Shown piece after piece: positions 1 to 64,000 of a stretch of DNA of 64,000 nt (the first letter of the stretch is position 1; each line of letters begins with the position of its first letter). The DNA is taken from the IMG/VR virus record IMGVR_UViG_638275429_000001, positions 23,740 through 87,739 of that record. One strand, written 5' to 3'. Below the pieces are notes generated by a model. That model saw only the letters and a program-made list of their open reading frames with translations. It was not told the origin of the DNA and ran no database searches. Made by a program: the position numbers and the translations under genes. Source of the stretch: a virus (lineage: Duplodnaviria > Heunggongvirae > Uroviricota > Caudoviricetes > Straboviridae).

Positions 1-922
1 TATATTGAACATGGATTTCAATATTTGCTGCTTGCCCATACAATTGGTTGTTTTCACCGATAATTTCATACATTCTGATTTTTGAAGGACCATTCACCAG
101 CGGATAAAGAGTGTTTGCCAGACGACTTACAAAACCGGAATAGTCGGTGGTATATTGGGTAGCCATCGCGCGAAGATTTTTGATATCTCTTGCTTTGATA
201 GCTTCAACGACTTGGTCGATATCGTTTCGAGTGTTAAGAACGAGGCTCAAAATACCCGAGTCGATTTTGCCTTCAGACGCGTAGAAATCCATCTCATTCA
301 CGGTTTTACGGAAGTCTGGGAAGTTCTTTTTCACCAGGGCAGCAATAACCTTACGATCTTCGACTTCGATATTTTCAGCTGCACATATTTCTTCAGCCCG
401 AACAATCATCTGTTTCATCATGTTGATTTTGTCAGATTGATCTGCTTTACCGAACTGGATAACACGGCAACGAGATTGCAGAGCGGGAATAATTCCACCC
501 AGGTCGTTAGCGGTGATAATGAAAGTACAGTTCTTTGAGTGTGCTTCCATGAAAGAACGCAGGTGACGCTGAGAATCGGCAAGACCAGCACGGTCGAATT
601 CATCAACGATAATTACCTTACCACCTTTGCAGAAGGTTTTTGAACTGGCAAACGGCGTCATTACGTCACGAACAAAGTCGATTTTCGCGTCAGCTCCGTT
701 AACAAAGAGGAATTCGGCATCAATTTCGGCTACTAGAGCTCGGGCAACAGTTGTTTTGCCAGTACCAGGAGAAGGGGAGTGCAGGATAATATTCGGAATA
801 CGTCCAGATTTTACGATCGCTTTGAAAATCTTTTTATCGTGCTCCGGCAGGATGCACTCATCAATATTGCCGGGACGATATTTGTTTTCAAACATGAATT
901 CGCCGTGATTAACAGTCAGCAT
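1..922 (-). CDS. 44: gp44 clamp-loader (sliding clamp loader large subunit), 5'-partial in window (C-terminus beyond window start)
   Basis: Reverse translation from ATG at 922-920 gives MLTVNHGEFMFENKYRPGNIDECILPEHDKKIFKAIVKSGRIPNIILHSP..., collinear with T4 gp44 N-terminus (EQKYRPSTIDECILP...GKIPHIILHSPSPGTGKT); GAGGAA SD upstream; synteny 45->44. Confidence 0.85.
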   Translation of the reverse strand, partial: MLTVNHGEFMFENKYRPGNIDECILPEHDKKIFKAIVKSGRIPNIILHSPSPGTGKTTVARALVAEIDAEFLFVNGADAKIDFVRDVMTPFASSKTFCKGGKVIIVDEFDRAGLADSQRHLRSFMEAHSKNCTFIITANDLGGIIPALQSRCRVIQFGKADQSDKINMMKQMIVRAEEICAAENIEVEDRKVIAALVKKNFPDFRKTVNEMDFYASEGKIDSGILSLVLNTRNDIDQVVEAIKARDIKNLRAMATQYTTDYSGFVSRLANTLYPLVNGPSKIRMYEIIGENNQLYGQAANIEIHVQY

Positions 923-940
923 ATTAAAATTCCTCATTCA

Positions 941-968
941 AATTAAAAAGTGGGCTTTTACACCCACT
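941..968 (-). terminator. Rho-independent terminator-like hairpin between gene 45 and gene 44
   Basis: On minus strand GTGGGTGTAAAAGCCCAC followed by TTTTTAATTT. Confidence 0.55.
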
Positions 969-993
969 ACAGTATCACACTAGGAGTATTCGA

Positions 994-1665
994 TTAAAAG
1001 TCGTGCTTTGAACTGGTTTCCAGTACGAAGACGTAGGAGGAATTGATTCCTTGGAACTGAGCAGCTCCTTTGGAAGAGATGTTGATCTTGTAATCAGCGA
1101 TAACAACACTGACGTTGTCCAGGTTGATTACGAAACTGAAGTTGTTTGTACCTTCATAAGCGCACAGTTGAACAGAATAACGAGTCCGAGGATTGTCACC
1201 ATCAGCTTCGGAGAAGGTATCAACCACAATATGGTCATCTCGGTTGGTAATTGCCATGCGATCTGCACCAACTGCACGGGAGATTTTCAGAATCTCAGCA
1301 AGGTCTTCGGCTTTCAGATCGAATTCAACATCCGGAGGTGGCATACGCAGCCGTTGCTTAGGTACGATAATTGCATTACCTTCGGCATCAGGCAGGTTTA
1401 CTTTGGCACGACCATTGTGGATAACGATATCGCCGTTGGACAGAGTGATTTCAGAACCATCACCCAGTTGGCCCAGGATGGACAGGAAATTGGGCAGATC
1501 GTAGATATTCAGTTCAGAATCGATCTCATCGGCGATGGTTGCTTCGGCATAAGCTACGCCGTTAATGGATTTGGTCATGATGAAATCACCAGGTACCAGT
1601 CGCAGGGACGGGTTAATGGCTGCGAAGTTTTTCATGATGCTCAGAGTTTCTTTGGACAGTTTCAT
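994..1665 (-). CDS. 45: gp45 sliding clamp (processivity factor / late transcription co-activator)
   Basis: 223 aa; MKLSKETLSIMKNFAAINPSLRLVPGDFIMTKSINGVAYAEA... closely parallels T4 gp45 N-terminus; position between rpbA-like ORF and gene 44. Confidence 0.9.
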   Translation of the reverse strand: MKLSKETLSIMKNFAAINPSLRLVPGDFIMTKSINGVAYAEATIADEIDSELNIYDLPNFLSILGQLGDGSEITLSNGDIVIHNGRAKVNLPDAEGNAIIVPKQRLRMPPPDVEFDLKAEDLAEILKISRAVGADRMAITNRDDHIVVDTFSEADGDNPRTRYSVQLCAYEGTNNFSFVINLDNVSVVIADYKINISSKGAAQFQGINSSYVFVLETSSKHDF

Positions 1666-1722
1666 ATCAATTTCCTTTATCGTTTAGATGATTATTCTAT
1701 ATCAATTATTTGAATGGCGAAC

Positions 1723-2076
1723 TTAATAGTCCGCCATTACCATTTCAGCTGCAGTAATAATCAGCTCGTCAGTGTCGTACTGGAATTGCTTGGCAAAAAC
1801 CGGTTTATCGTTCATGCCCTTGACATGATATCCGCCGTTAGCCAGAATCATCGCTCGGCGACGTTGGAGAAGATCGACATACATATCGCGAACCAGGTTA
1901 TCGATTTCAGCATAAAGCTCGAAACGAACACTTTGTTCAATCGCTTGCAATTGATTTGCTCTGACATCGGAGATATTCGCGACCCAGGCTTTACGGATTT
2001 TCACGGAGGTTTCATAGATGTTGTCGGACAGCGGACGGATATCGGCAGGTACTACGACAATAGCTTGGTTACGCAT
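1723..2076 (-). CDS. RpbA-position ORF (RNA polymerase binding protein A-like), by synteny only
   Basis: 117 aa ORF immediately upstream of gene 45 in transcription order, as rpbA in T4; no motif check possible. Confidence 0.4.
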   Translation of the reverse strand: MRNQAIVVVPADIRPLSDNIYETSVKIRKAWVANISDVRANQLQAIEQSVRFELYAEIDNLVRDMYVDLLQRRRAMILANGGYHVKGMNDKPVFAKQFQYDTDELIITAAEMVMADY

Positions 2077-2134
2077 AATTTTTCCTCATTCATTATTTGG
2101 AGTGTGTATTTTAACACGTTATTTCAATTGCAAA

Positions 2135-2323
2135 TCATTGATCTGGAAATATTTCGGTCAAATTGTAATACGAATGCCTATTTGACCGAAGTTTTCGAAT
2201 ATCTGCCTCCGAAAAGGCAGATTTCAGATCTTCATCAGTAACGACAACTCGAAGGTGCCCGGTCTCATCGGTTAATTCATAACTTCGAATTTCCGGTGTG
2301 GTTTGTGGCAAATTATAAAACAT
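2135..2323 (-). CDS. gp45.2-position small ORF (62 aa)
   Basis: Same length and position as T4 45.2 between 46 and rpbA; overlaps gp46 stop. Confidence 0.4.
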   Translation of the reverse strand: MFYNLPQTTPEIRSYELTDETGHLRVVVTDEDLKSAFSEADIRKLRSNRHSYYNLTEIFPDQ

Positions 2324-4025
2324 TGAATATTACCTCCTCCATAACGCTTGTTCTTCCGAGCTTCGACATTTTAACATGCCGGTCGAAATTCTGCGGATCA
2401 TGGTCACCATGCGAAATAATTAAAACATTGGCTTTCATTTTATCGATGATGGAGAATACAGCGCCTTGGGCATCTGTATCGGAAGGGCCGTCAAATACTT
2501 CATCCATAAACAAAGCATTAACATCAACGCCTGAAACTTCGGATGCGAGATCGCGCCAGGCGAACATAACAGCCATATCGATTCGAGCTTTTTCGCCTTG
2601 AGAGAAGCTGTTGTATGAGAATGTACTTCGTCCAGCAGATTTTATCACTTCTTTGAATTCAGCGTCCAAAGTAAATCCAAAATCAGCTTCCATGATTTCG
2701 AGATAATGGGCAATTCGATTGTTGAAATATGGAATATAACGGGCCATTATCACAGCCTTTATTCCAGAGTCTTTCAAAAGATCGCTGATCATGCTCCGCT
2801 GGTGTTTCTCGCGCTCAATTTCTGATTTGGTGTTAATCTTTGCAACCAATTCGTCGTTAAGTTTGGTGATTTCGCCGGTGTAATCGGGGCGAGCAGCTTG
2901 CAGGCGCTCGATGGCAGCTTTTGCGGCTTTCGCCTGGTTAACATACAATGAAATAGATTGTTTTTCATTGTTAAGCTGTGTTTGAACATCACGGAATCGA
3001 ACAGTTGCTTCATTATACTCGACCATCTGTTGGTTGAGCTCTTCAATCCGATCATCAGCTTTATCTAGTTGACCTTGGATGACTGACATCTTATCATGTA
3101 ATTTTGTCAGCAGATCAGGATCATCAAATTGTTGCATGCACGTTGGGCAAACACCGCCATCTTCATGCATGTGGGCGATACCGGCAAATTGTTCTTTCTG
3201 GGCAGCTGCTTTCGCTCTGGCCATAGTGAATTTGCCGAGGTCATTGGCCGGCGACTCGGGCATCTCGAAGTTTGTTAATTGCTCTGTCAGAGAGTCAATA
3301 ATCGATTTGATTTGTTTCGCTTTGTCTCTTGCTTCTTCGAATACCGCCTGATGATCAGCTACAGCAGCGTCGTTGGAAGCATTCGAGTTGTTCTGGTGAT
3401 CGTGGTAGGTTTTCAGCTGGGTGTTAATATGATTTATTGTCACATCTACACTGGCGATCTCCTGGTTGAGCTCCTTAATCCTGGCCTTATTGAGCTTGTC
3501 CATCTGAGCCAGAACCGAAACTTCCAGCAAATCTTCAACCAACTTGCGGCGTTCAGGTGCTTTCAATTGCATGAACGGTGTATAGCCGGCAGTTCCGAGT
3601 ACAACGATCTGCTTAAAACTGGTAGCATTCATCCCGATCATTTCTTCGAAGTACGCTTGGAAGTCTTTTATCGAGGCTGCTGCATCTACCTGAGCGCCGT
3701 CACAAGTGATGGCGAATTTATTTGGCTTAATGCCGCGGGTGATGTGGTAGACCTTTTCTTCATACTCCAACCAAAGTTCAACCAACATGTTTTTACCGGT
3801 ATTCTCGTTTATCAGTTGGTTTTTGGTGATATCGCGAAACGGTTTGCCGAATAGAGCAAAGTAAATTGCTTCTAACATGGTTGACTTACCAGCTCCGTTT
3901 TTACCGGTGCAAAGTGTCTTGGCGTATTCGTTTAGAGTAAGATCGATCGGCTCATCGCCGACCGACATAATGTTCTTATAGCGAACCCGAATAAAATCAA
4001 GTTGCTTCTTTTTGATATCGATCAT
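2313..4025 (-). CDS. 46: gp46 recombination endonuclease subunit (SbcC/Rad50-like ATPase)
   Basis: 570 aa; Walker A GKNGAGKSTMLEAIYFALFG at N-terminus, long coiled-coil middle, C-terminal signature/Walker B (LISHGD); translationally coupled to gp47. Confidence 0.9.
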   Translation of the reverse strand: MIDIKKKQLDFIRVRYKNIMSVGDEPIDLTLNEYAKTLCTGKNGAGKSTMLEAIYFALFGKPFRDITKNQLINENTGKNMLVELWLEYEEKVYHITRGIKPNKFAITCDGAQVDAAASIKDFQAYFEEMIGMNATSFKQIVVLGTAGYTPFMQLKAPERRKLVEDLLEVSVLAQMDKLNKARIKELNQEIASVDVTINHINTQLKTYHDHQNNSNASNDAAVADHQAVFEEARDKAKQIKSIIDSLTEQLTNFEMPESPANDLGKFTMARAKAAAQKEQFAGIAHMHEDGGVCPTCMQQFDDPDLLTKLHDKMSVIQGQLDKADDRIEELNQQMVEYNEATVRFRDVQTQLNNEKQSISLYVNQAKAAKAAIERLQAARPDYTGEITKLNDELVAKINTKSEIEREKHQRSMISDLLKDSGIKAVIMARYIPYFNNRIAHYLEIMEADFGFTLDAEFKEVIKSAGRSTFSYNSFSQGEKARIDMAVMFAWRDLASEVSGVDVNALFMDEVFDGPSDTDAQGAVFSIIDKMKANVLIISHGDHDPQNFDRHVKMSKLGRTSVMEEVIFNVL

Positions 4026-5089
4026 AATGTACTTGCCTCCGCATACAGTTCATTAGCCATCATTATAATTGCATCTTTGTGATCGGTATCAATCGCTGAA
4101 TTTTTTACCGTTTCAGCAAACAAGCCCATAATCGTTTTAGGTCCTTCTGAGATAGAAGCAGCCTGGACGTCTATGGTTTCGCCGTCATCAGAGATATCAG
4201 TCGAAGAATCAACTTCAACCTTAACAGCTTTATTAATCGTTCTCAGATCATGAACGACCCGTGAAAGAAGGAATTCAACCTTGGTTAAACCGGCATCTAC
4301 TTCATTTGCGATAAGTCGGACTGAGCATCCACTGCAAGAGCGAATTTCTTCCGGCGTTACACCCGGATAAGTAAGTCGCTTATGCCAAGTCTTGGCGTTT
4401 GGAACAAACTCGAAATCGCGCGTCTCGGTGTCGAGAATCCAGAATCCTCGTGGTTCATCCTCATCACCAGCAGTGATTGTGTATGGTGTCCCAATATAGT
4501 GAATATTGCCACCATCTGATTGTGTGTGGAAGTGGCCAGACACAACCTTCTCATATTTCTTCAAAAAATCAGCGCTGTAACCAGAGCTTGGTATGTTTTT
4601 GTAGAAATAGAAACCACTTAGTTCCCAGTGGCCGAGACACCACGGTGAATCGCTTTTCTTGACGAACTCGAAAATATCAGAAGCGTTTTCTTTGCACATC
4701 CACGGAATAAGGTCGTAGTCCAAACCTTCAAAGTTGACGGTAGTTGGCTCATCGATAACAACGTAGGTGTCGTCTTTGCCGAGAATTTCTGTTACGCTGT
4801 TTGGATGAATCCGATCTTTTTTCTGCATATCATGGTTTCCCACGATAACAAAGCAGGTGATTCCAGCTTCTTTCAACTTTGGAGTAAGCCGTGTCCGAAC
4901 AAAGTTCATAGTGCGTTGTGAAACAGCCTTGCGGACATCAAAGAAGTCGCCTGATTGAAGCCATTGGGTTATGCCATTAGCTTTCGAATAATCGATGGCC
5001 TGCACGAACGCATGTTCGACGATATCTTCATGCCACGGGTCATCATCTTTGACACCATTATGAAGGTCGCCCAGATGCAGAATTTTCAT
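4022..5089 (-). CDS. 47: gp47 recombination endonuclease subunit (SbcD/Mre11-like nuclease)
   Basis: 355 aa; MKILHLGDLHNG... calcineurin-like phosphoesterase motifs (GDLH, GNHD, GHxH). Confidence 0.9.
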   Translation of the reverse strand: MKILHLGDLHNGVKDDDPWHEDIVEHAFVQAIDYSKANGITQWLQSGDFFDVRKAVSQRTMNFVRTRLTPKLKEAGITCFVIVGNHDMQKKDRIHPNSVTEILGKDDTYVVIDEPTTVNFEGLDYDLIPWMCKENASDIFEFVKKSDSPWCLGHWELSGFYFYKNIPSSGYSADFLKKYEKVVSGHFHTQSDGGNIHYIGTPYTITAGDEDEPRGFWILDTETRDFEFVPNAKTWHKRLTYPGVTPEEIRSCSGCSVRLIANEVDAGLTKVEFLLSRVVHDLRTINKAVKVEVDSSTDISDDGETIDVQAASISEGPKTIMGLFAETVKNSAIDTDHKDAIIMMANELYAEASTL

Positions 5090-5139
5090 AATTTCCTCAC
5101 ATTGTTATACAAAAATAGGCTCCGTAGAGCCTATTATAA

Positions 5140-5532
5140 TCACAGGGAACAAACTGGAACAGTCTGCTGATGATATTCTACATCAGATTGAATTGTTGGT
5201 GCAGTCGACAGGGATTTTGCCATATCAACGATCTGCGCTCGGCTTGTTTCAAACATGGTAATCATTGCGTGCTTTGGCAGGAGTTTCTGCTTATACAGAG
5301 TCCGGAGTTTGTCAATAGCATAGACATATTGTTCTTTGTTATTCGCAAACAATGCTCGCTCTGCATGCTTTTTCAGACGCTTAATTTCGCGGCCGTGAGT
5401 TTTGAGATGCTTTGCAGCCTGTTTTTCGGCTTGTTTCTCGATTCGATCTTGCATTTCAAGGAGTTCTTGGTCGAAAGAACTGCTCAATTCTTCTTCACCG
5501 GTGCTAAGATCTACTTCGTAATCAGGCGACAT
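5140..5532 (-). CDS. hypothetical protein (130 aa, charged/coiled)
   Basis: ORF between gene 47 and gene 55 where T4 carries a-gt/47.1; no recognisable motif. Confidence 0.45.
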   Translation of the reverse strand: MSPDYEVDLSTGEEELSSSFDQELLEMQDRIEKQAEKQAAKHLKTHGREIKRLKKHAERALFANNKEQYVYAIDKLRTLYKQKLLPKHAMITMFETSRAQIVDMAKSLSTAPTIQSDVEYHQQTVPVCSL

Positions 5533-5746
5533 ATTCTATCTCCATTGTCATAGTTTCTGCGTCGATATGCCAGTCAAGTTGACCGGATGTTACTTCAAAT
5601 GGTTGCCACGAAATATTCATGGGATTTATTTCTACAGGTATTTTATAATCCCGCATTTGTAGCTTAACAAAATATGACATCAAATCAACTTCTCCGCACA
5701 CGGAGTCAAAAAGAGATTCAAGATCAAGTTTCAGGTTCGTCTTCAT
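5522..5746 (-). CDS. hypothetical small protein (start uncertain)
   Basis: ORF overlapping 3' end of gene 55; internal Met MKTNLKL chosen. Confidence 0.25.
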   Translation of the reverse strand: MKTNLKLDLESLFDSVCGEVDLMSYFVKLQMRDYKIPVEINPMNISWQPFEVTSGQLDWHIDAETMTMEIEYVA

Positions 5747-6242
5747 AAAAATTATCCAGGTTGGGGAGCTCCGGTTTGTCCTTCTTTTTTGACTTAATCG
5801 AAGCTTCGTATACGACAAGTTTATCGTGGATATCTTGAATGAAACCTTCATCAGCTATCCGCGACATATCGGAGTCGTGTTCGTCATAAACGTTAGTGAG
5901 GAAGTAGCGATACTTTGTTGCCATTTCCCGTTTTTCGCTTTTGATATATCCGATAAAAGCGTTAAAACAAGCCTGGGTGATATACGCGTGCGGATTTTTG
6001 TAGTTGTGTTCATCAAAGTTGACTAGACCCTTAATGACTGATTCAACGGCGTCTGCGACCATTCCGTCTTTCCAGTTTTGGGTATAGCCGGTAAATTTCC
6101 AATAACCCGTAAAGCCTTTCGCGATTTTCAAAATGTCGATACCGATCGAATCAGGCATCTTAATGTGATGTCCGGCTTCTCTCATATCTTGTTTCCATTT
6201 ACAAATATTTTGGTAAAGGGCTTTGTTGTCAACATAGTTCAT
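5724..6242 (-). CDS. 55: gp55 late-transcription sigma factor
   Basis: 172 aa; ...[27 protein letters not shown]... nearly identical block to T4 gp55 ([27 protein letters not shown]). Confidence 0.93.
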   Translation of the reverse strand: [172 protein letters not shown]

Positions 6243-6316
6243 AGGGTGTTCCTCCTATGAATGATTATATCATACCTGTAGGCTTGCTGAACTTATTTAA
6301 GTCTGCCTGGCTTCCA

Positions 6317-6424
6317 GGTTTGGCTCTGCCAAACTAGCATTTTTATCCTTTAAGGCCTAATAGATTATATAACCTAAAGGATAAAAAGGATAAATTCGAG
6401 CGAAGCTCGAACTGGCGAAGCCAG
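6317..6424. repeat. 108-bp perfect inverted repeat, copy A (partner at 52354-52461)
   Basis: ggtttggctctgccaaactagcatttttatcctttaaggcctaatagattatataacctaaaggataaaaaggataaattcgagcgaagctcgaactggcgaagccag; reverse complement is identical to 52354-52461; contains three short hairpins and a TTATATAA core. Confidence 0.9.
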
Positions 6425-6532
6425 GTATTTTCGGTTTAACCAGGTTTGAACAAGCTAGCAAGCCAATAGATTAGTAATGTGATTATTCAGGTGATTGCTG
6501 GTAAATCAGCAGTTCAATATACGACAAAGGCC

Positions 6533-7972
6533 TCACTTGGAGGCCTTCTTCCTTGCTTTTTCTCTAATTTTGATTATCCAATCTTGAACCAGCTCTTGAT
6601 CTTCCGGCGAATTGATGTCTAGAATTCGGCCCAGTTTACGCAGAAGATATTTGTAAGAGAACCGTTCTTTTTCGGTCATTTGATAAAGCGCCTGAAATGA
6701 CTCGCGGTTTCGTTTTATTTGCTTATGGTTGGCTATCGAATCACCGACACATATCTCCGCGTCTGGCAAATATCTCAACATGTATTTCGCCAATTTCATA
6801 TCTGGCACATACAAATTTATCGGTTTGAGAGAATGCTCATTGCGAATATCACAACGGGCGCACAGTTGAAACGCCGGTTCTAGATACTTCGAAACAATAT
6901 AAGCGTCCACTAGTGCATTTTCATCCAATCCAACGACACTTGATAACTCCTTTAGAATCGGAACTTGCCAAGGTGCAGGGTTGTACGAAAAAAGAACCAC
7001 AACATTCGTATGATCGGAATAGTTGTTTAACCCGTGTGGGTTATAAGGAACTTCAATTCCTTTCGGCATCCTCGGACGATATGAGTTTCGGGTGTAAATG
7101 AACTCGCCATTTATCAATGTGTCCAACATGTTTTCGATTCTGGTGTAGTTTGATATACCGTCGACTTCTTTATCGGCTTTGTATCTCGACCAATCGTCGT
7201 CAAACATTACATTGATCTTTACCCGCGCCGTTTTCGGATATACATGGAACGCCAGTCGATTTTTCAACGGAGACTCTTCAAATTCCCATCCGTTAAAATG
7301 CTTCATAACCATGCCGGTAAAAGTTTGTTCGAAGTTTGCTGAGCACACAGTTATTGATTTGAACTTTGACCAATCATCGCTGGAGGCATCGTTCACATAG
7401 TAGCATTGGGTAACACCACCTTCAACCGACAATCGCACTGGCACCCCGGTCAAAAGCGCCTTGTATAATGGGAAAAGAGTCGAATAAATGTCATCGGTTC
7501 CGCGATAGCCATCCAAAGCCATTTTGTTTACTGCTTTTCTATATTCCTCACGAAGCTCCAGCAATCCGGATTCATCTATTTTGCACAACTCAAGTATATG
7601 GCTCTCGACTGATGTCGTGAATGTGAATCGTTCAAAGCTCGTTAACTCTGGAACTTCGTCAATATACAGATTAAAATCTTTAAGCGAATCAATATTGCGT
7701 AATCCTAAAAGTGCAGCGTGCGTTATGAAAATGACATCATTTGACTCCGCCGCCTTCAACACCGCATCATGGACAGATTTTTGACCCTGTCGATTATCGG
7801 TGTCAACCAGTTCACCATCTCCGCCTAAGCCAATGAAATATTCAAACGACTGCTTTGAAAGCTGCCGAGATATGCTGGCGATGATAGCTTTTTCGTTGGT
7901 TTCAAAGATGTGGTTAAGAATAGCGGCAGTTTTGCCTGCCGCTGGAATGGCGGAGAGGGTGTATAGTTTCAC
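6533..7972 (-). CDS. P-loop NTPase of unknown function (479 aa)
   Basis: N-terminal Walker A AIPAAGKT, Walker B-like YIDEVPE; 4-nt overlap with upstream SLOG/DprA-like ORF. Confidence 0.55.
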   Translation of the reverse strand: MKLYTLSAIPAAGKTAAILNHIFETNEKAIIASISRQLSKQSFEYFIGLGGDGELVDTDNRQGQKSVHDAVLKAAESNDVIFITHAALLGLRNIDSLKDFNLYIDEVPELTSFERFTFTTSVESHILELCKIDESGLLELREEYRKAVNKMALDGYRGTDDIYSTLFPLYKALLTGVPVRLSVEGGVTQCYYVNDASSDDWSKFKSITVCSANFEQTFTGMVMKHFNGWEFEESPLKNRLAFHVYPKTARVKINVMFDDDWSRYKADKEVDGISNYTRIENMLDTLINGEFIYTRNSYRPRMPKGIEVPYNPHGLNNYSDHTNVVVLFSYNPAPWQVPILKELSSVVGLDENALVDAYIVSKYLEPAFQLCARCDIRNEHSLKPINLYVPDMKLAKYMLRYLPDAEICVGDSIANHKQIKRNRESFQALYQMTEKERFSYKYLLRKLGRILDINSPEDQELVQDWIIKIREKARKKASK

Positions 7973-8541
7973 AGGTCCAAAAATTCCTTTAGACGTTCAA
8001 TATCGAATTGGTTGTAGAGATTATAACACTCAACCCCATGTCGAAGCGCCAGTTGCCAAGCAGTATTTGTTCCACCTGAAACACCATCCGCCGTTGGAAT
8101 CGAATAGCAAACCAAGAAATCCGACGGCGTTTTCAGGTTGTAACCAAGAACTTGGAAGACATTGCGAGTATGCAATTGCTCGGCACCTCGACTGAGCGAC
8201 CCACCTTTCTTATACACCGGGTGAATCGTTTTCATGATTTCGAAAGCTTTCCAGCTATCGCCGCCGGTTATGATGTTATGGCGTTCATGCTTCGGGGCAA
8301 ATCGACCGTTAAAGCGTTTCCATGGAATATAGACATCAAATTCAGCATGGTTGTCGGGTTTGAGCTCGGGCGCTATCGCCAAAAATCCTTGCTCGAACGC
8401 ATCGTCAGCTCCATCAGCCCCACCAGAGCGGCCAGTATAACCGCGAACAGCCGCAACCGCGGCAATGTCTTTCATAAGCCGACAAATATGTTCGGGAGTC
8501 TCTCGACTCCCTATTCCGGTATAAAATGCCATCAGAACCAA
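7969..8541 (-). CDS. SLOG-superfamily (DprA/Smf-like Rossmann) protein
   Basis: 190 aa; FYTGIGSRETP ... RSGGADGADDAFEQGFL matches DprA/SLOG GSR and SGxAxGxDxxAH motifs. Confidence 0.55.
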   Translation of the reverse strand: MVLMAFYTGIGSRETPEHICRLMKDIAAVAAVRGYTGRSGGADGADDAFEQGFLAIAPELKPDNHAEFDVYIPWKRFNGRFAPKHERHNIITGGDSWKAFEIMKTIHPVYKKGGSLSRGAEQLHTRNVFQVLGYNLKTPSDFLVCYSIPTADGVSGGTNTAWQLALRHGVECYNLYNQFDIERLKEFLDL

Positions 8542-8786
8542 CCTATAACAGATGCACCAGTGGGCGTTTTAACTGTGTTGACGATATAACAAACATGGCG
8601 TTTGAGCTCGGCATACAGATCAGGATTGTATCCTTCAGCATGGAAAACGATATCAACACCTTCAAAATTTCTGAGGATGTGCATTTCCGACTCGCCTGGG
8701 CCTACGCGACCCGCGTTCTTTAGGTTTGCAATGTACTGATCGACTGGGCCTTTAGCACTGCTTTTAACAATTATTTTGAATTCCAT
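8532..8786 (-). CDS. hypothetical protein (84 aa)
   Basis: ORF in operon-like array. Confidence 0.4.
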   Translation of the reverse strand: MEFKIIVKSSAKGPVDQYIANLKNAGRVGPGESEMHILRNFEGVDIVFHAEGYNPDLYAELKRHVCYIVNTVKTPTGASVIGWF

Positions 8787-9301
8787 TAGATTTCCGGGGT
8801 CAGAGTGATTTTACGAAGTGCGTTTGAAACAACTTTGTTGTAATCGCGTTTAGGTAACTGCGCCATTTCAGCCTCAATAGATGCGAGTTCTGAAACAACG
8901 TTTGACAGAATTCGTGCCAAGTCATTAACCAACAACTTTTTAGACGATATTCGTATTTCCAGATAGTCTCGTGCTGGTGTATGCTCAACAATTTTGCGAA
9001 GCTCTTTGAATGTGAAAGCCTCAGCCAAATATTGATCGGTTTCGCCGACGTCGGCTGAAATAAATGCAATGTTTTGTGAAACAAAGCCATTGCCGGATTC
9101 AGGCATCATAGCAAACTGAAACTTTTTGTATGGGTAAGTACCACAAAGCATAAATGCGTCAGTTACTACTGAAATAGATGAGCCGAGGTAATCGATTTCT
9201 GAAAAATCAAATTCAACGTCGGCATAAGCATATGAAAAGCATTTATTGCGCATTATATTTCTCTCAAATTTTTGGAAAATGACTCTCCACACCGGAGGCA
9301 T
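8786..9301 (-). CDS. hypothetical protein (171 aa)
   Basis: ORF. Confidence 0.45.
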   Translation of the reverse strand: MPPVWRVIFQKFERNIMRNKCFSYAYADVEFDFSEIDYLGSSISVVTDAFMLCGTYPYKKFQFAMMPESGNGFVSQNIAFISADVGETDQYLAEAFTFKELRKIVEHTPARDYLEIRISSKKLLVNDLARILSNVVSELASIEAEMAQLPKRDYNKVVSNALRKITLTPEI

Positions 9302-9609
9302 TTCAAAACAGCGAAAACGGAATTGCCATTAGTCACATAAGCGTCATGCGTGAATTTATGTATGCACCCGGAGTGCCAGAACGCATCGGCCAGATGCGTA
9401 ATTTGTTCCATTGCCGCTTTAACTTCTTCGTCGACTTCTTGGCACTTGTAAAGCATTACAAGGTTGCCTGGGCGAAATGAATTTGCTGTTGAAAGCTCTT
9501 CAACATTCGATAGTACGCCTTTATCACGTAGTACCTTGATCTGTGGCGCAATGACGATATTGTATTCATGCATAACGTTTAGATTCAAATTAATGTTGAA
9601 AATATTCAT
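9253..9609 (-). CDS. hypothetical protein (118 aa, Cys-containing)
   Basis: ORF. Confidence 0.4.
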   Translation of the reverse strand: MNIFNINLNLNVMHEYNIVIAPQIKVLRDKGVLSNVEELSTANSFRPGNLVMLYKCQEVDEEVKAAMEQITHLADAFWHSGCIHKFTHDAYVTNGNSVFAVLKCLRCGESFSKNLREI

Positions 9610-9972
9610 TTAAACCTCAAATTTAAAAGAAGCACCGCAATCATGGCATTTGCAAATTTCATAAACGTCTTGGCCGACTTTCATGTATTGCATATGGCTA
9701 GGAGTATGATCGCACATGAAAACGTTGGTGGCATCGCAATCTTTGAAAATTTTCCGGACAATCGGGAAAGATGTGCTTCGGTCAAATCGGTCCGACCTTC
9801 CCTTGTAGATTCGTGCGCGGTAAACTGCACCACCTGCAAGATGTACAACACTCCATTCAACCTTGAACCCGAGCGTTTTTAGGGTTGGCACGTCAGCGTG
9901 TTCGTAATAGCTTTTGATCATGCGCCCAGGTACAACACCGGTAAATTCGCATTCATAAATCGTTACGTTCAT
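9610..9972 (-). CDS. hypothetical protein (120 aa) with C-terminal Cys/His cluster
   Basis: CDHTPSH...CKCHDCG possible zinc-binding. Confidence 0.4.
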   Translation of the reverse strand: MNVTIYECEFTGVVPGRMIKSYYEHADVPTLKTLGFKVEWSVVHLAGGAVYRARIYKGRSDRFDRSTSFPIVRKIFKDCDATNVFMCDHTPSHMQYMKVGQDVYEICKCHDCGASFKFEV

Positions 9973-10307
9973 TTTTTGCTCCCGTAAATTTCCTGGCGGA
10001 TTTTGCGAGCTTTACCTTGATACTTTTTGTAAGCATCTTCAGCCATAGTTTTCGGCCCGATATGGGTAGGCGTGTGACCTAGCGCTTGTGTACCAAATTC
10101 TTCTGAAATATACTGAACAATGACAGAACGAATAGCCTGGCGACCGATGCCCGTTACTCCAGCAGCAGTAGCCGCTTCCCAAACCTCGTTTTCAACGGCG
10201 TTAATTTGCTCTTCAGAAATACGATTACCGAGGATATTGTCAGTTGCGAATTTGGCCGCGCAGGTGTGGACGGTAAAATTACGTACGGCAATGAATTGGT
10301 TAGACAT
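9969..10307 (-). CDS. hypothetical protein (112 aa)
   Basis: ORF directly downstream of PeSL copy at 10325-10370. Confidence 0.45.
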   Translation of the reverse strand: MSNQFIAVRNFTVHTCAAKFATDNILGNRISEEQINAVENEVWEAATAAGVTGIGRQAIRSVIVQYISEEFGTQALGHTPTHIGPKTMAEDAYKKYQGKARKIRQEIYGSKK

Positions 10308-10324
10308 AAATTAATCCTTAGTTG

Positions 10325-10370
10325 ATTTGATGGGAATATTTTATCACACTCTGATGTCATTGTAAACTGT
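10325..10370 (-). promoter_or_regulatory. PeSL-type early promoter/stem-loop cassette (degenerate copy)
   Basis: tttgatggg...cattgtaaac motif; minus-strand GTTTAC -35-like box. Confidence 0.45.
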
Positions 10371-10374
10371 TTTG

Positions 10375-11175
10375 TTATTTCTTAGAAGCAGTTCTCCGGC
10401 AGTAATCTACGAAAAGTTCGACACGGCCAGCCGATGTTGTTGAGTTAAAGATTTTCGAAACGTCCCGACCGGTAACAGACCGAACTCCAAACTCTACACC
10501 ATTACCGATATGCACGACTGTGATAATGTAGAAAGCTCCACGTGATTCTGGCCAGGTCATATGCTTTGTGACATTACTTGGCACGTCATTCATTGAAAGC
10601 CGGCCGAATTCTAGCTCCAGAAACTGCTTGGCGCATGAGTTAGGATACATTGACTTTACCAGTTCGCAGAATTTAGTGGCCGCGCCCGGGTCTTCAAAAC
10701 AAACGACTGGTGGAATCGACAAAAGCGCCTTATATCCTGAAGAAGAAGTTTTCCAATAAGACTCATCAGTGTTAATGCCCTGGCTGCTCACCTCGACAAT
10801 ATCAGCTATGCTAGAGAGTTTGCTGTATTTTGCGAGATCGCGGGCATTGGCGTTTGCGTATTCGGACGATACAACTCGAACATCACAATTCAGATCTTCA
10901 TATTGCAGCTGACTGCTAACTTGTGCCATTTTTTCAACCTTCACCTTTTGGGTAGGGACATAAGGATTGTAAATTTTTTCCAGTGTCTTTTCGACATGAA
11001 TTCCTTTTCGGAGATTTCTAGAACTGGCAGCGGTATGCCTAATTCCATCTTTGACGTAATAATAATTCATTCGAGCCGCGTCATAGTGGACTATACCCGG
11101 ATAATTCATATTACCAGGTTTCTCGAAGATTTCACCTTCTTCTGGGTTGAGTCGTACAATCATAATAAACTCCAA
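10375..11175 (-). CDS. hypothetical protein (266 aa)
   Basis: ORF. Confidence 0.45.
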   Translation of the reverse strand: MEFIMIVRLNPEEGEIFEKPGNMNYPGIVHYDAARMNYYYVKDGIRHTAASSRNLRKGIHVEKTLEKIYNPYVPTQKVKVEKMAQVSSQLQYEDLNCDVRVVSSEYANANARDLAKYSKLSSIADIVEVSSQGINTDESYWKTSSSGYKALLSIPPVVCFEDPGAATKFCELVKSMYPNSCAKQFLELEFGRLSMNDVPSNVTKHMTWPESRGAFYIITVVHIGNGVEFGVRSVTGRDVSKIFNSTTSAGRVELFVDYCRRTASKK

Positions 11176-11204
11176 ATGTGGGCCTCCGGAGAGGCCCGTT
11201 TTGA

Positions 11205-11792
11205 TTACTTGAGGGAGTTGATATAGTCTTCAACTTCGCTCGAGGTAACTTCGGTGCGCTTGTCGCCATTGAAGGTTTCAATGCGCATCATCACATCGTT
11301 GACATCGATTTTGGTCAGAGCAGCCAGCTCGACTACATCATCAGCGCAGCTAATGCCCAGGGATTCGGCATTGCGAGTTTCGCGGATGTATTCCAGCTTC
11401 ACAGCCAAATCTTGACGTTGGTTATCCAGTGAGACAACGGCGTGCTTGATTTCATCACGCATTTTGACCAGCTCATCGGCTTTGTTGATCAGCGCCAGAC
11501 CTGTGCGACGGTACAGAATAGCCAGTTTGGCGTGGGTGTCAACCGGAATATTTTTTGTGATCAAACGGCGAATCTCATCGTCCTTGCGGATAGCTTCGAT
11601 TTCTTTTTCACTTGCGATTTTGCGAAGCCGCGCCTCTTCTTTTTCGGATTTCACGAAAACCTTTTCCAACTTGGTGATTTCAGTGATAACCTGGTCGGCA
11701 GCCTGGGTGTATTGGTCTTCGATAGACACGTTCTTGGTAACGAAAACGGAGACTTTGGTGCGAATAAATTGAGCCAGTTTCTTAAAGGACAT
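11205..11792 (-). CDS. coiled-coil protein, possibly PspA/IM30-like (195 aa)
   Basis: Heptad-rich, charged, PspA-like length; weak. Confidence 0.35.
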   Translation of the reverse strand: MSFKKLAQFIRTKVSVFVTKNVSIEDQYTQAADQVITEITKLEKVFVKSEKEEARLRKIASEKEIEAIRKDDEIRRLITKNIPVDTHAKLAILYRRTGLALINKADELVKMRDEIKHAVVSLDNQRQDLAVKLEYIRETRNAESLGISCADDVVELAALTKIDVNDVMMRIETFNGDKRTEVTSSEVEDYINSLK

Positions 11793-11801
11793 ATTTTAAC
11801 C

Positions 11802-12152
11802 TTACTTAGTTGACATTGGGATTGACAGAATACGCATTGTTTTGATTTCTCCGCGTTTCTTCGAATAAGCCAGCATGTTTGAATAACCTACGGTACGCTG
11901 GTTGTTTTTCGCAAAAGCTCGAATATTGCGAATTTGCTCATCTGTTGCAACGATACCAAACAACTTGTAGTGTTGGCACATGTCGGACCAGATGTTTATA
12001 CCTACCATTTTGGCCGTTTGCCAAGTGATCGGCTGCCTTCCTTTTCCTTCAGCATCGACATAACCTGTCCATGCTTTACCATTATTCGGCTTATAACCGA
12101 TGAGACTGAACATTTTGTCCATATCATCGATAACATTTTTAACATCTAACAT
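11802..12152 (-). CDS. hypothetical protein (116 aa)
   Basis: Downstream of PeSL copy 12172-12222. Confidence 0.45.
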   Translation of the reverse strand: MLDVKNVIDDMDKMFSLIGYKPNNGKAWTGYVDAEGKGRQPITWQTAKMVGINIWSDMCQHYKLFGIVATDEQIRNIRAFAKNNQRTVGYSNMLAYSKKRGEIKTMRILSIPMSTK

Positions 12153-12171
12153 TATGAACTCCTTGTCGTTT

Positions 12172-12222
12172 AACTTGTGACTATCCTAACACGTTGAAAT
12201 GGCATTGTAAACTGTTTTTCAA
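12172..12222 (-). promoter_or_regulatory. PeSL-type early promoter cassette (variant)
   Basis: ...ggcattgtaaactg; GTTTAC on minus strand. Confidence 0.45.
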
Positions 12223-12251
12223 ATAAAAACAACAAAAGGGCCCGAAGGCCC
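12221..12251 (-). terminator. Rho-independent terminator
   Basis: minus strand GGGCCTTCGGGCCC + TTTTGTTGTTTTTATTT. Confidence 0.7.
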
Positions 12252-12554
12252 TTAGTTATCCAGATAATCCAGGAGTGCTTGCGCTCCTCCTATGAATGCA
12301 CCATTGACAAAAACTTTCGGAAGACTCAGAGCACCTTTCGGTTGATTGATTCTGTCCCTCAGTTCGTTTATGACAGCACGGTCGTACTCGAAACCTAGCT
12401 CGGTCTCGGCGTCTCTTAGAACAGTTTTGATTGTGTAGTCAATGTCGTCCTCATCGAGACGTTTAGTTATGACGTCACACGCCGGGCATCGGCTCGTCTC
12501 GCTTACTATCCCGTAGATCTCGATCATTGATGCCTCCATTGGTCCATGCTGCAC
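12252..12554 (-). CDS. glutaredoxin-like protein (NrdH/NrdC-like redoxin)
   Basis: 100 aa; CPAC redox motif near N-terminus, ...VFVNGAFIGG... glutaredoxin fold signature. Confidence 0.7.
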   Translation of the reverse strand: MQHGPMEASMIEIYGIVSETSRCPACDVITKRLDEDDIDYTIKTVLRDAETELGFEYDRAVINELRDRINQPKGALSLPKVFVNGAFIGGAQALLDYLDN

Positions 12555-12874
12555 CAGCGCGACATTGTTACTTTCGAAGGTTTTACCTTGGTCAATTCAA
12601 CGCCTGGGGTGAAAGCACGGGCAAGTATCCATTCATAACTCGCTAAACCAACTCGAGTCTTGACGTGACCGTTTTCGACCATTTCCCTGTATTCGACATC
12701 GTACGAATCACCTGGCCCGTGAAGAACGTGTATCAGTTTTAGCATTTGACCAACCGATGTTCCTTCGTATTCGAGACCATTGAAAACCGGCCTTGGCCTA
12801 TTGACAATGCACTTCGCTTCAGTAAACATCATACCGGAGACTCCCATATAAATTTGTGCTTGCAACGTCGGCAC
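12524..12874 (-). CDS. hypothetical protein (116 aa; start uncertain)
   Basis: ORF. Confidence 0.35.
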   Translation of the reverse strand: MPTLQAQIYMGVSGMMFTEAKCIVNRPRPVFNGLEYEGTSVGQMLKLIHVLHGPGDSYDVEYREMVENGHVKTRVGLASYEWILARAFTPGVELTKVKPSKVTMSRWCSMDQWRHQ

Positions 12875-13152
12875 CGCAAATCTACAACTTTATGCTGCCA
12901 TGAGACGAGTTGTATTTGCTCAGTGTCGCATAATGGGCACTTAAAATGTTGATCGGCCACTGCTTTTCGCCTGGCTAATATTTCGTCATATTCGTTTGAC
13001 AAATGGTAATTGCTGATAGCGTCTGAAACTGATTTTTCAGATATCCGCAATTCCCTGAACTTGGCAATATTCGCCGACCGGATCGCCCACTCCATGTCGC
13101 GAATTTGTTTTTGTGCTTCATTATGCAATTCAATGTCCACACTTCTCTCCAA
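12829..13152 (-). CDS. hypothetical protein with C-terminal zinc ribbon (107 aa)
   Basis: CPLC...CRRC motif. Confidence 0.4.
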   Translation of the reverse strand: MERSVDIELHNEAQKQIRDMEWAIRSANIAKFRELRISEKSVSDAISNYHLSNEYDEILARRKAVADQHFKCPLCDTEQIQLVSWQHKVVDLRCRRCKHKFIWESPV

Positions 13153-13333
13153 TTACAAAAATGCCCAGGGTCATTATAACACCTGGGCGACGATAAAGCA
13201 ATTACTCTTCTGCTTCTTTCGGGTTTTCTTTTTCCACTTCTTTGCTTTGACTTTCTTCGTCTGTCCTGACGAATTTATTTTTAACGATATAGCCTTCCAT
13301 GTTTTGCTCCTTACTGCCTGGAAAAACCCATAC

Positions 13334-14236
13334 TTATTTATGGTGTGGGCGCAGCAAGTGTTTGTTTTTATTGAACAAATTTTGATATGCTTCGTCGGTG
13401 CGGCGTTTTCGCAGGTAAACCATCATCACCGGGTGATAGTTTTCCCACGCATATTCTCGAAACCAGCCGGAGGTAATCGATGTACATACTTTTTCCAACG
13501 CCATCATGAATGCTTCTGTCGGATCTACTTTTCCTGGGAAAGGAATAAGGCACCGCTCAAGAGCCAATACGCACGATTCTTCATAAACTCCAAGAATCCG
13601 CGTTTCTTCGTCACAACTGAAGAATTTCGATTTTGACGTCATTACTTCAGCGCCGTCCGCCATGTAAGACTTGTAAGCCGGAATTCCATTAACTGCCACT
13701 GCTTCATGAATTGAATCGTGGTCATAGGTGTAAATGTCATCTTTGAAAAATGCACCTTTATTAACATTCAATTTAGGGTGGCCGTAATTGAGCGATTCAG
13801 CTTCGCGAAGTTCGAAAATACGCTGTTCAACCGGACCCATTACAACACCATTGTCGCGCATCACGTGGATGTCAACCATAGTTTTGATGAAATTGCGGGT
13901 GTTCTTCTTGAACCGGTGAGCCATCTTAATAGCGAGAAGGATTTCAGGAGTCGCGTAAACTGTTCCTTGAGGATTTCCCATCAATTCGTAAATCATCTCA
14001 TCCGAAGAACCCGGTCTAACGATATATGTCTCATGATAGCAGCAACGAGATTTGCCGTCGCCGACAACGAACGCTTTAACATTCGGGTTTTTCACGGTAA
14101 CCGGCCTGCCATCCATACGTGCCTGATACTCGGCCCACTCGTCAGCTGTTGAAATGAAATCATGGTCCATTTGGGTGGTTGGAGCTACTTCCGGATGAAA
14201 GTGGTGTTGCATTGCACGAGAGCCAATAATAATCAT
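13334..14236 (-). CDS. hypothetical protein, possible minimal nucleotidyltransferase fold (about 300 aa; start revised to internal Met after hairpin)
   Basis: IIGSRAMQHHFHPEVAPTTQMDHD resembles hGS...DxD NTase motif weakly; AGGAA SD before revised ATG. Confidence 0.4.
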   Translation of the reverse strand: MIIIGSRAMQHHFHPEVAPTTQMDHDFISTADEWAEYQARMDGRPVTVKNPNVKAFVVGDGKSRCCYHETYIVRPGSSDEMIYELMGNPQGTVYATPEILLAIKMAHRFKKNTRNFIKTMVDIHVMRDNGVVMGPVEQRIFELREAESLNYGHPKLNVNKGAFFKDDIYTYDHDSIHEAVAVNGIPAYKSYMADGAEVMTSKSKFFSCDEETRILGVYEESCVLALERCLIPFPGKVDPTEAFMMALEKVCTSITSGWFREYAWENYHPVMMVYLRKRRTDEAYQNLFNKNKHLLRPHHK

Positions 14237-14237
14237 A

Positions 14238-14258
14238 ACGAATTCCTCATAAAAGGCC
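14238..14258 (-). terminator. GC hairpin (GGCCCCGAAGGGCC) terminator/attenuator
   Basis: hairpin + TTTTAT on minus strand. Confidence 0.4.
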
Positions 14259-14280
14259 CCGAAGGGCCTATTCAAAACAT

Positions 14281-14499
14281 TTAGCAGCTGCTGGACATCC
14301 AAACCGAACCGTCTGATTCGATGTTGAAGGCTTCATCACCTTCACCGTAGCATGAACTCGACAGCCAGTCGTCAAACTCGATAGAGTTGTCACTGTTGAT
14401 TTGAACGCCATAGTTGTTTTCGCTCGCGAGGTCATTGACTTCGATGAGCAGTTTTTGCAATTCTTTTGCTTTTTCTACCAATACGTCAGAACGTGCCAT
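14281..14499 (-). CDS. small acidic protein, paralog 2 (72 aa) with C-terminal W-[LM]-SSS-x-C motif
   Basis: MARSDVLVEKAKELQKLL...DDWLSSSCYGEGDEAFNIESDGSVWMSSSC; AAGGA SD; tandem to paralog 1. Confidence 0.5.
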   Translation of the reverse strand: MARSDVLVEKAKELQKLLIEVNDLASENNYGVQINSDNSIEFDDWLSSSCYGEGDEAFNIESDGSVWMSSSC

Positions 14500-14512
14500 T
14501 TTTATTTTTTCC

Positions 14513-14836
14513 TTAGCAGTTGTCGGAGGAGCTGAGCCAGTAACCGTTTTCATCATCGCCTTTTTCAGAGGCAGTAGATTCTTCCCAGGAGCTATGACCT
14601 TTAGGGTAATAAGTACGGCCATAGCCATAATCACCAGTGCTGAGCGTGATAACAGCGACGTCGGCAATAGTTTCAGCCAACTGCTCCGCCGAATCGCTGA
14701 TACTCATAACTTCTCGAGTAATTTCACGAGCTTTGGCTTTATCGCTTGTGTCGCCTTCTACGAAATCGCATATGGAATCTTCAATGCGGGCAATCTTGGC
14801 TTGCAGTTTTTGCAGTTCTTTCAGAATCAACATCAT
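14513..14836 (-). CDS. small acidic protein, paralog 1 (107 aa) with C-terminal WLSSS-x-C motif
   Basis: MMLILKELQKLQAKI...NGYWLSSSDNC; shares KELQKL and WLSSS motifs with downstream paralog. Confidence 0.5.
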   Translation of the reverse strand: MMLILKELQKLQAKIARIEDSICDFVEGDTSDKAKAREITREVMSISDSAEQLAETIADVAVITLSTGDYGYGRTYYPKGHSSWEESTASEKGDDENGYWLSSSDNC

Positions 14837-14861
14837 TTTTTTCCTATTTCATTGTTGTTTA

Positions 14862-14905
14862 ATGACATGAACATAATAAATCACATTCATGTCATTGTAA
14901 ACAAG
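14862..14905 (-). promoter_or_regulatory. PeSL-type early promoter cassette (variant)
   Basis: ...catgtcattgtaaac; GTTTAC minus strand. Confidence 0.4.
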
Positions 14906-14913
14906 TTTTTTGA

Positions 14914-16740
14914 TTATTTTACATGCTTGACCCGGTGTGCAACTTCGGATTGCTTACCTTTGTTGAACCCTCTTGCCAGAGGTGCGCCTAGATATCCGCA
15001 AACACGCCGAATTACCGACATCTTCGAAGAATCATGGTTTCCACATGCTGGGCAACTAAAGCCTTTTGATGTGCACTTGAATTCGCCATCGTAACCGCAA
15101 TCATAGCATTTATCTACGGGCGTGTTTGTGCCGAAATAAGAAAGATTTTCCATCGCGTAATCCCATATCTGCTCAAGAGCTTCAATGTTTCTACGCATGT
15201 TGGGCAGCTCAACGTAACTGATATGGCCGCCGGAAGCTATCCAATGGAAGTTCTTTTCGAAGTCGATTTTGTCGTACGGGTTAAGTTCGGCTTCAACAGG
15301 CACGTGGAAGCTATTGGTATACCAATCTTTATCCGTAACACCTGGGATAACACCGTATTTCTCACGGTCCAATCGTTGGAGTCGATCGCATAGGGATTCC
15401 GACGGTGTAGAATACAGGCTAAAGCTCCAGCCAGATTCATTTTTAGCGTCAACACACATATTATGCATTAGCGCGGCAACATCTTCAGCAAATTTCCTTG
15501 CCCTTGGTGAAGCCGCTGTTGATTCTCCAGTCATATGAAGTGCAGCTTCATATAGCCCGATGTATCCGATCGATATCGAGGCTCTCGGCTTCAGATGAGG
15601 CAGAAATTCTTCTTCCGGATCAAGGTAAAGGCCGAATGCGCCTTCGGTATAAAGGATTGGAGCTACTTTTGCTTTCGCACCTTTAAGCCATTTGATTCGT
15701 TCCATCGATGCTTCATATGAGATAGCGAATCGAGATTTCAGCAATTCGTAAAATGTGTCAACGTTTCCATTTGATTCTATGGCAATTCTTGGAATGTTGA
15801 TAGAGACCACACCTAAGTTGTTGCGGCCATTCAATTCACCTGATTCTATACCAGCCAGAAAAGACCGGCAACCCATTGGACTAACAGGCACCTGACTACC
15901 AGTGATGGATCGGTTGTTTTTCGCGCTGATAATGTCAGGGTACATGCGCTTGGTTGCACATTCCATAGCAAGCTGTTTAATTTCATAGTTTGGATCTCCT
16001 TTACATAAATTCAGGCCATCTTCCATAAACATGACGAGTTTTGGGAAAACAGGCGTAATTCCGTTTTTGCCTAAACCTTTAATGCGAACATTGAGAATCG
16101 CCTTCTGGATTTCGCGCTCGAACCAGTTAGTTCCCATGCCAAATGTTATCGTCACGAATGGAGTTTGTCCGTTCGTGGTGAACATTGTGTTGACTTCATA
16201 TTCGAAAGCCTGAATGCCGTCGTAAATTTCTTTTTGCGTTAGCTCGTCTGCGTATATGCCTGCATCGTTGTTAGGCAAACCAAATCGACGGGCCATGGCT
16301 AAATGTTTTTCCCATGATTTCACAGCATACTTCGCCAACACTTGGTCAATATTCGCCAAAGTCGTTCCGCCATACTGGTGAGAAGAGACCTGAGCAGTTA
16401 TTTGAGCCATAATGGCACACGCAACACCAAACGATTTTGGTTGCTCGATATGGGCATCGCCCATTTTGAATCCACGAGAAAGCATACCGCCTAAGTTAAC
16501 TAGGCAACAGTTTGTCATTGGTATTGTGAATGCATAATCCATATCGTGGATGTGGATATCGCCGCTCTTGTGCGCTTGTAGGAGGTGGATCGGGAGTATG
16601 CTGGCGGAAAAGTCTTTTGATGCGATTGATGCCATCATATCGCGCATGGTGGGAATCACGTCAGCGTTTTTATTCGCGTTTTCGTTGTGGGATTCAGATT
16701 GGCCCCTTACTAACTCTTTGACCTGGGTTCTTATTGTCAT
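14914..16740 (-). CDS. nrdD: anaerobic ribonucleoside-triphosphate reductase NrdD (class III RNR), intron-free
   Basis: 608 aa; C-terminal glycyl-radical motif RRVCGYLG and zinc ribbon CYDCG...CPACG; precedes gene 49 as in T4. Confidence 0.92.
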   Translation of the reverse strand: MTIRTQVKELVRGQSESHNENANKNADVIPTMRDMMASIASKDFSASILPIHLLQAHKSGDIHIHDMDYAFTIPMTNCCLVNLGGMLSRGFKMGDAHIEQPKSFGVACAIMAQITAQVSSHQYGGTTLANIDQVLAKYAVKSWEKHLAMARRFGLPNNDAGIYADELTQKEIYDGIQAFEYEVNTMFTTNGQTPFVTITFGMGTNWFEREIQKAILNVRIKGLGKNGITPVFPKLVMFMEDGLNLCKGDPNYEIKQLAMECATKRMYPDIISAKNNRSITGSQVPVSPMGCRSFLAGIESGELNGRNNLGVVSINIPRIAIESNGNVDTFYELLKSRFAISYEASMERIKWLKGAKAKVAPILYTEGAFGLYLDPEEEFLPHLKPRASISIGYIGLYEAALHMTGESTAASPRARKFAEDVAALMHNMCVDAKNESGWSFSLYSTPSESLCDRLQRLDREKYGVIPGVTDKDWYTNSFHVPVEAELNPYDKIDFEKNFHWIASGGHISYVELPNMRRNIEALEQIWDYAMENLSYFGTNTPVDKCYDCGYDGEFKCTSKGFSCPACGNHDSSKMSVIRRVCGYLGAPLARGFNKGKQSEVAHRVKHVK

Positions 16741-17210
16741 TGGATCGCCTTCTTAAATTGCTTTCTGAACTTTTTGATAAGTTCTGCCTTAACGTCCTTG
16801 TCATTATAATCAAAACCACGTTCCTGCATATCAAGGCGCATATCGGGTAAACTCTTTTTGGAGAATTGTTTAACCATATCACCGAGATATTGTGAGTGAA
16901 CGGGATTATCCGAGTAATCAGAGTCAACGTATTCGATAAGCTCCCGCATCCATTCGATATAGTCGACATCACGGCCACGAAGGCCACTTCGAATGAATTT
17001 ATGCTTTATCATCCCTTCCAGCATATTGCAACGAGCGCATAAAAGCCCTCGAACTTTGCCGGCATTCCGACCTTCGAGGGCATGATCATGATCAAGATGT
17101 TGTTTGTTGTAAGGCCCGTCAAACTCATTTTTGCAGAGTTTGCAACACCCGCCTTGAGCGTGGAACAGTTTTTGCTTCAGTTCATCTGAAGATTTCGAGT
17201 TTAAGAGCAT
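16737..17210 (-). CDS. 49: gp49 endonuclease VII (Holliday junction resolvase)
   Basis: 157 aa, same length as T4 EndoVII; CKLCKNEF...HLDHDHALEGRNAGKVRGLLCARCN...KHKF closely matches T4 gp49. Confidence 0.92.
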   Translation of the reverse strand: MLLNSKSSDELKQKLFHAQGGCCKLCKNEFDGPYNKQHLDHDHALEGRNAGKVRGLLCARCNMLEGMIKHKFIRSGLRGRDVDYIEWMRELIEYVDSDYSDNPVHSQYLGDMVKQFSKKSLPDMRLDMQERGFDYNDKDVKAELIKKFRKQFKKAIQ

Positions 17211-17239
17211 AAGAATTCCTCCATATGCTCTTATTTAAC

Positions 17240-17647
17240 TCATCGTGTTACTTTGAACTTATTGCCATCTGGCCCGGTATAGATGATCTCATATCCTTTG
17301 AAATTCTTCGGATAATCGCACTCATGACATGGCCAACATAATCCTTCGACCCCATACTCTTCCCAGAGTTCAACACCTTCAGCTTCTTCGCCGAAATATC
17401 GATAATAGTCTGGGATGTGGTTAAAATCTGCTTGACCTCCTTTACCGCGTGGATATTCGGCTTTGCATTTATCCATAAACGTGATCAATCGAACGATTTC
17501 AGCTTTAGTTCGGTCGGCATCGATAGCTGGAATTTCATATTCCAGTGTCGCGTCGCTAAATTTATCCGAGAAATGCATTTTAACCATAAATGTATTTCTG
17601 TCGTCCTTCGGTTCAAACGGTGTAAATTTCAGTGTTAGTCTCTGCAT
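17240..17647 (-). CDS. hypothetical protein (135 aa)
   Basis: ORF. Confidence 0.45.
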   Translation of the reverse strand: MQRLTLKFTPFEPKDDRNTFMVKMHFSDKFSDATLEYEIPAIDADRTKAEIVRLITFMDKCKAEYPRGKGGQADFNHIPDYYRYFGEEAEGVELWEEYGVEGLCWPCHECDYPKNFKGYEIIYTGPDGNKFKVTR

Positions 17648-17882
17648 TAGCCTCTCCTGCCATTATAACGCGCTTAGCATTATAATCGATTGTTGCATTA
17701 TAAATTTTGCCATTTTGCGCAAAATATGTTGACGAACCTATACGAACTTCAGTTATACCAGGAAATGTCCAGAATATCGTGCTCTTGACTTGCTCTGGGT
17801 CAGTCGACAATAAATTGACGTGAATGTTTCTGCCTATTTCCCTGGTAAACTCCTTGGCGTAGTCATTGATATCCATATTCAT
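17613..17882 (-). CDS. hypothetical protein (89 aa)
   Basis: ORF. Confidence 0.4.
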   Translation of the reverse strand: MNMDINDYAKEFTREIGRNIHVNLLSTDPEQVKSTIFWTFPGITEVRIGSSTYFAQNGKIYNATIDYNAKRVIMAGEANAETNTEIYTV

Positions 17883-18133
17883 CTCACGTGTGAAAAACCT
17901 GACCTTCTCGGTATAAACGGCATAATTGAATTGAATTCTTCGTAGGACAAATAAACATACTTTATTTGCGGTATGCTAAAAACTGTTTTTAGCTGGTCAA
18001 ACAATTCCAATTCGACAGGATATTCGTTCTGATCGTTTTGATACTTGGCGGATTCCCAGTCTTCTTTTGTTAGTTTGATTTGCATTTCATCTCCTTTTCC
18101 CACTGATTTTTCGAGTAAACGACATGACCCCAC
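17879..18133 (-). CDS. hypothetical protein (84 aa)
   Basis: ORF. Confidence 0.4.
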   Translation of the reverse strand: MGSCRLLEKSVGKGDEMQIKLTKEDWESAKYQNDQNEYPVELELFDQLKTVFSIPQIKYVYLSYEEFNSIMPFIPRRSGFSHVR

Positions 18134-18345
18134 TCGATTGAAACAACAAATAAACGGAGTCTGTTTAACTTGTGGCCATCATAATACTGAGAGTAGAAAG
18201 ATGGAACAAGTCCAAACTCGCCATCAAAAGTTAGATATTTCACAAGATATGAATCAGCATTTCCAGAGACAATCCACTTGCCGTAATACCATTCTTGCTC
18301 ATACCATTTAACAGCTTTATCGAACAATTCTTTGATTCGATTCAT
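18070..18345 (-). CDS. hypothetical protein (91 aa)
   Basis: ORF. Confidence 0.4.
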   Translation of the reverse strand: MNRIKELFDKAVKWYEQEWYYGKWIVSGNADSYLVKYLTFDGEFGLVPSFYSQYYDGHKLNRLRLFVVSIEWGHVVYSKNQWEKEMKCKSN

Positions 18346-18559
18346 AACCAGCCTTTTATCAAGTCGTATTCTGACAGGTCGAGTTGAATCCTGGGCACGT
18401 ATTCGCAGTTTAATTTCATGATACGCTCAATCATACACCGCTTTTCATGCTTCATTGGTTCGTCAAGATCAGCCCATTGTAGCCGTTTTTGCGCCTTACA
18501 GACGTCTAAAACTATTTTCACATATCCTCCGAAAGCCCTCCGAAGAGGGCTTTATCATT

Positions 18560-20014
18560 TTATTTGATCGATGTGCGACTGCGAACTTGAGCAAGGCTGC
18601 TATTGTATTGAACGCCTTTCAAAGGGTGATGATAGTTGACCAACGCTGATTCAGACATAAGTTCAACAAAACCTTGGCTCAGTTTCACGTTGTAAAGCAT
18701 TTGCGAACCGTCAGCCAATTTGCTGTCGGTGTAGAAGCCACCGTCATCCAGCTTGCGAAGACCCAGTTGACCTTTCTTCGATGCCTTCCATTCAGCGCCT
18801 TTCGGGCACTTGAACACATCATACCAGACACCGTTAATTTTAATTGCAGACATCTTCATTGCCCATTTGCAAGTATCACGGTTAACCATCTGGAGCAACC
18901 CGCCGCCCATACCGAATGCAATGTTCTCAGCAGCCCAACCATTATCAGCCATCATGGTCAGAACTTCATCGATAATTTCCGGGCCATCGATGCCGTCGCC
19001 TTGGATAATGCGGCAATGCTTGTTCAGGACCTTGAAGCCTTTTGAGTTGGTTTCATAACCGAAGATTTCACCAAGAGTCTCGAGGGCATAAGTGATATTG
19101 TCGAACATATCACCAGAGTCCGGTCGAACAATCAGAGTACCACCTTTCGCAATTACTTCATCTTTGTAGCCTTCAATTTCGCGAACGGCACGTTTGAAGT
19201 CGGTAGAATCGTAGACAACAGAGTAAGCGCCAGTGCCGAACAAACGAACAGAGTTCATATAAGCTTCGGTTTCGCGTTCTGCACCCCAGGATGTAACAGT
19301 AGAGTGCTCACGAGCCGGTACAGAAATACCTGCCATCTTAGCGCCATACAGATGCTTCGCGAGATAAAGCGATTCAAAGGTATCGGTACCCATAGAGTTG
19401 TAGAGGTGGGCCATGCCGCCAAGAGCAGCAGATTCACCAGAACTTACGCCGCGTGAACCAAAATCATGCAAACGGGTCATCAGAACAAAGTTGAATTCCG
19501 GAGAATCGACGACCAAATCAGTTGTGTCGATCAAATGCTTGCGGATCATTGCAATGCATTCGCGACTTAGGGTGGCGACCGTCGAGGTGTACCAGACAGC
19601 TCGCAGAATAACCGGCTCGAACCAACCAGCAACCCAGGTGTAAGGTGCTTTACAGCGAACGGTCAGAACGACGTTCTTGACCGGCACAACGGTACCTTCA
19701 GGTACTGCGTCGATTTGGATAGGCAGGCAACCGTGTTTTTGCTGGTATGCGACTACTTCATCCCAACCTTTGCGGTTGAATACATCTTGACCGAAGTGAG
19801 CTTTGCTCATCTCATGCATTTCAGCAACATCTTCGTTGGTGATAATTTCCTGCAGTTTCGTCATCATGTACTCGATGCCGCCGATAACGATGTTATCGAA
19901 TTTTCCGCCACGAGCTTCGACGTAGAAGACCACTTCATCGGTGCCGTCGGGCATTTGGTTCCAATGGGTGATTTTGTAGGAGTCAGTCATTGCGATCAAA
20001 GGAATACGTTTCAT
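18560..20014 (-). CDS. nadV: nicotinamide phosphoribosyltransferase NadV (NAMPT family)
   Basis: 484 aa; hallmark TDSYKITHW motif near N-terminus and NAPRTase-family length. Confidence 0.85.
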   Translation of the reverse strand: MKRIPLIAMTDSYKITHWNQMPDGTDEVVFYVEARGGKFDNIVIGGIEYMMTKLQEIITNEDVAEMHEMSKAHFGQDVFNRKGWDEVVAYQQKHGCLPIQIDAVPEGTVVPVKNVVLTVRCKAPYTWVAGWFEPVILRAVWYTSTVATLSRECIAMIRKHLIDTTDLVVDSPEFNFVLMTRLHDFGSRGVSSGESAALGGMAHLYNSMGTDTFESLYLAKHLYGAKMAGISVPAREHSTVTSWGAERETEAYMNSVRLFGTGAYSVVYDSTDFKRAVREIEGYKDEVIAKGGTLIVRPDSGDMFDNITYALETLGEIFGYETNSKGFKVLNKHCRIIQGDGIDGPEIIDEVLTMMADNGWAAENIAFGMGGGLLQMVNRDTCKWAMKMSAIKINGVWYDVFKCPKGAEWKASKKGQLGLRKLDDGGFYTDSKLADGSQMLYNVKLSQGFVELMSESALVNYHHPLKGVQYNSSLAQVRSRTSIK

Positions 20015-20016
20015 TG

Positions 20017-20667
20017 TTATGCTCCAATTGCATTTTTGATAGATTTGATGTTGTCTTCAATTTCTTTACGACGTGCTTGCAATTCTTTGATTTCTTCGTC
20101 AATTTCGGAAATCCGAACCGAAGCAAAGTGGAAAACACCGCGAACCAATTGAACTGCTTGCATAGTCTCAGGTGCGAAAAAGATATTCTGGCCATCCGGT
20201 TCTTTTGCGGGTTCTGTGTAATCCACAGTAGATACTACTTCGGTTTTTGTTTCGACGTTTTTAACGGGAGCTTTATCGCCGTTAGGCAAATCAACGCTGA
20301 ATGTCACTACGTGATTCGACCCATTGGTGCGGCGAGCAACTTCGACAAAAACACCATATGCTTCAAGCGTTTGAAGACGATTAGTAACACAGTCGCTTTC
20401 AAAGGACGTATTTACCCAGATAGTTCCGCAAACACTGTGAGTACCAACAGCCGCCAAATTGATATGATTTGGGCTGATTTTAGCTATTCCGAATCGGCTG
20501 CCAAAGCTTGACCACTTCATTTCACTCGGGAGCAGATTATTCAACAACCGCATAAAGTGGTGTTTGTCTGCAAACCGAGAATTGAGATCACGAGACTTCC
20601 GATACTTATTTCCGGTTGTGTCGTGGGTGTTTTTCAGAAAACGATTAAGGTCCTTGTGTTTGGTCAT
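20017..20667 (-). CDS. hypothetical protein (about 217 aa; start at MTKHKD overlapping stop of upstream peptide)
   Basis: ATGA-type overlap with small membrane peptide ORF. Confidence 0.45.
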   Translation of the reverse strand: MTKHKDLNRFLKNTHDTTGNKYRKSRDLNSRFADKHHFMRLLNNLLPSEMKWSSFGSRFGIAKISPNHINLAAVGTHSVCGTIWVNTSFESDCVTNRLQTLEAYGVFVEVARRTNGSNHVVTFSVDLPNGDKAPVKNVETKTEVVSTVDYTEPAKEPDGQNIFFAPETMQAVQLVRGVFHFASVRISEIDEEIKELQARRKEIEDNIKSIKNAIGA

Positions 20668-20810
20668 TTTATCAATCTCGCGATTATGGTGGAGCCGATT
20701 ACTGCGGCAGCGCAACCAAGAACAAAATAGGCATCACCTTTGTACATAGCGTAAAACAAACCGAATGAAGCGATATAACCAGCATTGATTACGATATTTT
20801 TGGTGGACAT
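20666..20810 (-). CDS. small hydrophobic peptide (48 aa, predicted TM)
   Basis: MSTKNIVINAGYIASFGLFYAMYKGDAYFVLGCAAAVIGSTIIARLIK; starts 20 nt after PeSL copy with AAGGAG SD. Confidence 0.4.
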
Positions 20811-20830
20811 TTAAATTACTCCTTGGTAGA

Positions 20831-20872
20831 TTTGATGGGACTATAATAATCCATAGTCCCATCATTGTAAAC
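20831..20872 (-). promoter_or_regulatory. PeSL early promoter/stem-loop cassette (canonical copy)
   Basis: tttgatgggactataataatccatagtcccatcattgtaaac; minus strand GTTTAC-N17/18-TAnnnT with -10 in hairpin loop. Confidence 0.6.
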
Positions 20873-20883
20873 TACTTTTTCAC

Positions 20884-21609
20884 TTAAATTCCAAAATCTT
20901 CTGACAGACGTCTTTTCACTTCGGCGCGCAGGTTCAGAATTTTATGCTTTACATCGCAAGCTTCATCACTAAGTGCTTCCAACTTAATAGTCAGCTCGGA
21001 AATTTGTTTGAGTTGATCGGTCAAACCTTCCAAGTTTTCGCCTGTATGAGAACGCTCAACCTGGTCGATGCGCTCGGTGGAAGCGTGCATTTCAACTGCT
21101 TTCGGCTTCGCCGGACGAACTCGAGTTTTCTTTTCAATAGTCTCGATTCGACGAGTCCGGGTCAAAACCGCCAAATTATGATAATGAGCCCAGTTAGTGC
21201 TGAAAATTTCGATGCCAAGCAGTCTGGCGATTTTCACAGCGTCATCGTTTAATGACAACTTGATTTCGCGAACAGTTGCTTTCGCTGCATGATAGTGATA
21301 TTCGGTTTCGACAACCGAACCGCGAGGGTGAAGCAGTGTTTCCTTCATAACCCGATCAACCTTGGTCCAAAACCAAACAGGCAGAAATCTTGAACCAAAT
21401 TGATGCGTAGGCCACTGTGTTTTTTCGCCAGAGACGCCCATGATACGCAGGACAGTACGCGTATGAATGCAATCAAGTCGCGGATCGGTCATACTGTTCA
21501 ACACGTTCCGAATTGCGGCAATATCGTTGAATCGGCGCCGTTCGTGCTTTTTGATGGTTCGTGCTATTGCTTTTCCACTTGACATATCTTTTTCTCCGGA
21601 AACAAACAA
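20884..21609 (-). CDS. hypothetical protein (241 aa)
   Basis: ORF. Confidence 0.45.
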   Translation of the reverse strand: MFVSGEKDMSSGKAIARTIKKHERRRFNDIAAIRNVLNSMTDPRLDCIHTRTVLRIMGVSGEKTQWPTHQFGSRFLPVWFWTKVDRVMKETLLHPRGSVVETEYHYHAAKATVREIKLSLNDDAVKIARLLGIEIFSTNWAHYHNLAVLTRTRRIETIEKKTRVRPAKPKAVEMHASTERIDQVERSHTGENLEGLTDQLKQISELTIKLEALSDEACDVKHKILNLRAEVKRRLSEDFGI

Positions 21610-21869
21610 ATTATTTTGTGGGTTTCTGACACATAGTCGTCAACCATTATTGCGTGTATTTCATTTGATTTGTGTATGTATCGAACTTTTTCGAACACAA
21701 CACATAAATTAGGGTCAATCGGTGGGTCGCCAATAAAAACAAATCCATCACGTATCATCCAGTGGCTTTTGAAGATTTCAACTTCTCCGACAGAATTTCC
21801 GAAAAGTGACTCAAGCTGGATTTTGCTTTCGAGGTAAACTTTGATGATTTCGAGTTCCATCATGAGCAT
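21564..21869 (-). CDS. hypothetical protein (101 aa)
   Basis: ORF. Confidence 0.4.
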   Translation of the reverse strand: MLMMELEIIKVYLESKIQLESLFGNSVGEVEIFKSHWMIRDGFVFIGDPPIDPNLCVVFEKVRYIHKSNEIHAIMVDDYVSETHKIICLFPEKKICQVEKQ

Positions 21870-22183
21870 CCTATAACGAAGAATGAATTGATGATATTCA
21901 TGCCGCTACGATCGCACAAACCGATATAACTGAGCGTCCGGCCCGCTGCAGCGTGATTGAGCGCTGTTGTAACCCACGGCAATTCTTCTTCGAGCATTTT
22001 AACATCGTGATGCCCGTAGTTGTCAAGAAGCCGCTGTTTGACGTTTTCAAAACCCGTGTGCGATTCGAAATGCTCATTCTCGACGATCTCTTCGATCGGA
22101 TGCTCGGAGCATCCGATAACTACATGCGGGTAGCCCTCGCTAGAAATCCACACCCATGATTTGTGGTCATCAATTTCCATCAT
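21860..22183 (-). CDS. hypothetical protein (107 aa)
   Basis: ORF. Confidence 0.4.
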   Translation of the reverse strand: MMEIDDHKSWVWISSEGYPHVVIGCSEHPIEEIVENEHFESHTGFENVKQRLLDNYGHHDVKMLEEELPWVTTALNHAAAGRTLSYIGLCDRSGMNIINSFFVIGCS

Positions 22184-22491
22184 TTCGGCACCTTAATGGT
22201 AATGAAATCCGGGTTCATCGGGGATGTGCGGCTTTCAGCAACGTATCCTGTTTCGCGAAGTTCGCTGATAAAACGCTCAATAACATCACCGTCGTGCAGG
22301 TAGTTGAATTTGATTTTGCCACGAACATAATTCAGAAAACCACTGGTATCAACAGCTGTATCGCCGTTCATTTCAACAAGTCTTGGTTTGACATGTTCGT
22401 TGAAAAAATCGTCGAAATGACATGCGACATCATCGATTAAGCATTGTGAGTGAACTTTTATGATTTTACGCATTTCGCTTGCATGAATCAT
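22180..22491 (-). CDS. hypothetical protein (103 aa)
   Basis: ORF. Confidence 0.4.
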   Translation of the reverse strand: MIHASEMRKIIKVHSQCLIDDVACHFDDFFNEHVKPRLVEMNGDTAVDTSGFLNYVRGKIKFNYLHDGDVIERFISELRETGYVAESRTSPMNPDFITIKVPK

Positions 22492-22733
22492 TTGTTTAAT
22501 CCTCGTGTAATTGCAATAACAACCAAACTGAATACGATCGTTGCACCAAATGTTTTTATTGCCATAGCAGTTTCACCTACAGCACACATTGCAGCGCCAA
22601 CACCGATCATGGTTGTTGCAAAAGTGCCAGTGATAGCATCAATTCTTGTTACTGGTTTATTTGCGATTTCTTTTGCACTTTGTCGCTTTGCGAAATCAAT
22701 CGATTGCAGATTGGTTGCCTTTGTGATTTTCAT
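22488..22733 (-). CDS. small membrane protein (81 aa)
   Basis: hydrophobic C-terminal half; directly downstream of PeSL copy. Confidence 0.45.
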   Translation of the reverse strand: MKITKATNLQSIDFAKRQSAKEIANKPVTRIDAITGTFATTMIGVGAAMCAVGETAMAIKTFGATIVFSLVVIAITRGLNK

Positions 22734-22748
22734 TTAAAGTACTCCGTG

Positions 22749-22790
22749 TGTAGCTTGATTTGATGGGACTATAGTAATCCATAGTCCCAT
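22749..22790 (-). promoter_or_regulatory. PeSL early promoter/stem-loop cassette (canonical copy)
   Basis: tttgatgggactatagtaatccatagtcccatcattgtaaac. Confidence 0.6.
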
Positions 22791-22807
22791 CATTGTAAAC
22801 AGTCTTT

Positions 22808-23785
22808 TTAACGATTTTTTAGATATTCAAGCATCGCATCACTATAGACGTCAAGAACGAACTGGTTCCATGGTTCCACGTTAACCGCTGATGGCATGCC
22901 GTTTCGGCCAGCTTCTTTTGCAGCAGCGTCAACATCGTCAACGATCTGTTCAAGGCGAGCTTGCACTTCTTTGAATGGCAATTCACCAGCTTTAACCAGT
23001 TTGATTTCTTCGGCATTGGCCAATGGATACTTCAAATCGCCAGTCTGGTAGATTTCGAGCAACTGTAGACCGCCTCGCATCGCATGACTCAAAGCTTTCC
23101 AGTCGATACCTTCGTTGGCTTCAGCTTTACGGGCTCGTTCGCCGTACTCGTTCCAGAGCTTGTCGACAGCACCAGCAAACTCAGCAATTTTAACACCGGC
23201 CATATACTTACGACCCATCATTGTGTAGTACGAGTTAGTCTCTGGTTTTTCGCGATCGACCGTCCAGAAGCAAAATTCATTTGATGGCAGAGGTATTTTG
23301 AGTTCACGCAGACGAGGGTTTTCATGAATCTGAAGCGCATCCATGAAGTCCTTAACCTGTCGCAAAGCGGCCAGTCGAGAACCTTTCACACCATATTTCG
23401 CCGCCTGCTTCATGACATAGCTCATATAAGATGTCATGTTTGTTGTATAGAAACTCGAGCGTTGACTTTGGATAAACTGCCAAATCGCGGAGTCAGAAAC
23501 GATTTTGTCGGTTGGTGTGTGAAGCATATCGAGAGCAGCAGTTTCGCCTTTGACGCACTCATGAATGAATTGCTTAAGCGTAAACATTTCGATATCGATA
23601 TCATCCTTGCTGTTTTTGGATTTATCGTTGCCGGTTGTGATGGAATAACTTGATTTAACTTGTGATAGCAAGATATCTTTCGGATCAGGTATGAAAATGC
23701 CTTTCATATCCAGGTCAGATTCGGGTGTGTTCAGACCGTAAAGGTGAGAGCCGTGCAGACCCTCGAAAATAACTTTTTGCATCAT
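22808..23785 (-). CDS. Pol-beta-superfamily nucleotidyltransferase-like protein (325 aa)
   Basis: N-terminal FEGLHGSHLYGLNTPESDLDMKGIF = hGS...x9...[DE]hDh NTase motif, followed by DIDIE third acidic. Confidence 0.55.
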   Translation of the reverse strand: MMQKVIFEGLHGSHLYGLNTPESDLDMKGIFIPDPKDILLSQVKSSYSITTGNDKSKNSKDDIDIEMFTLKQFIHECVKGETAALDMLHTPTDKIVSDSAIWQFIQSQRSSFYTTNMTSYMSYVMKQAAKYGVKGSRLAALRQVKDFMDALQIHENPRLRELKIPLPSNEFCFWTVDREKPETNSYYTMMGRKYMAGVKIAEFAGAVDKLWNEYGERARKAEANEGIDWKALSHAMRGGLQLLEIYQTGDLKYPLANAEEIKLVKAGELPFKEVQARLEQIVDDVDAAAKEAGRNGMPSAVNVEPWNQFVLDVYSDAMLEYLKNR

Positions 23786-23791
23786 TTCACC

Positions 23792-24298
23792 TTAGTTCAG
23801 TGTCATACCATACGCTTTCAATTGATCACGATCGTTTCGATTTACAAAGATTGATTTCCTGCGTTCTTCGTCCCAAGCGATGAGTGACCCATCGTCGGCG
23901 ATAAATTTGACAACGTATTTGACATCCCATTTATGATTGAACGTGTCGCCTACTTCAATCGGGACAGATACTGTTTCTTCGATTTCGTCAGCGATTGTAA
24001 AATTACCACCGGTGATGTTGATTTCGCTGTTTGCGCATATATCTGACCAGCATCGGATACCGTCAGGCGATACCTCCTTAAAATCAAAGCAACATATGCC
24101 GTTCAACAGGCGCAATTCGATGATCATAACAATACGGGTCATTTTCTTGCGAATAACCAACACAGGGTTTTCGGTAGAATTGCTGTTCACCGTGATGCAT
24201 TCCCACCGGCCGTCTTTATACTTGAAGACATCCGCGGGTGCAATTCGCTTTTGTTTTGTTGATTTGACTTTCTTACGAATGCATATGTCCTTCATCAT
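23792..24298 (-). CDS. hypothetical protein (168 aa)
   Basis: ORF coupled to NTase. Confidence 0.45.
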   Translation of the reverse strand: MMKDICIRKKVKSTKQKRIAPADVFKYKDGRWECITVNSNSTENPVLVIRKKMTRIVMIIELRLLNGICCFDFKEVSPDGIRCWSDICANSEINITGGNFTIADEIEETVSVPIEVGDTFNHKWDVKYVVKFIADDGSLIAWDEERRKSIFVNRNDRDQLKAYGMTLN

Positions 24299-24639
24299 AT
24301 TTCTCCAACAGCAATTTCGTACATTTTAAGAACTTTGTCAAAAGGCAATTCGCCGAGATTGTGGTTTTTAACCCATTCGATTAAATCGCCGGACTCGATT
24401 AGCGGTGCATCAGTTATTTCGAGATATTTGCTAACTTCAGAAGCGTTAAATTCATAGTCGTATCCTGAATTGATTCGCTGGCCATTACGATCAATTGCTA
24501 TGAAATGGTTTTTGTTGCCGGTGTTGACAAGGCCAAAAATCCATTTTCCCAAGATGCGGTGTATTACTTTGTTCACACCGGTGCCATTAATGAATTCCTC
24601 GATCAACTCAGAGTCATCTTTAAATTTATAGAATTGCAT
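24295..24639 (-). CDS. hypothetical protein (about 114 aa; start revised to MQFYKF after PeSL hairpin)
   Basis: GAGGATAAAATT-ATG SD; longer ORF start would lie inside the repeat hairpin. Confidence 0.4.
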   Translation of the reverse strand: MQFYKFKDDSELIEEFINGTGVNKVIHRILGKWIFGLVNTGNKNHFIAIDRNGQRINSGYDYEFNASEVSKYLEITDAPLIESGDLIEWVKNHNLGELPFDKVLKMYEIAVGEI

Positions 24640-24656
24640 AATTTTATCCTCATAAT

Positions 24657-24704
24657 CTGGGTGTGACCATTTTATCACACCCATCGTGTTTAGTAAACGA
24701 TTTT
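24657..24704 (-). promoter_or_regulatory. PeSL-type cassette variant (gggtgtga...tcacaccc hairpin + gtttagtaaac)
   Basis: palindrome plus GTTTA(G/C)-box. Confidence 0.4.
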
Positions 24705-24711
24705 CTACAAA

Positions 24712-25806
24712 TTAAATGCCAGTGAAACGAGATATAATTTCAGCGTGATCATCGAACATACGCGCTCTGTTCTTTTTGTAGATGTGCATAGGCATCCAGA
24801 ACGCAGCTTTGGCATCGTCGTCAGCATTAACAGCCGGCAATTCACCGTTTGGGCCAGGACTGAGAACAATGTAATACGCAACAGTTGGCTTGCAGAATTC
24901 CGCGGTGCGCTTCGGGTGATCGAAAACTTCGTGCGCTTTGATAGAACCGATGATATCTTTTTCTTTGACCTCGATCTTGACTTCCTCAAAAAGTTCACGA
25001 ACAGCACATTGTTGGAAGGTCTCGTTCGCGTTCTTATGGCCACCGGGAAGGGCTAAAGCGTCTTTGCCAGGAGCATGCTTCCGCTCAATGAGCAAAATGT
25101 GGTTATTGCAGGTTACCACAGCATCAGCAGTATTGCAATTCAGAGCTTCGCGATATGGGTAATTCTCGAACTTCGCGAGTTCGTTATCCCACATTTTGCG
25201 CTCTTCCATCAAGCGGTCGCGGAGTTCGCGACCTTCAGTGTTCCAATATACGGAAAGGAAAGATCGCACTGTTGGGTTAATCGGGAATGCGCCGTTGATT
25301 ACGCCAGTTCGAAGAAACTCGTCGCGCATTGGGGTGTTTGAAATATCCGCCCCGTGGTTTTGAACACCCATACATTGAATATGATCCCAGCCGAAAGAGC
25401 GAATCCAATAAGAATCAGCATCTTTATCATAAGCCACCATTGCGACTTTTTCGCCAGCCTTTTCGCCAGCCTGTTCGCGAACTTCCGCCTGCCAACGATC
25501 TTCGTTGTACCGGTAATCCGGTACGTTGCCGAAAGTTACGCGTTTTTGCTCATATGGAGTCAAGTTCTCAGACATCCATTCCTTGAACATTCTAACGCGA
25601 ACCAGCGTAGGCAATGGGTTAATTGTGTTTGGGTAGCAATGAGATGAGCCAAAAACAACAGCTACGTTTTCGGCTGTCTGCAATGCTTTGTAGATAAGCA
25701 TTTCATGACCACGATGGAAAAAGCTGGAAAAACGACCAATTACTACAGCACGATCATAATCATAAGTCATATCATTAACCCCGATTTTTGTAACTGTTGA
25801 TTGCAA
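24712..25806 (-). CDS. natV: bifunctional NMN adenylyltransferase / Nudix hydrolase NatV (NadM-like)
   Basis: 364 aa; [11 protein letters not shown] (GxFxxxHxGH cytidylyltransferase motif) and Nudix box [26 protein letters not shown]. Confidence 0.85.
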
Positions 25807-26017
25807 AATTCATTTCGGCTTGTTCAAGACGCCATCTGACGTTTGATGATTGAACAAGGCCGGCAGTCAAGAAAAGATCGATAAACCAACCAATACCAAA
25901 CAGACCACCTGTAAATAGCCAGATGATTCCTGTTGCTATGTTGCCAGTGTAAAAGCGGTGGATTCCGAGAAACCCGAGGAAAAACCACAAAACATATGCA
26001 ATTGCTGTTGATTTCAT
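25775..26017 (-). CDS. TM2-domain membrane protein (80 aa)
   Basis: GIHRFYTG motif with two TM helices. Confidence 0.5.
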
Positions 26018-26394
26018 TTGGCAACTCCCTCAAGCTGTTTGAGGCGATCTTCGACTGCGGCCAAGCGTTTTTGAACGTCTTCGAGCTTTTCGAGTAGTTC
26101 GGCGTGTGTTAATTCATCATTGATGTCGGCAACATCAGGCAGCCGTTTGAGATATTGTTCGATTTCGTTTGGAAAGAAAACCGGGTCATAATCGGAAGCC
26201 AGGCTTAGGCCGCCTTTGGTTTCACGGATTTCAATCGCGCTATCATACCCGTCAAACACGATGTAAAAAGGACGCAAACCAACAATATCAGCAATTTGCG
26301 TATTTGTCTCGACGCTGCCTACAACCGCTGTGAAATCGGCGATAGCTTCGGCATCAGCGAACGCGTAACGTTCTATTCTCATTGTAATCTCCAA
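26014..26394 (-). CDS. hypothetical protein (126 aa)
   Basis: ORF. Confidence 0.45.
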
Positions 26395-26423
26395 AGTAAG
26401 GGCTCCGAAGAGCCCTATCGGAA

Positions 26424-26807
26424 TTAGTGAAAGGTCGGGGCAACTGGTTTAACCAGCATCTGGGTAGCAACAACGTTGAAACCAGCTTCTTCGAGACGGG
26501 AAATAACCTTGATCCAAGGAGCTCGGCTCATAGCGTAGTTGACGTCCAAAACGATAGTGCCGTATTGGTCGAATGCCTCCAGGTCGTCAAACATTTCAGG
26601 TTTTGCTTGTGCGAGCGCAGTTGAAATGATGTAGCGATTCTGCATGGCCGGATTTTCTGAACTGAAAGCCGTCAGACGACGAAGAATTTCGGTATACGGC
26701 ATTTCGTCAGAAACGAACATAACTTCGTGATGTTGTGCAGCCTCGAATGCGGACTTGATAGCTTCTTGAGTTTTGCCAGCGTTTGCAGTACGAAGAATGA
26801 GTTTCAT
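26424..26807 (-). CDS. hypothetical protein with Walker-A-like TANAGKT (127 aa)
   Basis: downstream of PeSL copy 26827-26868. Confidence 0.4.
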   Translation of the reverse strand: MKLILRTANAGKTQEAIKSAFEAAQHHEVMFVSDEMPYTEILRRLTAFSSENPAMQNRYIISTALAQAKPEMFDDLEAFDQYGTIVLDVNYAMSRAPWIKVISRLEEAGFNVVATQMLVKPVAPTFH

Positions 26808-26826
26808 TGTTATTTCCTTTGGTTTA

Positions 26827-26868
26827 TTTGATGAGGCTATTCTAATTCAATATGTCGTTGTTGTAAAC
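26827..26868 (-). promoter_or_regulatory. PeSL-type cassette (variant)
   Basis: tttgatgaggctattcta...gttgttgtaaac. Confidence 0.45.
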
Positions 26869-27008
26869 TTGTTTTTGAAAAATAATTTAAAAGAAACAGA
26901 TTGTCGCTTCGCGACTCGGGCAAGCCCGAAATCTTTCTTTCTCCAATCTATTTCTCTTCTTTTTCTGTCTCTCAACCATTGTAACAGAATTCTATCACAC
27001 CGGCGGTG

Positions 27009-27326
27009 TTAAGCATTTACAACGCGCCAGCTAGTTCCTAGGCGAGTTTTGTAAGGCTCAACATGTTGAACCGATACAACCCTTTCTGTATGGCCGATGA
27101 CGTCTTCGCCTTCCGTGTTAACAAATTGGGCGCGATGACGCTCAGAATAAACCGCAACAAAACAACCCAACTCTTTGTGCTCATACGCAGTAAATTCTTG
27201 TTCGAAAACCGCGCCATAACTCCAATCTGGCTTGCGGGCGACCTTCCACACTGACGGCATTTTGAACTCTGAAGCTTCAACGCCCAGACGTTTTTCGATT
27301 TCTTGGATTTCTTTTTGGATATTCAT
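27009..27326 (-). CDS. hypothetical protein (105 aa)
   Basis: ORF. Confidence 0.4.
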   Translation of the reverse strand: MNIQKEIQEIEKRLGVEASEFKMPSVWKVARKPDWSYGAVFEQEFTAYEHKELGCFVAVYSERHRAQFVNTEGEDVIGHTERVVSVQHVEPYKTRLGTSWRVVNA

Positions 27327-27327
27327 G

Positions 27328-27528
27328 TTATTTCACCATCAAGAATTTAGCATTTTTAAAGACATCGCGATAGTCACTGAGGTCGACGGTTTCGTAAAAA
27401 TCACCGTGCTCATTTGCAACCTTCAGCACACCGTGGCACCATTTAAAAGTATCGGCCCACGGTTTGTGATTGTGAATCCATGTAGCAACAAACTGGCCAG
27501 AAGTAGGCATTTTGAATTTAGTTTTCAT
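27328..27528 (-). CDS. hypothetical protein (66 aa)
   Basis: downstream of PeSL copy 27547-27590. Confidence 0.4.
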   Translation of the reverse strand: MKTKFKMPTSGQFVATWIHNHKPWADTFKWCHGVLKVANEHGDFYETVDLSDYRDVFKNAKFLMVK

Positions 27529-27546
27529 TTTTTAACACTCTGTTGT

Positions 27547-27590
27547 TTGAACATGCGACTATCCTATCACGAGTCGTCGTCATTGTAAAC
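27547..27590 (-). promoter_or_regulatory. PeSL-type cassette (variant)
   Basis: ...gtcgtcgtcattgtaaac. Confidence 0.4.
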
Positions 27591-27642
27591 ATTCTTTTCA
27601 ATAAAAACAAAAATAGCCAGCACAATGCTGGCTATCGTTCGT

Positions 27643-28050
27643 TCAAGATAATGAGAGTTTATACAACGTCAATCGACATAGTTGCTGGATATCATCCGCT
27701 GCGTTCTTGAGCACCCCATTAGGTGATTTGGTTGCAACTTCTTCAGCCAGCTCAGCAAGTCGTTTAACGAAGCCGGTGAAGTCAACGTTTGGTATTTTTA
27801 GCGTGGGAGAGTAGTTGAAACCGGACGCCATGTAAGTTTCGGCAAATGTATCGATTTTGTCAGGCATTTCGTCATAGAAGTACTCAAACGCTACATGCTT
27901 TTCATACGACTTAGTCTCAAAATGAGCTGAGTGCGCCATAACGCTTGAAACTAGACAGGCGCCGATAAATTCGTCAAAGATATTAGTCGGGCTTTTTACT
28001 ACGTCACTGAATTTTATTTCCATTTTGTACCTCGGTGTTGTACGCGACAA
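27643..28050 (-). CDS. hypothetical protein (135 aa)
   Basis: ORF. Confidence 0.45.
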   Translation of the reverse strand: MSRTTPRYKMEIKFSDVVKSPTNIFDEFIGACLVSSVMAHSAHFETKSYEKHVAFEYFYDEMPDKIDTFAETYMASGFNYSPTLKIPNVDFTGFVKRLAELAEEVATKSPNGVLKNAADDIQQLCRLTLYKLSLS

Positions 28051-28288
28051 ATAGTTTTGCTTCTTGATAACCTAACTGAAAGCATGTGTCTGAACACCCC
28101 GCGGAACCCCACTTGGTATCGAGATATTCGAGAAATTGGACAGAGTTATCTTTCGAATGCGTGATATCATTCGTATAAACTATCATTGCTCCTTGCATAA
28201 ATTCGTCGTATGACCCAACCTCAGGGTTGGCGCTAACAAGGTGAACTGTTGCTACAAGCAAAGCTACGGCTGCGATTATTTTTGGCAT
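28004..28288 (-). CDS. secreted protein with signal peptide (94 aa)
   Basis: MPKIIAAVALLVATVHLVSA N-terminal signal. Confidence 0.45.
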   Translation of the reverse strand: MPKIIAAVALLVATVHLVSANPEVGSYDEFMQGAMIVYTNDITHSKDNSVQFLEYLDTKWGSAGCSDTCFQLGYQEAKLFVAYNTEVQNGNKIQ

Positions 28289-28310
28289 ATGCGAAAAGGG
28301 CCACAGGGCC
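28289..28310 (-). terminator. GC hairpin terminator (GGGCCACAGGGCCC + T-run on minus)
   Basis: hairpin followed by TTTTCGCAT. Confidence 0.45.
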
Positions 28311-28441
28311 CCTCCTTATCAGATTGAACATAGGCTTTCGCCGGTTAAAGATGCCTATGTCCAAGGCTTTTTTGCTCCAGAAGTTTTATCCGGACTATCC
28401 TGACAAGGCATCACACCATCCTTGGTGCATTATTCCTATCT

Positions 28442-28756
28442 TTATTTAGATGCTTTCCGAGGACCCTGTTCTTTCCAACACTTCATAAATCGCGTGAAAT
28501 ATGCCGGGATACTATTACACAAAGCCGCGATAAATGCATGATAAGCCTCTGGTGATTCAAAAAGACTAGAGTCGATTTGCTCAGTGTATCGCCCATACGT
28601 GTCGATGTTTTTCTGCATAGCCTTAGCGACTGGATGTCCTTGGCCATACGCGAAACCCATAACAGTCGATGGATTGCTTTGCCAGCTATTTAGGTCCATA
28701 AGAACCTCTTGGGCGGCAAATTCCAATTCCTCTACCATTTCAGATGTGACTTGCAA
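28442..28756 (-). CDS. hypothetical protein (104 aa)
   Basis: ORF. Confidence 0.4.
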   Translation of the reverse strand: MQVTSEMVEELEFAAQEVLMDLNSWQSNPSTVMGFAYGQGHPVAKAMQKNIDTYGRYTEQIDSSLFESPEAYHAFIAALCNSIPAYFTRFMKCWKEQGPRKASK

Positions 28757-28952
28757 ATCCTAGCTCCTTCATTATGTCTTTGACAATTATCGACACTTGT
28801 TGTGTTTCAATGCCGAATTCGTGGTTAAAAACCGCCGGAATTTCGGTTTCGGCTAAATGAATTAGACCGTTTAAACAGAAATCTTCAAATAGTGCGGCCA
28901 CTGCGGGCCGCAAAGTTTCTGGTCTACCTATGATATAACGAGGGTATTCCAT
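28740..28952 (-). CDS. hypothetical protein (70 aa)
   Basis: ORF. Confidence 0.4.
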   Translation of the reverse strand: MEYPRYIIGRPETLRPAVAALFEDFCLNGLIHLAETEIPAVFNHEFGIETQQVSIIVKDIMKELGFASHI

Positions 28953-30160
28953 CAGTTTTCCACCACATGCGGAATAAATCGGGAGTTATTGCCAGTGATT
29001 CGACCATCGTCTTCACGAATACCCAAACCAACAGCATCATCGCCTACCATCCAAACACCGATCATTGGGTAGCAACCATCAAATTCCTGCCACTCAATGT
29101 ACTCTTGAACAATCCGAGGCTCTTCCGCGTAATTGCCATCTGTTGATTCGCTTTCTCCACCATATTCGAAAATATGGACATTACTACCTTCGCGAGAAAG
29201 GAGTGGTTTTGATACCCATTTCGGATTTTCGAATGTAAACAGATTCAGTCGGTCGAAATCATCTTCTTCATATGCAGGGACCAACCATTTGCAATTAGGA
29301 TAACGCTCATAAAGCAGAACCAAGAGTGCTTTATTGGACAGCATCATTTTCCAGGCCGGTTCGATGAACCGTGTACCAGATTTATGAGCATATGCTCCGA
29401 ATTCGTCTTCCATCATCCATTCCCAAGGATAAAGCTTGAAGCAATATTCCATCAGGCGATCTTGTTGATCGTAAAAACGGCCGGCGTCCGACATTTGAAT
29501 TTCGCTGATGTCAAAAACGTTTACCGGAATACCTGCTTCAGCTGCGGTCTCACCGATATAGGCGATAGTCGCGAAATCATCTACTTGTGAGGTGGCAACA
29601 ATGTTAAGGCACCCGTTCAACCCGTTCAACTTCTTCATGTCAGCCCAATGATTCACCAATGACTCATGTATCTCATTGAACTGGTAGTGGTTCGGGAAAT
29701 TATTTTGAGTGAACCAGTTCCACTGTGAAATTGAAGACTCGATGAGAATAGTCGGCGTATCAGCATTGTACTCGAGCATTTTCGGGCCGTCTTTAGTCAT
29801 GATGAAATCGAAGCGACCATAGAAACCCCATTCGTCAGCACTCCAGGAATCGATTATCATCTGTCGGGCATTTTCGGGAATGTTGAACATATCCCAAACC
29901 CGAAGCCGCTGAGCAAATGATGCTTCTTCAAAGAACCAACGAAGTGTGTCGATACACATGCCGTGGAGGGTATTTGCGGCCAACTCCAGCTCTTGTTGTT
30001 CGGCCTTGGTGAATGAATAATAAACCGGCTTCGCCATTGCCTCGGACCAATATGGACCTTCTTCGGTGGTGGTCCACAAGACGCCTTCAGATGTCAATTG
30101 CGGCAACCAATCTTTACGTGCTTCGATAGATAAACGTTTCATTACACTGCCTCCAGGCAC
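28952..30160 (-). CDS. glutathionylspermidine-synthase-like ATP-grasp protein (GspS/YgiC family)
   Basis: 402 aa; LEYNADTPT motif characteristic of GSP_synth family. Confidence 0.5.
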   Translation of the reverse strand: MPGGSVMKRLSIEARKDWLPQLTSEGVLWTTTEEGPYWSEAMAKPVYYSFTKAEQQELELAANTLHGMCIDTLRWFFEEASFAQRLRVWDMFNIPENARQMIIDSWSADEWGFYGRFDFIMTKDGPKMLEYNADTPTILIESSISQWNWFTQNNFPNHYQFNEIHESLVNHWADMKKLNGLNGCLNIVATSQVDDFATIAYIGETAAEAGIPVNVFDISEIQMSDAGRFYDQQDRLMEYCFKLYPWEWMMEDEFGAYAHKSGTRFIEPAWKMMLSNKALLVLLYERYPNCKWLVPAYEEDDFDRLNLFTFENPKWVSKPLLSREGSNVHIFEYGGESESTDGNYAEEPRIVQEYIEWQEFDGCYPMIGVWMVGDDAVGLGIREDDGRITGNNSRFIPHVVEN

Positions 30161-30372
30161 ATTTCAACTTTTTCCCAGTATTCTTGTAAGGTATATGGAC
30201 CTTCGAACATAAGAATTCCGTTATATGGGTTTCCATTATCGTCAATTGAAATATCCATGGAATGAGCACCGTATCGACCGATTTTGGATATTTCAATAAT
30301 GTCACCAACTTTGGCGATATGACATTTATTTATCGGTTTGGTGATTCGATATTTTTGCCCGATATAAATCAT
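30142..30372 (-). CDS. hypothetical protein (76 aa)
   Basis: ORF. Confidence 0.4.
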   Translation of the reverse strand: MIYIGQKYRITKPINKCHIAKVGDIIEISKIGRYGAHSMDISIDDNGNPYNGILMFEGPYTLQEYWEKVEMCLEAV

Positions 30373-30381
30373 GATATTTCC

Positions 30382-30570
30382 TTACGAAAAATAATACGAG
30401 TTGTGCAAACCATGTCCGTTCGCATATCGACGTGCTTCTTCATAGCCGATAACATTTGAAAGCATACGGAAAGTTGTTTTGCGATCGAGGTCATCGGCAC
30501 ACCATTTCAGGTTTTCAAGAAACTTAGCTTTCGCCTCGATACCTTTTTCGCTATCAATTTCAAAAATCAT
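30382..30570 (-). CDS. hypothetical protein (62 aa)
   Basis: directly downstream of PeSL copy; CCAAGGAGTAATTT-ATG. Confidence 0.45.
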   Translation of the reverse strand: MIFEIDSEKGIEAKAKFLENLKWCADDLDRKTTFRMLSNVIGYEEARRYANGHGLHNSYYFS

Positions 30571-30588
30571 AAATTACTCCTTGGCAGA

Positions 30589-30630
30589 TTTGATGGGACC
30601 ATAGTAAACCATAGTCCCATCGTTGTAAAC
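30589..30630 (-). promoter_or_regulatory. PeSL early promoter/stem-loop cassette (canonical copy)
   Basis: tttgatgggaccatagtaaaccatagtcccatcgttgtaaac. Confidence 0.6.
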
Positions 30631-30644
30631 TACTTTTTCAAAAA

Positions 30645-31253
30645 TTAACCGCCAGATGAACCGAAACTGCCGGATTTACCAAAACCACCTTTGGAAGAAA
30701 ATGATGGTTTACTTGACGGAGATGGCTTGGAAAAGCTTCCCGGTGTTTTCGGCGCTGAGAAGGTGTTGGCACCAACTGAACCCTTGGCGGGAGGAACGTA
30801 AGCGCCGCCAGAAGTAACGAACCCGTTTTTGCGATCTTCGGGACGAGCAGGTGCATATACTGGCATCGGGCGACTGTTGTTTGACATCATTTGACCAACG
30901 ATCATGCCAACCATAGCTGGAACAAAAACATCACTGAAACTGCCGTCACTGTTTTGGATCTGTGTGCGATTGCAAATTGCTTCGGTGCCAGATTCACAGG
31001 ATGCTTGATCGTTGAACTTTGGGGCACTGTCAATATGTTCCATTTTAGCCTTGTCGAAGGCTGACTGGCATTGTTCCAGTGAACCGCCGCCCAGTTCTGC
31101 GCATTGTTGAGCCGAAACAGCAGTTACAGTTGGGGTTGCTTCACCGCCGAGACCATTGTAGGTGAAGGTATCATCCGTATTTGCTTGGCCGCAACCGGAA
31201 AGAGCTGCTGATACGAATGCTGCCATTATACCCATTTTAAGTTGTTTTTGCAT
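30645..31253 (-). CDS. lipoprotein with Gly/Ser-rich C-terminal tail (202 aa)
   Basis: lipobox AALSGC after signal peptide; C-terminal SGS/GGF low-complexity region. Confidence 0.55.
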   Translation of the reverse strand: MQKQLKMGIMAAFVSAALSGCGQANTDDTFTYNGLGGEATPTVTAVSAQQCAELGGGSLEQCQSAFDKAKMEHIDSAPKFNDQASCESGTEAICNRTQIQNSDGSFSDVFVPAMVGMIVGQMMSNNSRPMPVYAPARPEDRKNGFVTSGGAYVPPAKGSVGANTFSAPKTPGSFSKPSPSSKPSFSSKGGFGKSGSFGSSGG

Positions 31254-31257
31254 TTAA

Positions 31258-31476
31258 TTAATCCTCGATTTTAAAAGAACCAGCATTCACTGGAGTTTTA
31301 CGACAAACCAGAACTTCTTCACCAGCTGGAGTAAGCGCAGTTGCCATGCCGTTAGGGCAAGCGCGTTCGACTGGATTGTATATCTCATTGCTCGAAAAAG
31401 CAGGAATCGCGATCGCAGCGAGTATAGCAATAATCACAACAACGATCATAAGTTCGATCAGTGTAAAACCTTTCAT
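31258..31476 (-). CDS. type IV pilin / pseudopilin-like protein (72 aa) with class III (prepilin peptidase) signal
   Basis: MKGFTLIELMIVVVIIAILAAIAIPAF = canonical G-F-T-L-I-E N-methylation/cleavage motif plus hydrophobic alpha1 helix. Confidence 0.65.
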   Translation of the reverse strand: MKGFTLIELMIVVVIIAILAAIAIPAFSSNEIYNPVERACPNGMATALTPAGEEVLVCRKTPVNAGSFKIED

Positions 31477-31490
31477 AATATGTTTCCTAT

Positions 31491-31521
31491 CAGATTACTA
31501 AATGGGCTCCCGAAGGAGCCC
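31491..31521 (-). terminator. GC hairpin (GGGCTCCCGAAGGAGCCC) between SPFH and pilin-like genes
   Basis: hairpin + ATTTAGTAAT on minus strand; weak U-tract, may be attenuator. Confidence 0.4.
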
Positions 31522-31529
31522 AGGTTGGA

Positions 31530-32453
31530 TTACTTGGAACGCATGTCCATCAGCATCTGGCCATCGTAACCAGCACCTACGACAGTCTGCGGTACACCAC
31601 CTTGATACTTGTTGGCGCGAATCATTTCAACTTCCAGCTGACGCCATTTGATCATTTCAGGGGTGATAGTTTTCTGCAACAGGGAGTTAGCTTCGGCTTC
31701 TTTACCAGCAGCGTACAGCTTGGCATCAGCATCTCGCTCGTTGGCTACAGCGTTCTGTTCGCGAGCTTCTCGTGCGGCCTCGGCAGTCTTAACTTGTTGC
31801 TGGGCAACCTTTTCAGCCTTGTCCAGGTCAGCTTGCGCTTGGTTTACCGCTTCTTCACGGATTTTGGTTTGCTCAACTTGATCTTGGATCAGCTTAGGCA
31901 GAGTGATTTCCTGCAGGAAAACTTCAACGACTTCGTAACCAAACGGCTTGGAATATTCGTTAACCTCGGATTTGATCAGCTCTTGAAGCATGGATTGTGT
32001 GGTTGCATCACCGAACAGATCTTGAGCTTTCTTGATGTTTTTGCCGGATTCGCGGACAGTACTTTCAAATTTCTTTGCAACGTACTTGTCGATAGCTTGT
32101 CGCTCGGTACCGCCATTGATACGGACAGCCTGCGCCTTGTCACCGTCGAATCGCAACATCAGGGTGATATCTACTGAAGTTTTCAGTTTATCCTGAGAAG
32201 GAACTTGAACGTTGGTGAATTCCATCTTCAGATCGCGAGTTGAATAAGTATCAACAGAAGCCAGAGGGTTGATGACGTTCAAACCAGGTTGCATGATGTT
32301 CGGACTTACTTTACCCAGGAAAGTGGTTGTTGCGACAGAGCCGTCATCAACTACCGCGAAAACGTTTGCTGCGATGATGATTGCACCGGCTACGGCAGCG
32401 CCGATCAGGGTTTGTTTCTTGGTCAGTTTCGGCATTTTGGATTGGTTACGCAT
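31530..32453 (-). CDS. SPFH/Band-7 (HflK/C-, prohibitin-like) membrane protein (307 aa)
   Basis: N-terminal TM segment then SPFH core and long Ala/Glu/Gln-rich coiled-coil. Confidence 0.6.
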   Translation of the reverse strand: MRNQSKMPKLTKKQTLIGAAVAGAIIIAANVFAVVDDGSVATTTFLGKVSPNIMQPGLNVINPLASVDTYSTRDLKMEFTNVQVPSQDKLKTSVDITLMLRFDGDKAQAVRINGGTERQAIDKYVAKKFESTVRESGKNIKKAQDLFGDATTQSMLQELIKSEVNEYSKPFGYEVVEVFLQEITLPKLIQDQVEQTKIREEAVNQAQADLDKAEKVAQQQVKTAEAAREAREQNAVANERDADAKLYAAGKEAEANSLLQKTITPEMIKWRQLEVEMIRANKYQGGVPQTVVGAGYDGQMLMDMRSK

Positions 32454-32468
32454 AGTATTTTCCTTAAA

Positions 32469-32732
32469 TTATGGCTTGGCAGTTACGGTGATTACGGATT
32501 CATTTCGGAATGAGTCAGATTTGGCATCATAACCGAGGCTTCGTAGATAATCTACAATATCTTTTGGCATTATGGCCGGGAATTTGGCAACGTCGAAAGA
32601 TATTTTAAACGATCGTTGGCGTATCATCTCGTCGGCGACAAATTTGCCAACGGGAGCGAGTTTGCGTTTAAGTTCTTCGGTGGCAAATTGCTGGGCCATG
32701 AGTACTTGTGCATAAACATCTGAACTTTTCAT
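32469..32732 (-). CDS. hypothetical protein (87 aa)
   Basis: downstream of PeSL variant 32750-32792. Confidence 0.4.
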   Translation of the reverse strand: MKSSDVYAQVLMAQQFATEELKRKLAPVGKFVADEMIRQRSFKISFDVAKFPAIMPKDIVDYLRSLGYDAKSDSFRNESVITVTAKP

Positions 32733-32749
32733 AATGTTTTTCTCATTTG

Positions 32750-32792
32750 GTTTAACATGAGGCTATTCTATACAAAACAGCCTCATTGTAAA
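32750..32792 (-). promoter_or_regulatory. PeSL-type cassette (variant, gaggctattcta...cagcctcattgtaaac)
   Basis: hairpin + GTTTAC box. Confidence 0.45.
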
Positions 32793-32804
32793 CAACTTTT
32801 TAAT

Positions 32805-33380
32805 TTATTTTTGAATTTTGCCTTCTTTCCAATGGCGACGACAGACCGATATGAAACGGTCATTGCCTCCGATTGAAACACGAGGACCCCAAATCTTTTC
32901 ACCATGTTCATTCATTCGCATGGTCATTGTTGCTTTCTTACCACACCAACAGATAGTCTCATGCTCAACTTTTCGTTCGGCCAATACTAAAAGCTCCGCT
33001 GATGCAGGGAAAAGATGCCCATTTGAGTCAGACAATAAGCCGTAGCACATAACAGGCACATTGATGTAGTCTACAACATCACCTAACTGATGAACCTGAT
33101 CAACCGTGAGGAACTGAGCTTCATCAACGAGAATGCAGTCAATTCCATCTAGCTCGATCAGTTTTTCGCAAAAGGCTTTAAGGTTATCGTCTTGGCTGAT
33201 CATATGCGCTTTTTGCGATATGCCGATACGCGAAGAAACATTATCGCCGTCACGGGTATCAATCGCTGGCTTAAGAATAAGCGGCTTCATGTTCCGCTCC
33301 ATGTAGTTGTACGCTACCTGAAGCAAGTGAGTTGATTTACCTGAATTCATAGCAGCATAATGGAAGTGCAATTTCGCCAT
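32805..33380 (-). CDS. tk: thymidine kinase
   Basis: 191 aa; MAKLHFHYAAMNSGKSTHLLQ (P-loop) and C-terminal zinc-binding cysteines; matches T4 Tk N-terminus. Confidence 0.9.
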   Translation of the reverse strand: MAKLHFHYAAMNSGKSTHLLQVAYNYMERNMKPLILKPAIDTRDGDNVSSRIGISQKAHMISQDDNLKAFCEKLIELDGIDCILVDEAQFLTVDQVHQLGDVVDYINVPVMCYGLLSDSNGHLFPASAELLVLAERKVEHETICWCGKKATMTMRMNEHGEKIWGPRVSIGGNDRFISVCRRHWKEGKIQK

Positions 33381-33853
33381 CAGAATACCCCATTCAGGCG
33401 TTTGTAGATTTCGTAGTTTGTGTGGAAAATGTCTTCAGTGACTTCCGGGCCAAACCAGGTTGGAATTGCTGTGAAATTCAAAGCGTCGTATTCGGATTTG
33501 AATTCGATTTCAGCGTATATTTCGCCGGTTTTCAGAATGTCCAATTCGATGATATGGTGCGAATATCCGGTTGGAATAAACCAGCGTTGCTTGACGATGC
33601 ATTCCGGGTAACCGGCCATCCGATGAATTTCCCATGCTTCATCACGAGAAATAAAGGTCTCAATCTCTTCACGAATAAGACCTAAACCAGTTTTAACGGT
33701 TTTGATAAAGACTTCTTCGCATCCAGCCTCCATAACGCTCCGATAACGAGCACCTTTGTGGTAGAATTGCGCGATATCCTGCTTTCGGTATGTTACATTT
33801 TTCTTAAATGGGAAGACAGGCACAACCCACTTGCGTTCAATTTCAAGCGCCAT
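33380..33853 (-). CDS. CYTH-domain protein (triphosphate tunnel metalloenzyme: class IV adenylate cyclase / triphosphatase-like)
   Basis: starts MALEIERKWVVP - EIERKF/W hallmark of CYTH; stop overlaps tk start. Confidence 0.55.
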   Translation of the reverse strand: MALEIERKWVVPVFPFKKNVTYRKQDIAQFYHKGARYRSVMEAGCEEVFIKTVKTGLGLIREEIETFISRDEAWEIHRMAGYPECIVKQRWFIPTGYSHHIIELDILKTGEIYAEIEFKSEYDALNFTAIPTWFGPEVTEDIFHTNYEIYKRLNGVF

Positions 33854-34175
33854 TATGTTTTCTCCGATAACCGACGGTAACAACTTCGTATTGTTCGACT
33901 TCTTCAGCTTCAACGAATTCACCTTCATTTTCCCAAGGCATTTCGTCTTGACATTCGGTGGCACCGGTGCGATAAGGCGCTCTGAAATTGCGTTTTATCA
34001 TGTCTTTTTCGAATGAGAATACAAAATCGTACTCTACGGTCCATCGGCCCTGATCAATGATGTCATTGACCAATGTCTCATAACTTCCACAGAAATCACT
34101 CGGCACACCTTCGCCGGGCACTATTTCAAATTTTTCACCAATAAGTTCACGCAACAAATGTTTAGGAAATTTCAC
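33843..34175 (-). CDS. hypothetical protein (110 aa)
   Basis: ORF. Confidence 0.4.
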   Translation of the reverse strand: MKFPKHLLRELIGEKFEIVPGEGVPSDFCGSYETLVNDIIDQGRWTVEYDFVFSFEKDMIKRNFRAPYRTGATECQDEMPWENEGEFVEAEEVEQYEVVTVGYRRKHNGA

Positions 34176-34369
34176 GCTATTAATCTCGTTTGGTTGATTA
34201 TAAGTTTACCGCCAACGACTAATTCGAAGTTAACGATTACCTCATCGCCGTCGTCTTTGAATGAATGAACGATTATGTTTTCACATCCATCCCCGAGCAA
34301 TCCAATAAAAGCTTCTTCAAAGACCCGGTTCATCACCGGGCCAGGTTTTTGCCATTTATTTGCTGCCAT
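34172..34369 (-). CDS. hypothetical small protein (start uncertain)
   Basis: ORF trimmed to internal Met to avoid long overlap with macro gene. Confidence 0.3.
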   Translation of the reverse strand: MAANKWQKPGPVMNRVFEEAFIGLLGDGCENIIVHSFKDDGDEVIVNFELVVGGKLIINQTRLIA

Positions 34370-34844
34370 CGAATTCCACCACAGTGATGTCGATGTTAGG
34401 AGTAACCTCGTCAATAATCGCGGAAATCTTACTCCAATCTCCGCGGGCGAGGCCAGCACCGATCATTGGAATACACATTGTCATATTGCTTCCGCCAACA
34501 CTCGTCTCTGCAACCGAATCGTTAAGCATAGTGAAAGTAGACCGGACAGCGTCATATGAAAGCATGTCGGTTGGGTCCCAAAATGTTGCCTGGGTGTACA
34601 TGTTGACGCCGCAGCTGGTACGACCTTCAACGTTTATCAGCGCTGCCTGAATAGTTCCGAGCTTATTGCGGTCGCCGCTAACAGTTTTCAAGTCCATTAC
34701 GTACAATTGAGGAAGTCTTTCACGAACTTCTTTCGCGATGCCGGAACCCATTCGGTTGAAAATGTTGCAACCATGGCCAAAGATGTCATATTTCCCTTCA
34801 AGGAACAGACTGATAGCATTACCCTTAACATATTGAACGATCAT
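34356..34844 (-). CDS. macro domain protein, TARG1/OARD1 (DarG-macro)-type ADP-ribose hydrolase
   Basis: 162 aa; GNAISLFLEG...DIFGHGCNIFNRMGSGIAKEV and MCIPMIGAGLARGDWSKISAIIDEV...IDITVVEF align with human OARD1 motifs (GDLFSCP...CRMGAGIA; MPRIGCGLDRLQWENV..IEEVF..I.I.VY). Confidence 0.65.
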   Translation of the reverse strand: MIVQYVKGNAISLFLEGKYDIFGHGCNIFNRMGSGIAKEVRERLPQLYVMDLKTVSGDRNKLGTIQAALINVEGRTSCGVNMYTQATFWDPTDMLSYDAVRSTFTMLNDSVAETSVGGSNMTMCIPMIGAGLARGDWSKISAIIDEVTPNIDITVVEFDGSK

Positions 34845-35281
34845 AGTGTGAATTCTCCTTTACCTGAAGATGTCGTTATAGACAGAACGTCGCCAATTGG
34901 ATTGAACGTCGGGTTGTCCATACGGCGAATTACAATGGCAGAGCCAGATCGAATGTAATCGACATTCTGAACAATACCGTTCAGACTGATCATTACACGT
35001 TCCGTACCTACCAATATGTTTTTGTCGTCGCGGGCGCCATCGATCAGCCAGTAATCACTGTTGAACACGATGCCTAAGCAATTGTCATATTGCTCGCGGA
35101 CTTCACGGTCGCACGAGGCGGATAGCGCCGATTCGTACGTACCATTCTCGTCAGTGAATTCTTGGATTACACCGGACTTTTGCGGAAAATGAAACATTTC
35201 ATTAACGTTGGCAGTAACTGGAGCAACTGCACTACATCCGTACATCCCGATGGCAATTAGTGTCGCGATTGATTTTTTCAT
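34841..35281 (-). CDS. lipoprotein (146 aa)
   Basis: signal peptide + GMYGC lipobox. Confidence 0.5.
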   Translation of the reverse strand: MKKSIATLIAIGMYGCSAVAPVTANVNEMFHFPQKSGVIQEFTDENGTYESALSASCDREVREQYDNCLGIVFNSDYWLIDGARDDKNILVGTERVMISLNGIVQNVDYIRSGSAIVIRRMDNPTFNPIGDVLSITTSSGKGEFTL

Positions 35282-35304
35282 GATTTTACTCCTTGGCGTG
35301 CAGT

Positions 35305-35532
35305 TTAAACGATGATTTCAAAGAATTTACGTTCGCTCATGAAAATCATGATATAAAAACCTTCAACTTCAATACAGTTTTTATTAGAGTCAACGATCTC
35401 GATAGTACCATCGTTTAGCCGATTTTCCGAAGGCCACCAGTTCATTCCTAAAAATTCAGCAATGACTTTATTTGCCGGCCGGATAGCGATGAATTCACCT
35501 CGACTTATTTTGGATTTGAATCGAACTTTCAT
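35305..35532 (-). CDS. hypothetical protein (75 aa)
   Basis: downstream of PeSL variant 35560-35594. Confidence 0.4.
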   Translation of the reverse strand: MKVRFKSKISRGEFIAIRPANKVIAEFLGMNWWPSENRLNDGTIEIVDSNKNCIEVEGFYIMIFMSERKFFEIIV

Positions 35533-35559
35533 TTTAATTACTCCGTTGTGTTTAACTTG

Positions 35560-35594
35560 AGGCTATAGTAATCCATAGCCTCATAGTTGTAAAC
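35560..35594 (-). promoter_or_regulatory. PeSL-type cassette (variant, gaggctatagtaatccatagcctcatagttgtaaac)
   Basis: same loop (tagtaatcc) as canonical copies with compensatory stem changes. Confidence 0.5.
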
Positions 35595-35596
35595 AT

Positions 35597-36148
35597 TTAT
35601 TTGTAAATGAATTCCATACTTTTAAGACGTTGGTTTTTCGAAAGAACGCGATCAGCATACCCAAGCCCAGCTTTGTAGTTCCAACCAGCGTTGTATGATG
35701 CCAAAGCCAATCGGATGTTGCCTTTTCGAACAGTCAGCCAATAGTGCAATTCGTCCATTGCCCATTCAGCGGAACCGCTTCGCGTTTCGAGGTCCTTTTT
35801 CAGATACCAATGACGAAACGGAATACCTCGTTGGTCCATCTTCTTAACAACAGTTTTGTAAAGATTCTGGAACATACCATAAGCATGGTGTCCTTTCTTT
35901 GAACGACCTGTGTTAAGACCAGCTGAAGATTCTTCCCATGCTATCGCCGCAAACAGAGTACCAAGGTGCCGCTGATTAAGGAAATTCGGGTGATCAACAT
36001 CTCGCTGATTTCCCATAAGGTCGTAACCTTTGCCATAGTAGTAGGCGTATGAAAGATTCGTTTTCTGAGTGTCCGTAAAATCTGGTGCCGACGGACCGGC
36101 AAAAACATGTGAGGTGAAAAGTAGGATTAGTATTGTCAAAAACCTCAT
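35597..36148 (-). CDS. secreted soluble lytic transglycosylase (SLT domain) with signal peptide
   Basis: 183 aa; signal MRFLTILILLFTSHVFA; AIAWEESS (catalytic Glu), GMFQ, ASYNAG SLT motifs. Confidence 0.65.
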   Translation of the reverse strand: MRFLTILILLFTSHVFAGPSAPDFTDTQKTNLSYAYYYGKGYDLMGNQRDVDHPNFLNQRHLGTLFAAIAWEESSAGLNTGRSKKGHHAYGMFQNLYKTVVKKMDQRGIPFRHWYLKKDLETRSGSAEWAMDELHYWLTVRKGNIRLALASYNAGWNYKAGLGYADRVLSKNQRLKSMEFIYK

Positions 36149-36594
36149 AAACCCTCCACTTTGATTACGCGGGTCGTCACATTCGATGATAAACGTCGAC
36201 TATTAACGATAGCCATTCTGCATGTGATCGCGGAACTGTATTCGCCGGATGGTGGTATTTTTGAAGTTGTTAAACCGATCCAGAGGTTGCCATCTGTAAT
36301 CTCCAGACGTATTGGCCTGTATTGCACTTGATCGTCGCGCTTGAGATCCAATGTCGGGGGATATGGCAAAGACATGTGCTCGTCAATCGCATCGAGATGA
36401 TCGTCGATTCGGTTAACTAGCTGTAAAACATAGTCGACGTCGATCTTGCGTATGATCAAATCATCTATGAAGTGGTAGGTGTATTCGAGGTGAAACTTGT
36501 GAGAACCTTGTCTCGTATTACGAGAGGCTTCAATACGACTATTGATTTCTTTAAATTTGTCCTCGAGGACTCTCCTGAGTTTGTAGCGATTCAT
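36145..36594 (-). CDS. hypothetical protein (149 aa)
   Basis: downstream of PeSL variant 36607-36652. Confidence 0.45.
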   Translation of the reverse strand: MNRYKLRRVLEDKFKEINSRIEASRNTRQGSHKFHLEYTYHFIDDLIIRKIDVDYVLQLVNRIDDHLDAIDEHMSLPYPPTLDLKRDDQVQYRPIRLEITDGNLWIGLTTSKIPPSGEYSSAITCRMAIVNSRRLSSNVTTRVIKVEGL

Positions 36595-36606
36595 GATATT
36601 CTCCTA

Positions 36607-36652
36607 TGTTGATTCAGGGTACATTCTATCACGCATTTTTGTGGTTGTAAAC
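36607..36652 (-). promoter_or_regulatory. PeSL-type cassette (degenerate)
   Basis: ...tttttgtggttgtaaac. Confidence 0.35.
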
Positions 36653-36660
36653 ATTGGCGG

Positions 36661-36688
36661 AAAACAAAAATGGGCTCCTAGGAGCCCA
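36661..36688 (-). terminator. Rho-independent terminator
   Basis: minus strand GGGCTCCTAGGAGCCC + ATTTTTGTTTT. Confidence 0.65.
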
Positions 36689-36692
36689 TCAT

Positions 36693-36920
36693 TCAAATTC
36701 CAAGCTTTTCCTTAAGGTTCGCTACGTTACGCGGCACACCGGTAAATCGGTCCAATGTACTTGTATTTACCAACGTTGGCAGAGACCTGATGTGATGTTT
36801 TGCGGTCAGCTCTACGCCTTCGTCGGTGTCGACGTCAACATAGGTGTATTCAACGTTGGCCAGCATCGGTTTAACCATTTTACAGTTTGCGCACCATTCT
36901 GCGCCGAAAAGATAGATCAT
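36693..36920 (-). CDS. thioredoxin/glutaredoxin-like protein (NrdC-like)
   Basis: 75 aa; WCANC redox motif. Confidence 0.6.
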   Translation of the reverse strand: MIYLFGAEWCANCKMVKPMLANVEYTYVDVDTDEGVELTAKHHIRSLPTLVNTSTLDRFTGVPRNVANLKEKLGI

Positions 36921-37139
36921 AGTAATTTCCTAATTAAGTTGAATGCGTCGATAATTACAATCGACAGGAAGAGCGAAATTGATAGGTCGATTATAAATCC
37001 TATTCCTAATAGCGGATTAGAATATGAGAAACAGGCACATAGAACAACCAAGGCCCACATAATTATTCCTATTGTATGGTGTATCAACAGAGGCTCAAAA
37101 GAGCCTCTGGGACATTGACCTGGGCAATAACCAGTTCAA

Positions 37140-38852
37140 TCAACCTTCACACGCAAGGCAATCGGATTTGCCTGAAGAAGCTTTAACACCTCGCTCAGAA
37201 CGGAGATAATACAGCGACTTCAGACGGGGGTCATCCATGAAAGCGCGGTGAACAGAAGCAATAACCGATTCTTTTTCATCTGCTGAGAAGAAAAGGTTGA
37301 TTGATTGCGCCTGGTCGATGTGCCGTTGGCGAGCTGAAGCAAGACGTATGATTGCATGTTGATCAATCTCGTAGGCAGTTTTAAACACAGACTTTTCGTG
37401 ATCTGTCAGAATATCGAGATGCTGGACAGATCCATTATGATAAGTCGCAATATCTTCCATCAGCTCTTGGATTTCTTTGTCGGTCAATCGATCTTTCAGC
37501 ACTTTTGCGAGCACCGGGTTTGAACGAACGAAATCACCGGCATTTGATTGCTGTATGAATGAGTTGCAAACCAAGGGTTCGACACCTTGCGAAACGCCAC
37601 CAGCCAAAAGGGCCGAGCTCATATTCGGAGCGATTGTGATTAATGTCGCGTTGCGCATTCCGGTACCTTTACACCATTCCGGCTCACCATACTCTTCGGC
37701 AAGTTCGCGCGAACCTTCTTCAGCAGCTTTTTTAATCTCTGCGTAAAGCTGGTTATTTAGGATGTGTGCAGCACCTGATTCAAACGCAATATCATTCATC
37801 TGGAGATACGTGTGGAAACCGAGGGTGCCGAGTCCCAATGCCCGAGCTTTTTCGGTGAAACGAATAGCTTTGTGCAATGTATCATATGAAAGTTCTTTTG
37901 CCTTTGCCAGGAATTCTGAACAAACTGAGTCGAGGAAGCGAACAGACCATTTGATATCGTCCGCGGTAATCTCATCCCAAAGAGAAACATTAAGAGAGCT
38001 CAAAATGCAGGTGAATGTGTGCATATCGTCAGACGGGAGTGCAATTTCAGTGCAGAGTTGGCTTGAGCGAATCGGGATGCCTGAGTTCTTGATAGCCTGT
38101 GGGGCTAATTCGTTTGCAATCCAGTTTTTCCACATATAACCTTTGCCAGTACGAGCGCGCATATACATCAGTTCGTTCCAGCGGGCCATGTATTCCGGGT
38201 CACGGGCTTTGAGTTTTTCATAATCTTCTTTCTCGAATACCCAGCCAACGTGAGCAGATGCTGGATTTTTCAGCACATAACCTTGTAGTTCCCAGAAATC
38301 ACCATGCGAGAAGTCAACATAACCGGCCCATTCACCACGTCGTCCAGCAGCTGCAACCTTTGTTTTGGTGTTAACGAAGTTGTCAAATACAGGGACAAGT
38401 CCGTCTGCTTTGTTGTGGCTTGTTGAGATATCCGATCCGCGCGGGCGAATGTCTCCAAGATATGACGCAGTTCCGAAACCGTTTTTAGCGAGCATTGCGA
38501 CTTCTGTTTGTCCTTCGTAGAAGTCCAGAACGCTGTCTCCGACATAACTTCCGGCGCAGGAAACAGGCATCCCACGATCTGTTCCGGTGTTACAGAAAAC
38601 TGGGGTAGCCATCGCCAGCTTACCGGACCAGAGAAGGTCGAAATAGCGCTCTTCAGCTTCTGGTCGGATATCATGCTTTGCAAGTGTTGAAGCGACTCTT
38701 CGGAATGCACCACGTACAGTTTCTCCTTTATATTGATAGTTCTTTTTGAACATCGACCAACCCTGGGTCGTGTAAAACTCTGGAATTTCGCCAATCGACT
38801 GTAGATATTTGCGTTCAGCGGAAACGGATTCAAATTTGGATTGAGCTTTCAT
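37140..38852 (-). CDS. nrdA: class I ribonucleotide reductase alpha subunit, compact form lacking ATP-cone
   Basis: 570 aa; loop-1 ATPVFCNTGT (cf. PTLFNAGT), active-site SQLCTEIALP (cf. SNLCLEIALP), radical-transfer SLYYL dyad, C-terminal CLAC redox pair. Confidence 0.75.
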   Translation of the reverse strand: MKAQSKFESVSAERKYLQSIGEIPEFYTTQGWSMFKKNYQYKGETVRGAFRRVASTLAKHDIRPEAEERYFDLLWSGKLAMATPVFCNTGTDRGMPVSCAGSYVGDSVLDFYEGQTEVAMLAKNGFGTASYLGDIRPRGSDISTSHNKADGLVPVFDNFVNTKTKVAAAGRRGEWAGYVDFSHGDFWELQGYVLKNPASAHVGWVFEKEDYEKLKARDPEYMARWNELMYMRARTGKGYMWKNWIANELAPQAIKNSGIPIRSSQLCTEIALPSDDMHTFTCILSSLNVSLWDEITADDIKWSVRFLDSVCSEFLAKAKELSYDTLHKAIRFTEKARALGLGTLGFHTYLQMNDIAFESGAAHILNNQLYAEIKKAAEEGSRELAEEYGEPEWCKGTGMRNATLITIAPNMSSALLAGGVSQGVEPLVCNSFIQQSNAGDFVRSNPVLAKVLKDRLTDKEIQELMEDIATYHNGSVQHLDILTDHEKSVFKTAYEIDQHAIIRLASARQRHIDQAQSINLFFSADEKESVIASVHRAFMDDPRLKSLYYLRSERGVKASSGKSDCLACEG

Positions 38853-38869
38853 AGTGCACCTTATAAAGA

Positions 38870-38903
38870 AATAATAACCCCGAAGGCCTTCGGGGTTTTT
38901 TTA
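38870..38903. terminator. Bidirectional GC hairpin (CCCCGAAGGCCTTCGGGG) between nrdB and nrdA
   Basis: TTTTTTT on plus side, TTATTATTT on minus side. Confidence 0.55.
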
Positions 38904-38904
38904 A

Positions 38905-39903
38905 TTACCAGCAATCGGAGAAACCAGCGCGGTCCCAATTGATGTTGTATTCAGATCCGCTACCAGTAAAGAAGTCATGGAACTTTTTCGCATTGATTGT
39001 GCGATAAAACCAACTCGCGATCGGATTGCTTTCGATTTCGAAAATCGGGTCATAGCCGAGGTTTTCGAGACAGAGGTTAATTCGAGATTTAACGAATATG
39101 CGAAGCTCGTCTGCAGTGATACCATCGATTGGTTCAGCGAAAACAAGATCAATAATGCCGGACTCATGGTCATAAACCTGGTGGGCCATGGCAATAATAT
39201 CATCTTTGAGTTTTTCGCGAACATCAACTTTGTGATGTTCCATCATCTCACGGCAAAGAGTACGGAACAGCATTGCGCCGCCAATCGAGTGATGATGCTC
39301 ATCTGCTACAGAGAGATCGACTCCGCGACAGATGTTACGCATTAGGTCTTTTCCGCATTCCTGCGCTTGGAAGTGCTTAAGGAATGCAAAGCTCGAATAA
39401 AGTACGGCACCTTCAATGAAGGTAAAGGCTGCAAAAGATTTGGCATCATCGGGGTCGGATACCGATTTACCGACAAACTGAATGCGACGAGATAACTCTT
39501 CGCTTTCCTTCCAAGAAGTGTAGAAAGCTTCATCATCCAGATAAAGGACTTCGTTGACTTTATTGTAGAACGGTGCATGAGAGTTGCCTTCAACTGCTGA
39601 AAACAGAGTGGCCATACGGTTAATTTCCGGACGACCGAATGTGCGAGCGATCCGCCCAGTCCAATAGTCTTCGCCTACTTTACGCTCGTAAATGGTGAAT
39701 AACTTCAAGACCGTGGTGATTCCATTGAGTTCGCCTGGGGTCAATTTGGTGCGCAAATCCTGCGCGTCGTTATCAACGACTGGTTCGTCCCATGGCCAAA
39801 ATGCATGCATCTGTTCGTCGGCAAGTGCAGCAAACTCCGGATAGCGAATAATCCAACCTTCTTGGTCCTGATACATAGGCAAAGACCCGTACAAATTATG
39901 CAT
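38905..39903 (-). CDS. nrdB: class I ribonucleotide reductase beta subunit (diiron-tyrosyl R2)
   Basis: 332 aa; FTFIEGAVLYSSFAF, ...ADEHHH... ferritin-like iron ligands. Confidence 0.8.
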   Translation of the reverse strand: MHNLYGSLPMYQDQEGWIIRYPEFAALADEQMHAFWPWDEPVVDNDAQDLRTKLTPGELNGITTVLKLFTIYERKVGEDYWTGRIARTFGRPEINRMATLFSAVEGNSHAPFYNKVNEVLYLDDEAFYTSWKESEELSRRIQFVGKSVSDPDDAKSFAAFTFIEGAVLYSSFAFLKHFQAQECGKDLMRNICRGVDLSVADEHHHSIGGAMLFRTLCREMMEHHKVDVREKLKDDIIAMAHQVYDHESGIIDLVFAEPIDGITADELRIFVKSRINLCLENLGYDPIFEIESNPIASWFYRTINAKKFHDFFTGSGSEYNINWDRAGFSDCW

Positions 39904-39912
39904 TGTTTACCT

Positions 39913-40374
39913 CTAAATTGTATTTTTGAATATGTTTTTGAACCGATTTACCAGATTACGCATAGTGCTTTCTTTATACCGAACGTAATATGCGGTAAAT
40001 TCGGTTGATTTTGAGAATCCGGTTTTTGAATAGAGCGCGATTCGAATATCGGTCAACGGCGTTTGTGTGTTAAAAATTATCACAGGAGGCCGACCGAGAA
40101 GTTCAAAATGCATTTTATCACGGCAAAATGACATTGCGTCCAACATCCGTGGTTTATTACCGCCTGCTCTTCGTATTGAAGTAATTATATCACGATCAGC
40201 TACGATAAGCGCTCCACCAGGTAGCTGATCGTATGATAATTTATGCAATTTCACCGTGGTCGCGATGGTATCATGGGCATTCACAACCGTGACGCTCTCA
40301 AAGAAATTGTCGTCTTTTATAGTAACTATTTTAGGTTTTATTTGGTTGCAACATTGACAAACTACGTTGTTCAT
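39913..40374 (-). CDS. hypothetical protein (153 aa)
   Basis: ORF. Confidence 0.45.
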   Translation of the reverse strand: MNNVVCQCCNQIKPKIVTIKDDNFFESVTVVNAHDTIATTVKLHKLSYDQLPGGALIVADRDIITSIRRAGGNKPRMLDAMSFCRDKMHFELLGRPPVIIFNTQTPLTDIRIALYSKTGFSKSTEFTAYYVRYKESTMRNLVNRFKNIFKNTI

Positions 40375-40384
40375 TTTATCTCCG

Positions 40385-40412
40385 AATACAAAAATAGCCT
40401 CCGAAGAGGCTA
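40385..40412 (-). terminator. Rho-independent terminator
   Basis: TAGCCTCTTCGGAGGCTA + TTTTTGTATT on minus. Confidence 0.6.
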
Positions 40413-40419
40413 TTTAACT

Positions 40420-40590
40420 TCAGGCATTTAGCTGGATAACGTCTGCATCCAGAGTTACGGTGTCTTTGATAGGGAATTCAGTACCAACTGGCAGCATTGG
40501 GTCGGCGCTTTTCAGTACGTGGAAGTAAGAAGCAACCTTTTTGACTGCCAGTTCGCCGTGACCGAAATTTACCAGGTGAGTTACGTTAGA
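40420..40590 (-). CDS. small hypothetical protein (start uncertain)
   Basis: ORF after repeat variant 40611-40670. Confidence 0.3.
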   Translation of the reverse strand, partial: SNVTHLVNFGHGELAVKKVASYFHVLKSADPMLPVGTEFPIKDTVTLDADVIQLNA

Positions 40591-40678
40591 CATAATGATT
40601 TCCTCATGTTTTTGTTTGGATTGATTTGATGGAGTAATCATATCATTGAATACCAAAACATGAACATGCTATTGAAAA

Positions 40679-41134
40679 TTATGTCATAATCACAAACTCG
40701 ACACCATGGGTACCTGCCCAGTCATAGATTTCTTGGCGCTGGTGGCGGGATGTGAGGGTGTATTCGCTTTCGTCAATCATCAGGAATTTGACTTTAGGAC
40801 AACGGTCAGTAAGCTCGCTAATTGTTGATATCCGGATGTCTCCACGCCATTGATATGATACCATATCTTGAACGTGTCGTTTGTTTGCCGAGTTCATCGT
40901 GATTATCCGAGCGCCACCTTGAGCTGATACTTCGTTTGCCAAATGGAGCAAACCTGTCGTTTTGCCGGTCATGCGACCTAAGTTGAGGTGGATAGTCCGA
41001 TGCTCGCGTAGAAAACTCGACTTTGACTGGCTCATTTCCTGTATACAACCTGAAGGTTTATTAGCGTAAGACCTGTTGATTGCGTCAATAAAGAAGGTTT
41101 TGTAGTTGAAAAATCGTTCTTTTACGATAGACAT
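40679..41134 (-). CDS. small P-loop NTPase (151 aa)
   Basis: Walker A LGRMTGKTTGL, Walker B FLMIDESE. Confidence 0.5.
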   Translation of the reverse strand: MSIVKERFFNYKTFFIDAINRSYANKPSGCIQEMSQSKSSFLREHRTIHLNLGRMTGKTTGLLHLANEVSAQGGARIITMNSANKRHVQDMVSYQWRGDIRISTISELTDRCPKVKFLMIDESEYTLTSRHQRQEIYDWAGTHGVEFVIMT

Positions 41135-41168
41135 GCTTGTCTCCTTAACGGCCTGCTGGCCAGTGGGT

Positions 41169-41194
41169 ATGAAAAAGGCTCCATTGTGGAGCCT
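41169..41194 (-). terminator. Rho-independent terminator
   Basis: AGGCTCCACAATGGAGCCT + TTTTTCAT on minus. Confidence 0.55.
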
Positions 41195-41198
41195 TTAA

Positions 41199-41402
41199 TT
41201 ATTCGGTTTCGATAGCAAGATCGATCCGGGCTGAAAGAATCAACTGATATGCTTTCATTGCATCAAGTTGTTGAACCATCAGTTCTTGTTGCGCAAATTC
41301 CAGCTGAGGGAAGATTGGAGAACCGCCGATAAAGCTGTCCAGAGCTACGATCTTATCGGTAAGATCTCGGAGTTCAACCTGCATACGATCAATATGTGAC
41401 AT
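41199..41402 (-). CDS. hypothetical protein (67 aa)
   Basis: ORF. Confidence 0.4.
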   Translation of the reverse strand: MSHIDRMQVELRDLTDKIVALDSFIGGSPIFPQLEFAQQELMVQQLDAMKAYQLILSARIDLAIETE

Positions 41403-41412
41403 TGTTATTTCC

Positions 41413-41622
41413 TTAATAAAGTGCCCGGAGTAGAGCCTGTTGTTTACGTTTCAATTTCTGTTCTTCAGTGAGCTCTTCCTCAGGGATTTGCTCTTTAACT
41501 ACGCCAACTTTCTTTTTCGGACCAGTGCTATCCCACAGTGGTGAGTTGTACCAGTTTGCGTTATTTCCATTAGCGCCGCCACGACCCTCTCGAGCGTGTG
41601 ATTTCTCGTGCATCATTGCCAT
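41413..41622 (-). CDS. hypothetical basic protein (69 aa)
   Basis: ORF. Confidence 0.4.
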   Translation of the reverse strand: MAMMHEKSHAREGRGGANGNNANWYNSPLWDSTGPKKKVGVVKEQIPEEELTEEQKLKRKQQALLRALY

Positions 41623-41639
41623 GCGTGTTTCTCATTAAT

Positions 41640-41716
41640 TGGTGGTCCCTATTGGATTCGAACCAATGACCAACGACTTAGAACGACGTTGCTCTGTCCA
41701 GCTGAGCTAAGAGACC
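41640..41716 (-). tRNA. tRNA-Arg (anticodon TCT)
   Basis: 7-bp acceptor GGTCTCT/AGGGACC + A + CCA; D-arm GCTCAGCTGGACAGAGC; anticodon loop GTTCTAA; T-arm ATTGG-TTCGAAT-CCAAT. Confidence 0.6.
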
Positions 41717-41733
41717 AATTGAACGAAAGGCTT

Positions 41734-42183
41734 TTAACCAGCCTGAAGACTATCTCGAACTCTGTACAGATTTGAGCAAAATTCTTGCTCTGTTAGAACA
41801 GTTTCGTTTTTCTTGTTTTTGCCCATTGAATGGGTCAATGAAGAATTCCGGGTTGCCAGAATAGCTCGTTTGAAACCAGAATTCTTCGAAACTTCGTCGT
41901 AAGCGCGGCTAATAAGTTCCGAATACGCGTCACTTTGTCGGTGCATCGGTTTGCCACGCCAATAGAGAGTTTGGTCTCGCCACCAGTTTTTCTTTTTGCC
42001 TTTAAACTTCGCAGCTTTACCGACTAAAGAGCAAACATGCTCTTGCATCTCAGGCGATTTGAATTTAAGAGATTGCAAAAATCCTTCAATCGAGGCGCAA
42101 CGAACACCATCAATATAGAATTCATGAGGAGCGAAGTTACTTAATGCGCAGGATGGCCAAGAGGCACCAGAACCGATGTCCAT
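41734..42183 (-). CDS. NADAR-domain protein (YbiA/DUF1768 family; NAD/ADP-ribose-associated N-glycosidase)
   Basis: 149 aa; SNFAPHEFYIDGVRCASIEGFLQSLKF matches NADAR N-terminal signature (SNFyp..F..dG..y.S.EhyfQa.Kf). Confidence 0.6.
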   Translation of the reverse strand: MDIGSGASWPSCALSNFAPHEFYIDGVRCASIEGFLQSLKFKSPEMQEHVCSLVGKAAKFKGKKKNWWRDQTLYWRGKPMHRQSDAYSELISRAYDEVSKNSGFKRAILATRNSSLTHSMGKNKKNETVLTEQEFCSNLYRVRDSLQAG

Positions 42184-42199
42184 AACAAATATCTCACTT

Positions 42200-42568
42200 T
42201 TAAAGGGATTGTGTGAAAGTTCGCGTGATTACGTCCCGTTGTTGCTCAGGAGTTAATGCATTAAAGCGTACGGCATAACCGGAAACACGGATGGTTAGTT
42301 GGGGATATTTTTCTGGATTAACGATTGCATCTTCCAGGGTATTTCGGTCAAGAACATTTACGTTGAGATGCTGACCACCTTCAACAGTTGGCTCCGGCTG
42401 AACGTCAAAGAAACGTCCTGGGCGTCCACGAATAACCGAATCTTCGACGATAGTGTCGATTTCATAAGTTTTCGAAGCGATCACCTTGGCATTATTTGTC
42501 TGATCATCTACCAGGAAAATTGATCCATGATCATTCGAGCCATCAAGCAATTGGAAACCAATTAACAT
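42200..42568 (-). CDS. grcA: autonomous glycyl-radical cofactor GrcA/YfiD homolog (start uncertain: ATG at 42568 or TTG at 42637)
   Basis: C-terminal [61 protein letters not shown] nearly identical to E. coli GrcA; RVSGY glycyl radical motif. Confidence 0.85.
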
Positions 42569-42593
42569 ATTGTCCTCACTTTGTGGTGTAATC

Positions 42594-42672
42594 TGGTGGA
42601 TTTGGACCGGTCTCGAACCGACATCATCAGGATGCAAAGCAACCTACGGTCTTCCCATTAAACGACAAATCC
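42594..42672 (-). tRNA. tRNA-like element, type undetermined (atypical anticodon arm)
   Basis: perfect acceptor GGATTTG/CAAATCC + A + CCA, D-arm with GG, TTCGAGA T-loop; anticodon stem has mismatches; overlaps N-terminal homology region of GrcA ORF. Confidence 0.35.
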
Positions 42673-42684
42673 ATGATATTAATT

Positions 42685-42759
42685 TGGTGGCCCTGGCAGG
42701 AATCGAACCTGCTACGAGCGGTTATGAGCCGCCTGCTTGAACCGTCTAGCTACAGGGCC
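42685..42759 (-). tRNA. tRNA-Met or Ile2 (anticodon CAT)
   Basis: acceptor GGCCCTG/CAGGGCC + A + CCA; anticodon arm GGCGG-CTCATAA-CCGCT; T-arm GCAGG-TTCGATT-CCTGC. Confidence 0.7.
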
Positions 42760-42966
42760 TAGAGACGAAAAAGCCCATAACGGTCGATTGACAAGTCATG
42801 GGCATTGTTTTAATTAGGACGCTTGCTAGGGTCTCGAACCCATCACGAATATACGCACGTGTAGACTGCCAGACAACAAGTACTTAGTAAGCTAATTAAT
42901 GGTACTCACGGTGCACCGCTTTCACATATTTCGCTATTTTCCCACGTCTAAGCAAGCGATTGAAAT

Positions 42967-43043
42967 TGGATGCGACGGATGGATTCGAACCACCGATTTC
43001 CGGGATATGAGCCCGACGAGGACGACCTCTCCTCTACGTCGCA
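42967..43043 (-). tRNA. tRNA-Met or Ile2 (anticodon CAT), second copy
   Basis: acceptor TGCGACG/CGTCGCA + T + CCA; anticodon arm TCGGG-CTCATAT-CCCGG; T-loop TTCGAAT. Confidence 0.6.
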
Positions 43044-43065
43044 TTTGAATCTTGAGAATTTAGAG

Positions 43066-43138
43066 CGGAGCCACCGAGGATCGAACTCGGTGCTATCCCG
43101 TGACAGGGGATTATTTTAACCGTATAAACTATGGCTCC
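43066..43138 (-). tRNA. tRNA-Asp (anticodon GTC), CCA not encoded
   Basis: acceptor GGAGCCA/TGGCTCC + G; anticodon arm ATCCC-CTGTCAC-GGGAT; T-arm CCGAG-TTCGATC-CTCGG. Confidence 0.7.
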
Positions 43139-43211
43139 GCTCTAAACTCTGTTTTGGTATGAGTTAATCATATCATGAATTCAGATGTTTGAAACAAAAT
43201 GCTTTAAATCT

Positions 43212-43299
43212 TGGCGGAGAAGGAGAGATTCGAACTCTCGAAACCTTTCGGTTTACTTCCTTAGCAGGGAAGCGATTTAAACCGCTCATCCACTTCTCC
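43212..43299 (-). tRNA. tRNA-Ser (anticodon GCT), type II with long variable arm
   Basis: acceptor GGAGAAG/CTTCTCC + G + CCA; anticodon arm CTTCC-CTGCTAA-GGAAG; variable arm TAAACCGAAAGGTTTC; T-arm GAGAG-TTCGAAT-CTCTC. Confidence 0.7.
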
Positions 43300-43306
43300 T
43301 AGAATT

Positions 43307-43382
43307 TGGTAGTGGATACTGGGGTCGAACCAGTGCGCTCTCGATTATCGGTCGAGTGCTCTACCTACTGAGCTAATCCACT
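43307..43382 (-). tRNA. tRNA-Ile (anticodon GAT)
   Basis: acceptor AGTGGAT/ATCCACT + A + CCA; D-arm GCTCAGTAGGTAGAGC; anticodon arm CTCGA-CCGATAA-TCGAG; T-arm ACTGG-TTCGACC-CCAGT. Confidence 0.7.
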
Positions 43383-43384
43383 AT

Positions 43385-43460
43385 TGGCATGACATCAAGG
43401 ATTCGAACCCTGGCCGCACGGTTTTGGAGACCGGCATGCTACCGCTAACACCAATGTCAT
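43385..43460 (-). tRNA. tRNA-Trp (anticodon CCA), one mismatch in anticodon stem
   Basis: acceptor ATGACAT/ATGTCAT + G + CCA; anticodon loop CTCCAAA; T-arm CAGGG-TTCGAAT-CCTTG. Confidence 0.5.
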
Positions 43461-43616
43461 ATAAATCGATCTGGACGCACCATTTCCAGACAAAACCTCG
43501 TCGGAGGCCAAGGGCCAACAAGATATGATACAGACCGACGTCCTCGTCATATCCAGATGGTCTTCCCTTTTACTTTACGCTCGGGTCTTTTTCAAGAAAT
43601 CCGAACATTAACGTAA

Positions 43617-43793
43617 TGACAGAATAAAACGAATAACAATCGCTAACGGCCAAAGCAAGCCGACGAGTAAAGATCCAAAAATATTGCCAAAAACCTCTGA
43701 TGGCGTATCCGAATATCGCTTATAATCTCCAAGGAAAGAGCAAATAAACACGATAACGGCAATAACTTGGTATACAAGCAACATGATATTTCC
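43617..43793 (-). CDS. small hydrophobic peptide (about 58 aa, predicted 2 TM) within tRNA region
   Basis: MLLVYQVIAVIVFICSFLGDYKRYSDTPSEVFGNIFGSLLVGLLWPLAIVIRFILSLR by manual translation; below ORF-track cutoff. Confidence 0.3.
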
Positions 43794-43805
43794 CTTAATT
43801 AAATT

Positions 43806-43881
43806 TGGTGCCGATTGTCCGACTCGAACGGACCACCTGATGCTTACAAAACAACTGCTCTACCGGATGAGCTAAATCGGC
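43806..43881 (-). tRNA. tRNA-Thr (anticodon TGT)
   Basis: acceptor GCCGATT/AATCGGC + A + CCA; D-arm GCTCATCCGGTAGAGC; anticodon loop TTTGTAA; T-arm GTCCG-TTCGAGT-CGGAC. Confidence 0.6.
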
Positions 43882-43882
43882 A

Positions 43883-44242
43883 TTATTCTAAGATTGTCAG
43901 ACCGTCTTCGTCGGAGTATGCACGCACGGCATTTTCTGAACCCGTCAAGTGAATGAAACCTATTGGAGTGTGTGCATTAAATTTAGATAAAATATAAATC
44001 AGATCAGCAACCGTTATACCGAATGGGAGCGTAATTTCGCCGCAGTCGTGTTTCTTCCAATCGCGTTTTACTTCAGCGATTGAGTCAGAGTCAATTTCCC
44101 ATTCTTTTTGACAAACGACACATTTTCCAATCCAACCATCTCCGGCTCCACATGGGCCAAAACAGTATTCGTGCAGACCGATAAATTTATCTTGCCCACA
44201 GCATACATCAGGACGAGTAGTTGTAATATTTACAATTTTCAT
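43883..44242 (-). CDS. Cys-rich hypothetical protein (119 aa)
   Basis: multiple CxxC pairs (CCGQD, CFGPCG, CVVCQ). Confidence 0.45.
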   Translation of the reverse strand: MKIVNITTTRPDVCCGQDKFIGLHEYCFGPCGAGDGWIGKCVVCQKEWEIDSDSIAEVKRDWKKHDCGEITLPFGITVADLIYILSKFNAHTPIGFIHLTGSENAVRAYSDEDGLTILE

Positions 44243-44520
44243 AATGTTTTTCTCATGGTTTTGACAATTTTTCAGATTCTCTTAGCCGTTGCTGCAGCAT
44301 GGCACTGAAGTTTTTGAGGCTATCGCCTAAAATTATTTTACGTGGGGATAACTAATAACCTCCACATATTAAGAGAATCTGAAGAATTGGGCTCCGAAGA
44401 GCCTATTCTTCAATTGCGCCTTCGTGAATAACCGCATCACCAGTATTGCCGGGAGAGGATGTTACTGCATTTGACGACTTTATGGACTTGTTTGCAACCA
44501 AGTATCCACTCTATAGAATT

Positions 44521-44597
44521 TGGTCCGCGTGGAAGGATTCGAACCTCCGACTTTCTGGTCCCAAACCAGACGACCTACCTGACTAGCCTACACGCGG
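44521..44597 (-). tRNA. tRNA-Pro (anticodon TGG)
   Basis: acceptor CCGCGTG/CACGCGG + A + CCA; anticodon arm TCTGG-TTTGGGA-CCAGA; T-arm GGAGG-TTCGAAT-CCTTC. Confidence 0.7.
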
Positions 44598-44841
44598 AAA
44601 ATTTATACCCCGTCTATACTTTTTCGTTTCACCGAGCATGTCGGGAGTGACTACAGAAGTTCTGGCCGAGGATTTTACGAGACGTCTCCCGATTTCCTTG
44701 TTAATGCCGATCGTCATAACTTTCGTTAAGCGTCGGAGACAATACGTTTGCCCTACTCGCGTTCTCCAGTCACGGCGCAATAAAGGACAAGTGCAGCAAC
44801 CAGGGGTGCGAAACTGACTAGGAATCTAGAGCCCTGTGCCT

Positions 44842-45081
44842 TTAGCTCATTTCAGAATAAACTTTATTGATCAGGTCCATGTTGGCTTTTGCCATTGCAT
44901 ACTCTGGAGTATCACGTTCACGTTCAACCCATTCACATTTATCGTCGCAACACCATCCGCCGAATCGAGTACCCATAGATTTGTAGCATGCGGTTTTGAA
45001 CGATTTAATTCGCGATTTAGTGAGTGCGCGCAATTCATTTTCATCGAATTTGGTGTGAACAATATCGGTAGATCGCAACAT
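44842..45081 (-). CDS. hypothetical protein (about 79 aa; start trimmed to avoid tRNA overlap)
   Basis: CEWVERE...; longer ORF start would overlap tRNA-Gly. Confidence 0.35.
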   Translation of the reverse strand: MLRSTDIVHTKFDENELRALTKSRIKSFKTACYKSMGTRFGGWCCDDKCEWVERERDTPEYAMAKANMDLINKVYSEMS

Positions 45082-45102
45082 AATATTTTCCTCATTTTGT
45101 GT

Positions 45103-45178
45103 TGGAGCGGGTAGCCGGTATCGAACCGGTCTACTCAAGCTTGGAAGGCTAGCATGTATCCGTAAACACCTTACCCGC
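45103..45178 (-). tRNA. tRNA-Gly (anticodon TCC)
   Basis: acceptor GCGGGTA/TACCCGC + T + CCA; anticodon loop CTTCCAA; T-loop TTCGATA. Confidence 0.6.
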
Positions 45179-45192
45179 AAAATAATCATAGG

Positions 45193-45265
45193 GGTGACGG
45201 ACGAGGATTGAACTCGCGACGACCAGGATCACAACCTGGGGCTCTACCAGCTGAGCTACCGTCAC
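45193..45265 (-). tRNA. tRNA-His (anticodon GTG), CCA not encoded
   Basis: acceptor GTGACGG/CCGTCAC + C; D-arm GCTCAGCTGGTAGAGC; anticodon arm CCAGG-TTGTGAT-CCTGG perfect. Confidence 0.7.
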
Positions 45266-45385
45266 ACCTATGATTACTCAAAACTAAAACTGGTGGAGAT
45301 GACTAGAGTCGATTCTAGTAAGGCTTGTAAGGCGGGTCCATTACGAGGACCTGATGCTCTTTACATCTTACATCTCCAATGAATT

Positions 45386-45461
45386 TGGTACACCGTCTGA
45401 GATTCGAACTCAGAACCAACGGATTAAAGGTCCGCTACTCTGCCAATTGAGTTAACGATGC
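45386..45461 (-). tRNA. tRNA-Lys (anticodon TTT)
   Basis: acceptor GCATCGT/ACGGTGT (2 wobble) + A + CCA; D-arm ACTCAATTGGCAGAGT; anticodon arm GCGGA-CCTTTAA-TCCGT; T-arm CTGAG-TTCGAAT-CTCAG. Confidence 0.65.
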
Positions 45462-46025
45462 TCTTAAAAACTGTCTATCTTTATTTCTTTCGGTATTAAA
45501 GATTCGCAAAACGTCATCGAGCTGAGTTGAAGTGTTATCTACCCACTCGCCGTTTGCACCAAACATAAAATGCAGTTGTTTTTCTGTCTTAAAGCGGTCA
45601 TGGGTAAAGAAGTATGTTTGAATTTTATAATCACGAAATGGCGAATAACTTTGATATGTAGCCAATCGGTCGTATACTGATATGGTGCTGCCAATTTTAA
45701 AATGTCCAGGCCAAGCCGGATTGGTTAACACATATACATAACCTTCGCGAATACTAGAAGCTTTACCTAATCGATTATATTTAACATTTAGTAATGATCT
45801 ACGAACGTAGTTCAATTGCGAGCAAACACTCTTAATATAAGATGAGTTTTTGCGTAAAAATGGCAACTTAGTTGTGCGATATATGTGATTGAAGAAAATT
45901 CTTTTAACGAGATCATCTGTTATTTCAAAGTCGTAACAAGCGCACTCAAGTTCTAGATAAGTTGAATATCGAGCAATCACATCATTCATAATAAATTTCC
46001 ACAATTTAGTGCAACGGAATTCCAA
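45435..46025 (-). CDS. T5orf172/MUG113 (GIY-YIG-like) domain protein, putative homing-endonuclease-like mobile gene in tRNA cluster
   Basis: 196 aa; C-terminal GYVYVLTNPAWPGHFKIGSTISVYDRLATYQ matches T5orf172 signature (GxVYxxxN...KIGxT....R). Confidence 0.5.
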   Translation of the reverse strand: MEFRCTKLWKFIMNDVIARYSTYLELECACYDFEITDDLVKRIFFNHIYRTTKLPFLRKNSSYIKSVCSQLNYVRRSLLNVKYNRLGKASSIREGYVYVLTNPAWPGHFKIGSTISVYDRLATYQSYSPFRDYKIQTYFFTHDRFKTEKQLHFMFGANGEWVDNTSTQLDDVLRIFNTERNKDRQFLRASLTQLAE

Positions 46026-46064
46026 CCAGTATTGGTTATGTTACGGTAATTCCGATGCGAAATT

Positions 46065-46147
46065 TGGTGGAACGCCTTGGACTCGAACCAAGAATGCCAG
46101 AGGCGAGCGGGTTACAGCCGCTTGGGATACCATTACCCGAACGTTCC
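46065..46147 (-). tRNA. tRNA-Tyr (anticodon GTA), type II
   Basis: acceptor GGAACGT/GCGTTCC + A + CCA; anticodon arm AGCGG-CTGTAAC-CCGCT; long variable arm; T-arm CTTGG-TTCGAGT-CCAAG. Confidence 0.7.
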
Positions 46148-46160
46148 AATAAATTGGTTT

Positions 46161-46246
46161 TGGCGGTGATGACTGGACTCGAACCAGTATAGAGGAAATT
46201 CCTCGCGGATTAACAGTCCGCCGCTCAACCTCTGAGCCACATCACC
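46161..46246 (-). tRNA. tRNA-Asn (anticodon GTT) with unusually long (17-nt hairpin) variable arm
   Basis: acceptor GGTGATG/CATCACC + G + CCA; anticodon arm GCGGA-CTGTTAA-TCCGC perfect; extra arm GAGGAATTTCCTCTATA; T-arm ACTGG-TTCGAGT-CCAGT. Confidence 0.5.
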
Positions 46247-46327
46247 CCAAAATCAACTTGTTTTAATCGATGAGATAATCTTAAACTATCTCCAGCAATT
46301 CTGAACATCAAATGCTTCAGAATTAAT

Positions 46328-46412
46328 GGTTGCTGGAAGGATTCGAACCTTCGAGGTCTTTCAACCCGTCCCGTTTCCAGGGACCGCCTTCAGCCACTCG
46401 GCTCACAGCAAC
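46328..46412 (-). tRNA. type II tRNA (Ser/Leu class), anticodon loop TGGAAAC (GAA/GGA ambiguous)
   Basis: acceptor GTTGCTG/CAGCAAC + C; 3-bp D-stem with 11-nt loop; anticodon stem GTCCC/GGGAC; variable hairpin GGGTTGAAAGACC; T-arm GAAGG-TTCGAAT-CCTTC. Confidence 0.5.
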
Positions 46413-46482
46413 ATAATTTGTCATCCACTCGGTTCACCCCAGAATCCCGGAGATGCTGGCGCATGCGAACATGGATGGTGTT

Positions 46483-46576
46483 TGGCGGAAGCTATCCGAT
46501 TTGAACGGATGGACCGTATTCCTACGATCGCTAGTTTTCAAGACTAGTGCAATAAGCCAGACTCTGCCAAGCTTCC
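46483..46576 (-). tRNA. tRNA-Ser (anticodon TGA), type II
   Basis: acceptor GGAAGCT/AGCTTCC + G + CCA; anticodon arm CTAGT-CTTGAAA-ACTAG perfect; long variable arm; T-arm ATCCG-TTCAAAT-CGGAT. Confidence 0.7.
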
Positions 46577-46766
46577 TGAATTCTTTTCAAATCTAAACAC
46601 GTCCTACGTCACTAGGCTGAGAGTTCTGTCCGATTAAGGCTTGCTCCAGGAAAACTACAGCTTCTCACTGTTTATCCCATTCAAGACTGAATGCGTGTTT
46701 TGATTTGATAAGATGATAATAAACTATTTCTAGCAATCCTGAACAAATGCTTCAGGATTTTGAATT

Positions 46767-46850
46767 TGGTAGGAGAGGAGGGACTCGAACCCTCAATCCC
46801 GAAGGCGGGAGGTTTTAAGCCTCCTGTGTATGCCGTTCCACCACACTCCC
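46767..46850 (-). tRNA. tRNA-Leu (anticodon TAA), type II
   Basis: acceptor GGGAGTG/CTCTCCT (1 mismatch) + A + CCA; anticodon arm GGAGG-CTTAAAA-CCTCC; variable arm CGCCTTCGGGATT; T-arm GAGGG-TTCGAGT-CCCTC. Confidence 0.65.
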
Positions 46851-46994
46851 ACAAATAACTCCAGGTGCTCGGGTCTATACTTCCCCGTTTACCGAAGCCC
46901 AGTCCATCCGCCGTAACTTAATCGGTTCAATATTAAGGATGTAACCGCTTCGCTTCCTTACCGCATCGCACCGACCTTTTGTTATTTCGTATAT

Positions 46995-47186
46995 CTATTT
47001 ATAACGATCTGGCAGATGAATTATTGCCCTAGAACCACAAACGGGGCAACCTGGCTGTCTGTTCAATAGACCTTTCACCTTTTGCCATGAACACTCCCTG
47101 AGTGTCCAGGTTTTACCACAACCCCAGCAAACGTTTTCAAGGTCATGCAGCCGTTCAGCGTATCGAGTAATGTCACGATTCGTCAT
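46995..47186 (-). CDS. zinc-ribbon protein (63 aa)
   Basis: CWGCG...CPVCG. Confidence 0.45.
   Translation of the reverse strand: MTNRDITRYAERLHDLENVCWGCGKTWTLRECSWQKVKGLLNRQPGCPVCGSRAIIHLPDRYK
46997..47004 (-). promoter_or_regulatory. T4-type late promoter core TATAAATA (minus strand) upstream of tRNA cluster
   Basis: exact TATAAATA on minus strand; only exact match noticed by eye. Confidence 0.3.
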
Positions 47187-47613
47187 TGTCGTACAGTCTC
47201 ATAACAATATCGCATTTTTCATCTGGTTTTTCACCGCGGCATCGCGCAAAATGAGGATACTCGAAGGTCAAACCGGTTCCTGGAATCTGGCTATCATGAC
47301 CAGCATAGCATTCCATAAGAGTCTGTTCAAGACAACAGCTCATCATCGAGATGAAGAAACCTTTAAGCTCAGGTGGCACTTTGATGGTGACAATACTGTC
47401 GTCAGCGATTTCATAAGGACCTTCGAGACCACCTGATGTTTTGTCGACCAGCTGACGAATACTGTTTGGAGCATCAAAATAGTCATTTCGATCAGATACG
47501 TTAGTTGAAGGTCTTTCAGAATAAACCCAAAGCTCGCCGTCAGCGTCAACAGCGTAATTGGTAAATTCGTCGTCAACTTCATAAGTTTTTCCGGCGTGTT
47601 CAAACTTTTTCAT
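47173..47613 (-). CDS. hypothetical acidic protein (146 aa)
   Basis: ORF. Confidence 0.45.
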   Translation of the reverse strand: MKKFEHAGKTYEVDDEFTNYAVDADGELWVYSERPSTNVSDRNDYFDAPNSIRQLVDKTSGGLEGPYEIADDSIVTIKVPPELKGFFISMMSCCLEQTLMECYAGHDSQIPGTGLTFEYPHFARCRGEKPDEKCDIVMRLYDNDES

Positions 47614-47859
47614 CTAAATCTCCTCCGCTATCAATTCCAACTGTTTTTCGAGTTCGTCTTTGTCAGTGTTCCAGACCAAATTCTCTTGACCATTGTGTAT
47701 GTCTTGGGCGTATGGACACAGATCCCAATACACAGTTGATTTGAATGGGATACTCAATATATCATCATCCCAGGAGTCAAAGCGCTCGTCTAGCCACTCC
47801 CGCAGTGATTCCCATGATTTAAACGTCTTTTCTTTGCCAGTAGGCGAAATAGTTTTCAT
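47614..47859 (-). CDS. hypothetical protein (81 aa)
   Basis: ORF. Confidence 0.4.
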   Translation of the reverse strand: MKTISPTGKEKTFKSWESLREWLDERFDSWDDDILSIPFKSTVYWDLCPYAQDIHNGQENLVWNTDKDELEKQLELIAEEI

Positions 47860-48275
47860 TCGTTACCCTCGCAATCAATGCCAATCGACTCGCTGCGCCC
47901 GTAATAGCGACCATCTGACACAAAACCTGCCGCAATGCAATGCCCGATATCATGACAATAATCGAATGCAATATGAACCATTGCATTAAGAACATCAACA
48001 TGATTGAGCTCTTTTGAGAAAATCGCCTCGATGGTCCTCGCATTGTCGCGGTCAATCAGAATCCGAACAAATTTGAATTCATGGTCAGGATCGATTGATC
48101 GTAGTGCAACAACGCCACGCGGCCGGAACCAATTATTGTAGCTGCCAGGGTAATAAATCTGAGTTGCTTCCAAAACTTCAACGGCTAATGTATGCTCATT
48201 GACTTTGTCACTCAACCCACTGATGTTCATGGAAATTTGAAAGGGATAGCCTTTTTCACACAGATCGTAGATCAT
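47856..48275 (-). CDS. hypothetical protein (139 aa)
   Basis: ORF. Confidence 0.45.
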   Translation of the reverse strand: MIYDLCEKGYPFQISMNISGLSDKVNEHTLAVEVLEATQIYYPGSYNNWFRPRGVVALRSIDPDHEFKFVRILIDRDNARTIEAIFSKELNHVDVLNAMVHIAFDYCHDIGHCIAAGFVSDGRYYGRSESIGIDCEGNE

Positions 48276-48287
48276 ATAACAATTTCC

Positions 48288-48500
48288 TCACAAGGTATAT
48301 TGATGCTTAGCTGCTACTTGACGGGCTGCCTTTTCCATACTGCGGAATTGCGCAGTGTCATTCTTGAAAGTGCAGTCGATAACTTGATCATTTTTGAACA
48401 TTATCCAGCACGAAATGCCGAAGCGGTAATGACCGCGAATCATGTCAACTTTTGTGATACCATTAACTTTAGCAATATGCTGCGGGTGGTAGATTTTCAT
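48288..48500 (-). CDS. hypothetical protein (70 aa)
   Basis: ATG 20 nt downstream of canonical PeSL with AAGGAG SD. Confidence 0.45.
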   Translation of the reverse strand: MKIYHPQHIAKVNGITKVDMIRGHYRFGISCWIMFKNDQVIDCTFKNDTAQFRSMEKAARQVAAKHQYTL

Positions 48501-48520
48501 TTAAATTACTCCTTGGTAGA

Positions 48521-48562
48521 TTTGATGGGACCATAGTAAACCATAGTCCCATCATTGTAAAC
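48521..48562 (-). promoter_or_regulatory. PeSL early promoter/stem-loop cassette (canonical copy)
   Basis: tttgatgggaccatagtaaaccatagtcccatcattgtaaac, identical to copy at 30589 except one base. Confidence 0.6.
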
Positions 48563-48564
48563 AT

Positions 48565-48825
48565 TTATTTTTTAATTTTTTCAGTCACTTTAATGTACGT
48601 GAATTCACATAATTTGCAAACCAGATAAATGGCTAGTGGCAGCCAAGCGCCTGCGATCATGCCATACACCTGCACGGCGCACAAGCTTCGGGCTGGCATT
48701 TTATAGTCTGGACGCTTCTGGCGCCATTCATCGAAGAAGGCAAAGCCATGTATGAGCACGTATACCATAACCGCGATTATAGAATATTGGACGCTCAAAA
48801 TAAACAGTTCAAACAGCAGATTCAT
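48565..48825 (-). CDS. small membrane protein (86 aa)
   Basis: hydrophobic helices. Confidence 0.4.
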   Translation of the reverse strand: MNLLFELFILSVQYSIIAVMVYVLIHGFAFFDEWRQKRPDYKMPARSLCAVQVYGMIAGAWLPLAIYLVCKLCEFTYIKVTEKIKK

Positions 48826-49322
48826 TAAAAGGCCTCAACAAAAGTCAATGGAAGTTTGGGAACGACATATTCTGTCGGGTTATAGTATACCTCGATGGTC
48901 TCAACAACGCGGATAAAGTCACTTCCATAACCAACAGCGTAATTTGAAATATGGTCAATGACATTGTCTCTCAAATCGTCAATATCAAAACCGCTATCAA
49001 ACTCTTCGGTTTCTTTGTCATAAACGTCCGCACTAAGGTCCAAGAACTTCTTGAACTGCGGTTCTAATCCAGGATTATCAATGAGAATTTCAACCAATTC
49101 AACGGCTATGGATTCAGACCAGCTGCTATTCCCGTAGTGATTTCCCTTAGAATGGCGACTCTCGAACAATGGTTTTACAAGTGCGAAAAATGTGGTGTCG
49201 GCTTCTGAACAACCGAAGTGAAAATGTGTTTTGTAGTCGTCGCCATCATTTTCCCAAGTTTCGATCGCAATGACGTAACCAGCCGGTATAATGGTTCCTG
49301 GTGTGAATTTAAAATTTTGCAT
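48825..49322 (-). CDS. hypothetical acidic protein (165 aa)
   Basis: ORF. Confidence 0.45.
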   Translation of the reverse strand: MQNFKFTPGTIIPAGYVIAIETWENDGDDYKTHFHFGCSEADTTFFALVKPLFESRHSKGNHYGNSSWSESIAVELVEILIDNPGLEPQFKKFLDLSADVYDKETEEFDSGFDIDDLRDNVIDHISNYAVGYGSDFIRVVETIEVYYNPTEYVVPKLPLTFVEAF

Positions 49323-49328
49323 ATTTCC

Positions 49329-49595
49329 TCACAGATTAACAATATCGATATGTTCCCAACCGTACAGGCCTTCGAGACTGTCGGCATCTTCATATGTCAT
49401 TTTTTGCACATACGTCAGCACTACGTCTTCGATGTAACCGTTACGCTCATTTTCTTGGACATGCTCTGGAAACGTTATCGATACAACTTCTTCGTTATTG
49501 TTTCCTCCAAACTGACCGGATATATCATATTCACACCAAATTTTGATAGTAGACGATGGTCGAAATTGCATAACAAGTTCTTGTTGGTCTGTCAC
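49329..49595 (-). CDS. hypothetical protein (88 aa)
   Basis: ORF. Confidence 0.4.
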   Translation of the reverse strand: MTDQQELVMQFRPSSTIKIWCEYDISGQFGGNNNEEVVSITFPEHVQENERNGYIEDVVLTYVQKMTYEDADSLEGLYGWEHIDIVNL

Positions 49596-49810
49596 TTTTT
49601 AGCTCCTATGGTATCAATGTACACGCGGTACGGAATAAGGTGGCAACATATAACTGTCGTGAGAACGACAATAACCTTTTGCGCTGGTGTCCACACAAAA
49701 TTCCAACGAAATTGTTTTGTGTAAAATTTTAACACGTTCACCGACAGAATAAAACATGCCGAGAGATACAAACTTATAACGATTATTGTAAAAGTCATAA
49801 AAACCTCCAA
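49592..49810 (-). CDS. small membrane protein (72 aa)
   Basis: two predicted TM segments. Confidence 0.4.
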   Translation of the reverse strand: MEVFMTFTIIVISLYLSACFILSVNVLKFYTKQFRWNFVWTPAQKVIVVLTTVICCHLIPYRVYIDTIGAKK

Positions 49811-49838
49811 TTACAAAAATGCCCTCCGAAGAGGGCAT
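49811..49838 (-). terminator. Rho-independent terminator
   Basis: ATGCCCTCTTCGGAGGGCAT + TTTTGTAATT on minus. Confidence 0.6.
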
Positions 49839-49845
49839 TTGGAAT

Positions 49846-50067
49846 TTACTCAGCTTCAACAAACCCGCCGTCCAGCAGTTTGGGTTCATGAACTACGAAA
49901 GAAACACAATCAAAAGGAACTTCGGCTACCAGGACGCGCTTTTCGCCTTCACCTTTAGTCAGTTGATAGAAACCTTGGGAAGCAGCCACATTAATGGAGG
50001 TTACGTCTACATGACGAGCAGTGGTACTCAGAACTTCGCCGGTGGTCAGAACGATTTGCTTTTGCAT
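49846..50067 (-). CDS. hypothetical protein (73 aa)
   Basis: ORF. Confidence 0.4.
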   Translation of the reverse strand: MQKQIVLTTGEVLSTTARHVDVTSINVAASQGFYQLTKGEGEKRVLVAEVPFDCVSFVVHEPKLLDGGFVEAE

Positions 50068-50095
50068 TTTTATTTCCTTTTGGATTGATTTAAGA

Positions 50096-50350
50096 TTAAC
50101 GCATTGTTTTAGGTCTAGCTACTCGTAGCCAGTTGGTATGAACTATATTATCATGAACCGTTTGACACTGAACACAATATGCTGTAGAAATAGCCATTCG
50201 ACGAGCTTCTGGTATCGGTTCGTCGCATTCTTCGCAAAACTCAGGAGTATCTCCTTTATACTGCGTTGACCGGATGAAATCCAGGGCATTGTCGAGCCCA
50301 GCGTTGATAGTCATATGTAGACCATTTTCAGGTCCAAATCCGACGGCCAT
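50096..50350 (-). CDS. DksA/TraR-family C4 zinc-finger protein
   Basis: CEECDEPIPEARRMAISTAYCVQC = CxxC-x17-CxxC. Confidence 0.55.
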   Translation of the reverse strand: MAVGFGPENGLHMTINAGLDNALDFIRSTQYKGDTPEFCEECDEPIPEARRMAISTAYCVQCQTVHDNIVHTNWLRVARPKTMR

Positions 50351-50415
50351 AAGTTGCTCCTTGTTGATGCTGAGAGCATACTAACATGGTTTTCGGCAAA
50401 AGTAAAACATTTTTT

Positions 50416-50446
50416 GATACAAAAAAATGCCCTCCGTAGAGGGCAT
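50416..50446 (-). terminator. Rho-independent terminator downstream of 57B/acb1-like gene
   Basis: ATGCCCTCTACGGAGGGCAT + TTTTTTTGTATC on minus. Confidence 0.65.
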
Positions 50447-50874
50447 CAGTCAGCATCAAGTGCTTCCATATACTCATGTGAGCTAACGATTGGAAATTCG
50501 TAAGAACCCATAAAAGATGAAGAGCCTACATCTTTAGCGATTGTGATATGAGGAATGTATTCGTCAAAGTCGTAAGATGCTCCTAAAAGCATACCTTGAG
50601 CGAATCGTTTATTCATGTGGCTGGATTCGAAAGCCAGAACCAAAACGTTTTTGGTTGGAGTCTCAAATACGCGTAATTCTGCGCTATTAGCTAACAGTGT
50701 CGGCATATCTGATGGAATAAACGGAATCTCTTCACGGCTATAAATGATGGTTGAGTGAAGTTCATCGCGAGGCACTGGATTAAAAATCGGCAGCGCCTCT
50801 TGAATCTTTTGGATTGCATCCAACGTTTCTTCACTAAACCGGCAGGCTACATATGTACCTACCGGAGTTTCCAT
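50446..50874 (-). CDS. 57B: 2H phosphoesterase at the gene 57B position; Acb1-like (anti-CBASS cyclic-oligonucleotide phosphodiesterase) candidate
   Basis: 142 aa; two H-x-T/S-x motifs (HSTII, HITIA) typical of 2H/LigT superfamily; located 57B-57A-1 exactly as T4 acb1. Confidence 0.6.
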   Translation of the reverse strand: METPVGTYVACRFSEETLDAIQKIQEALPIFNPVPRDELHSTIIYSREEIPFIPSDMPTLLANSAELRVFETPTKNVLVLAFESSHMNKRFAQGMLLGASYDFDEYIPHITIAKDVGSSSFMGSYEFPIVSSHEYMEALDAD

Positions 50875-51110
50875 TACTTGGTCTCTTCTTTAGCTGGTAC
50901 CAGAGCTTCAACAGCAGAAACGATGGTAGACAGTTCGATCGATTCGGCACCTTCTGCAGGCTGAACACCAACGATTTGAACGATCTTGGTCAGAGTTTCG
51001 GAGAACTCTTTAGCCTGAGCTTGGGTATTAGCCAGATGTTCGCCAGCGTCAAACAGACGGATTTTCAGGGAAGCGATCAGTTGTTGAGCTTGTTGCATTT
51101 CTTGGGACAT
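50874..51110 (-). CDS. 57A: gp57A tail-fiber assembly chaperone
   Basis: 78 aa acidic coiled protein adjacent to gene 1; same size/position as T4 57A. Confidence 0.6.
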   Translation of the reverse strand: MSQEMQQAQQLIASLKIRLFDAGEHLANTQAQAKEFSETLTKIVQIVGVQPAEGAESIELSTIVSAVEALVPAKEETK

Positions 51111-51123
51111 GGGAAGTTTTCCT

Positions 51124-51798
51124 TTATTTGATGTAGTTTATGAGGTTATTTACAACTTGACGGAGATCATCGATACTTCCGTCATTATTAATGACATGGT
51201 CGCCGCTTTGAATCGGCAAACCCTGTTCGGTTGAATGCATATCAACTCGAATTTCTTGATTATCGCGGAGAATGTGTACTACATGAGCACCTAAAGACCG
51301 CATCTCTTCCATTTCATGGTCTTGACGACAGTCTGTAACGACGATATTTTTGTGCGTTGGGATGAAATCGGTGAGATATTTCATCCATATACGTTTATTT
51401 ATTGCACATCCGATGTCGGTACCAAAAGTTTGCATAAGACGTCTGATTGACCAGGCTTCTTTATTACCGAGAACAACTTCAGCGATTTTGCCGGTGTGGG
51501 CATAGGTAAAATCAAAACCTTGATCGTCAGAAACAAGCATCCAGGCAGAGCGCATAATCCGGAAAACATCGCTATTCGAAATCGGCAAACCAGCTTCACG
51601 GTCATATCCAAGACCGTTGAAGTCGTCCATATTGAAATCTTGGACAAACATCGGCAATTTGCTATCTTCATGAATCGACAGATACAAGAATCGTTTAATG
51701 GGTTCTGCCAAAGCGTATTTGGTAAAACCATTTGAGACAAGAATATCGCCGACGGTATCTTTACCGCAGCGCTTTTTCGCGGATAATGCAATAATCAT
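51124..51798 (-). CDS. 1: gp1 deoxynucleoside monophosphate kinase
   Basis: 224 aa; ALSAKKRCGKDTVGD P-loop and ...VTDCRQDHEMEEMRSLGAHVVHI... matching T4 gp1 (SGVKRSGKDT; PDTRQDHEMDAARAMGATVIHV). Confidence 0.9.
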   Translation of the reverse strand: MIIALSAKKRCGKDTVGDILVSNGFTKYALAEPIKRFLYLSIHEDSKLPMFVQDFNMDDFNGLGYDREAGLPISNSDVFRIMRSAWMLVSDDQGFDFTYAHTGKIAEVVLGNKEAWSIRRLMQTFGTDIGCAINKRIWMKYLTDFIPTHKNIVVTDCRQDHEMEEMRSLGAHVVHILRDNQEIRVDMHSTEQGLPIQSGDHVINNDGSIDDLRQVVNNLINYIK

Positions 51799-51799
51799 T

Positions 51800-52327
51800 T
51801 TAGCCTCTTATTGGACGAACGAGCTGACCTTTACGCTCAATTTCAAAATACTTGAAAAAGAATGTAACGGTGAAATAAGCTGAAACATCGCCTTCTTCAG
51901 TGTATGAATATTCGATTTCGCCTATTTCAGATGGCCAAGCACCTTGGTAATTGAATGAAGCTACTATATCATGTTTTGAGTTACTTAGAACATGAAGCGT
52001 CACCCCAGGCGGTTGGCTTGTAGTTCCCCACATAGTCGGAGTTTGACGTGCATAATCGTTGATAGAAAGCATCCATCGATATATTTCGAAATAGGCGTCA
52101 TAGTCCTCATCAAGAAGAATACGAACTATGAGTGGATCGAATTCAGTCGTTGTACTCGGAATGTTCTGGCGTGCTGTTCCTTGTTCGCCCAATGGTAACT
52201 CTGTTGGAGGAATACGAAACCCCGGAATTGATGCCTGTTGCACGTTCATCAATGCGACTTTTATGCCTGCTGATGCTGGTATGTCTAACAGGAAGTTAGT
52301 TATGTTTGATTGATTGTTTAAAGCCAT
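51800..52327 (-). CDS. 3: gp3 tail completion / sheath stabiliser
   Basis: 175 aa, position between genes 1 and 2 as in T4. Confidence 0.6.
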   Translation of the reverse strand: MALNNQSNITNFLLDIPASAGIKVALMNVQQASIPGFRIPPTELPLGEQGTARQNIPSTTTEFDPLIVRILLDEDYDAYFEIYRWMLSINDYARQTPTMWGTTSQPPGVTLHVLSNSKHDIVASFNYQGAWPSEIGEIEYSYTEEGDVSAYFTVTFFFKYFEIERKGQLVRPIRG

Positions 52328-52353
52328 AAAACCACCTTTAATTAAAAACTTAA

Positions 52354-52461
52354 CTGGCTTCGCCAGTTCGAGCTTCGCTCGAATTTATCCTTTTTATCCT
52401 TTAGGTTATATAATCTATTAGGCCTTAAAGGATAAAAATGCTAGTTTGGCAGAGCCAAACC
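52354..52461. repeat. 108-bp perfect inverted repeat, copy B (partner at 6317-6424)
   Basis: exact reverse complement of 6317-6424; sits between gene 2 stop and gene 3 start. Confidence 0.9.
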
Positions 52462-52512
52462 CTGGAGGTATTGTTATACGAAAAAGGCCTAGACATTGTC
52501 CAGGCCAATACG

Positions 52513-53319
52513 TTAAGCTTTCGCCCAAACCTTGCGAGCAGAATATCTCTTGCCCTTGGATACGAATTGCTGCAGAGGCATGTAAATCACGTTTACCCAG
52601 TCAGACGGTTTTATTTCCATCATTGAGCCTTTTATATGGCCTGGCAAATACGCTTTTATCATGACATCCGAGCCACTCATTCCTCGTACATTCGACCAGT
52701 TTATCTTCAGAGTAGTTTTGTTTGAAAGTCTTTCGGTGCTTGCGTAATTTTTAAGCAATTCCTCTAGAAAACTCTGACGCGCTTTAGGCGGAATGTAGTG
52801 CAAGTTGAGACCATAGAGCAATGGGCCTGAGCCTGATGATCCAATGCCAAGAAAAACGATAAGTGGGAATTTGTCCCAATACTCGAGGGTATCCTTATGC
52901 TTAGCGTCATATGCGAACGTATAAATTCTTCCTGGTTTTGGTTTTGCAACCATATGACCACGGATGGACTTGCGGATCGTATCGTCGAACCATTTTTGCG
53001 ATTTGTTGTTATTTGCGGCACCTGAATCGGCGGCGCGAGCTCGCATTTGGCTTCTGAAATCGTTTATCATTGCCAATGCTTTTTCGCGGGAGTTGAGTTT
53101 GGCTTTATTCTTTAAACTCTCGACCTCGATAGCAAGATCGATTTGTTTCGCGAATTTAAGCATAGTTCGCCGGAACGTGTCGAAATTCAAACCATTTGCT
53201 TTCGCAAAATCCCGCCCAGATACTCCCTTCGCTTTCGCATTTCTCCATTTAACCCCTAAATCAACCCACTGGTTTCGAGTCTTTTTAACTGGTGCTTCAT
53301 CAATATAGTCGAATATCAT
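52513..53319 (-). CDS. 2: gp2 DNA end-protector protein
   Basis: 268 aa from ATG at 53319 (TAATG overlap with gp4 stop); size/position as T4 gp2. Confidence 0.6.
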   Translation of the reverse strand: MIFDYIDEAPVKKTRNQWVDLGVKWRNAKAKGVSGRDFAKANGLNFDTFRRTMLKFAKQIDLAIEVESLKNKAKLNSREKALAMINDFRSQMRARAADSGAANNNKSQKWFDDTIRKSIRGHMVAKPKPGRIYTFAYDAKHKDTLEYWDKFPLIVFLGIGSSGSGPLLYGLNLHYIPPKARQSFLEELLKNYASTERLSNKTTLKINWSNVRGMSGSDVMIKAYLPGHIKGSMMEIKPSDWVNVIYMPLQQFVSKGKRYSARKVWAKA

Positions 53320-53771
53320 TATCCTCTCCAGCCAAAGTGAGATTTGAGTGTCACCTCGGTTATTATTTTGAAATTCCACCCTTTGCTTTCGCATAGCGCC
53401 TGGGCAGCTTTCCACTTATCTGTGTTTACTTGCCAAGTGTACATTTCCGATATGAAATTCTTTTTTGCTTTAGCTGTGTTGGTCGAAGGCATAACAGGCG
53501 GCCGACATTCTTTTTCGGGTTTAACCTCGAATAAAAACACGTCGCCGGTCACCATTTTGACATAGAAATCCATGAAATATCGACGGCGTTTTCCATCAGC
53601 ATTTGAGAAATACGGAATTATCACTTCTTCCGACGACCAACTAATCACTGATGCTGACTGATCGCACCATTTCATCAGCCAAGCCTCCCAGCTCGACCGA
53701 TATGTGATTTTGTTTGGGTCACCGTTGTACTTGCTTAAATTTTTTGGCCTGAATTTTCCAGAATATGCCAT
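53319..53771 (-). CDS. 4: gp4 head completion protein
   Basis: 150 aa; MAYSGKFRPKNLSKYNGDPNKITYRSSWEAWLMKWCD... recalled as similar to T4 gp4 N-terminus; same length. Confidence 0.7.
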   Translation of the reverse strand: MAYSGKFRPKNLSKYNGDPNKITYRSSWEAWLMKWCDQSASVISWSSEEVIIPYFSNADGKRRRYFMDFYVKMVTGDVFLFEVKPEKECRPPVMPSTNTAKAKKNFISEMYTWQVNTDKWKAAQALCESKGWNFKIITEVTLKSHFGWRG

Positions 53772-54265
53772 TATCTACCTCTATTTACGTAGTCTCTTAA
53801 ATTGTTTGCCCATATCGTCCACGTTCCAACAACTTTTTGAGAATAGGTCTTCTGCATCGTATGTCGAACTGGAGGGTTTACCGGAAGTCCTGGTTCAACT
53901 GGAACAACGACATCATATATCATCACAACAGAATATGTGAATGTCTTCTCCAATGACTGGGGAGCTTCAAATGAATAAAGATCAGCTATTAACGGGCTTG
54001 GGAGTTCTTCCCATTTTGATGCTGTCAATCGTTCACCTGTCTTAAGACGGTATTTTAGACCGCCATTGAGGGAGAATACGCCTGTGTATTCTCCCGAGAA
54101 CGATGAACCTGCAGCAATAATACCCTCATTAGGCGTCACCTGTGTCACGGTTATTGAAACCAGGGACGCTCCTGCCTCAGTTAAGTTGGCTGTGAAAGTT
54201 TGGCTAACAGGAGTATTCTCCCGGGTTACCGGGAGAATTGTTGAAGCCGGGAGTATGTCTGACAT
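53771..54265 (-). CDS. hypothetical structural-module protein (164 aa), translationally coupled downstream of gp5
   Basis: ORF between gp5 and gp4; no motif. Confidence 0.45.
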   Translation of the reverse strand: MSDILPASTILPVTRENTPVSQTFTANLTEAGASLVSITVTQVTPNEGIIAAGSSFSGEYTGVFSLNGGLKYRLKTGERLTASKWEELPSPLIADLYSFEAPQSLEKTFTYSVVMIYDVVVPVEPGLPVNPPVRHTMQKTYSQKVVGTWTIWANNLRDYVNRGR

Positions 54266-54268
54266 GAA

Positions 54269-56071
54269 TTACCCCAAGTTGATTCTAGAACCGTTGATTG
54301 AGAATGTACCTTGCGCAATATCATTCACAGTTGAAGCGCTTCTATCCCAGTTTCCGCCAACCTGATCATTGCGTGTGCCACCTACTTCAGTGCTGAAGTT
54401 ACCTCCAACTTTGAGCACATAGTTGCCATCAATTGTATTGAAGCAATCACCGACAACTTTGATATTAGCGTTCTGGTTGACTGTAGCGGCCATATTGCCA
54501 TCAATCTGCGAATCAACGTTACCCTTGACATATTGATTGACTGAACCGGTAACATGCTGATTAACATTCCCTTCAACTCGTTCAATAGAGTCTCCACGAA
54601 TAAATTGATTAGCGTTACCTGAGATAGTGGTTTCGGCATCGCCTTGGACAAAAACAACAGCATTGCCGTCAACGATGAACTTTAAATTGCCACCTACATG
54701 CACGTTTTGGTTATTTTTGACAATGTAGAAGTCATCACCGATTATTTTCTGGACTTTGGTTCCATCAGGATGAATTTCTTCAAACGTTCCAGCCTTGTGG
54801 CGGGTGTGGATACGTTCGTGACCTGGGGTGTCGTCGAATTCCTGTATATGCCCAGATTCGCTCTCGAAAACCTTATTGTATGGATATACCGCGGAATAGG
54901 CGGATGCTGGCTCTTTAAATGAAACAGTTTGCGCCGTGGCAGTTTTTGCCTTCCGAGTGATTGACCGGGTTGCTATCAGGGGCATCGCTACGGCCCTGGT
55001 GATAGACCGTACAACAGAACCTTGGGATCCGCCATAAGCAACTAAATTGCCATTCCGTATGACATCGGTTACACGTCGAGCTCGATTCGGCGTTTGTCTT
55101 GCCCAAAGAGAATCGAGAGCTTCATCTGCGGCCTTGTCATACTGCCCTAACGCCAAATATGCTAGCATCTTTTGGAAGTTTGCAACACCACCGATGCCCA
55201 TTTGGAAAGTCATGTTAATGATTGCCATTTTGCGCGTATCGTCAAGCATCGAATATACTGGACCGACTGTAGCACTTCGAGAAATGTCTGAATAAACACC
55301 ATTCAAATCACGTGCAAAAAGAGTTGAACAATCTTCCTCAGTTATTCGGCCTTGAACCTGTCGACCTACCTGTTGGCTTAACAAGCTGTTGATTCGCGAC
55401 ATGTTTTTGGTTTTTTCGTGAATGATTAGATGGCCGATACCAACAGTCGGATAACCTTCGCTATCCCAATAAACAACAACTCGAATACCCTCGTCATATC
55501 GAAGCATGTCCTCGATGGTAACGTCCGGATTTGGGTTCGGTTTAATTTCATCGTTTGGCGTTCTGTTCGGCTCGGCTGCCCAATCTCGGTTCAAATCCTG
55601 GTCTTCGACAGTCGCTGGAACTATTTCCTCAGTTTGAGCTATTTGGCCAGGCGCAATTTTGATTTCTTTTCCGCCACGGGCCAATATGTTAACGTCAGAA
55701 CCAACGTAGCGCGGGAATTGGCGATTCGGGTCTGTAAAGCCTTTGTTGAAGTTGGGCATTTCTGGATAAATTCCAGGATATGTTCCCATTATTAAGCCAG
55801 ATTGATAAAAGTCATCAAGATAAAAGCCGTAAACATGGGTACCTTCAACTATCCCAGTAGGCGATTGTCCGACACCGGAAATAGAAGCAGAGGTTGTTGA
55901 GGTACCAATAGTCATCCATAAAAGATCATCGGTAGCCATACCATAGTTTTCAGCTTTTACTTTTTGCTCAGGGTGTATACCATGCACACGGACTCTGACT
56001 CTGCCCAGCATGAATGGGTCAAAACGATCTTCGACTACACCTGTAAAGAAACGATCAACACCATTAAGCAT
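54269..56071 (-). CDS. 5: gp5 baseplate hub + cell-puncturing lysozyme
   Basis: 600 aa; N-term FFTGVVEDRFDPFMLGRVRVRVHGIH (OB domain), T4-lysozyme-like middle domain (VGIGHLI...NMTFQMGIGGV...RQTPNRARRV), C-terminal VxGxxxxx beta-helix repeats. Confidence 0.92.
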   Translation of the reverse strand: MLNGVDRFFTGVVEDRFDPFMLGRVRVRVHGIHPEQKVKAENYGMATDDLLWMTIGTSTTSASISGVGQSPTGIVEGTHVYGFYLDDFYQSGLIMGTYPGIYPEMPNFNKGFTDPNRQFPRYVGSDVNILARGGKEIKIAPGQIAQTEEIVPATVEDQDLNRDWAAEPNRTPNDEIKPNPNPDVTIEDMLRYDEGIRVVVYWDSEGYPTVGIGHLIIHEKTKNMSRINSLLSQQVGRQVQGRITEEDCSTLFARDLNGVYSDISRSATVGPVYSMLDDTRKMAIINMTFQMGIGGVANFQKMLAYLALGQYDKAADEALDSLWARQTPNRARRVTDVIRNGNLVAYGGSQGSVVRSITRAVAMPLIATRSITRKAKTATAQTVSFKEPASAYSAVYPYNKVFESESGHIQEFDDTPGHERIHTRHKAGTFEEIHPDGTKVQKIIGDDFYIVKNNQNVHVGGNLKFIVDGNAVVFVQGDAETTISGNANQFIRGDSIERVEGNVNQHVTGSVNQYVKGNVDSQIDGNMAATVNQNANIKVVGDCFNTIDGNYVLKVGGNFSTEVGGTRNDQVGGNWDRSASTVNDIAQGTFSINGSRINLG

Positions 56072-56076
56072 GCCGT

Positions 56077-56616
56077 TTACACCTTTTCCATTTCGCGGAT
56101 CATATCGCTCAAAAAGGCGTTTATATCCGCAGGGTTGATTATCATGATACGCCGTCTGCTTTCGTTTAAGCTTACTTGTGCTTCGAGTGTATCTACAGCT
56201 CGAAGAGGTCCAACATATTGGACGTGCATGCGAGCTTTATCGCCTTTGTCGTACCAGTTTTGCGGGAAATCTGGATCTTCAACAAGATTCCAGTACTTTT
56301 CACCATTTGCGTCAATATGGTATGCTATTTGGTTTACTGGATATTGCTGTTCCGCGTATTGATATGCCGCATCCTGACTTGTTAACCAGTCGTAAAATGG
56401 GTCATAGGTGTTATTGAGCATAAGAAGAACCCAATAAAGTTGTTGGTTACCATACAACTCATGAGCTACCGCTTCCGGCCTTGGCGACCCGCTCAGCCAA
56501 TAAACTTCCGGTTTGTATTTGACTACAACACGGTTGAAATATGCCCGATAGTTTTTGAATATATCGGTTGTTTCTTTTCCTTGGTAGGAAATTGGATCAA
56601 AAAATGAAAATATCAT
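56077..56616 (-). CDS. 53: gp53 baseplate wedge protein
   Basis: 179 aa; MIFSFFDPISY...SGSPRPEAVAHELYGNQQLYWVLLMLNNTYDPFYDWLTSQDAAYQ...WYDKGDKAR... collinear with T4 gp53. Confidence 0.9.
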   Translation of the reverse strand: MIFSFFDPISYQGKETTDIFKNYRAYFNRVVVKYKPEVYWLSGSPRPEAVAHELYGNQQLYWVLLMLNNTYDPFYDWLTSQDAAYQYAEQQYPVNQIAYHIDANGEKYWNLVEDPDFPQNWYDKGDKARMHVQYVGPLRAVDTLEAQVSLNESRRRIMIINPADINAFLSDMIREMEKV

Positions 56617-56685
56617 AGCGCACTCCTTTTAGATTATTTAAACGTCGCCGGATGATCACTTAAATATAATAACAAGGAGGGCCAT

Positions 56686-56979
56686 ATGCCTGGACTAACC
56701 TATGATATGGCCTGGACGACCGGCCATGATACATACCCGCCTACGAGAATTCGAGCTACCCAAGGCAAAGTTTTTGTCGACGGTATACGCGTAGTAGTTG
56801 CTGGAGACACCATTGTTCCGCACACTAATACCGTTGAGCCCTATGACACCCACAGCGGCTATGTTATACCCACAACAAGCAAAATATATGTTGGCGGTAA
56901 ACCTGCAGCATCAATCGGAGACCCTACATCCGATGGAGACACAATTGCCCAATCATCAAGTAAGGTATTCATTAAATGA
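56686..56979 (+). CDS. 5.4: gp5.4 PAAR-repeat spike-tip protein
   Basis: 97 aa (same as T4 gp5.4); PAAR-like fold sequence, upstream of gp6. Confidence 0.75.
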   Translation: MPGLTYDMAWTTGHDTYPPTRIRATQGKVFVDGIRVVVAGDTIVPHTNTVEPYDTHSGYVIPTTSKIYVGGKPAASIGDPTSDGDTIAQSSSKVFIK

Positions 56980-58859
56980 AATTGAAAACTAATATACCGG
57001 ACATTTTCAACGGGGCTACATTTGATGAGATTAAACGCGACCTCATCAACTGGCTTCGAAACCAAGACGAATTCAAGGATTATGATTTCCAAGGCTCTCG
57101 TCTTAACGTATTGACCGATTTGCTTGCTTATACCACACTGTATATTCAGCAATTTTCAAACGCGGCATTATTTGAAAGCTTCATACGAACTGCTGTTCTT
57201 CGTAGTTCAGTTGTTCAGCATGCCCAAGACATGGGTTATATGCCGGATTCCAAGACTGGTTCGTCAACCACTCTGTTGCTCAAAGCAACTAACCCATTGA
57301 ACCCTACGAGCATTCGTATCCCGCGTGGAACAAAATTCGTTGGCACTGTTGAACGGACAGATAACTTCCCGTTTGTGACACTTGACGACGTTGTTATAAT
57401 CCGCGGCCAAAACAACACATATGAGTCATTGGTTAACGTTTATCAAGGGCGTATTGTTCGAACAGAGACAACATTTGACGGAACATCGCAGATTCTTTTG
57501 CGCGACCCGAATATCGATCGGTCTCAGGTACGTGTGTGGGTTGACGGTTCTCCGTGGGCGGACTGGACAAATAATTCAATAGTTGACATCACTGGTTCAT
57601 CGAATATTTTCTATATGCGTGAAACAATCGATGGAACTACCGAAATATTCTTTGGTGAAGGTGAAACATCAGTGCAAATTGCCGGCGGTGCTCTTGAGGC
57701 AAATTATATCGGAGGCCTTAAGCCGAATATCGGTGCCCGCGTTGTCGTCGAGTATTTGAGCACCCAGGGTGAAGCTGCAAACGGTTCCAAAGATTTCGCA
57801 TATACTGATACTCTTCAGAATATCATCATCACTGATCTGGTTGAGAACCCGACAGATGACCGTGATTACGTCGGCACACAGGGCGGCGGTAATGTTGAAG
57901 ACATTGAGCGCATCCGTGAATTGGCACCTGTTATGAGGGAAACACAACGGCGTTGTGTAACTGCTTCCGATTATGAGACATTCGTCTCGTCGAAGTTTGG
58001 TTCCGTTGTACAGGCCGTTCAGTGCTTCACAGACAAAGAAAAGCGTGGCTATGCTTTCATCGCAATTAAACCAAAACAGGGTCTTCGTTTGACAACTGTG
58101 CAAAAAGAAGACATCGAAAATTATCTGGCACAATACAACATGGCGACGATAACACCTGCTGTTATTGATCCAAACTACATGTACGTTAAATCGAAAATCA
58201 AAGTAACGTACAACCTCTCAGAACTGTATAACTCTGAAGAGTGGCTCCGCGGTCAAATAATTGGGTCGATCGATCGTTACTACATTGATGAAGTCGAAGT
58301 ATTCAACAAAAACTTCTCATCGTCTAAAATGTTGACTCGTGTGGATGCGACAGACGATTCAATAATTGGTTCTTCTGCCGACATCTCGCTTGTGCGAGAA
58401 GTTGATAACTTCTTCAAAACACCTATGGCTGGTATATCATTCCAGAACGGCATGAAGAAAGGTTCAATCAATAGCTCGCCGATAAACTTCACAAAAGATT
58501 CATCATCTTACGAAGTTTCGTATGTTTCGACAACGCAAAGCGGCAAAGTTCTTATCGGTCCATTTAAAACAGGAGATATTGCGCTTGCTGAATATTCCGG
58601 AACTGATTTCAACAAGGTTACCATCGAAGGACGAGACAAATACTACGACGTGGGCAGTGTTGATTATGTTCTAAACACTATAAGCTTTGATCTTGGTGTT
58701 TTACCGGTGCCATCGACCGCATTTACAGGAGCATATATAGAAATAGAAGCTCTCCCAACGGAAGATACTATTTTTGCGCGAGATGGTTCGCTTATTGTGT
58801 TTGAAAATGACCTCAGACCACAATACACTGAAATCATTCTCGAAGCTATTGCTCAATAA
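56976..58859 (+). CDS. 6: gp6 baseplate wedge protein
   Basis: 627 aa; IPDIFNGATFDEIKRDLINWLRNQDEFKDYDFQGSRLNVLTDLLAYTTLYIQQF matches T4 gp6 N-terminus. Confidence 0.92.
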   Translation: MKLKTNIPDIFNGATFDEIKRDLINWLRNQDEFKDYDFQGSRLNVLTDLLAYTTLYIQQFSNAALFESFIRTAVLRSSVVQHAQDMGYMPDSKTGSSTTLLLKATNPLNPTSIRIPRGTKFVGTVERTDNFPFVTLDDVVIIRGQNNTYESLVNVYQGRIVRTETTFDGTSQILLRDPNIDRSQVRVWVDGSPWADWTNNSIVDITGSSNIFYMRETIDGTTEIFFGEGETSVQIAGGALEANYIGGLKPNIGARVVVEYLSTQGEAANGSKDFAYTDTLQNIIITDLVENPTDDRDYVGTQGGGNVEDIERIRELAPVMRETQRRCVTASDYETFVSSKFGSVVQAVQCFTDKEKRGYAFIAIKPKQGLRLTTVQKEDIENYLAQYNMATITPAVIDPNYMYVKSKIKVTYNLSELYNSEEWLRGQIIGSIDRYYIDEVEVFNKNFSSSKMLTRVDATDDSIIGSSADISLVREVDNFFKTPMAGISFQNGMKKGSINSSPINFTKDSSSYEVSYVSTTQSGKVLIGPFKTGDIALAEYSGTDFNKVTIEGRDKYYDVGSVDYVLNTISFDLGVLPVPSTAFTGAYIEIEALPTEDTIFARDGSLIVFENDLRPQYTEIILEAIAQ

Positions 58860-58863
58860 CTAA

Positions 58864-58883
58864 GGGCCTTCGGGCCCTTTTGG
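58864..58883 (+). terminator. GC hairpin GGGCCTTCGGGCCC + TTTTGG between gp6 and gp7 (plus strand)
   Basis: hairpin followed by T-run. Confidence 0.5.
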
Positions 58884-58890
58884 AGATTTT

Positions 58891-61800
58891 ATGGTTATTA
58901 AAGCACCATCTGTTACAAGTTTGAAGATCAAAATATTATCTGCTAACCAAGTGTATATCACCTGGGATGACGTGGGTTCAAATTTTTATTACATTGTAGA
59001 GCTGGCAAGAACACGCGATTCCAGTGTTATCAACTGGACAACACTCGGCATAACTCCGAACGAAGAGTGGTTCGAAGATAAAGTAATTCAATCAGACACT
59101 CACTACAAAATGCGCGTTCGCGTATCAGGCAAAGGTTTTGAAATGTCTGACTGGGTTGAAACCGAAGAGTTTCAGACCTTTAACACAAACGCATACTACG
59201 TTTCTTCAATGCGCGAATTTACACCAGCCGCAACATTCATTAATGAAAAATTCACAAAAAACAACAAATCATACGTAGACTTCAACGATGACGTTATAAT
59301 GGCATCTCTGATGGGTGAAGACTTTGTTTTCAGCCCACAATTCAGCAATGCGACAAATATAGCGGACAAAATCGTCACCGACGAAAACTATCACGAAATA
59401 CAGGGTTACATTGAAGGTGTTTGTGCAGACATCGATAGAACAATGCTTGCTGAAATAGACGATGTACTTTATCTGTTTGAGCGTTTCCAACCTATGGCGA
59501 AAGTATCAAACGATAAAGGCCAGAACTGGAAATATTACAAAGCGTTTAACGGCCGTATAGGCAATCCAATTACCAGAACAGTAACTTATCAAACCAGCAC
59601 AACAACTTATGTTCTTGGGTATGAGAACATTTATTACGGCCGGCGCGCGAACGATGTCCGGTGGTCAGCTGATGACGTTCGTTTCAGTTCAGACACCGTA
59701 ACGTTTGCAAAAACAGGTGATGAACTCAATCTCGGATTTGACGTTGAACTTTTCAACTCATATGCTCGTCTGCCTGGCGATATGTACCGTAAAGCTGAAG
59801 CCATCGCGGCTGACGACGACTGGATATATGTTGCTGCTCGTAACAATATGCGTCGTATCCGAACTTCAAACGCGCCGATTGAAACCGACCCAGGTAGTCC
59901 AAACTTTGGTGAAAAACTGTTTGACCCAGTCGCTTATATGGTAACAAATGACCCGAGCGCTATTGTCAAGAAAATGGACACTTTCAATGGCAAATTGTAC
60001 GCTCTTGTGACCGGCAAAGTCAAATCACAATGGCTTGACCCAACAGTCCCAGCAAATATAGTATCAACTGATGCCATCGGTGTTTATATGTTTGACGGAG
60101 CTACATGGACTCGCGTTTTTGGCAATACTGCCGATGAACGTCGTTGGTTTTCACATGAATATACCAATATGTCAACCAATGGCGATGAGCTGTTCATATC
60201 CCAGGTCAATTTTAAGTTTCCGGGAACACTCCCAGATCTGGAGCTTCCAGAGAAAAATAGCCAAGTTATCGAAGCTGTCAAATATCAATTGCTTCCCGGT
60301 TACAACTCGGATATAACCATCCATATGGGTACTTTCCGCATAAACCAGGATGATGACGTTTGGAAATTAGGACCTCAGCAGTACTATAATGAAGCTGCTT
60401 ACACCTGGATGGCTCGTTCTGGTACTCGCTGTTGGATAACGAATGACAACCGTGCGCTTGTTGTTTATCCAAAAATCGTTTACTCGAAGTCTATCGATGA
60501 CGCCGGATTTGCCGATGACTCTAGGGTGAACAAGGAAACACACAACAAAGGAACTATAACGCTCTACGCAAACAACGTCAGGTTCAACGGGTTTAAACGA
60601 TACGCTAATGGTATTTTGTTCCACAAAAATACAGGTGAGATTATCGGATACTATGAGTTTCCTTATCGCGTTCGCGATGAAGCATATGTTTTCTGGAAAC
60701 CAAACTTTGTCATGCTCGTTGCTGAATTGCGAAACCAGGAGCGCGAAACTCCATGGACGCCTGCGCCAAATTATGGGCTCAAAGACCCAGATCTACGCCC
60801 GCTCGTAACCAAGATGATGCCTGAAAGTTATCTGGACGAAGATAGTAATTTTGGTGCTTTTGCTAAATATTATCTCCAGTACCTTTCTGATGGCAATGGC
60901 ACTTACTACAATAAGCTGCTCAACCTCATCAAAAACAAATACCCTCGCGAGCAATATGCGTACGAGTATCTTTGGTCAGAAGTTCTGAAGCGCAACATCT
61001 ATCTGGATGAAGCCAAACGCGATTCAGTTGCTCGATTCTTCGAAGCTAGATCGTTTGATTTCTATTCGACGAAAGGTGTTGAGCAATCGTATAAATTCTT
61101 GTTTAAGCTTCTGTACAATGAAGATGTTGAAATTGACATTGAATCGAAGCATGGTATCGAATATGACATCGTCGTCTATTCAACCAACATAAGTCAGGAC
61201 ATTGTGGGCCGGACGATTTATACTCCAACAGGTCGTGCAAACGTAACGTATATCGAACGCGAATATAATGAAGGAAAATTGCGCTGGCGGATCACCATAC
61301 ATAATATGATAGGTAAATTCTTTGAGGGACAGGAAATAAAATCTGAAACCACTGGATTTAAGGGCGACGTTATCGTTGGTGTTCGTGGTAAAGAACTTCT
61401 AAGTGACTCGATCGACTATATCAATCGCGGGCGCTCATATTATACGATGACAATCAAATCCGTTCTACCTGCATCCAGATATTCGCAGGACGTTTTGAGA
61501 TTTGTTCATCCAGTAGGTTTTGGCTTTGTCGGCATAACATTGCTTACGATGTTCATAAACTCCGGTCTATCGATGAAACACGTCGAAACCATCATTGATA
61601 ACCTCAAAACGTATCGATGGGATGCCGGATATCCACTTGAGCAATATGACCGAGTGGCCAAATTGGACGTTGACGGTAATATCGAAACAGATCCGGTTAC
61701 CGGTGAAGCAGTTTATTTGGTTGGTCCTAACGCAGGTCAGCCATTTGATGTTCCACCAGAATATGACACTGAAGAATCAAGCTGGCATGGTAAACTACCA

Positions 61801-61950
61801 TCAGAGCGTCGGTTCAAAATGAGTCCGCTGTTCGACCAATCGGCTGTGACTTTCTCAAACTTCCGTCGACTTGTTGAACAACGCTTGAAGGATGACGCTG
61901 GAAACCCACGTGACCCTAAAGTCCCAACACAGGTAAAAATTGATGAGTAA
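58891..61950 (+). CDS. 7: gp7 baseplate wedge protein
   Basis: 1019 aa (T4 gp7 1032 aa), position between 6 and 8. Confidence 0.8.
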   Translation: MVIKAPSVTSLKIKILSANQVYITWDDVGSNFYYIVELARTRDSSVINWTTLGITPNEEWFEDKVIQSDTHYKMRVRVSGKGFEMSDWVETEEFQTFNTNAYYVSSMREFTPAATFINEKFTKNNKSYVDFNDDVIMASLMGEDFVFSPQFSNATNIADKIVTDENYHEIQGYIEGVCADIDRTMLAEIDDVLYLFERFQPMAKVSNDKGQNWKYYKAFNGRIGNPITRTVTYQTSTTTYVLGYENIYYGRRANDVRWSADDVRFSSDTVTFAKTGDELNLGFDVELFNSYARLPGDMYRKAEAIAADDDWIYVAARNNMRRIRTSNAPIETDPGSPNFGEKLFDPVAYMVTNDPSAIVKKMDTFNGKLYALVTGKVKSQWLDPTVPANIVSTDAIGVYMFDGATWTRVFGNTADERRWFSHEYTNMSTNGDELFISQVNFKFPGTLPDLELPEKNSQVIEAVKYQLLPGYNSDITIHMGTFRINQDDDVWKLGPQQYYNEAAYTWMARSGTRCWITNDNRALVVYPKIVYSKSIDDAGFADDSRVNKETHNKGTITLYANNVRFNGFKRYANGILFHKNTGEIIGYYEFPYRVRDEAYVFWKPNFVMLVAELRNQERETPWTPAPNYGLKDPDLRPLVTKMMPESYLDEDSNFGAFAKYYLQYLSDGNGTYYNKLLNLIKNKYPREQYAYEYLWSEVLKRNIYLDEAKRDSVARFFEARSFDFYSTKGVEQSYKFLFKLLYNEDVEIDIESKHGIEYDIVVYSTNISQDIVGRTIYTPTGRANVTYIEREYNEGKLRWRITIHNMIGKFFEGQEIKSETTGFKGDVIVGVRGKELLSDSIDYINRGRSYYTMTIKSVLPASRYSQDVLRFVHPVGFGFVGITLLTMFINSGLSMKHVETIIDNLKTYRWDAGYPLEQYDRVAKLDVDGNIETDPVTGEAVYLVGPNAGQPFDVPPEYDTEESSWHGKLPSERRFKMSPLFDQSAVTFSNFRRLVEQRLKDDAGNPRDPKVPTQVKIDE

Positions 61951-62929
61951 CTTCTACCGAGCAATTGTAACCAGCAAGTTTCGAACAAAAAACTTGCTAA
62001 ACTTCTATGACATGGTGGGCGACGAGCCCACCAAAAACACCATTTATGCCTCATTTGGTCGCGACACCCCATGGTCATCTAACGAAACCGACCCAGGATT
62101 CGCTCCTCCATATCCAAACGACTCTATTGATGGAATTGTCGATATGTGGACGAACATGCTAGGTATGGTCAAAATTGATAAATCCCTGCTTGACGCTATT
62201 ATACCGCGCAAAGACTGGGGTGATATTCGATATGACAACCCAAAAACATTTTTCATCGACGATATTGTTGTTGTTAACTCCGCAGTGTATAACCGCACAG
62301 ACAGTTCAACTGGGTGGATGATTTATCGTTGTGTTGATGTACCTAATATCGGGTCGTGCTCGATTGACGGTATTGACGACAAGATTGAATGTATCACTAT
62401 TGGCGGCAAGTGGACTGCGACCCATGAATCTGTTGAGCCGCCGCGCGGAACAGCAATGGCTATCGACATGGGTGATGGATACATATGGGAATATTTGTAC
62501 ACGATTCCACCTGATGTTTCGATTAACCGATGCACAAACGAGCATATTGTTGTCCCGTTCCCGGATGAATTGGTCGCTGATCCAGCGCGATGGGGTTATG
62601 AAAACACCATTCTTTGGTACCCGGACGACATAGATCTGGTGTATCGCGTCAAAGTTGATACTCTTCGATTTAGAGCGTATATGGATTCGATATACTTCCC
62701 GGAAGCCTCGCTTCCTGGTAATACCGGATTCCGCCAAATGAGTGTTATTTTAAACCCATTAGTAAAGAAAAACCAACCTGCAGACACTGACGTCAAAGCT
62801 ACTGAGGTCGCATATAAACCCGAACAATTAGAAAAAGATTCTGGCGAAATGGTTTATATGGAAAACAGGCAACCAATAACCCGCGCTTTGGATCAAACCG
62901 AAGAAATCAACATCATATTCTCATTTTAA
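61940..62929 (+). CDS. 8: gp8 baseplate wedge protein
   Basis: 329 aa; YRAIVTSKFRTKNLLNFY...PWSSNETDPGFAPPYP...GDGYIWEYLYTIPPDVSINRCTNEHIVVP...LPGNTGFRQ...MVYMENRQPI...DQTEEINIIFSF collinear with T4 gp8. Confidence 0.92.
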   Translation: MMSNFYRAIVTSKFRTKNLLNFYDMVGDEPTKNTIYASFGRDTPWSSNETDPGFAPPYPNDSIDGIVDMWTNMLGMVKIDKSLLDAIIPRKDWGDIRYDNPKTFFIDDIVVVNSAVYNRTDSSTGWMIYRCVDVPNIGSCSIDGIDDKIECITIGGKWTATHESVEPPRGTAMAIDMGDGYIWEYLYTIPPDVSINRCTNEHIVVPFPDELVADPARWGYENTILWYPDDIDLVYRVKVDTLRFRAYMDSIYFPEASLPGNTGFRQMSVILNPLVKKNQPADTDVKATEVAYKPEQLEKDSGEMVYMENRQPITRALDQTEEINIIFSF

Positions 62930-62938
62930 GGATCAAAC

Positions 62939-63796
62939 ATGCTACAGGATACCAAAAAACGCGTTGACGTCGGTGTCATAGGTAACCCTTCGACCGGCGA
63001 TATCTTATACGACGGCGGCGTTAAACTAAATACAGTTATCGATGCTCTTTATAACACATTTGGGGACTATCGCCTCTATTCATCGGCATCTGAAGGTGCC
63101 GATTCTCAAATACTGCATGCCACCGGTTTTTATCAAAAACTGTCTCGCCAGTATTATGCCGGTAACCCGGTAGATATTGGTTCGATGCATGATGCCGATA
63201 CAACTTCCGGTGCACTGACCATGACTCTGCCCAACGCCAAATTAGGAGAAGGTTGCATATTCATAAATAGTAATGGGTCCATCTCACCAGCAAATCCGCT
63301 GATTATACGGCCTCAGAGTGGTGAAACAATACTTGGAACTTCCGGCAACTTGACAATCACTTCCCCATATTCTCGAATTGTTGTATGGTGCACGAAGGCT
63401 GACGGAAACCAAAAGTATTGGGAATATGGAATTACTCCCTTGTTTGGTGATTCAATGATGCCAGTTGAAAAAACTATTCTGGCTACCGCAACACCGACAA
63501 ACATAAGAATCGCAGGTAAAAACGAATATGTTGCAATAAAATTATTGATTGCAGCTAAAAACAATGCCGGCACGGCTTTTAAAACAGCTGAAACGTTCAT
63601 CGCAATAGACACAATAACAAACGAAGTAATAAACACAGAATATGCTGTATTGAAAAATACGGACTCAGAACTTTACGATATTCGTTTTTTTATTGGCGCC
63701 GGCGATAACGTTTATGCTGAGGTCAAGTCCTTAAACGGGCAACTTCGTTTTTCCATTAAAGCTATTGATACCGTAAAGATTGGGGCAACATCATAA
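62939..63796 (+). CDS. 9: gp9 baseplate wedge / tail-fiber socket protein
   Basis: 285 aa; KKRVDVGVIGNPSTGDILYDGGVKLNTVIDALYNTFGD matches T4 gp9 N-terminus. Confidence 0.88.
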   Translation: MLQDTKKRVDVGVIGNPSTGDILYDGGVKLNTVIDALYNTFGDYRLYSSASEGADSQILHATGFYQKLSRQYYAGNPVDIGSMHDADTTSGALTMTLPNAKLGEGCIFINSNGSISPANPLIIRPQSGETILGTSGNLTITSPYSRIVVWCTKADGNQKYWEYGITPLFGDSMMPVEKTILATATPTNIRIAGKNEYVAIKLLIAAKNNAGTAFKTAETFIAIDTITNEVINTEYAVLKNTDSELYDIRFFIGAGDNVYAEVKSLNGQLRFSIKAIDTVKIGATS

Positions 63797-64000
63797 TGGA
63801 ACTAATCAAAATTGGACAAGTTGTTGATGACGGCCAAGGCGATTATTTGCGCCGCGGCGGTCAAAAGGTTAATGACAACTTTACAGAGTTATTCACGCAG
63901 TTAGGTGACGGTGATCGCCCATTTGCAGCAGGAGCATGGAAAAATCACACGGTCGGTGTATTGACTCCAAAGTTTGGCGAATCATGGGCGATCAATACAT
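63796..64000 (+). CDS. 10: gp10 baseplate wedge protein, 5'-partial (continues beyond window)
   Basis: MELIKIGQVVDDGQGDYLRRGGQKVNDNFTELFTQLGDGDRP matches T4 gp10 N-terminus. Confidence 0.85.
   Translation, partial: MELIKIGQVVDDGQGDYLRRGGQKVNDNFTELFTQLGDGDRPFAAGAWKNHTVGVLTPKFGESWAINT

Follow-up and report, generated by a model that had tools for sequence, protein, structure and literature searches.

The stretch of DNA analysed here (64,000 nt; hereafter, the window) is 100% identical to Aeromonas phage 44RR2.8t (hereafter, 44RR), and the open reading frame (ORF) of interest, which ends at 42200 on the minus strand and has two candidate starts (TTG 42637 and ATG 42568), is gene vs.6 of that phage, annotated there from the ATG. 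The gene and its neighbours are laid out as follows.

41734..42183, minus strand: gene 30.3, the downstream neighbour (Pfam Phage_30_3, E 2e-55)
42200..42568, minus strand: vs.6 coding sequence, 122 aa plus stop (annotated as NP_932473.1 in NC_005135)
42569..42593, minus strand: non-coding spacer of 25 nt between the CCA end of the tRNA-like gene and the vs.6 ATG
42573..42577, minus strand: putative Shine-Dalgarno sequence GAGGA, 4 nt 5' of ATG 42568, read from the sequence
42594..42672, minus strand: unannotated tRNA-like RNA gene, 79 nt (Rfam tRNA model, covariation)
42672-42666 with 42604-42598, minus strand: its acceptor stem, 7 bp, perfect
42663-42649, minus strand: its D arm
42646-42628, minus strand: its long 'anticodon' hairpin
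42632..42642, minus strand: the 11-nt loop of the anticodon-like arm, UUGCUUUGCAU
42638-42635, minus strand: the 4-nt insert UUUG in that loop, which includes the supposed TTG start (42637-42635)
42622-42605, minus strand: its T arm, with one bulged U
42597 and 42596-42594, minus strand: its discriminator A and its CCA
42673..42684, minus strand: spacer AATTAATATCAT, 12 nt, between tRNA-Ile2 and the tRNA-like gene
42685..42759, minus strand: tRNA-Ile2 (lysidine type, anticodon CAU), next to the tRNA-like gene on its upstream side in the array (ARAGORN; Rfam, 58.4 bits; note in NC_005135)

The protein encoded by vs.6 carries the Pfam Gly_radical domain (E 9e-17; protein residues 62-103, i.e., 85-126 of the 145-aa ORF), with its presumed radical glycine, G97, in the motif RVSGYAV, at the position of G102 of E. 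coli GrcA. Members of the GrcA/YfiD class are stand-alone proteins of ~14 kDa that are essentially the C-terminal glycyl-radical domain of pyruvate formate-lyase (PFL), and Vs.6 is likewise small and stand-alone (122 aa) and aligns to PFL residues 694-759. It is also collinear with GrcA over the full length, N-terminal domain included, both in the end-to-end alignment of its residues 1-122 with residues 1-127 of the E. coli YfiD structure 6OWR_A (HMMER, E 5e-35) and in a multiple alignment of bacterial and phage members. The best-scoring family is NCBIfam TIGR04365, although its score of 144.8 bits does not reach the 170 bits set as the curated threshold for GrcA equivalogs, because the N-terminal half is divergent (28% identity). 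We regard Vs.6 as a predicted glycyl-radical spare-part protein of the GrcA/YfiD type, as the preliminary description of this locus had proposed, which differs from E. coli GrcA in being phage-encoded, in lying inside a tRNA cluster and in two deletions.

Homologues of Vs.6 were found in 1,581 phage records, all database homologues being 120-127 aa long, and the gene was reported in 6 of 6 early T4-like genomes (PMC1524935). The T4 counterpart named in the 44RR record, Vs.6 (= Y06I), is of similar size (120 vs. 122 aa) and shares with the 44RR protein the same N-terminal indels and the motifs G(S/T)I(F/Y) and SK-T(Y/F); identity between the two is 33% in the N-terminal part and 84% in the C-terminal part, and T4 vs.6, unlike the 44RR gene, is flanked by vs.5 and vs.7 at a long distance from the tRNA genes. 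Both E. coli YfiD and T4 Y06I are described as validated PFL spare parts that are activated by PFL activase and rescue oxygen-cleaved PFL in PMC8683613, which cites Wagner et al. 2001. A search for papers that treat phage-encoded GrcA as an auxiliary metabolic gene came up empty. The vs.6 gene itself offers little that is new, being annotated in the 44RR2.8t genome and having a T4 homologue that is a well-known PFL spare part.

The start of vs.6 bears directly on how the gene relates to the adjoining element, since the preliminary description held that GrcA homology continues upstream of the ATG and that either the gene uses a TTG start inside a tRNA gene or a tRNA was inserted into, or eroded, its 5' end. 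Met 42568 falls on Met1 of GrcA in the MAFFT alignment, in a global BLOSUM62 alignment and in the HMMER alignment to 6OWR; it coincides with Met1 of the bacterial and phage homologues in the multiple alignment, and the closest homologues (P0002-P0005, 72-85% identical) begin at the same Met. The lineage of P0005 lacks the tRNA-like element, and its homologue follows another ORF with a TAATG overlap. The Shine-Dalgarno region, agtgaggacaatATG, is kept in the closest syntenic relatives (L023-L026), whereas no properly spaced Shine-Dalgarno sequence was found 5' of TTG 42637. The frame is open for 23 codons ahead of the ATG in 44RR, which might be taken to favor initiation at the TTG and, with it, a real gene/RNA overlap and a 145-aa protein, as might the score of 13 (BLOSUM62; background fraction, 0.0014) of the 14 upstream codons against the N-terminus of E. 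coli GrcA. However, the TTG falls within the one part of the RNA that varies and reads CTG or AGT in relatives. In L023-L026, the spacer has lost 1 nt (ccacaagtgagg vs. ccacaaagtgagg), which shifts the upstream frame; the shifted frame reaches a stop just 18 codons upstream and offers none of ATG, GTG and TTG as a start. Taking these observations together with the full-length GrcA alignment that opens at the ATG and the uniform length of the homologues, we consider the TTG start barely credible.

A related scenario begins with a captured bacterial grcA whose 5' end was altered by insertion of a tRNA or recombination with one, leaving QITPQSEDN as a decaying N-terminal relic and the ATG as a secondary start. 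In its favor, the upstream codons locally resemble GIQITKAANDD (9 of 23 residues identical in the register of the preliminary description), and the interval is a recombination hot spot, with vs.6 present or absent and endonuclease ORFs at the same place. Yet nothing is missing from the N-terminus of Vs.6, because the protein that starts at the ATG is already collinear with a complete GrcA N-terminus (M-x-x-G-x-Q...ND), and the alternative register, when forced, gives a global score of 299 instead of 317 and opens large gaps mid-protein. Further, the upstream similarity falls to background against Aeromonas GrcA, with a score of 5 that is matched by 2.5% of random 14-mers from the window (fraction 0.025), and the tRNA-like element, being unchanged in phages without vs.6, is older than, or independent of, vs.6 at this site. 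This scenario is therefore very unlikely in our estimation. For the likeness of the 14 upstream codons to the E. coli GrcA N-terminus, chance is the sole explanation on hand. Judged from these comparisons, vs.6 is predicted to initiate at ATG 42568, and the two genes are simply adjacent and do not overlap. Such plain adjacency was the outcome that the preliminary description had set against its own reading, except that it expected a normal tRNA in that case, and the anticodon arm of the element is aberrant.

The age of the gene can be judged from the contrast between its two halves and between its protein and DNA. The preliminary description saw a protein nearly identical to bacterial GrcA, the C-terminal 60 residues of which differ from the E. 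coli protein at a handful of positions, and concluded that the gene was recently captured from a gamma-proteobacterial host. The count is roughly right (52 of the last 60 residues are identical, i.e., 8 differences), but overall identity to any bacterial GrcA is 57-61%, and it is no more than 28% in the N-terminal half, which has phage-type indels, two of them in common with T4-type Vs.6. The C-terminal glycyl-radical domain is, moreover, near-invariant across the family. A late capture from Aeromonas or another gamma-proteobacterium could be argued from the 56-57 of 61 C-terminal residues (93%) that are identical to Aeromonas GrcA, including shared host-type residues (NALT...), and from the known occurrence of such exchange in T4, where the last 185 nt of vs.6 are 97% DNA-identical to E. 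coli grcA, a recent DNA-level import of the glycyl-radical domain. In 44RR, however, the same domain is 72-73% identical in DNA to Aeromonas grcA with synonymous sites saturated, the same codon being used at 28-34% of the shared residues, third positions agreeing at 17-21 of 61, and GC3 being 0.36 as opposed to 0.59-0.83 in Aeromonas grcA. A recent capture is thus highly improbable, and we favor the view that vs.6 of 44RR represents an old phage lineage of the gene, as its sequence and its spread among phages suggest. The contrast between the recently swapped domain of T4 and the saturated synonymous sites of 44RR means that high protein identity in the radical domain cannot be used as a sign of recent transfer.

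The element 5' of vs.6 folds as the preliminary description had noted, i.e., as a tRNA-like molecule with a perfect 7-bp acceptor stem plus CCA and an aberrant anticodon arm. In the acceptor stem, GGATTTG pairs with CAAATCC, followed by the A and CCA, and 7 of 7 pairs are standard in the six variants known, three of them covarying. Similar to canonical tRNAs (RF00005), among which T4 tRNA-Gly(UCC) is the closest, the element also has a D arm with GG in the loop, a TTCGA T loop and cloverleaf covariation. The canonical anticodon arm (5-bp stem, 7-nt loop, U33, purine 37 and a conserved anticodon) is, in contrast, absent: the arm has a 4-bp stem and the 11-nt loop or, in an alternative fold, forms a 9-bp hairpin with a triloop. 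In all variants the loop reads UUGC+NNNN+CAU, with UUUG, UCUG or UAGU as the insert, and removal of the insert leaves UUGCCAU, the canonical Gly(GCC) loop. The T stem departs from the norm as well, with G-C at 53-61 plus the bulged U in the 44RR type and a U-C or U-U mismatch in the other type at that position, where tRNAs have G-C. The single-sequence fold is no stabler than that of shuffled sequences (z = -0.38).

Detection programs treat the element as marginal. Its Rfam tRNA (RF00005) score is 29.5 bits vs. a gathering score of 29, the weakest of 16 tRNA matches in the window, while the real tRNAs of the array score 34-66 bits; three of four relatives (IME13, B614 and L024) reach 31.5-33.2 bits, and phage 25 falls below the reporting limit. 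ARAGORN, which the preliminary description had proposed to run on the element, called no tRNA at default settings in any of the six variants (0 of 6), whereas with -i -ps80 it reported tRNA-Gly(gcc) with a 4-nt insert in 5 of 6. Relaxed runs gave inconsistent anticodons (Lys, Ser or 'unknown') for different variants with the same acceptor stem. A covariance model of the element scored 47 bits on T4 tRNA-Gly and at most 37 bits on every other tRNA. The gene is new in that it is unlisted in the dozen annotated records inspected and has no feature name in the 41 matching records.

The element is conserved in these 41 phage records, with or without vs.6. Among 18 loci that represent two genera of T4-like phages of Aeromonas, it occurs as six distinct variants. 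RNAalifold on the variants returns the cloverleaf; 97% of the cloverleaf cells are paired, and five pairs show compensatory double changes (three in the acceptor stem and two in the T stem) compared to none in slid controls, with the qualification that there are only these six variants, in two clades, and that the three acceptor-stem double changes could represent one event or a recombinational swap. Neither the 17 tRNAs nor the rest of the window contained a paralogue of the 44RR-type acceptor and T arms or a sequence that could have donated them; therefore, gene conversion from a resident tRNA is unsupported. Within the central 44 nt, variable columns are confined to the 4-nt insert, and neighbouring true tRNAs differ between the same phages in which the rest of this core is invariant. 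The element is also kept at the same place in the two genera despite repeated insertions and deletions nearby, always 16-25 nt 5' of the next ribosome-binding site. An exact-pattern scan of IMG/VR for further variants matched solely phage 25 and 60AhydR15PP, with no new variant, and a scan of JGI metagenomes gave eight matches to an 18-mer, all unrelated chance matches, and again no new variant. A conserved mini-ORF in the element (15 aa in 44RR) was considered and dismissed, as phage 25 stops earlier and there is no ribosome-binding site.

The surroundings of the element have been reshaped repeatedly. In phages without vs.6, gene 30.3 directly follows the tRNA-like gene on its 3' side (synteny of B614, AS4, phage 25, IME13, Aes012, phiAS4, 50AhydR13PP and Asfd_1). 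On the 5' side, IME13 and 50AhydR13PP have an endonuclease ORF at the position of the spacer AATTAATATCAT, and 11 of the 12 nt of the spacer are identical to the 11 nt of that ORF that immediately precede the element. Phages without an endonuclease history have an ATTT spacer between tRNA-Ile2 and the tRNA-like gene. Judging by this match, the 44RR spacer (42673..42684) has the look of a scar or junction left by a homing-endonuclease ORF. A consensus promoter/terminator scan of 41500-43500 revealed nothing convincing between tRNA-Ile2 and vs.6, and a MotA-box/middle-promoter reading of TTGCTTTGC was ruled out by eye, given its wrong spacing to any -10-like hexamer. Beyond the element, a long-loop terminator hairpin at 42803-42768, which the consensus scan had missed, was spotted by eye and confirmed by covariation, and a separate 139-nt rnaC-like RNA lies at 42958-42820.

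What the element does, if anything, admits of several answers. It might be a dead, functionless pseudogene of a tRNA-Gly-type gene that was killed by the 4-nt insertion and persists through phage kinship; the rejection by ARAGORN, the Rfam score that barely reaches the threshold, the abnormal loop, the T-stem bulge or mismatch, the lack of a conserved anticodon and the small number of known variants (only six) would all be in keeping with such a fate, and among the tRNAscan-SE results of a 2006 survey there is one 'Pseudo' for 44RR, the location of which is not given (PMC1524935). Nevertheless, the compensatory changes in the acceptor and T stems, the core that stays invariant outside the insert while nearby true tRNAs differ, and the retention of the same location in two genera argue against decay, and we view a pseudogene as unlikely, albeit as a reading to be taken seriously. 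A working decoding tRNA, e.g., a Gly tRNA or a frameshift/extended-anticodon suppressor, is suggested by the cloverleaf, the encoded CCA, the D-loop GG, the TTCGA T loop and the insert flanks, which together would make a Gly(GCC) loop. This possibility is hard to reconcile with the 11-nt loop (or triloop hairpin) and with the inconsistent relaxed ARAGORN assignments across variants that have a common acceptor stem. In addition, the bacterial glycyl-tRNA synthetase (GlyRS) identity set consists of U73 and C2:G71, which the A73 and G2:C71 of the element do not match. Decoding is, on balance, very improbable indeed. An Ala(UGC) reading of the loop (UUUGCAU) was likewise tried and rejected, as it breaks down in phage 25 and a G3-U70 pair is lacking.

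Hence, we favor the hypothesis, which we hold to be quite probable, that two independent genes adjoin each other in the tRNA cluster of 44RR2.8t: an old phage vs.6 starting at ATG 42568, and a tRNA-Gly-derived gene for a processed, non-decoding RNA. From the sequence evidence at hand, such an RNA is most likely what the tRNA-like gene specifies. According to this model, the RNA gene would descend from a gene of the tRNA-Gly type whose anticodon loop gained a 4-nt insert; the insert gives a long hairpin with an 11-nt loop, and the RNA therefore could not decode. Its acceptor and T stems are upheld by the compensatory substitutions, and the encoded CCA is kept. The RNA would be transcribed with the tRNA array and excised by the tRNA-processing machinery, with RNase P presumably cutting the 5' end and endo- or exonucleolytic trimming taking place at the CCA end, and excision would both produce a small stable RNA and free the vs.6-30.3 mRNA with a short leader. 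On the protein side, by analogy to E. coli YfiD and T4 Y06I, we infer that the host PFL activase would place a glycyl radical on G97 of Vs.6, which could then dock on oxygen-cleaved host PFL and thereby restore acetyl-CoA and formate production during micro-oxic infection.

It is tempting to go one step further and propose that the RNA is a functional, processed, non-decoding tRNA mimic in the two genera, the intact acceptor/T-arm half and the invariant D and anticodon stems of which engage a tRNA-binding factor of host or phage, the anticodon being reduced to a hairpin tip that is free to vary. We deem this more specific proposal improbable at present. If true, the RNA could, for instance, sequester a host enzyme as a decoy or sponge, be it a tRNA-directed defence nuclease or a modification enzyme, and also serve as processing punctuation that frees the vs.6/30.3 mRNA.

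Non-tRNA small RNA genes within T4-type tRNA clusters have precedents in T4 rnaC (species 1) and rnaD (species 2), small stable RNAs of the tRNA cluster whose function is unknown (PMC9697503). As in the 44RR element, the structure of rnaC includes a T arm like that of tRNAs and a terminal stem; the two T4 RNAs are, however, 139 and 119 nt long, whereas the element is tRNA-sized (79 nt). In a blastn comparison, the element shared with rnaC just the generic T-loop word GGTTCGA and had no match in rnaD; therefore, the element is no homologue of either. Our search of the literature on rnaC and tRNA-like RNAs found general background only.

In conclusion, this is an ordinary locus with one modest new RNA. 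For vs.6, the useful outcomes are negative, that is, there is no gene/tRNA overlap, no odd start codon and no recent host capture, as far as sequence comparison tells. The tRNA-like gene, missed by ARAGORN, combines compensatory changes with a variable hairpin tip in place of an anticodon. As such, the element would join T4 rnaC and rnaD as a small non-coding RNA of T4-type tRNA clusters, and may represent a tractable candidate for finding out what such RNAs do.

The tRNA-like element beside the glycyl-radical gene of the window is a real, unannotated and conserved RNA adjoining vs.6, a phage gene that was already known and that the preliminary description had recognised correctly. From 41600 to 43100 the sequence matches Aeromonas phage 44RR2.8t (44RR; Straboviridae, Biquartavirus) and its re-sequenced twins at 100% identity, and phage 31, avDM1, avDM2 and avDM5 at 98.5%; NC_005135 annotates the ORF as gene vs.6 (NP_932473.1, 'similar to T4 NP_049730.1; matches Pfam Gly_radical') with its start at the ATG at window position 42568. 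The gene sits within a minus-strand array of 17 tRNA genes, in the local order tRNA-Met, a 200-nt gap, tRNA-Ile2(CAU), the tRNA-like element, vs.6, gene 30.3 and tRNA-Arg.

Features of the array discussed here.
42958-42820, minus strand: unannotated structured RNA of ~139 nt, between tRNA-Met and tRNA-Ile2
42803-42768, minus strand: hairpin plus T-run after the ~139-nt RNA, covarying and terminator-like
42672-42594, minus strand: tRNA-like element
42568-42200, minus strand: vs.6
45435-45989, minus strand: annotated ORF ST44RRORF121c (184 aa) with T5orf172 / MUG113 domains (E 6e-10 and 3e-11), which we take to be GIY-YIG-like, of the homing-endonuclease type

The vs.6 ORF carries a Gly_radical domain (E 9e-17), and its product matches E. 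coli GrcA (YfiD; sequence read off an E. coli chromosome) at 52 of the last 60 residues, which bears out the strong C-terminal conservation reported initially. The radical glycine of YfiD, G102, has its counterpart in G97 of the RVSGYAV motif. The two validated spare parts are E. coli YfiD and T4 Vs.6 (Y06I), both activated by the PFL activase and able to restore oxygen-cleaved PFL (PMC8683613, citing Wagner et al. 2001). By analogy with these two proteins, we infer that 44RR Vs.6 would act by the same spare-part mechanism; T4 Y06I is functional despite an N-terminal half as divergent as that of 44RR Vs.6. On the NCBIfam GrcA equivalog, 44RR Vs.6 scores 144.8 bits, below the curated cut-off of 170.

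Homology to GrcA had also been proposed to run upstream of this ATG, but every alignment begins at Met 42568. When the 145-aa ORF (the ATG-initiated frame extended to TTG 42637) is aligned by MAFFT to its nearest phage homologues and to GrcA of Aeromonadaceae, Pseudaeromonas, Vibrio and enterobacteria, its Met24 falls on Met1 of every homologue, the bacterial proteins included, and the 14-residue phage N-terminus pairs with MVKGIQITESANNA / MITGIQITKAANDD. Global BLOSUM62 alignment to E. coli GrcA likewise sets this Met on Met1, and HMMER against the YfiD structure 6OWR aligns Vs.6 residues 1-122 with 1-127. The proposed register paired FQLLD with FWLLD, whereas the true one pairs IFLVDD with FWLLDS; with the former imposed, the global score drops from 317 to 299 and large gaps appear mid-protein. 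Against the E. coli GrcA N-terminus, the 14 codons before the ATG score 13 (reached by 0.14% of random 14-mers from the window), and against Aeromonas GrcA only 5 (reached by 2.5%); the likeness is mild and due to chance.

The suggested TTG start within a tRNA gene fares no better. The TTG at 42637 makes up three of the four nucleotides holding the only variable positions in the RNA core, and its site reads CTG or AGT in relatives. In four metagenomic phage loci (L023-L026), where Vs.6 is 85% identical, the gene order is as in the window and agtgaggacaatATG is kept, one A has been lost from the spacer, so the in-frame upstream stretch is a different peptide there; its 18 codons back to the stop contain no ATG, GTG or TTG. 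In a more distant lineage (P0005, 72% identical), an ordinary ORF precedes vs.6 and overlaps it at TAATG, and there is no tRNA-like element. A GAGGA motif lies 4 nt 5' of ATG 42568. The proposed overlap between vs.6 and the element is explained away. In contrast to it, the array does contain a genuine ORF/tRNA overlap: the 3' end of ST44RRORF121c overlaps the 5' part of tRNA-Lys (45386-45461) by 27 nt.

Nor was vs.6 recently captured from a gamma-proteobacterial host, as had been inferred from the C-terminal identity. This identity is uninformative because the columns concerned are (nearly) invariant across the whole family. The C-terminal 61 residues of Vs.6 are 87%, 93% and 84% identical to E. 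coli GrcA, Aeromonadaceae GrcA and T4 Vs.6, respectively, vs. 28% (E. coli or Aeromonadaceae GrcA) and 33% (T4 Vs.6) for the N-terminal 61. At the DNA level, the C-terminal 183 nt share only 72-73% identity with grcA of A. bestiarum, A. dhakensis and A. sobria, the same codon is used at only 28-34% of shared amino acids, and 17-21 of 61 third positions match; synonymous sites are saturated. GC3 is 0.36 in the phage gene vs. 0.59-0.83 in host grcA. Homologues occur in 1,581 phage records and were found in six of six T4-like genomes in 2006 (PMC1524935), and two indels are common to the 44RR clade and T4-type Vs.6. Among Aeromonas phage records, close homologues were seen only in the 44RR/31/avDM1, 2, 5 subgroup; the metagenomic L023-L026 phages have the gene as well.

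Unlike 44RR vs.6, T4 vs.6 (NC_000866 63557-63919; T4 locus L033 858-1220, minus strand) is a mosaic of recent origin. Over the final 185 nt (IEGGQH to stop) it shows 97% DNA identity to E. coli grcA (L031 402-586) with sharp boundaries, and the same codon at 55 of 59 shared residues, while its N-terminal half has no DNA match and 31% protein identity, indicating that the radical domain was recently exchanged between T4 and its host. Each phage's radical domain (the C-terminal half of vs.6; 42200-42385 in 44RR) follows its own host group in the residue variants it carries: NALT... in 44RR, like Aeromonadaceae, and NSLT...DVIARTFTESL in T4, like E. coli. These came by DNA exchange in T4; in 44RR there is no DNA similarity, which suggests selection of the radical domain to match the host PFL and activase.

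In the tRNA-like element the acceptor stem is a perfect 7 bp, followed by discriminator A and an encoded CCA; the D arm contains GG, the T loop reads TTCGA and the T stem holds one extra nucleotide. The aberrant anticodon arm noted initially is a 4-bp stem with an 11-nt loop, which can alternatively form a 9-bp hairpin with a triloop. The tRNA-like element of the preliminary description is thereby borne out, but it cannot be a normal decoder. ARAGORN makes no call for it. It scores 29.5 bits on the Rfam tRNA model (gathering score 29), the weakest of 16 matches in the window (the others, 34-66 bits), and its single-sequence fold is no better than shuffled (z = -0.38). In every variant the anticodon loop reads UUGC+NNNN+CAU, the insert being UUUG, UCUG or UAGU; without it the loop is UUGCCAU, a canonical Gly(GCC) loop. 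With a lowered threshold and introns allowed, ARAGORN reads five of six variants as this loop with a 4-nt insert, and without introns it returns Lys, Ser or 'unknown' for variants with the same acceptor stem. With a covariance model built from the element, all family members score 100-106 bits, T4 tRNA-Gly(UCC) 47 bits and every other tRNA compared ≤37 bits. The element is best described as a tRNA-Gly-type paralogue with a 4-nt insert in the anticodon loop. A73 and G2:C71 would be at odds with the bacterial glycine identity set.

BLAST matches to the element come from 41 phage records, each of a T4-like Aeromonas or 'Stenotrophomonas' phage in the genus Biquartavirus or Tulanevirus; it is annotated in none of the dozen records inspected, and no feature name lies under the match in the remaining hit tables. 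The inspected relatives without vs.6 (B614, AS4, phage 25, IME13, Aes012, phiAS4, 50AhydR13PP and Asfd_1) carry it at the same place, 16 nt 5' of gene 30.3. The main rival explanation is that the element is a pseudogene of recent origin. Against this speak the compensatory changes among its six distinct variants (18 loci): 97% of cells are standard pairs of the cloverleaf, both partners have changed in three pairs of the acceptor stem (A-U to G-C, U-A to C-G, G-C to U-A) and in two of the T stem (one more goes from U-G to C-G), and slid controls (partners shifted by 1-3 columns) give no double changes. A cloverleaf with four helices also comes independently from RNAalifold. The 44-nt core (D arm, anticodon stem and variable region), invariant save for three adjacent loop columns, also argues against a pseudogene, although with only two clades the independent compensatory events are few.

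Several other tRNAs of the array are atypical, since tRNA-Tyr and tRNA-Phe (ARAGORN; 46065-46147 and 46328-46412, minus strand) go unreported by the Rfam tRNA model at the gathering threshold and tRNA-Gly(UCC) (45103-45178) reaches only 34 bits. For 44RR, 'Ala UGC' but not 'Gly UCC' appears in Table 4 of PMC1524935, probably through a slip in the table; both the GenBank record and ARAGORN give Gly UCC without any Ala. Both the terminal stem (CGCTTGCT/AGCAAGCG) and the T arm (GGGTTCGAGACCC) of the ~139-nt RNA are tRNA-like; this RNA is kept with compensatory changes in B614, AS4, phage 25, IME13, Aes012 and L023, and resembles T4 rnaC (species 1 RNA, 139 nt) in architecture and length, without sequence similarity. 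Between tRNA-Ile2 and the tRNA-like gene, IME13 (L006 1907-2659) and 50AhydR13PP (L009 805-1557) have a 250-aa endonuclease ORF (weak Pfam matches to Phage_endo_I and C2H2 zinc fingers), whose last 15 codons enter the RNA gene and end at a TGA belonging to the anticodon stem's 3' strand. This ORF is absent from 44RR, where the spacer 42673-42684 retains its final 11 nt (ATTAATATCAT) and looks like a deletion scar.

As for how the RNA most likely works, the selected parts would be those read by tRNA-processing enzymes (acceptor arm, T arm and CCA), the element lies 4-12 nt after tRNA-Ile2 and always 16-25 nt before a ribosome-binding site, and scanning for consensus promoters and terminators turned up none between the element and its neighbours. 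From these features we infer that it would be co-transcribed with the tRNA array and excised by RNase P and 3' trimming, which would produce a small, stable RNA and set the 5' terminus of the message for vs.6-30.3 (or 30.3). The excised RNA may have a function in trans, like the still unexplained T4 rnaC and rnaD (PMC9697503). The tRNA-like RNA next to vs.6 is of modest interest.
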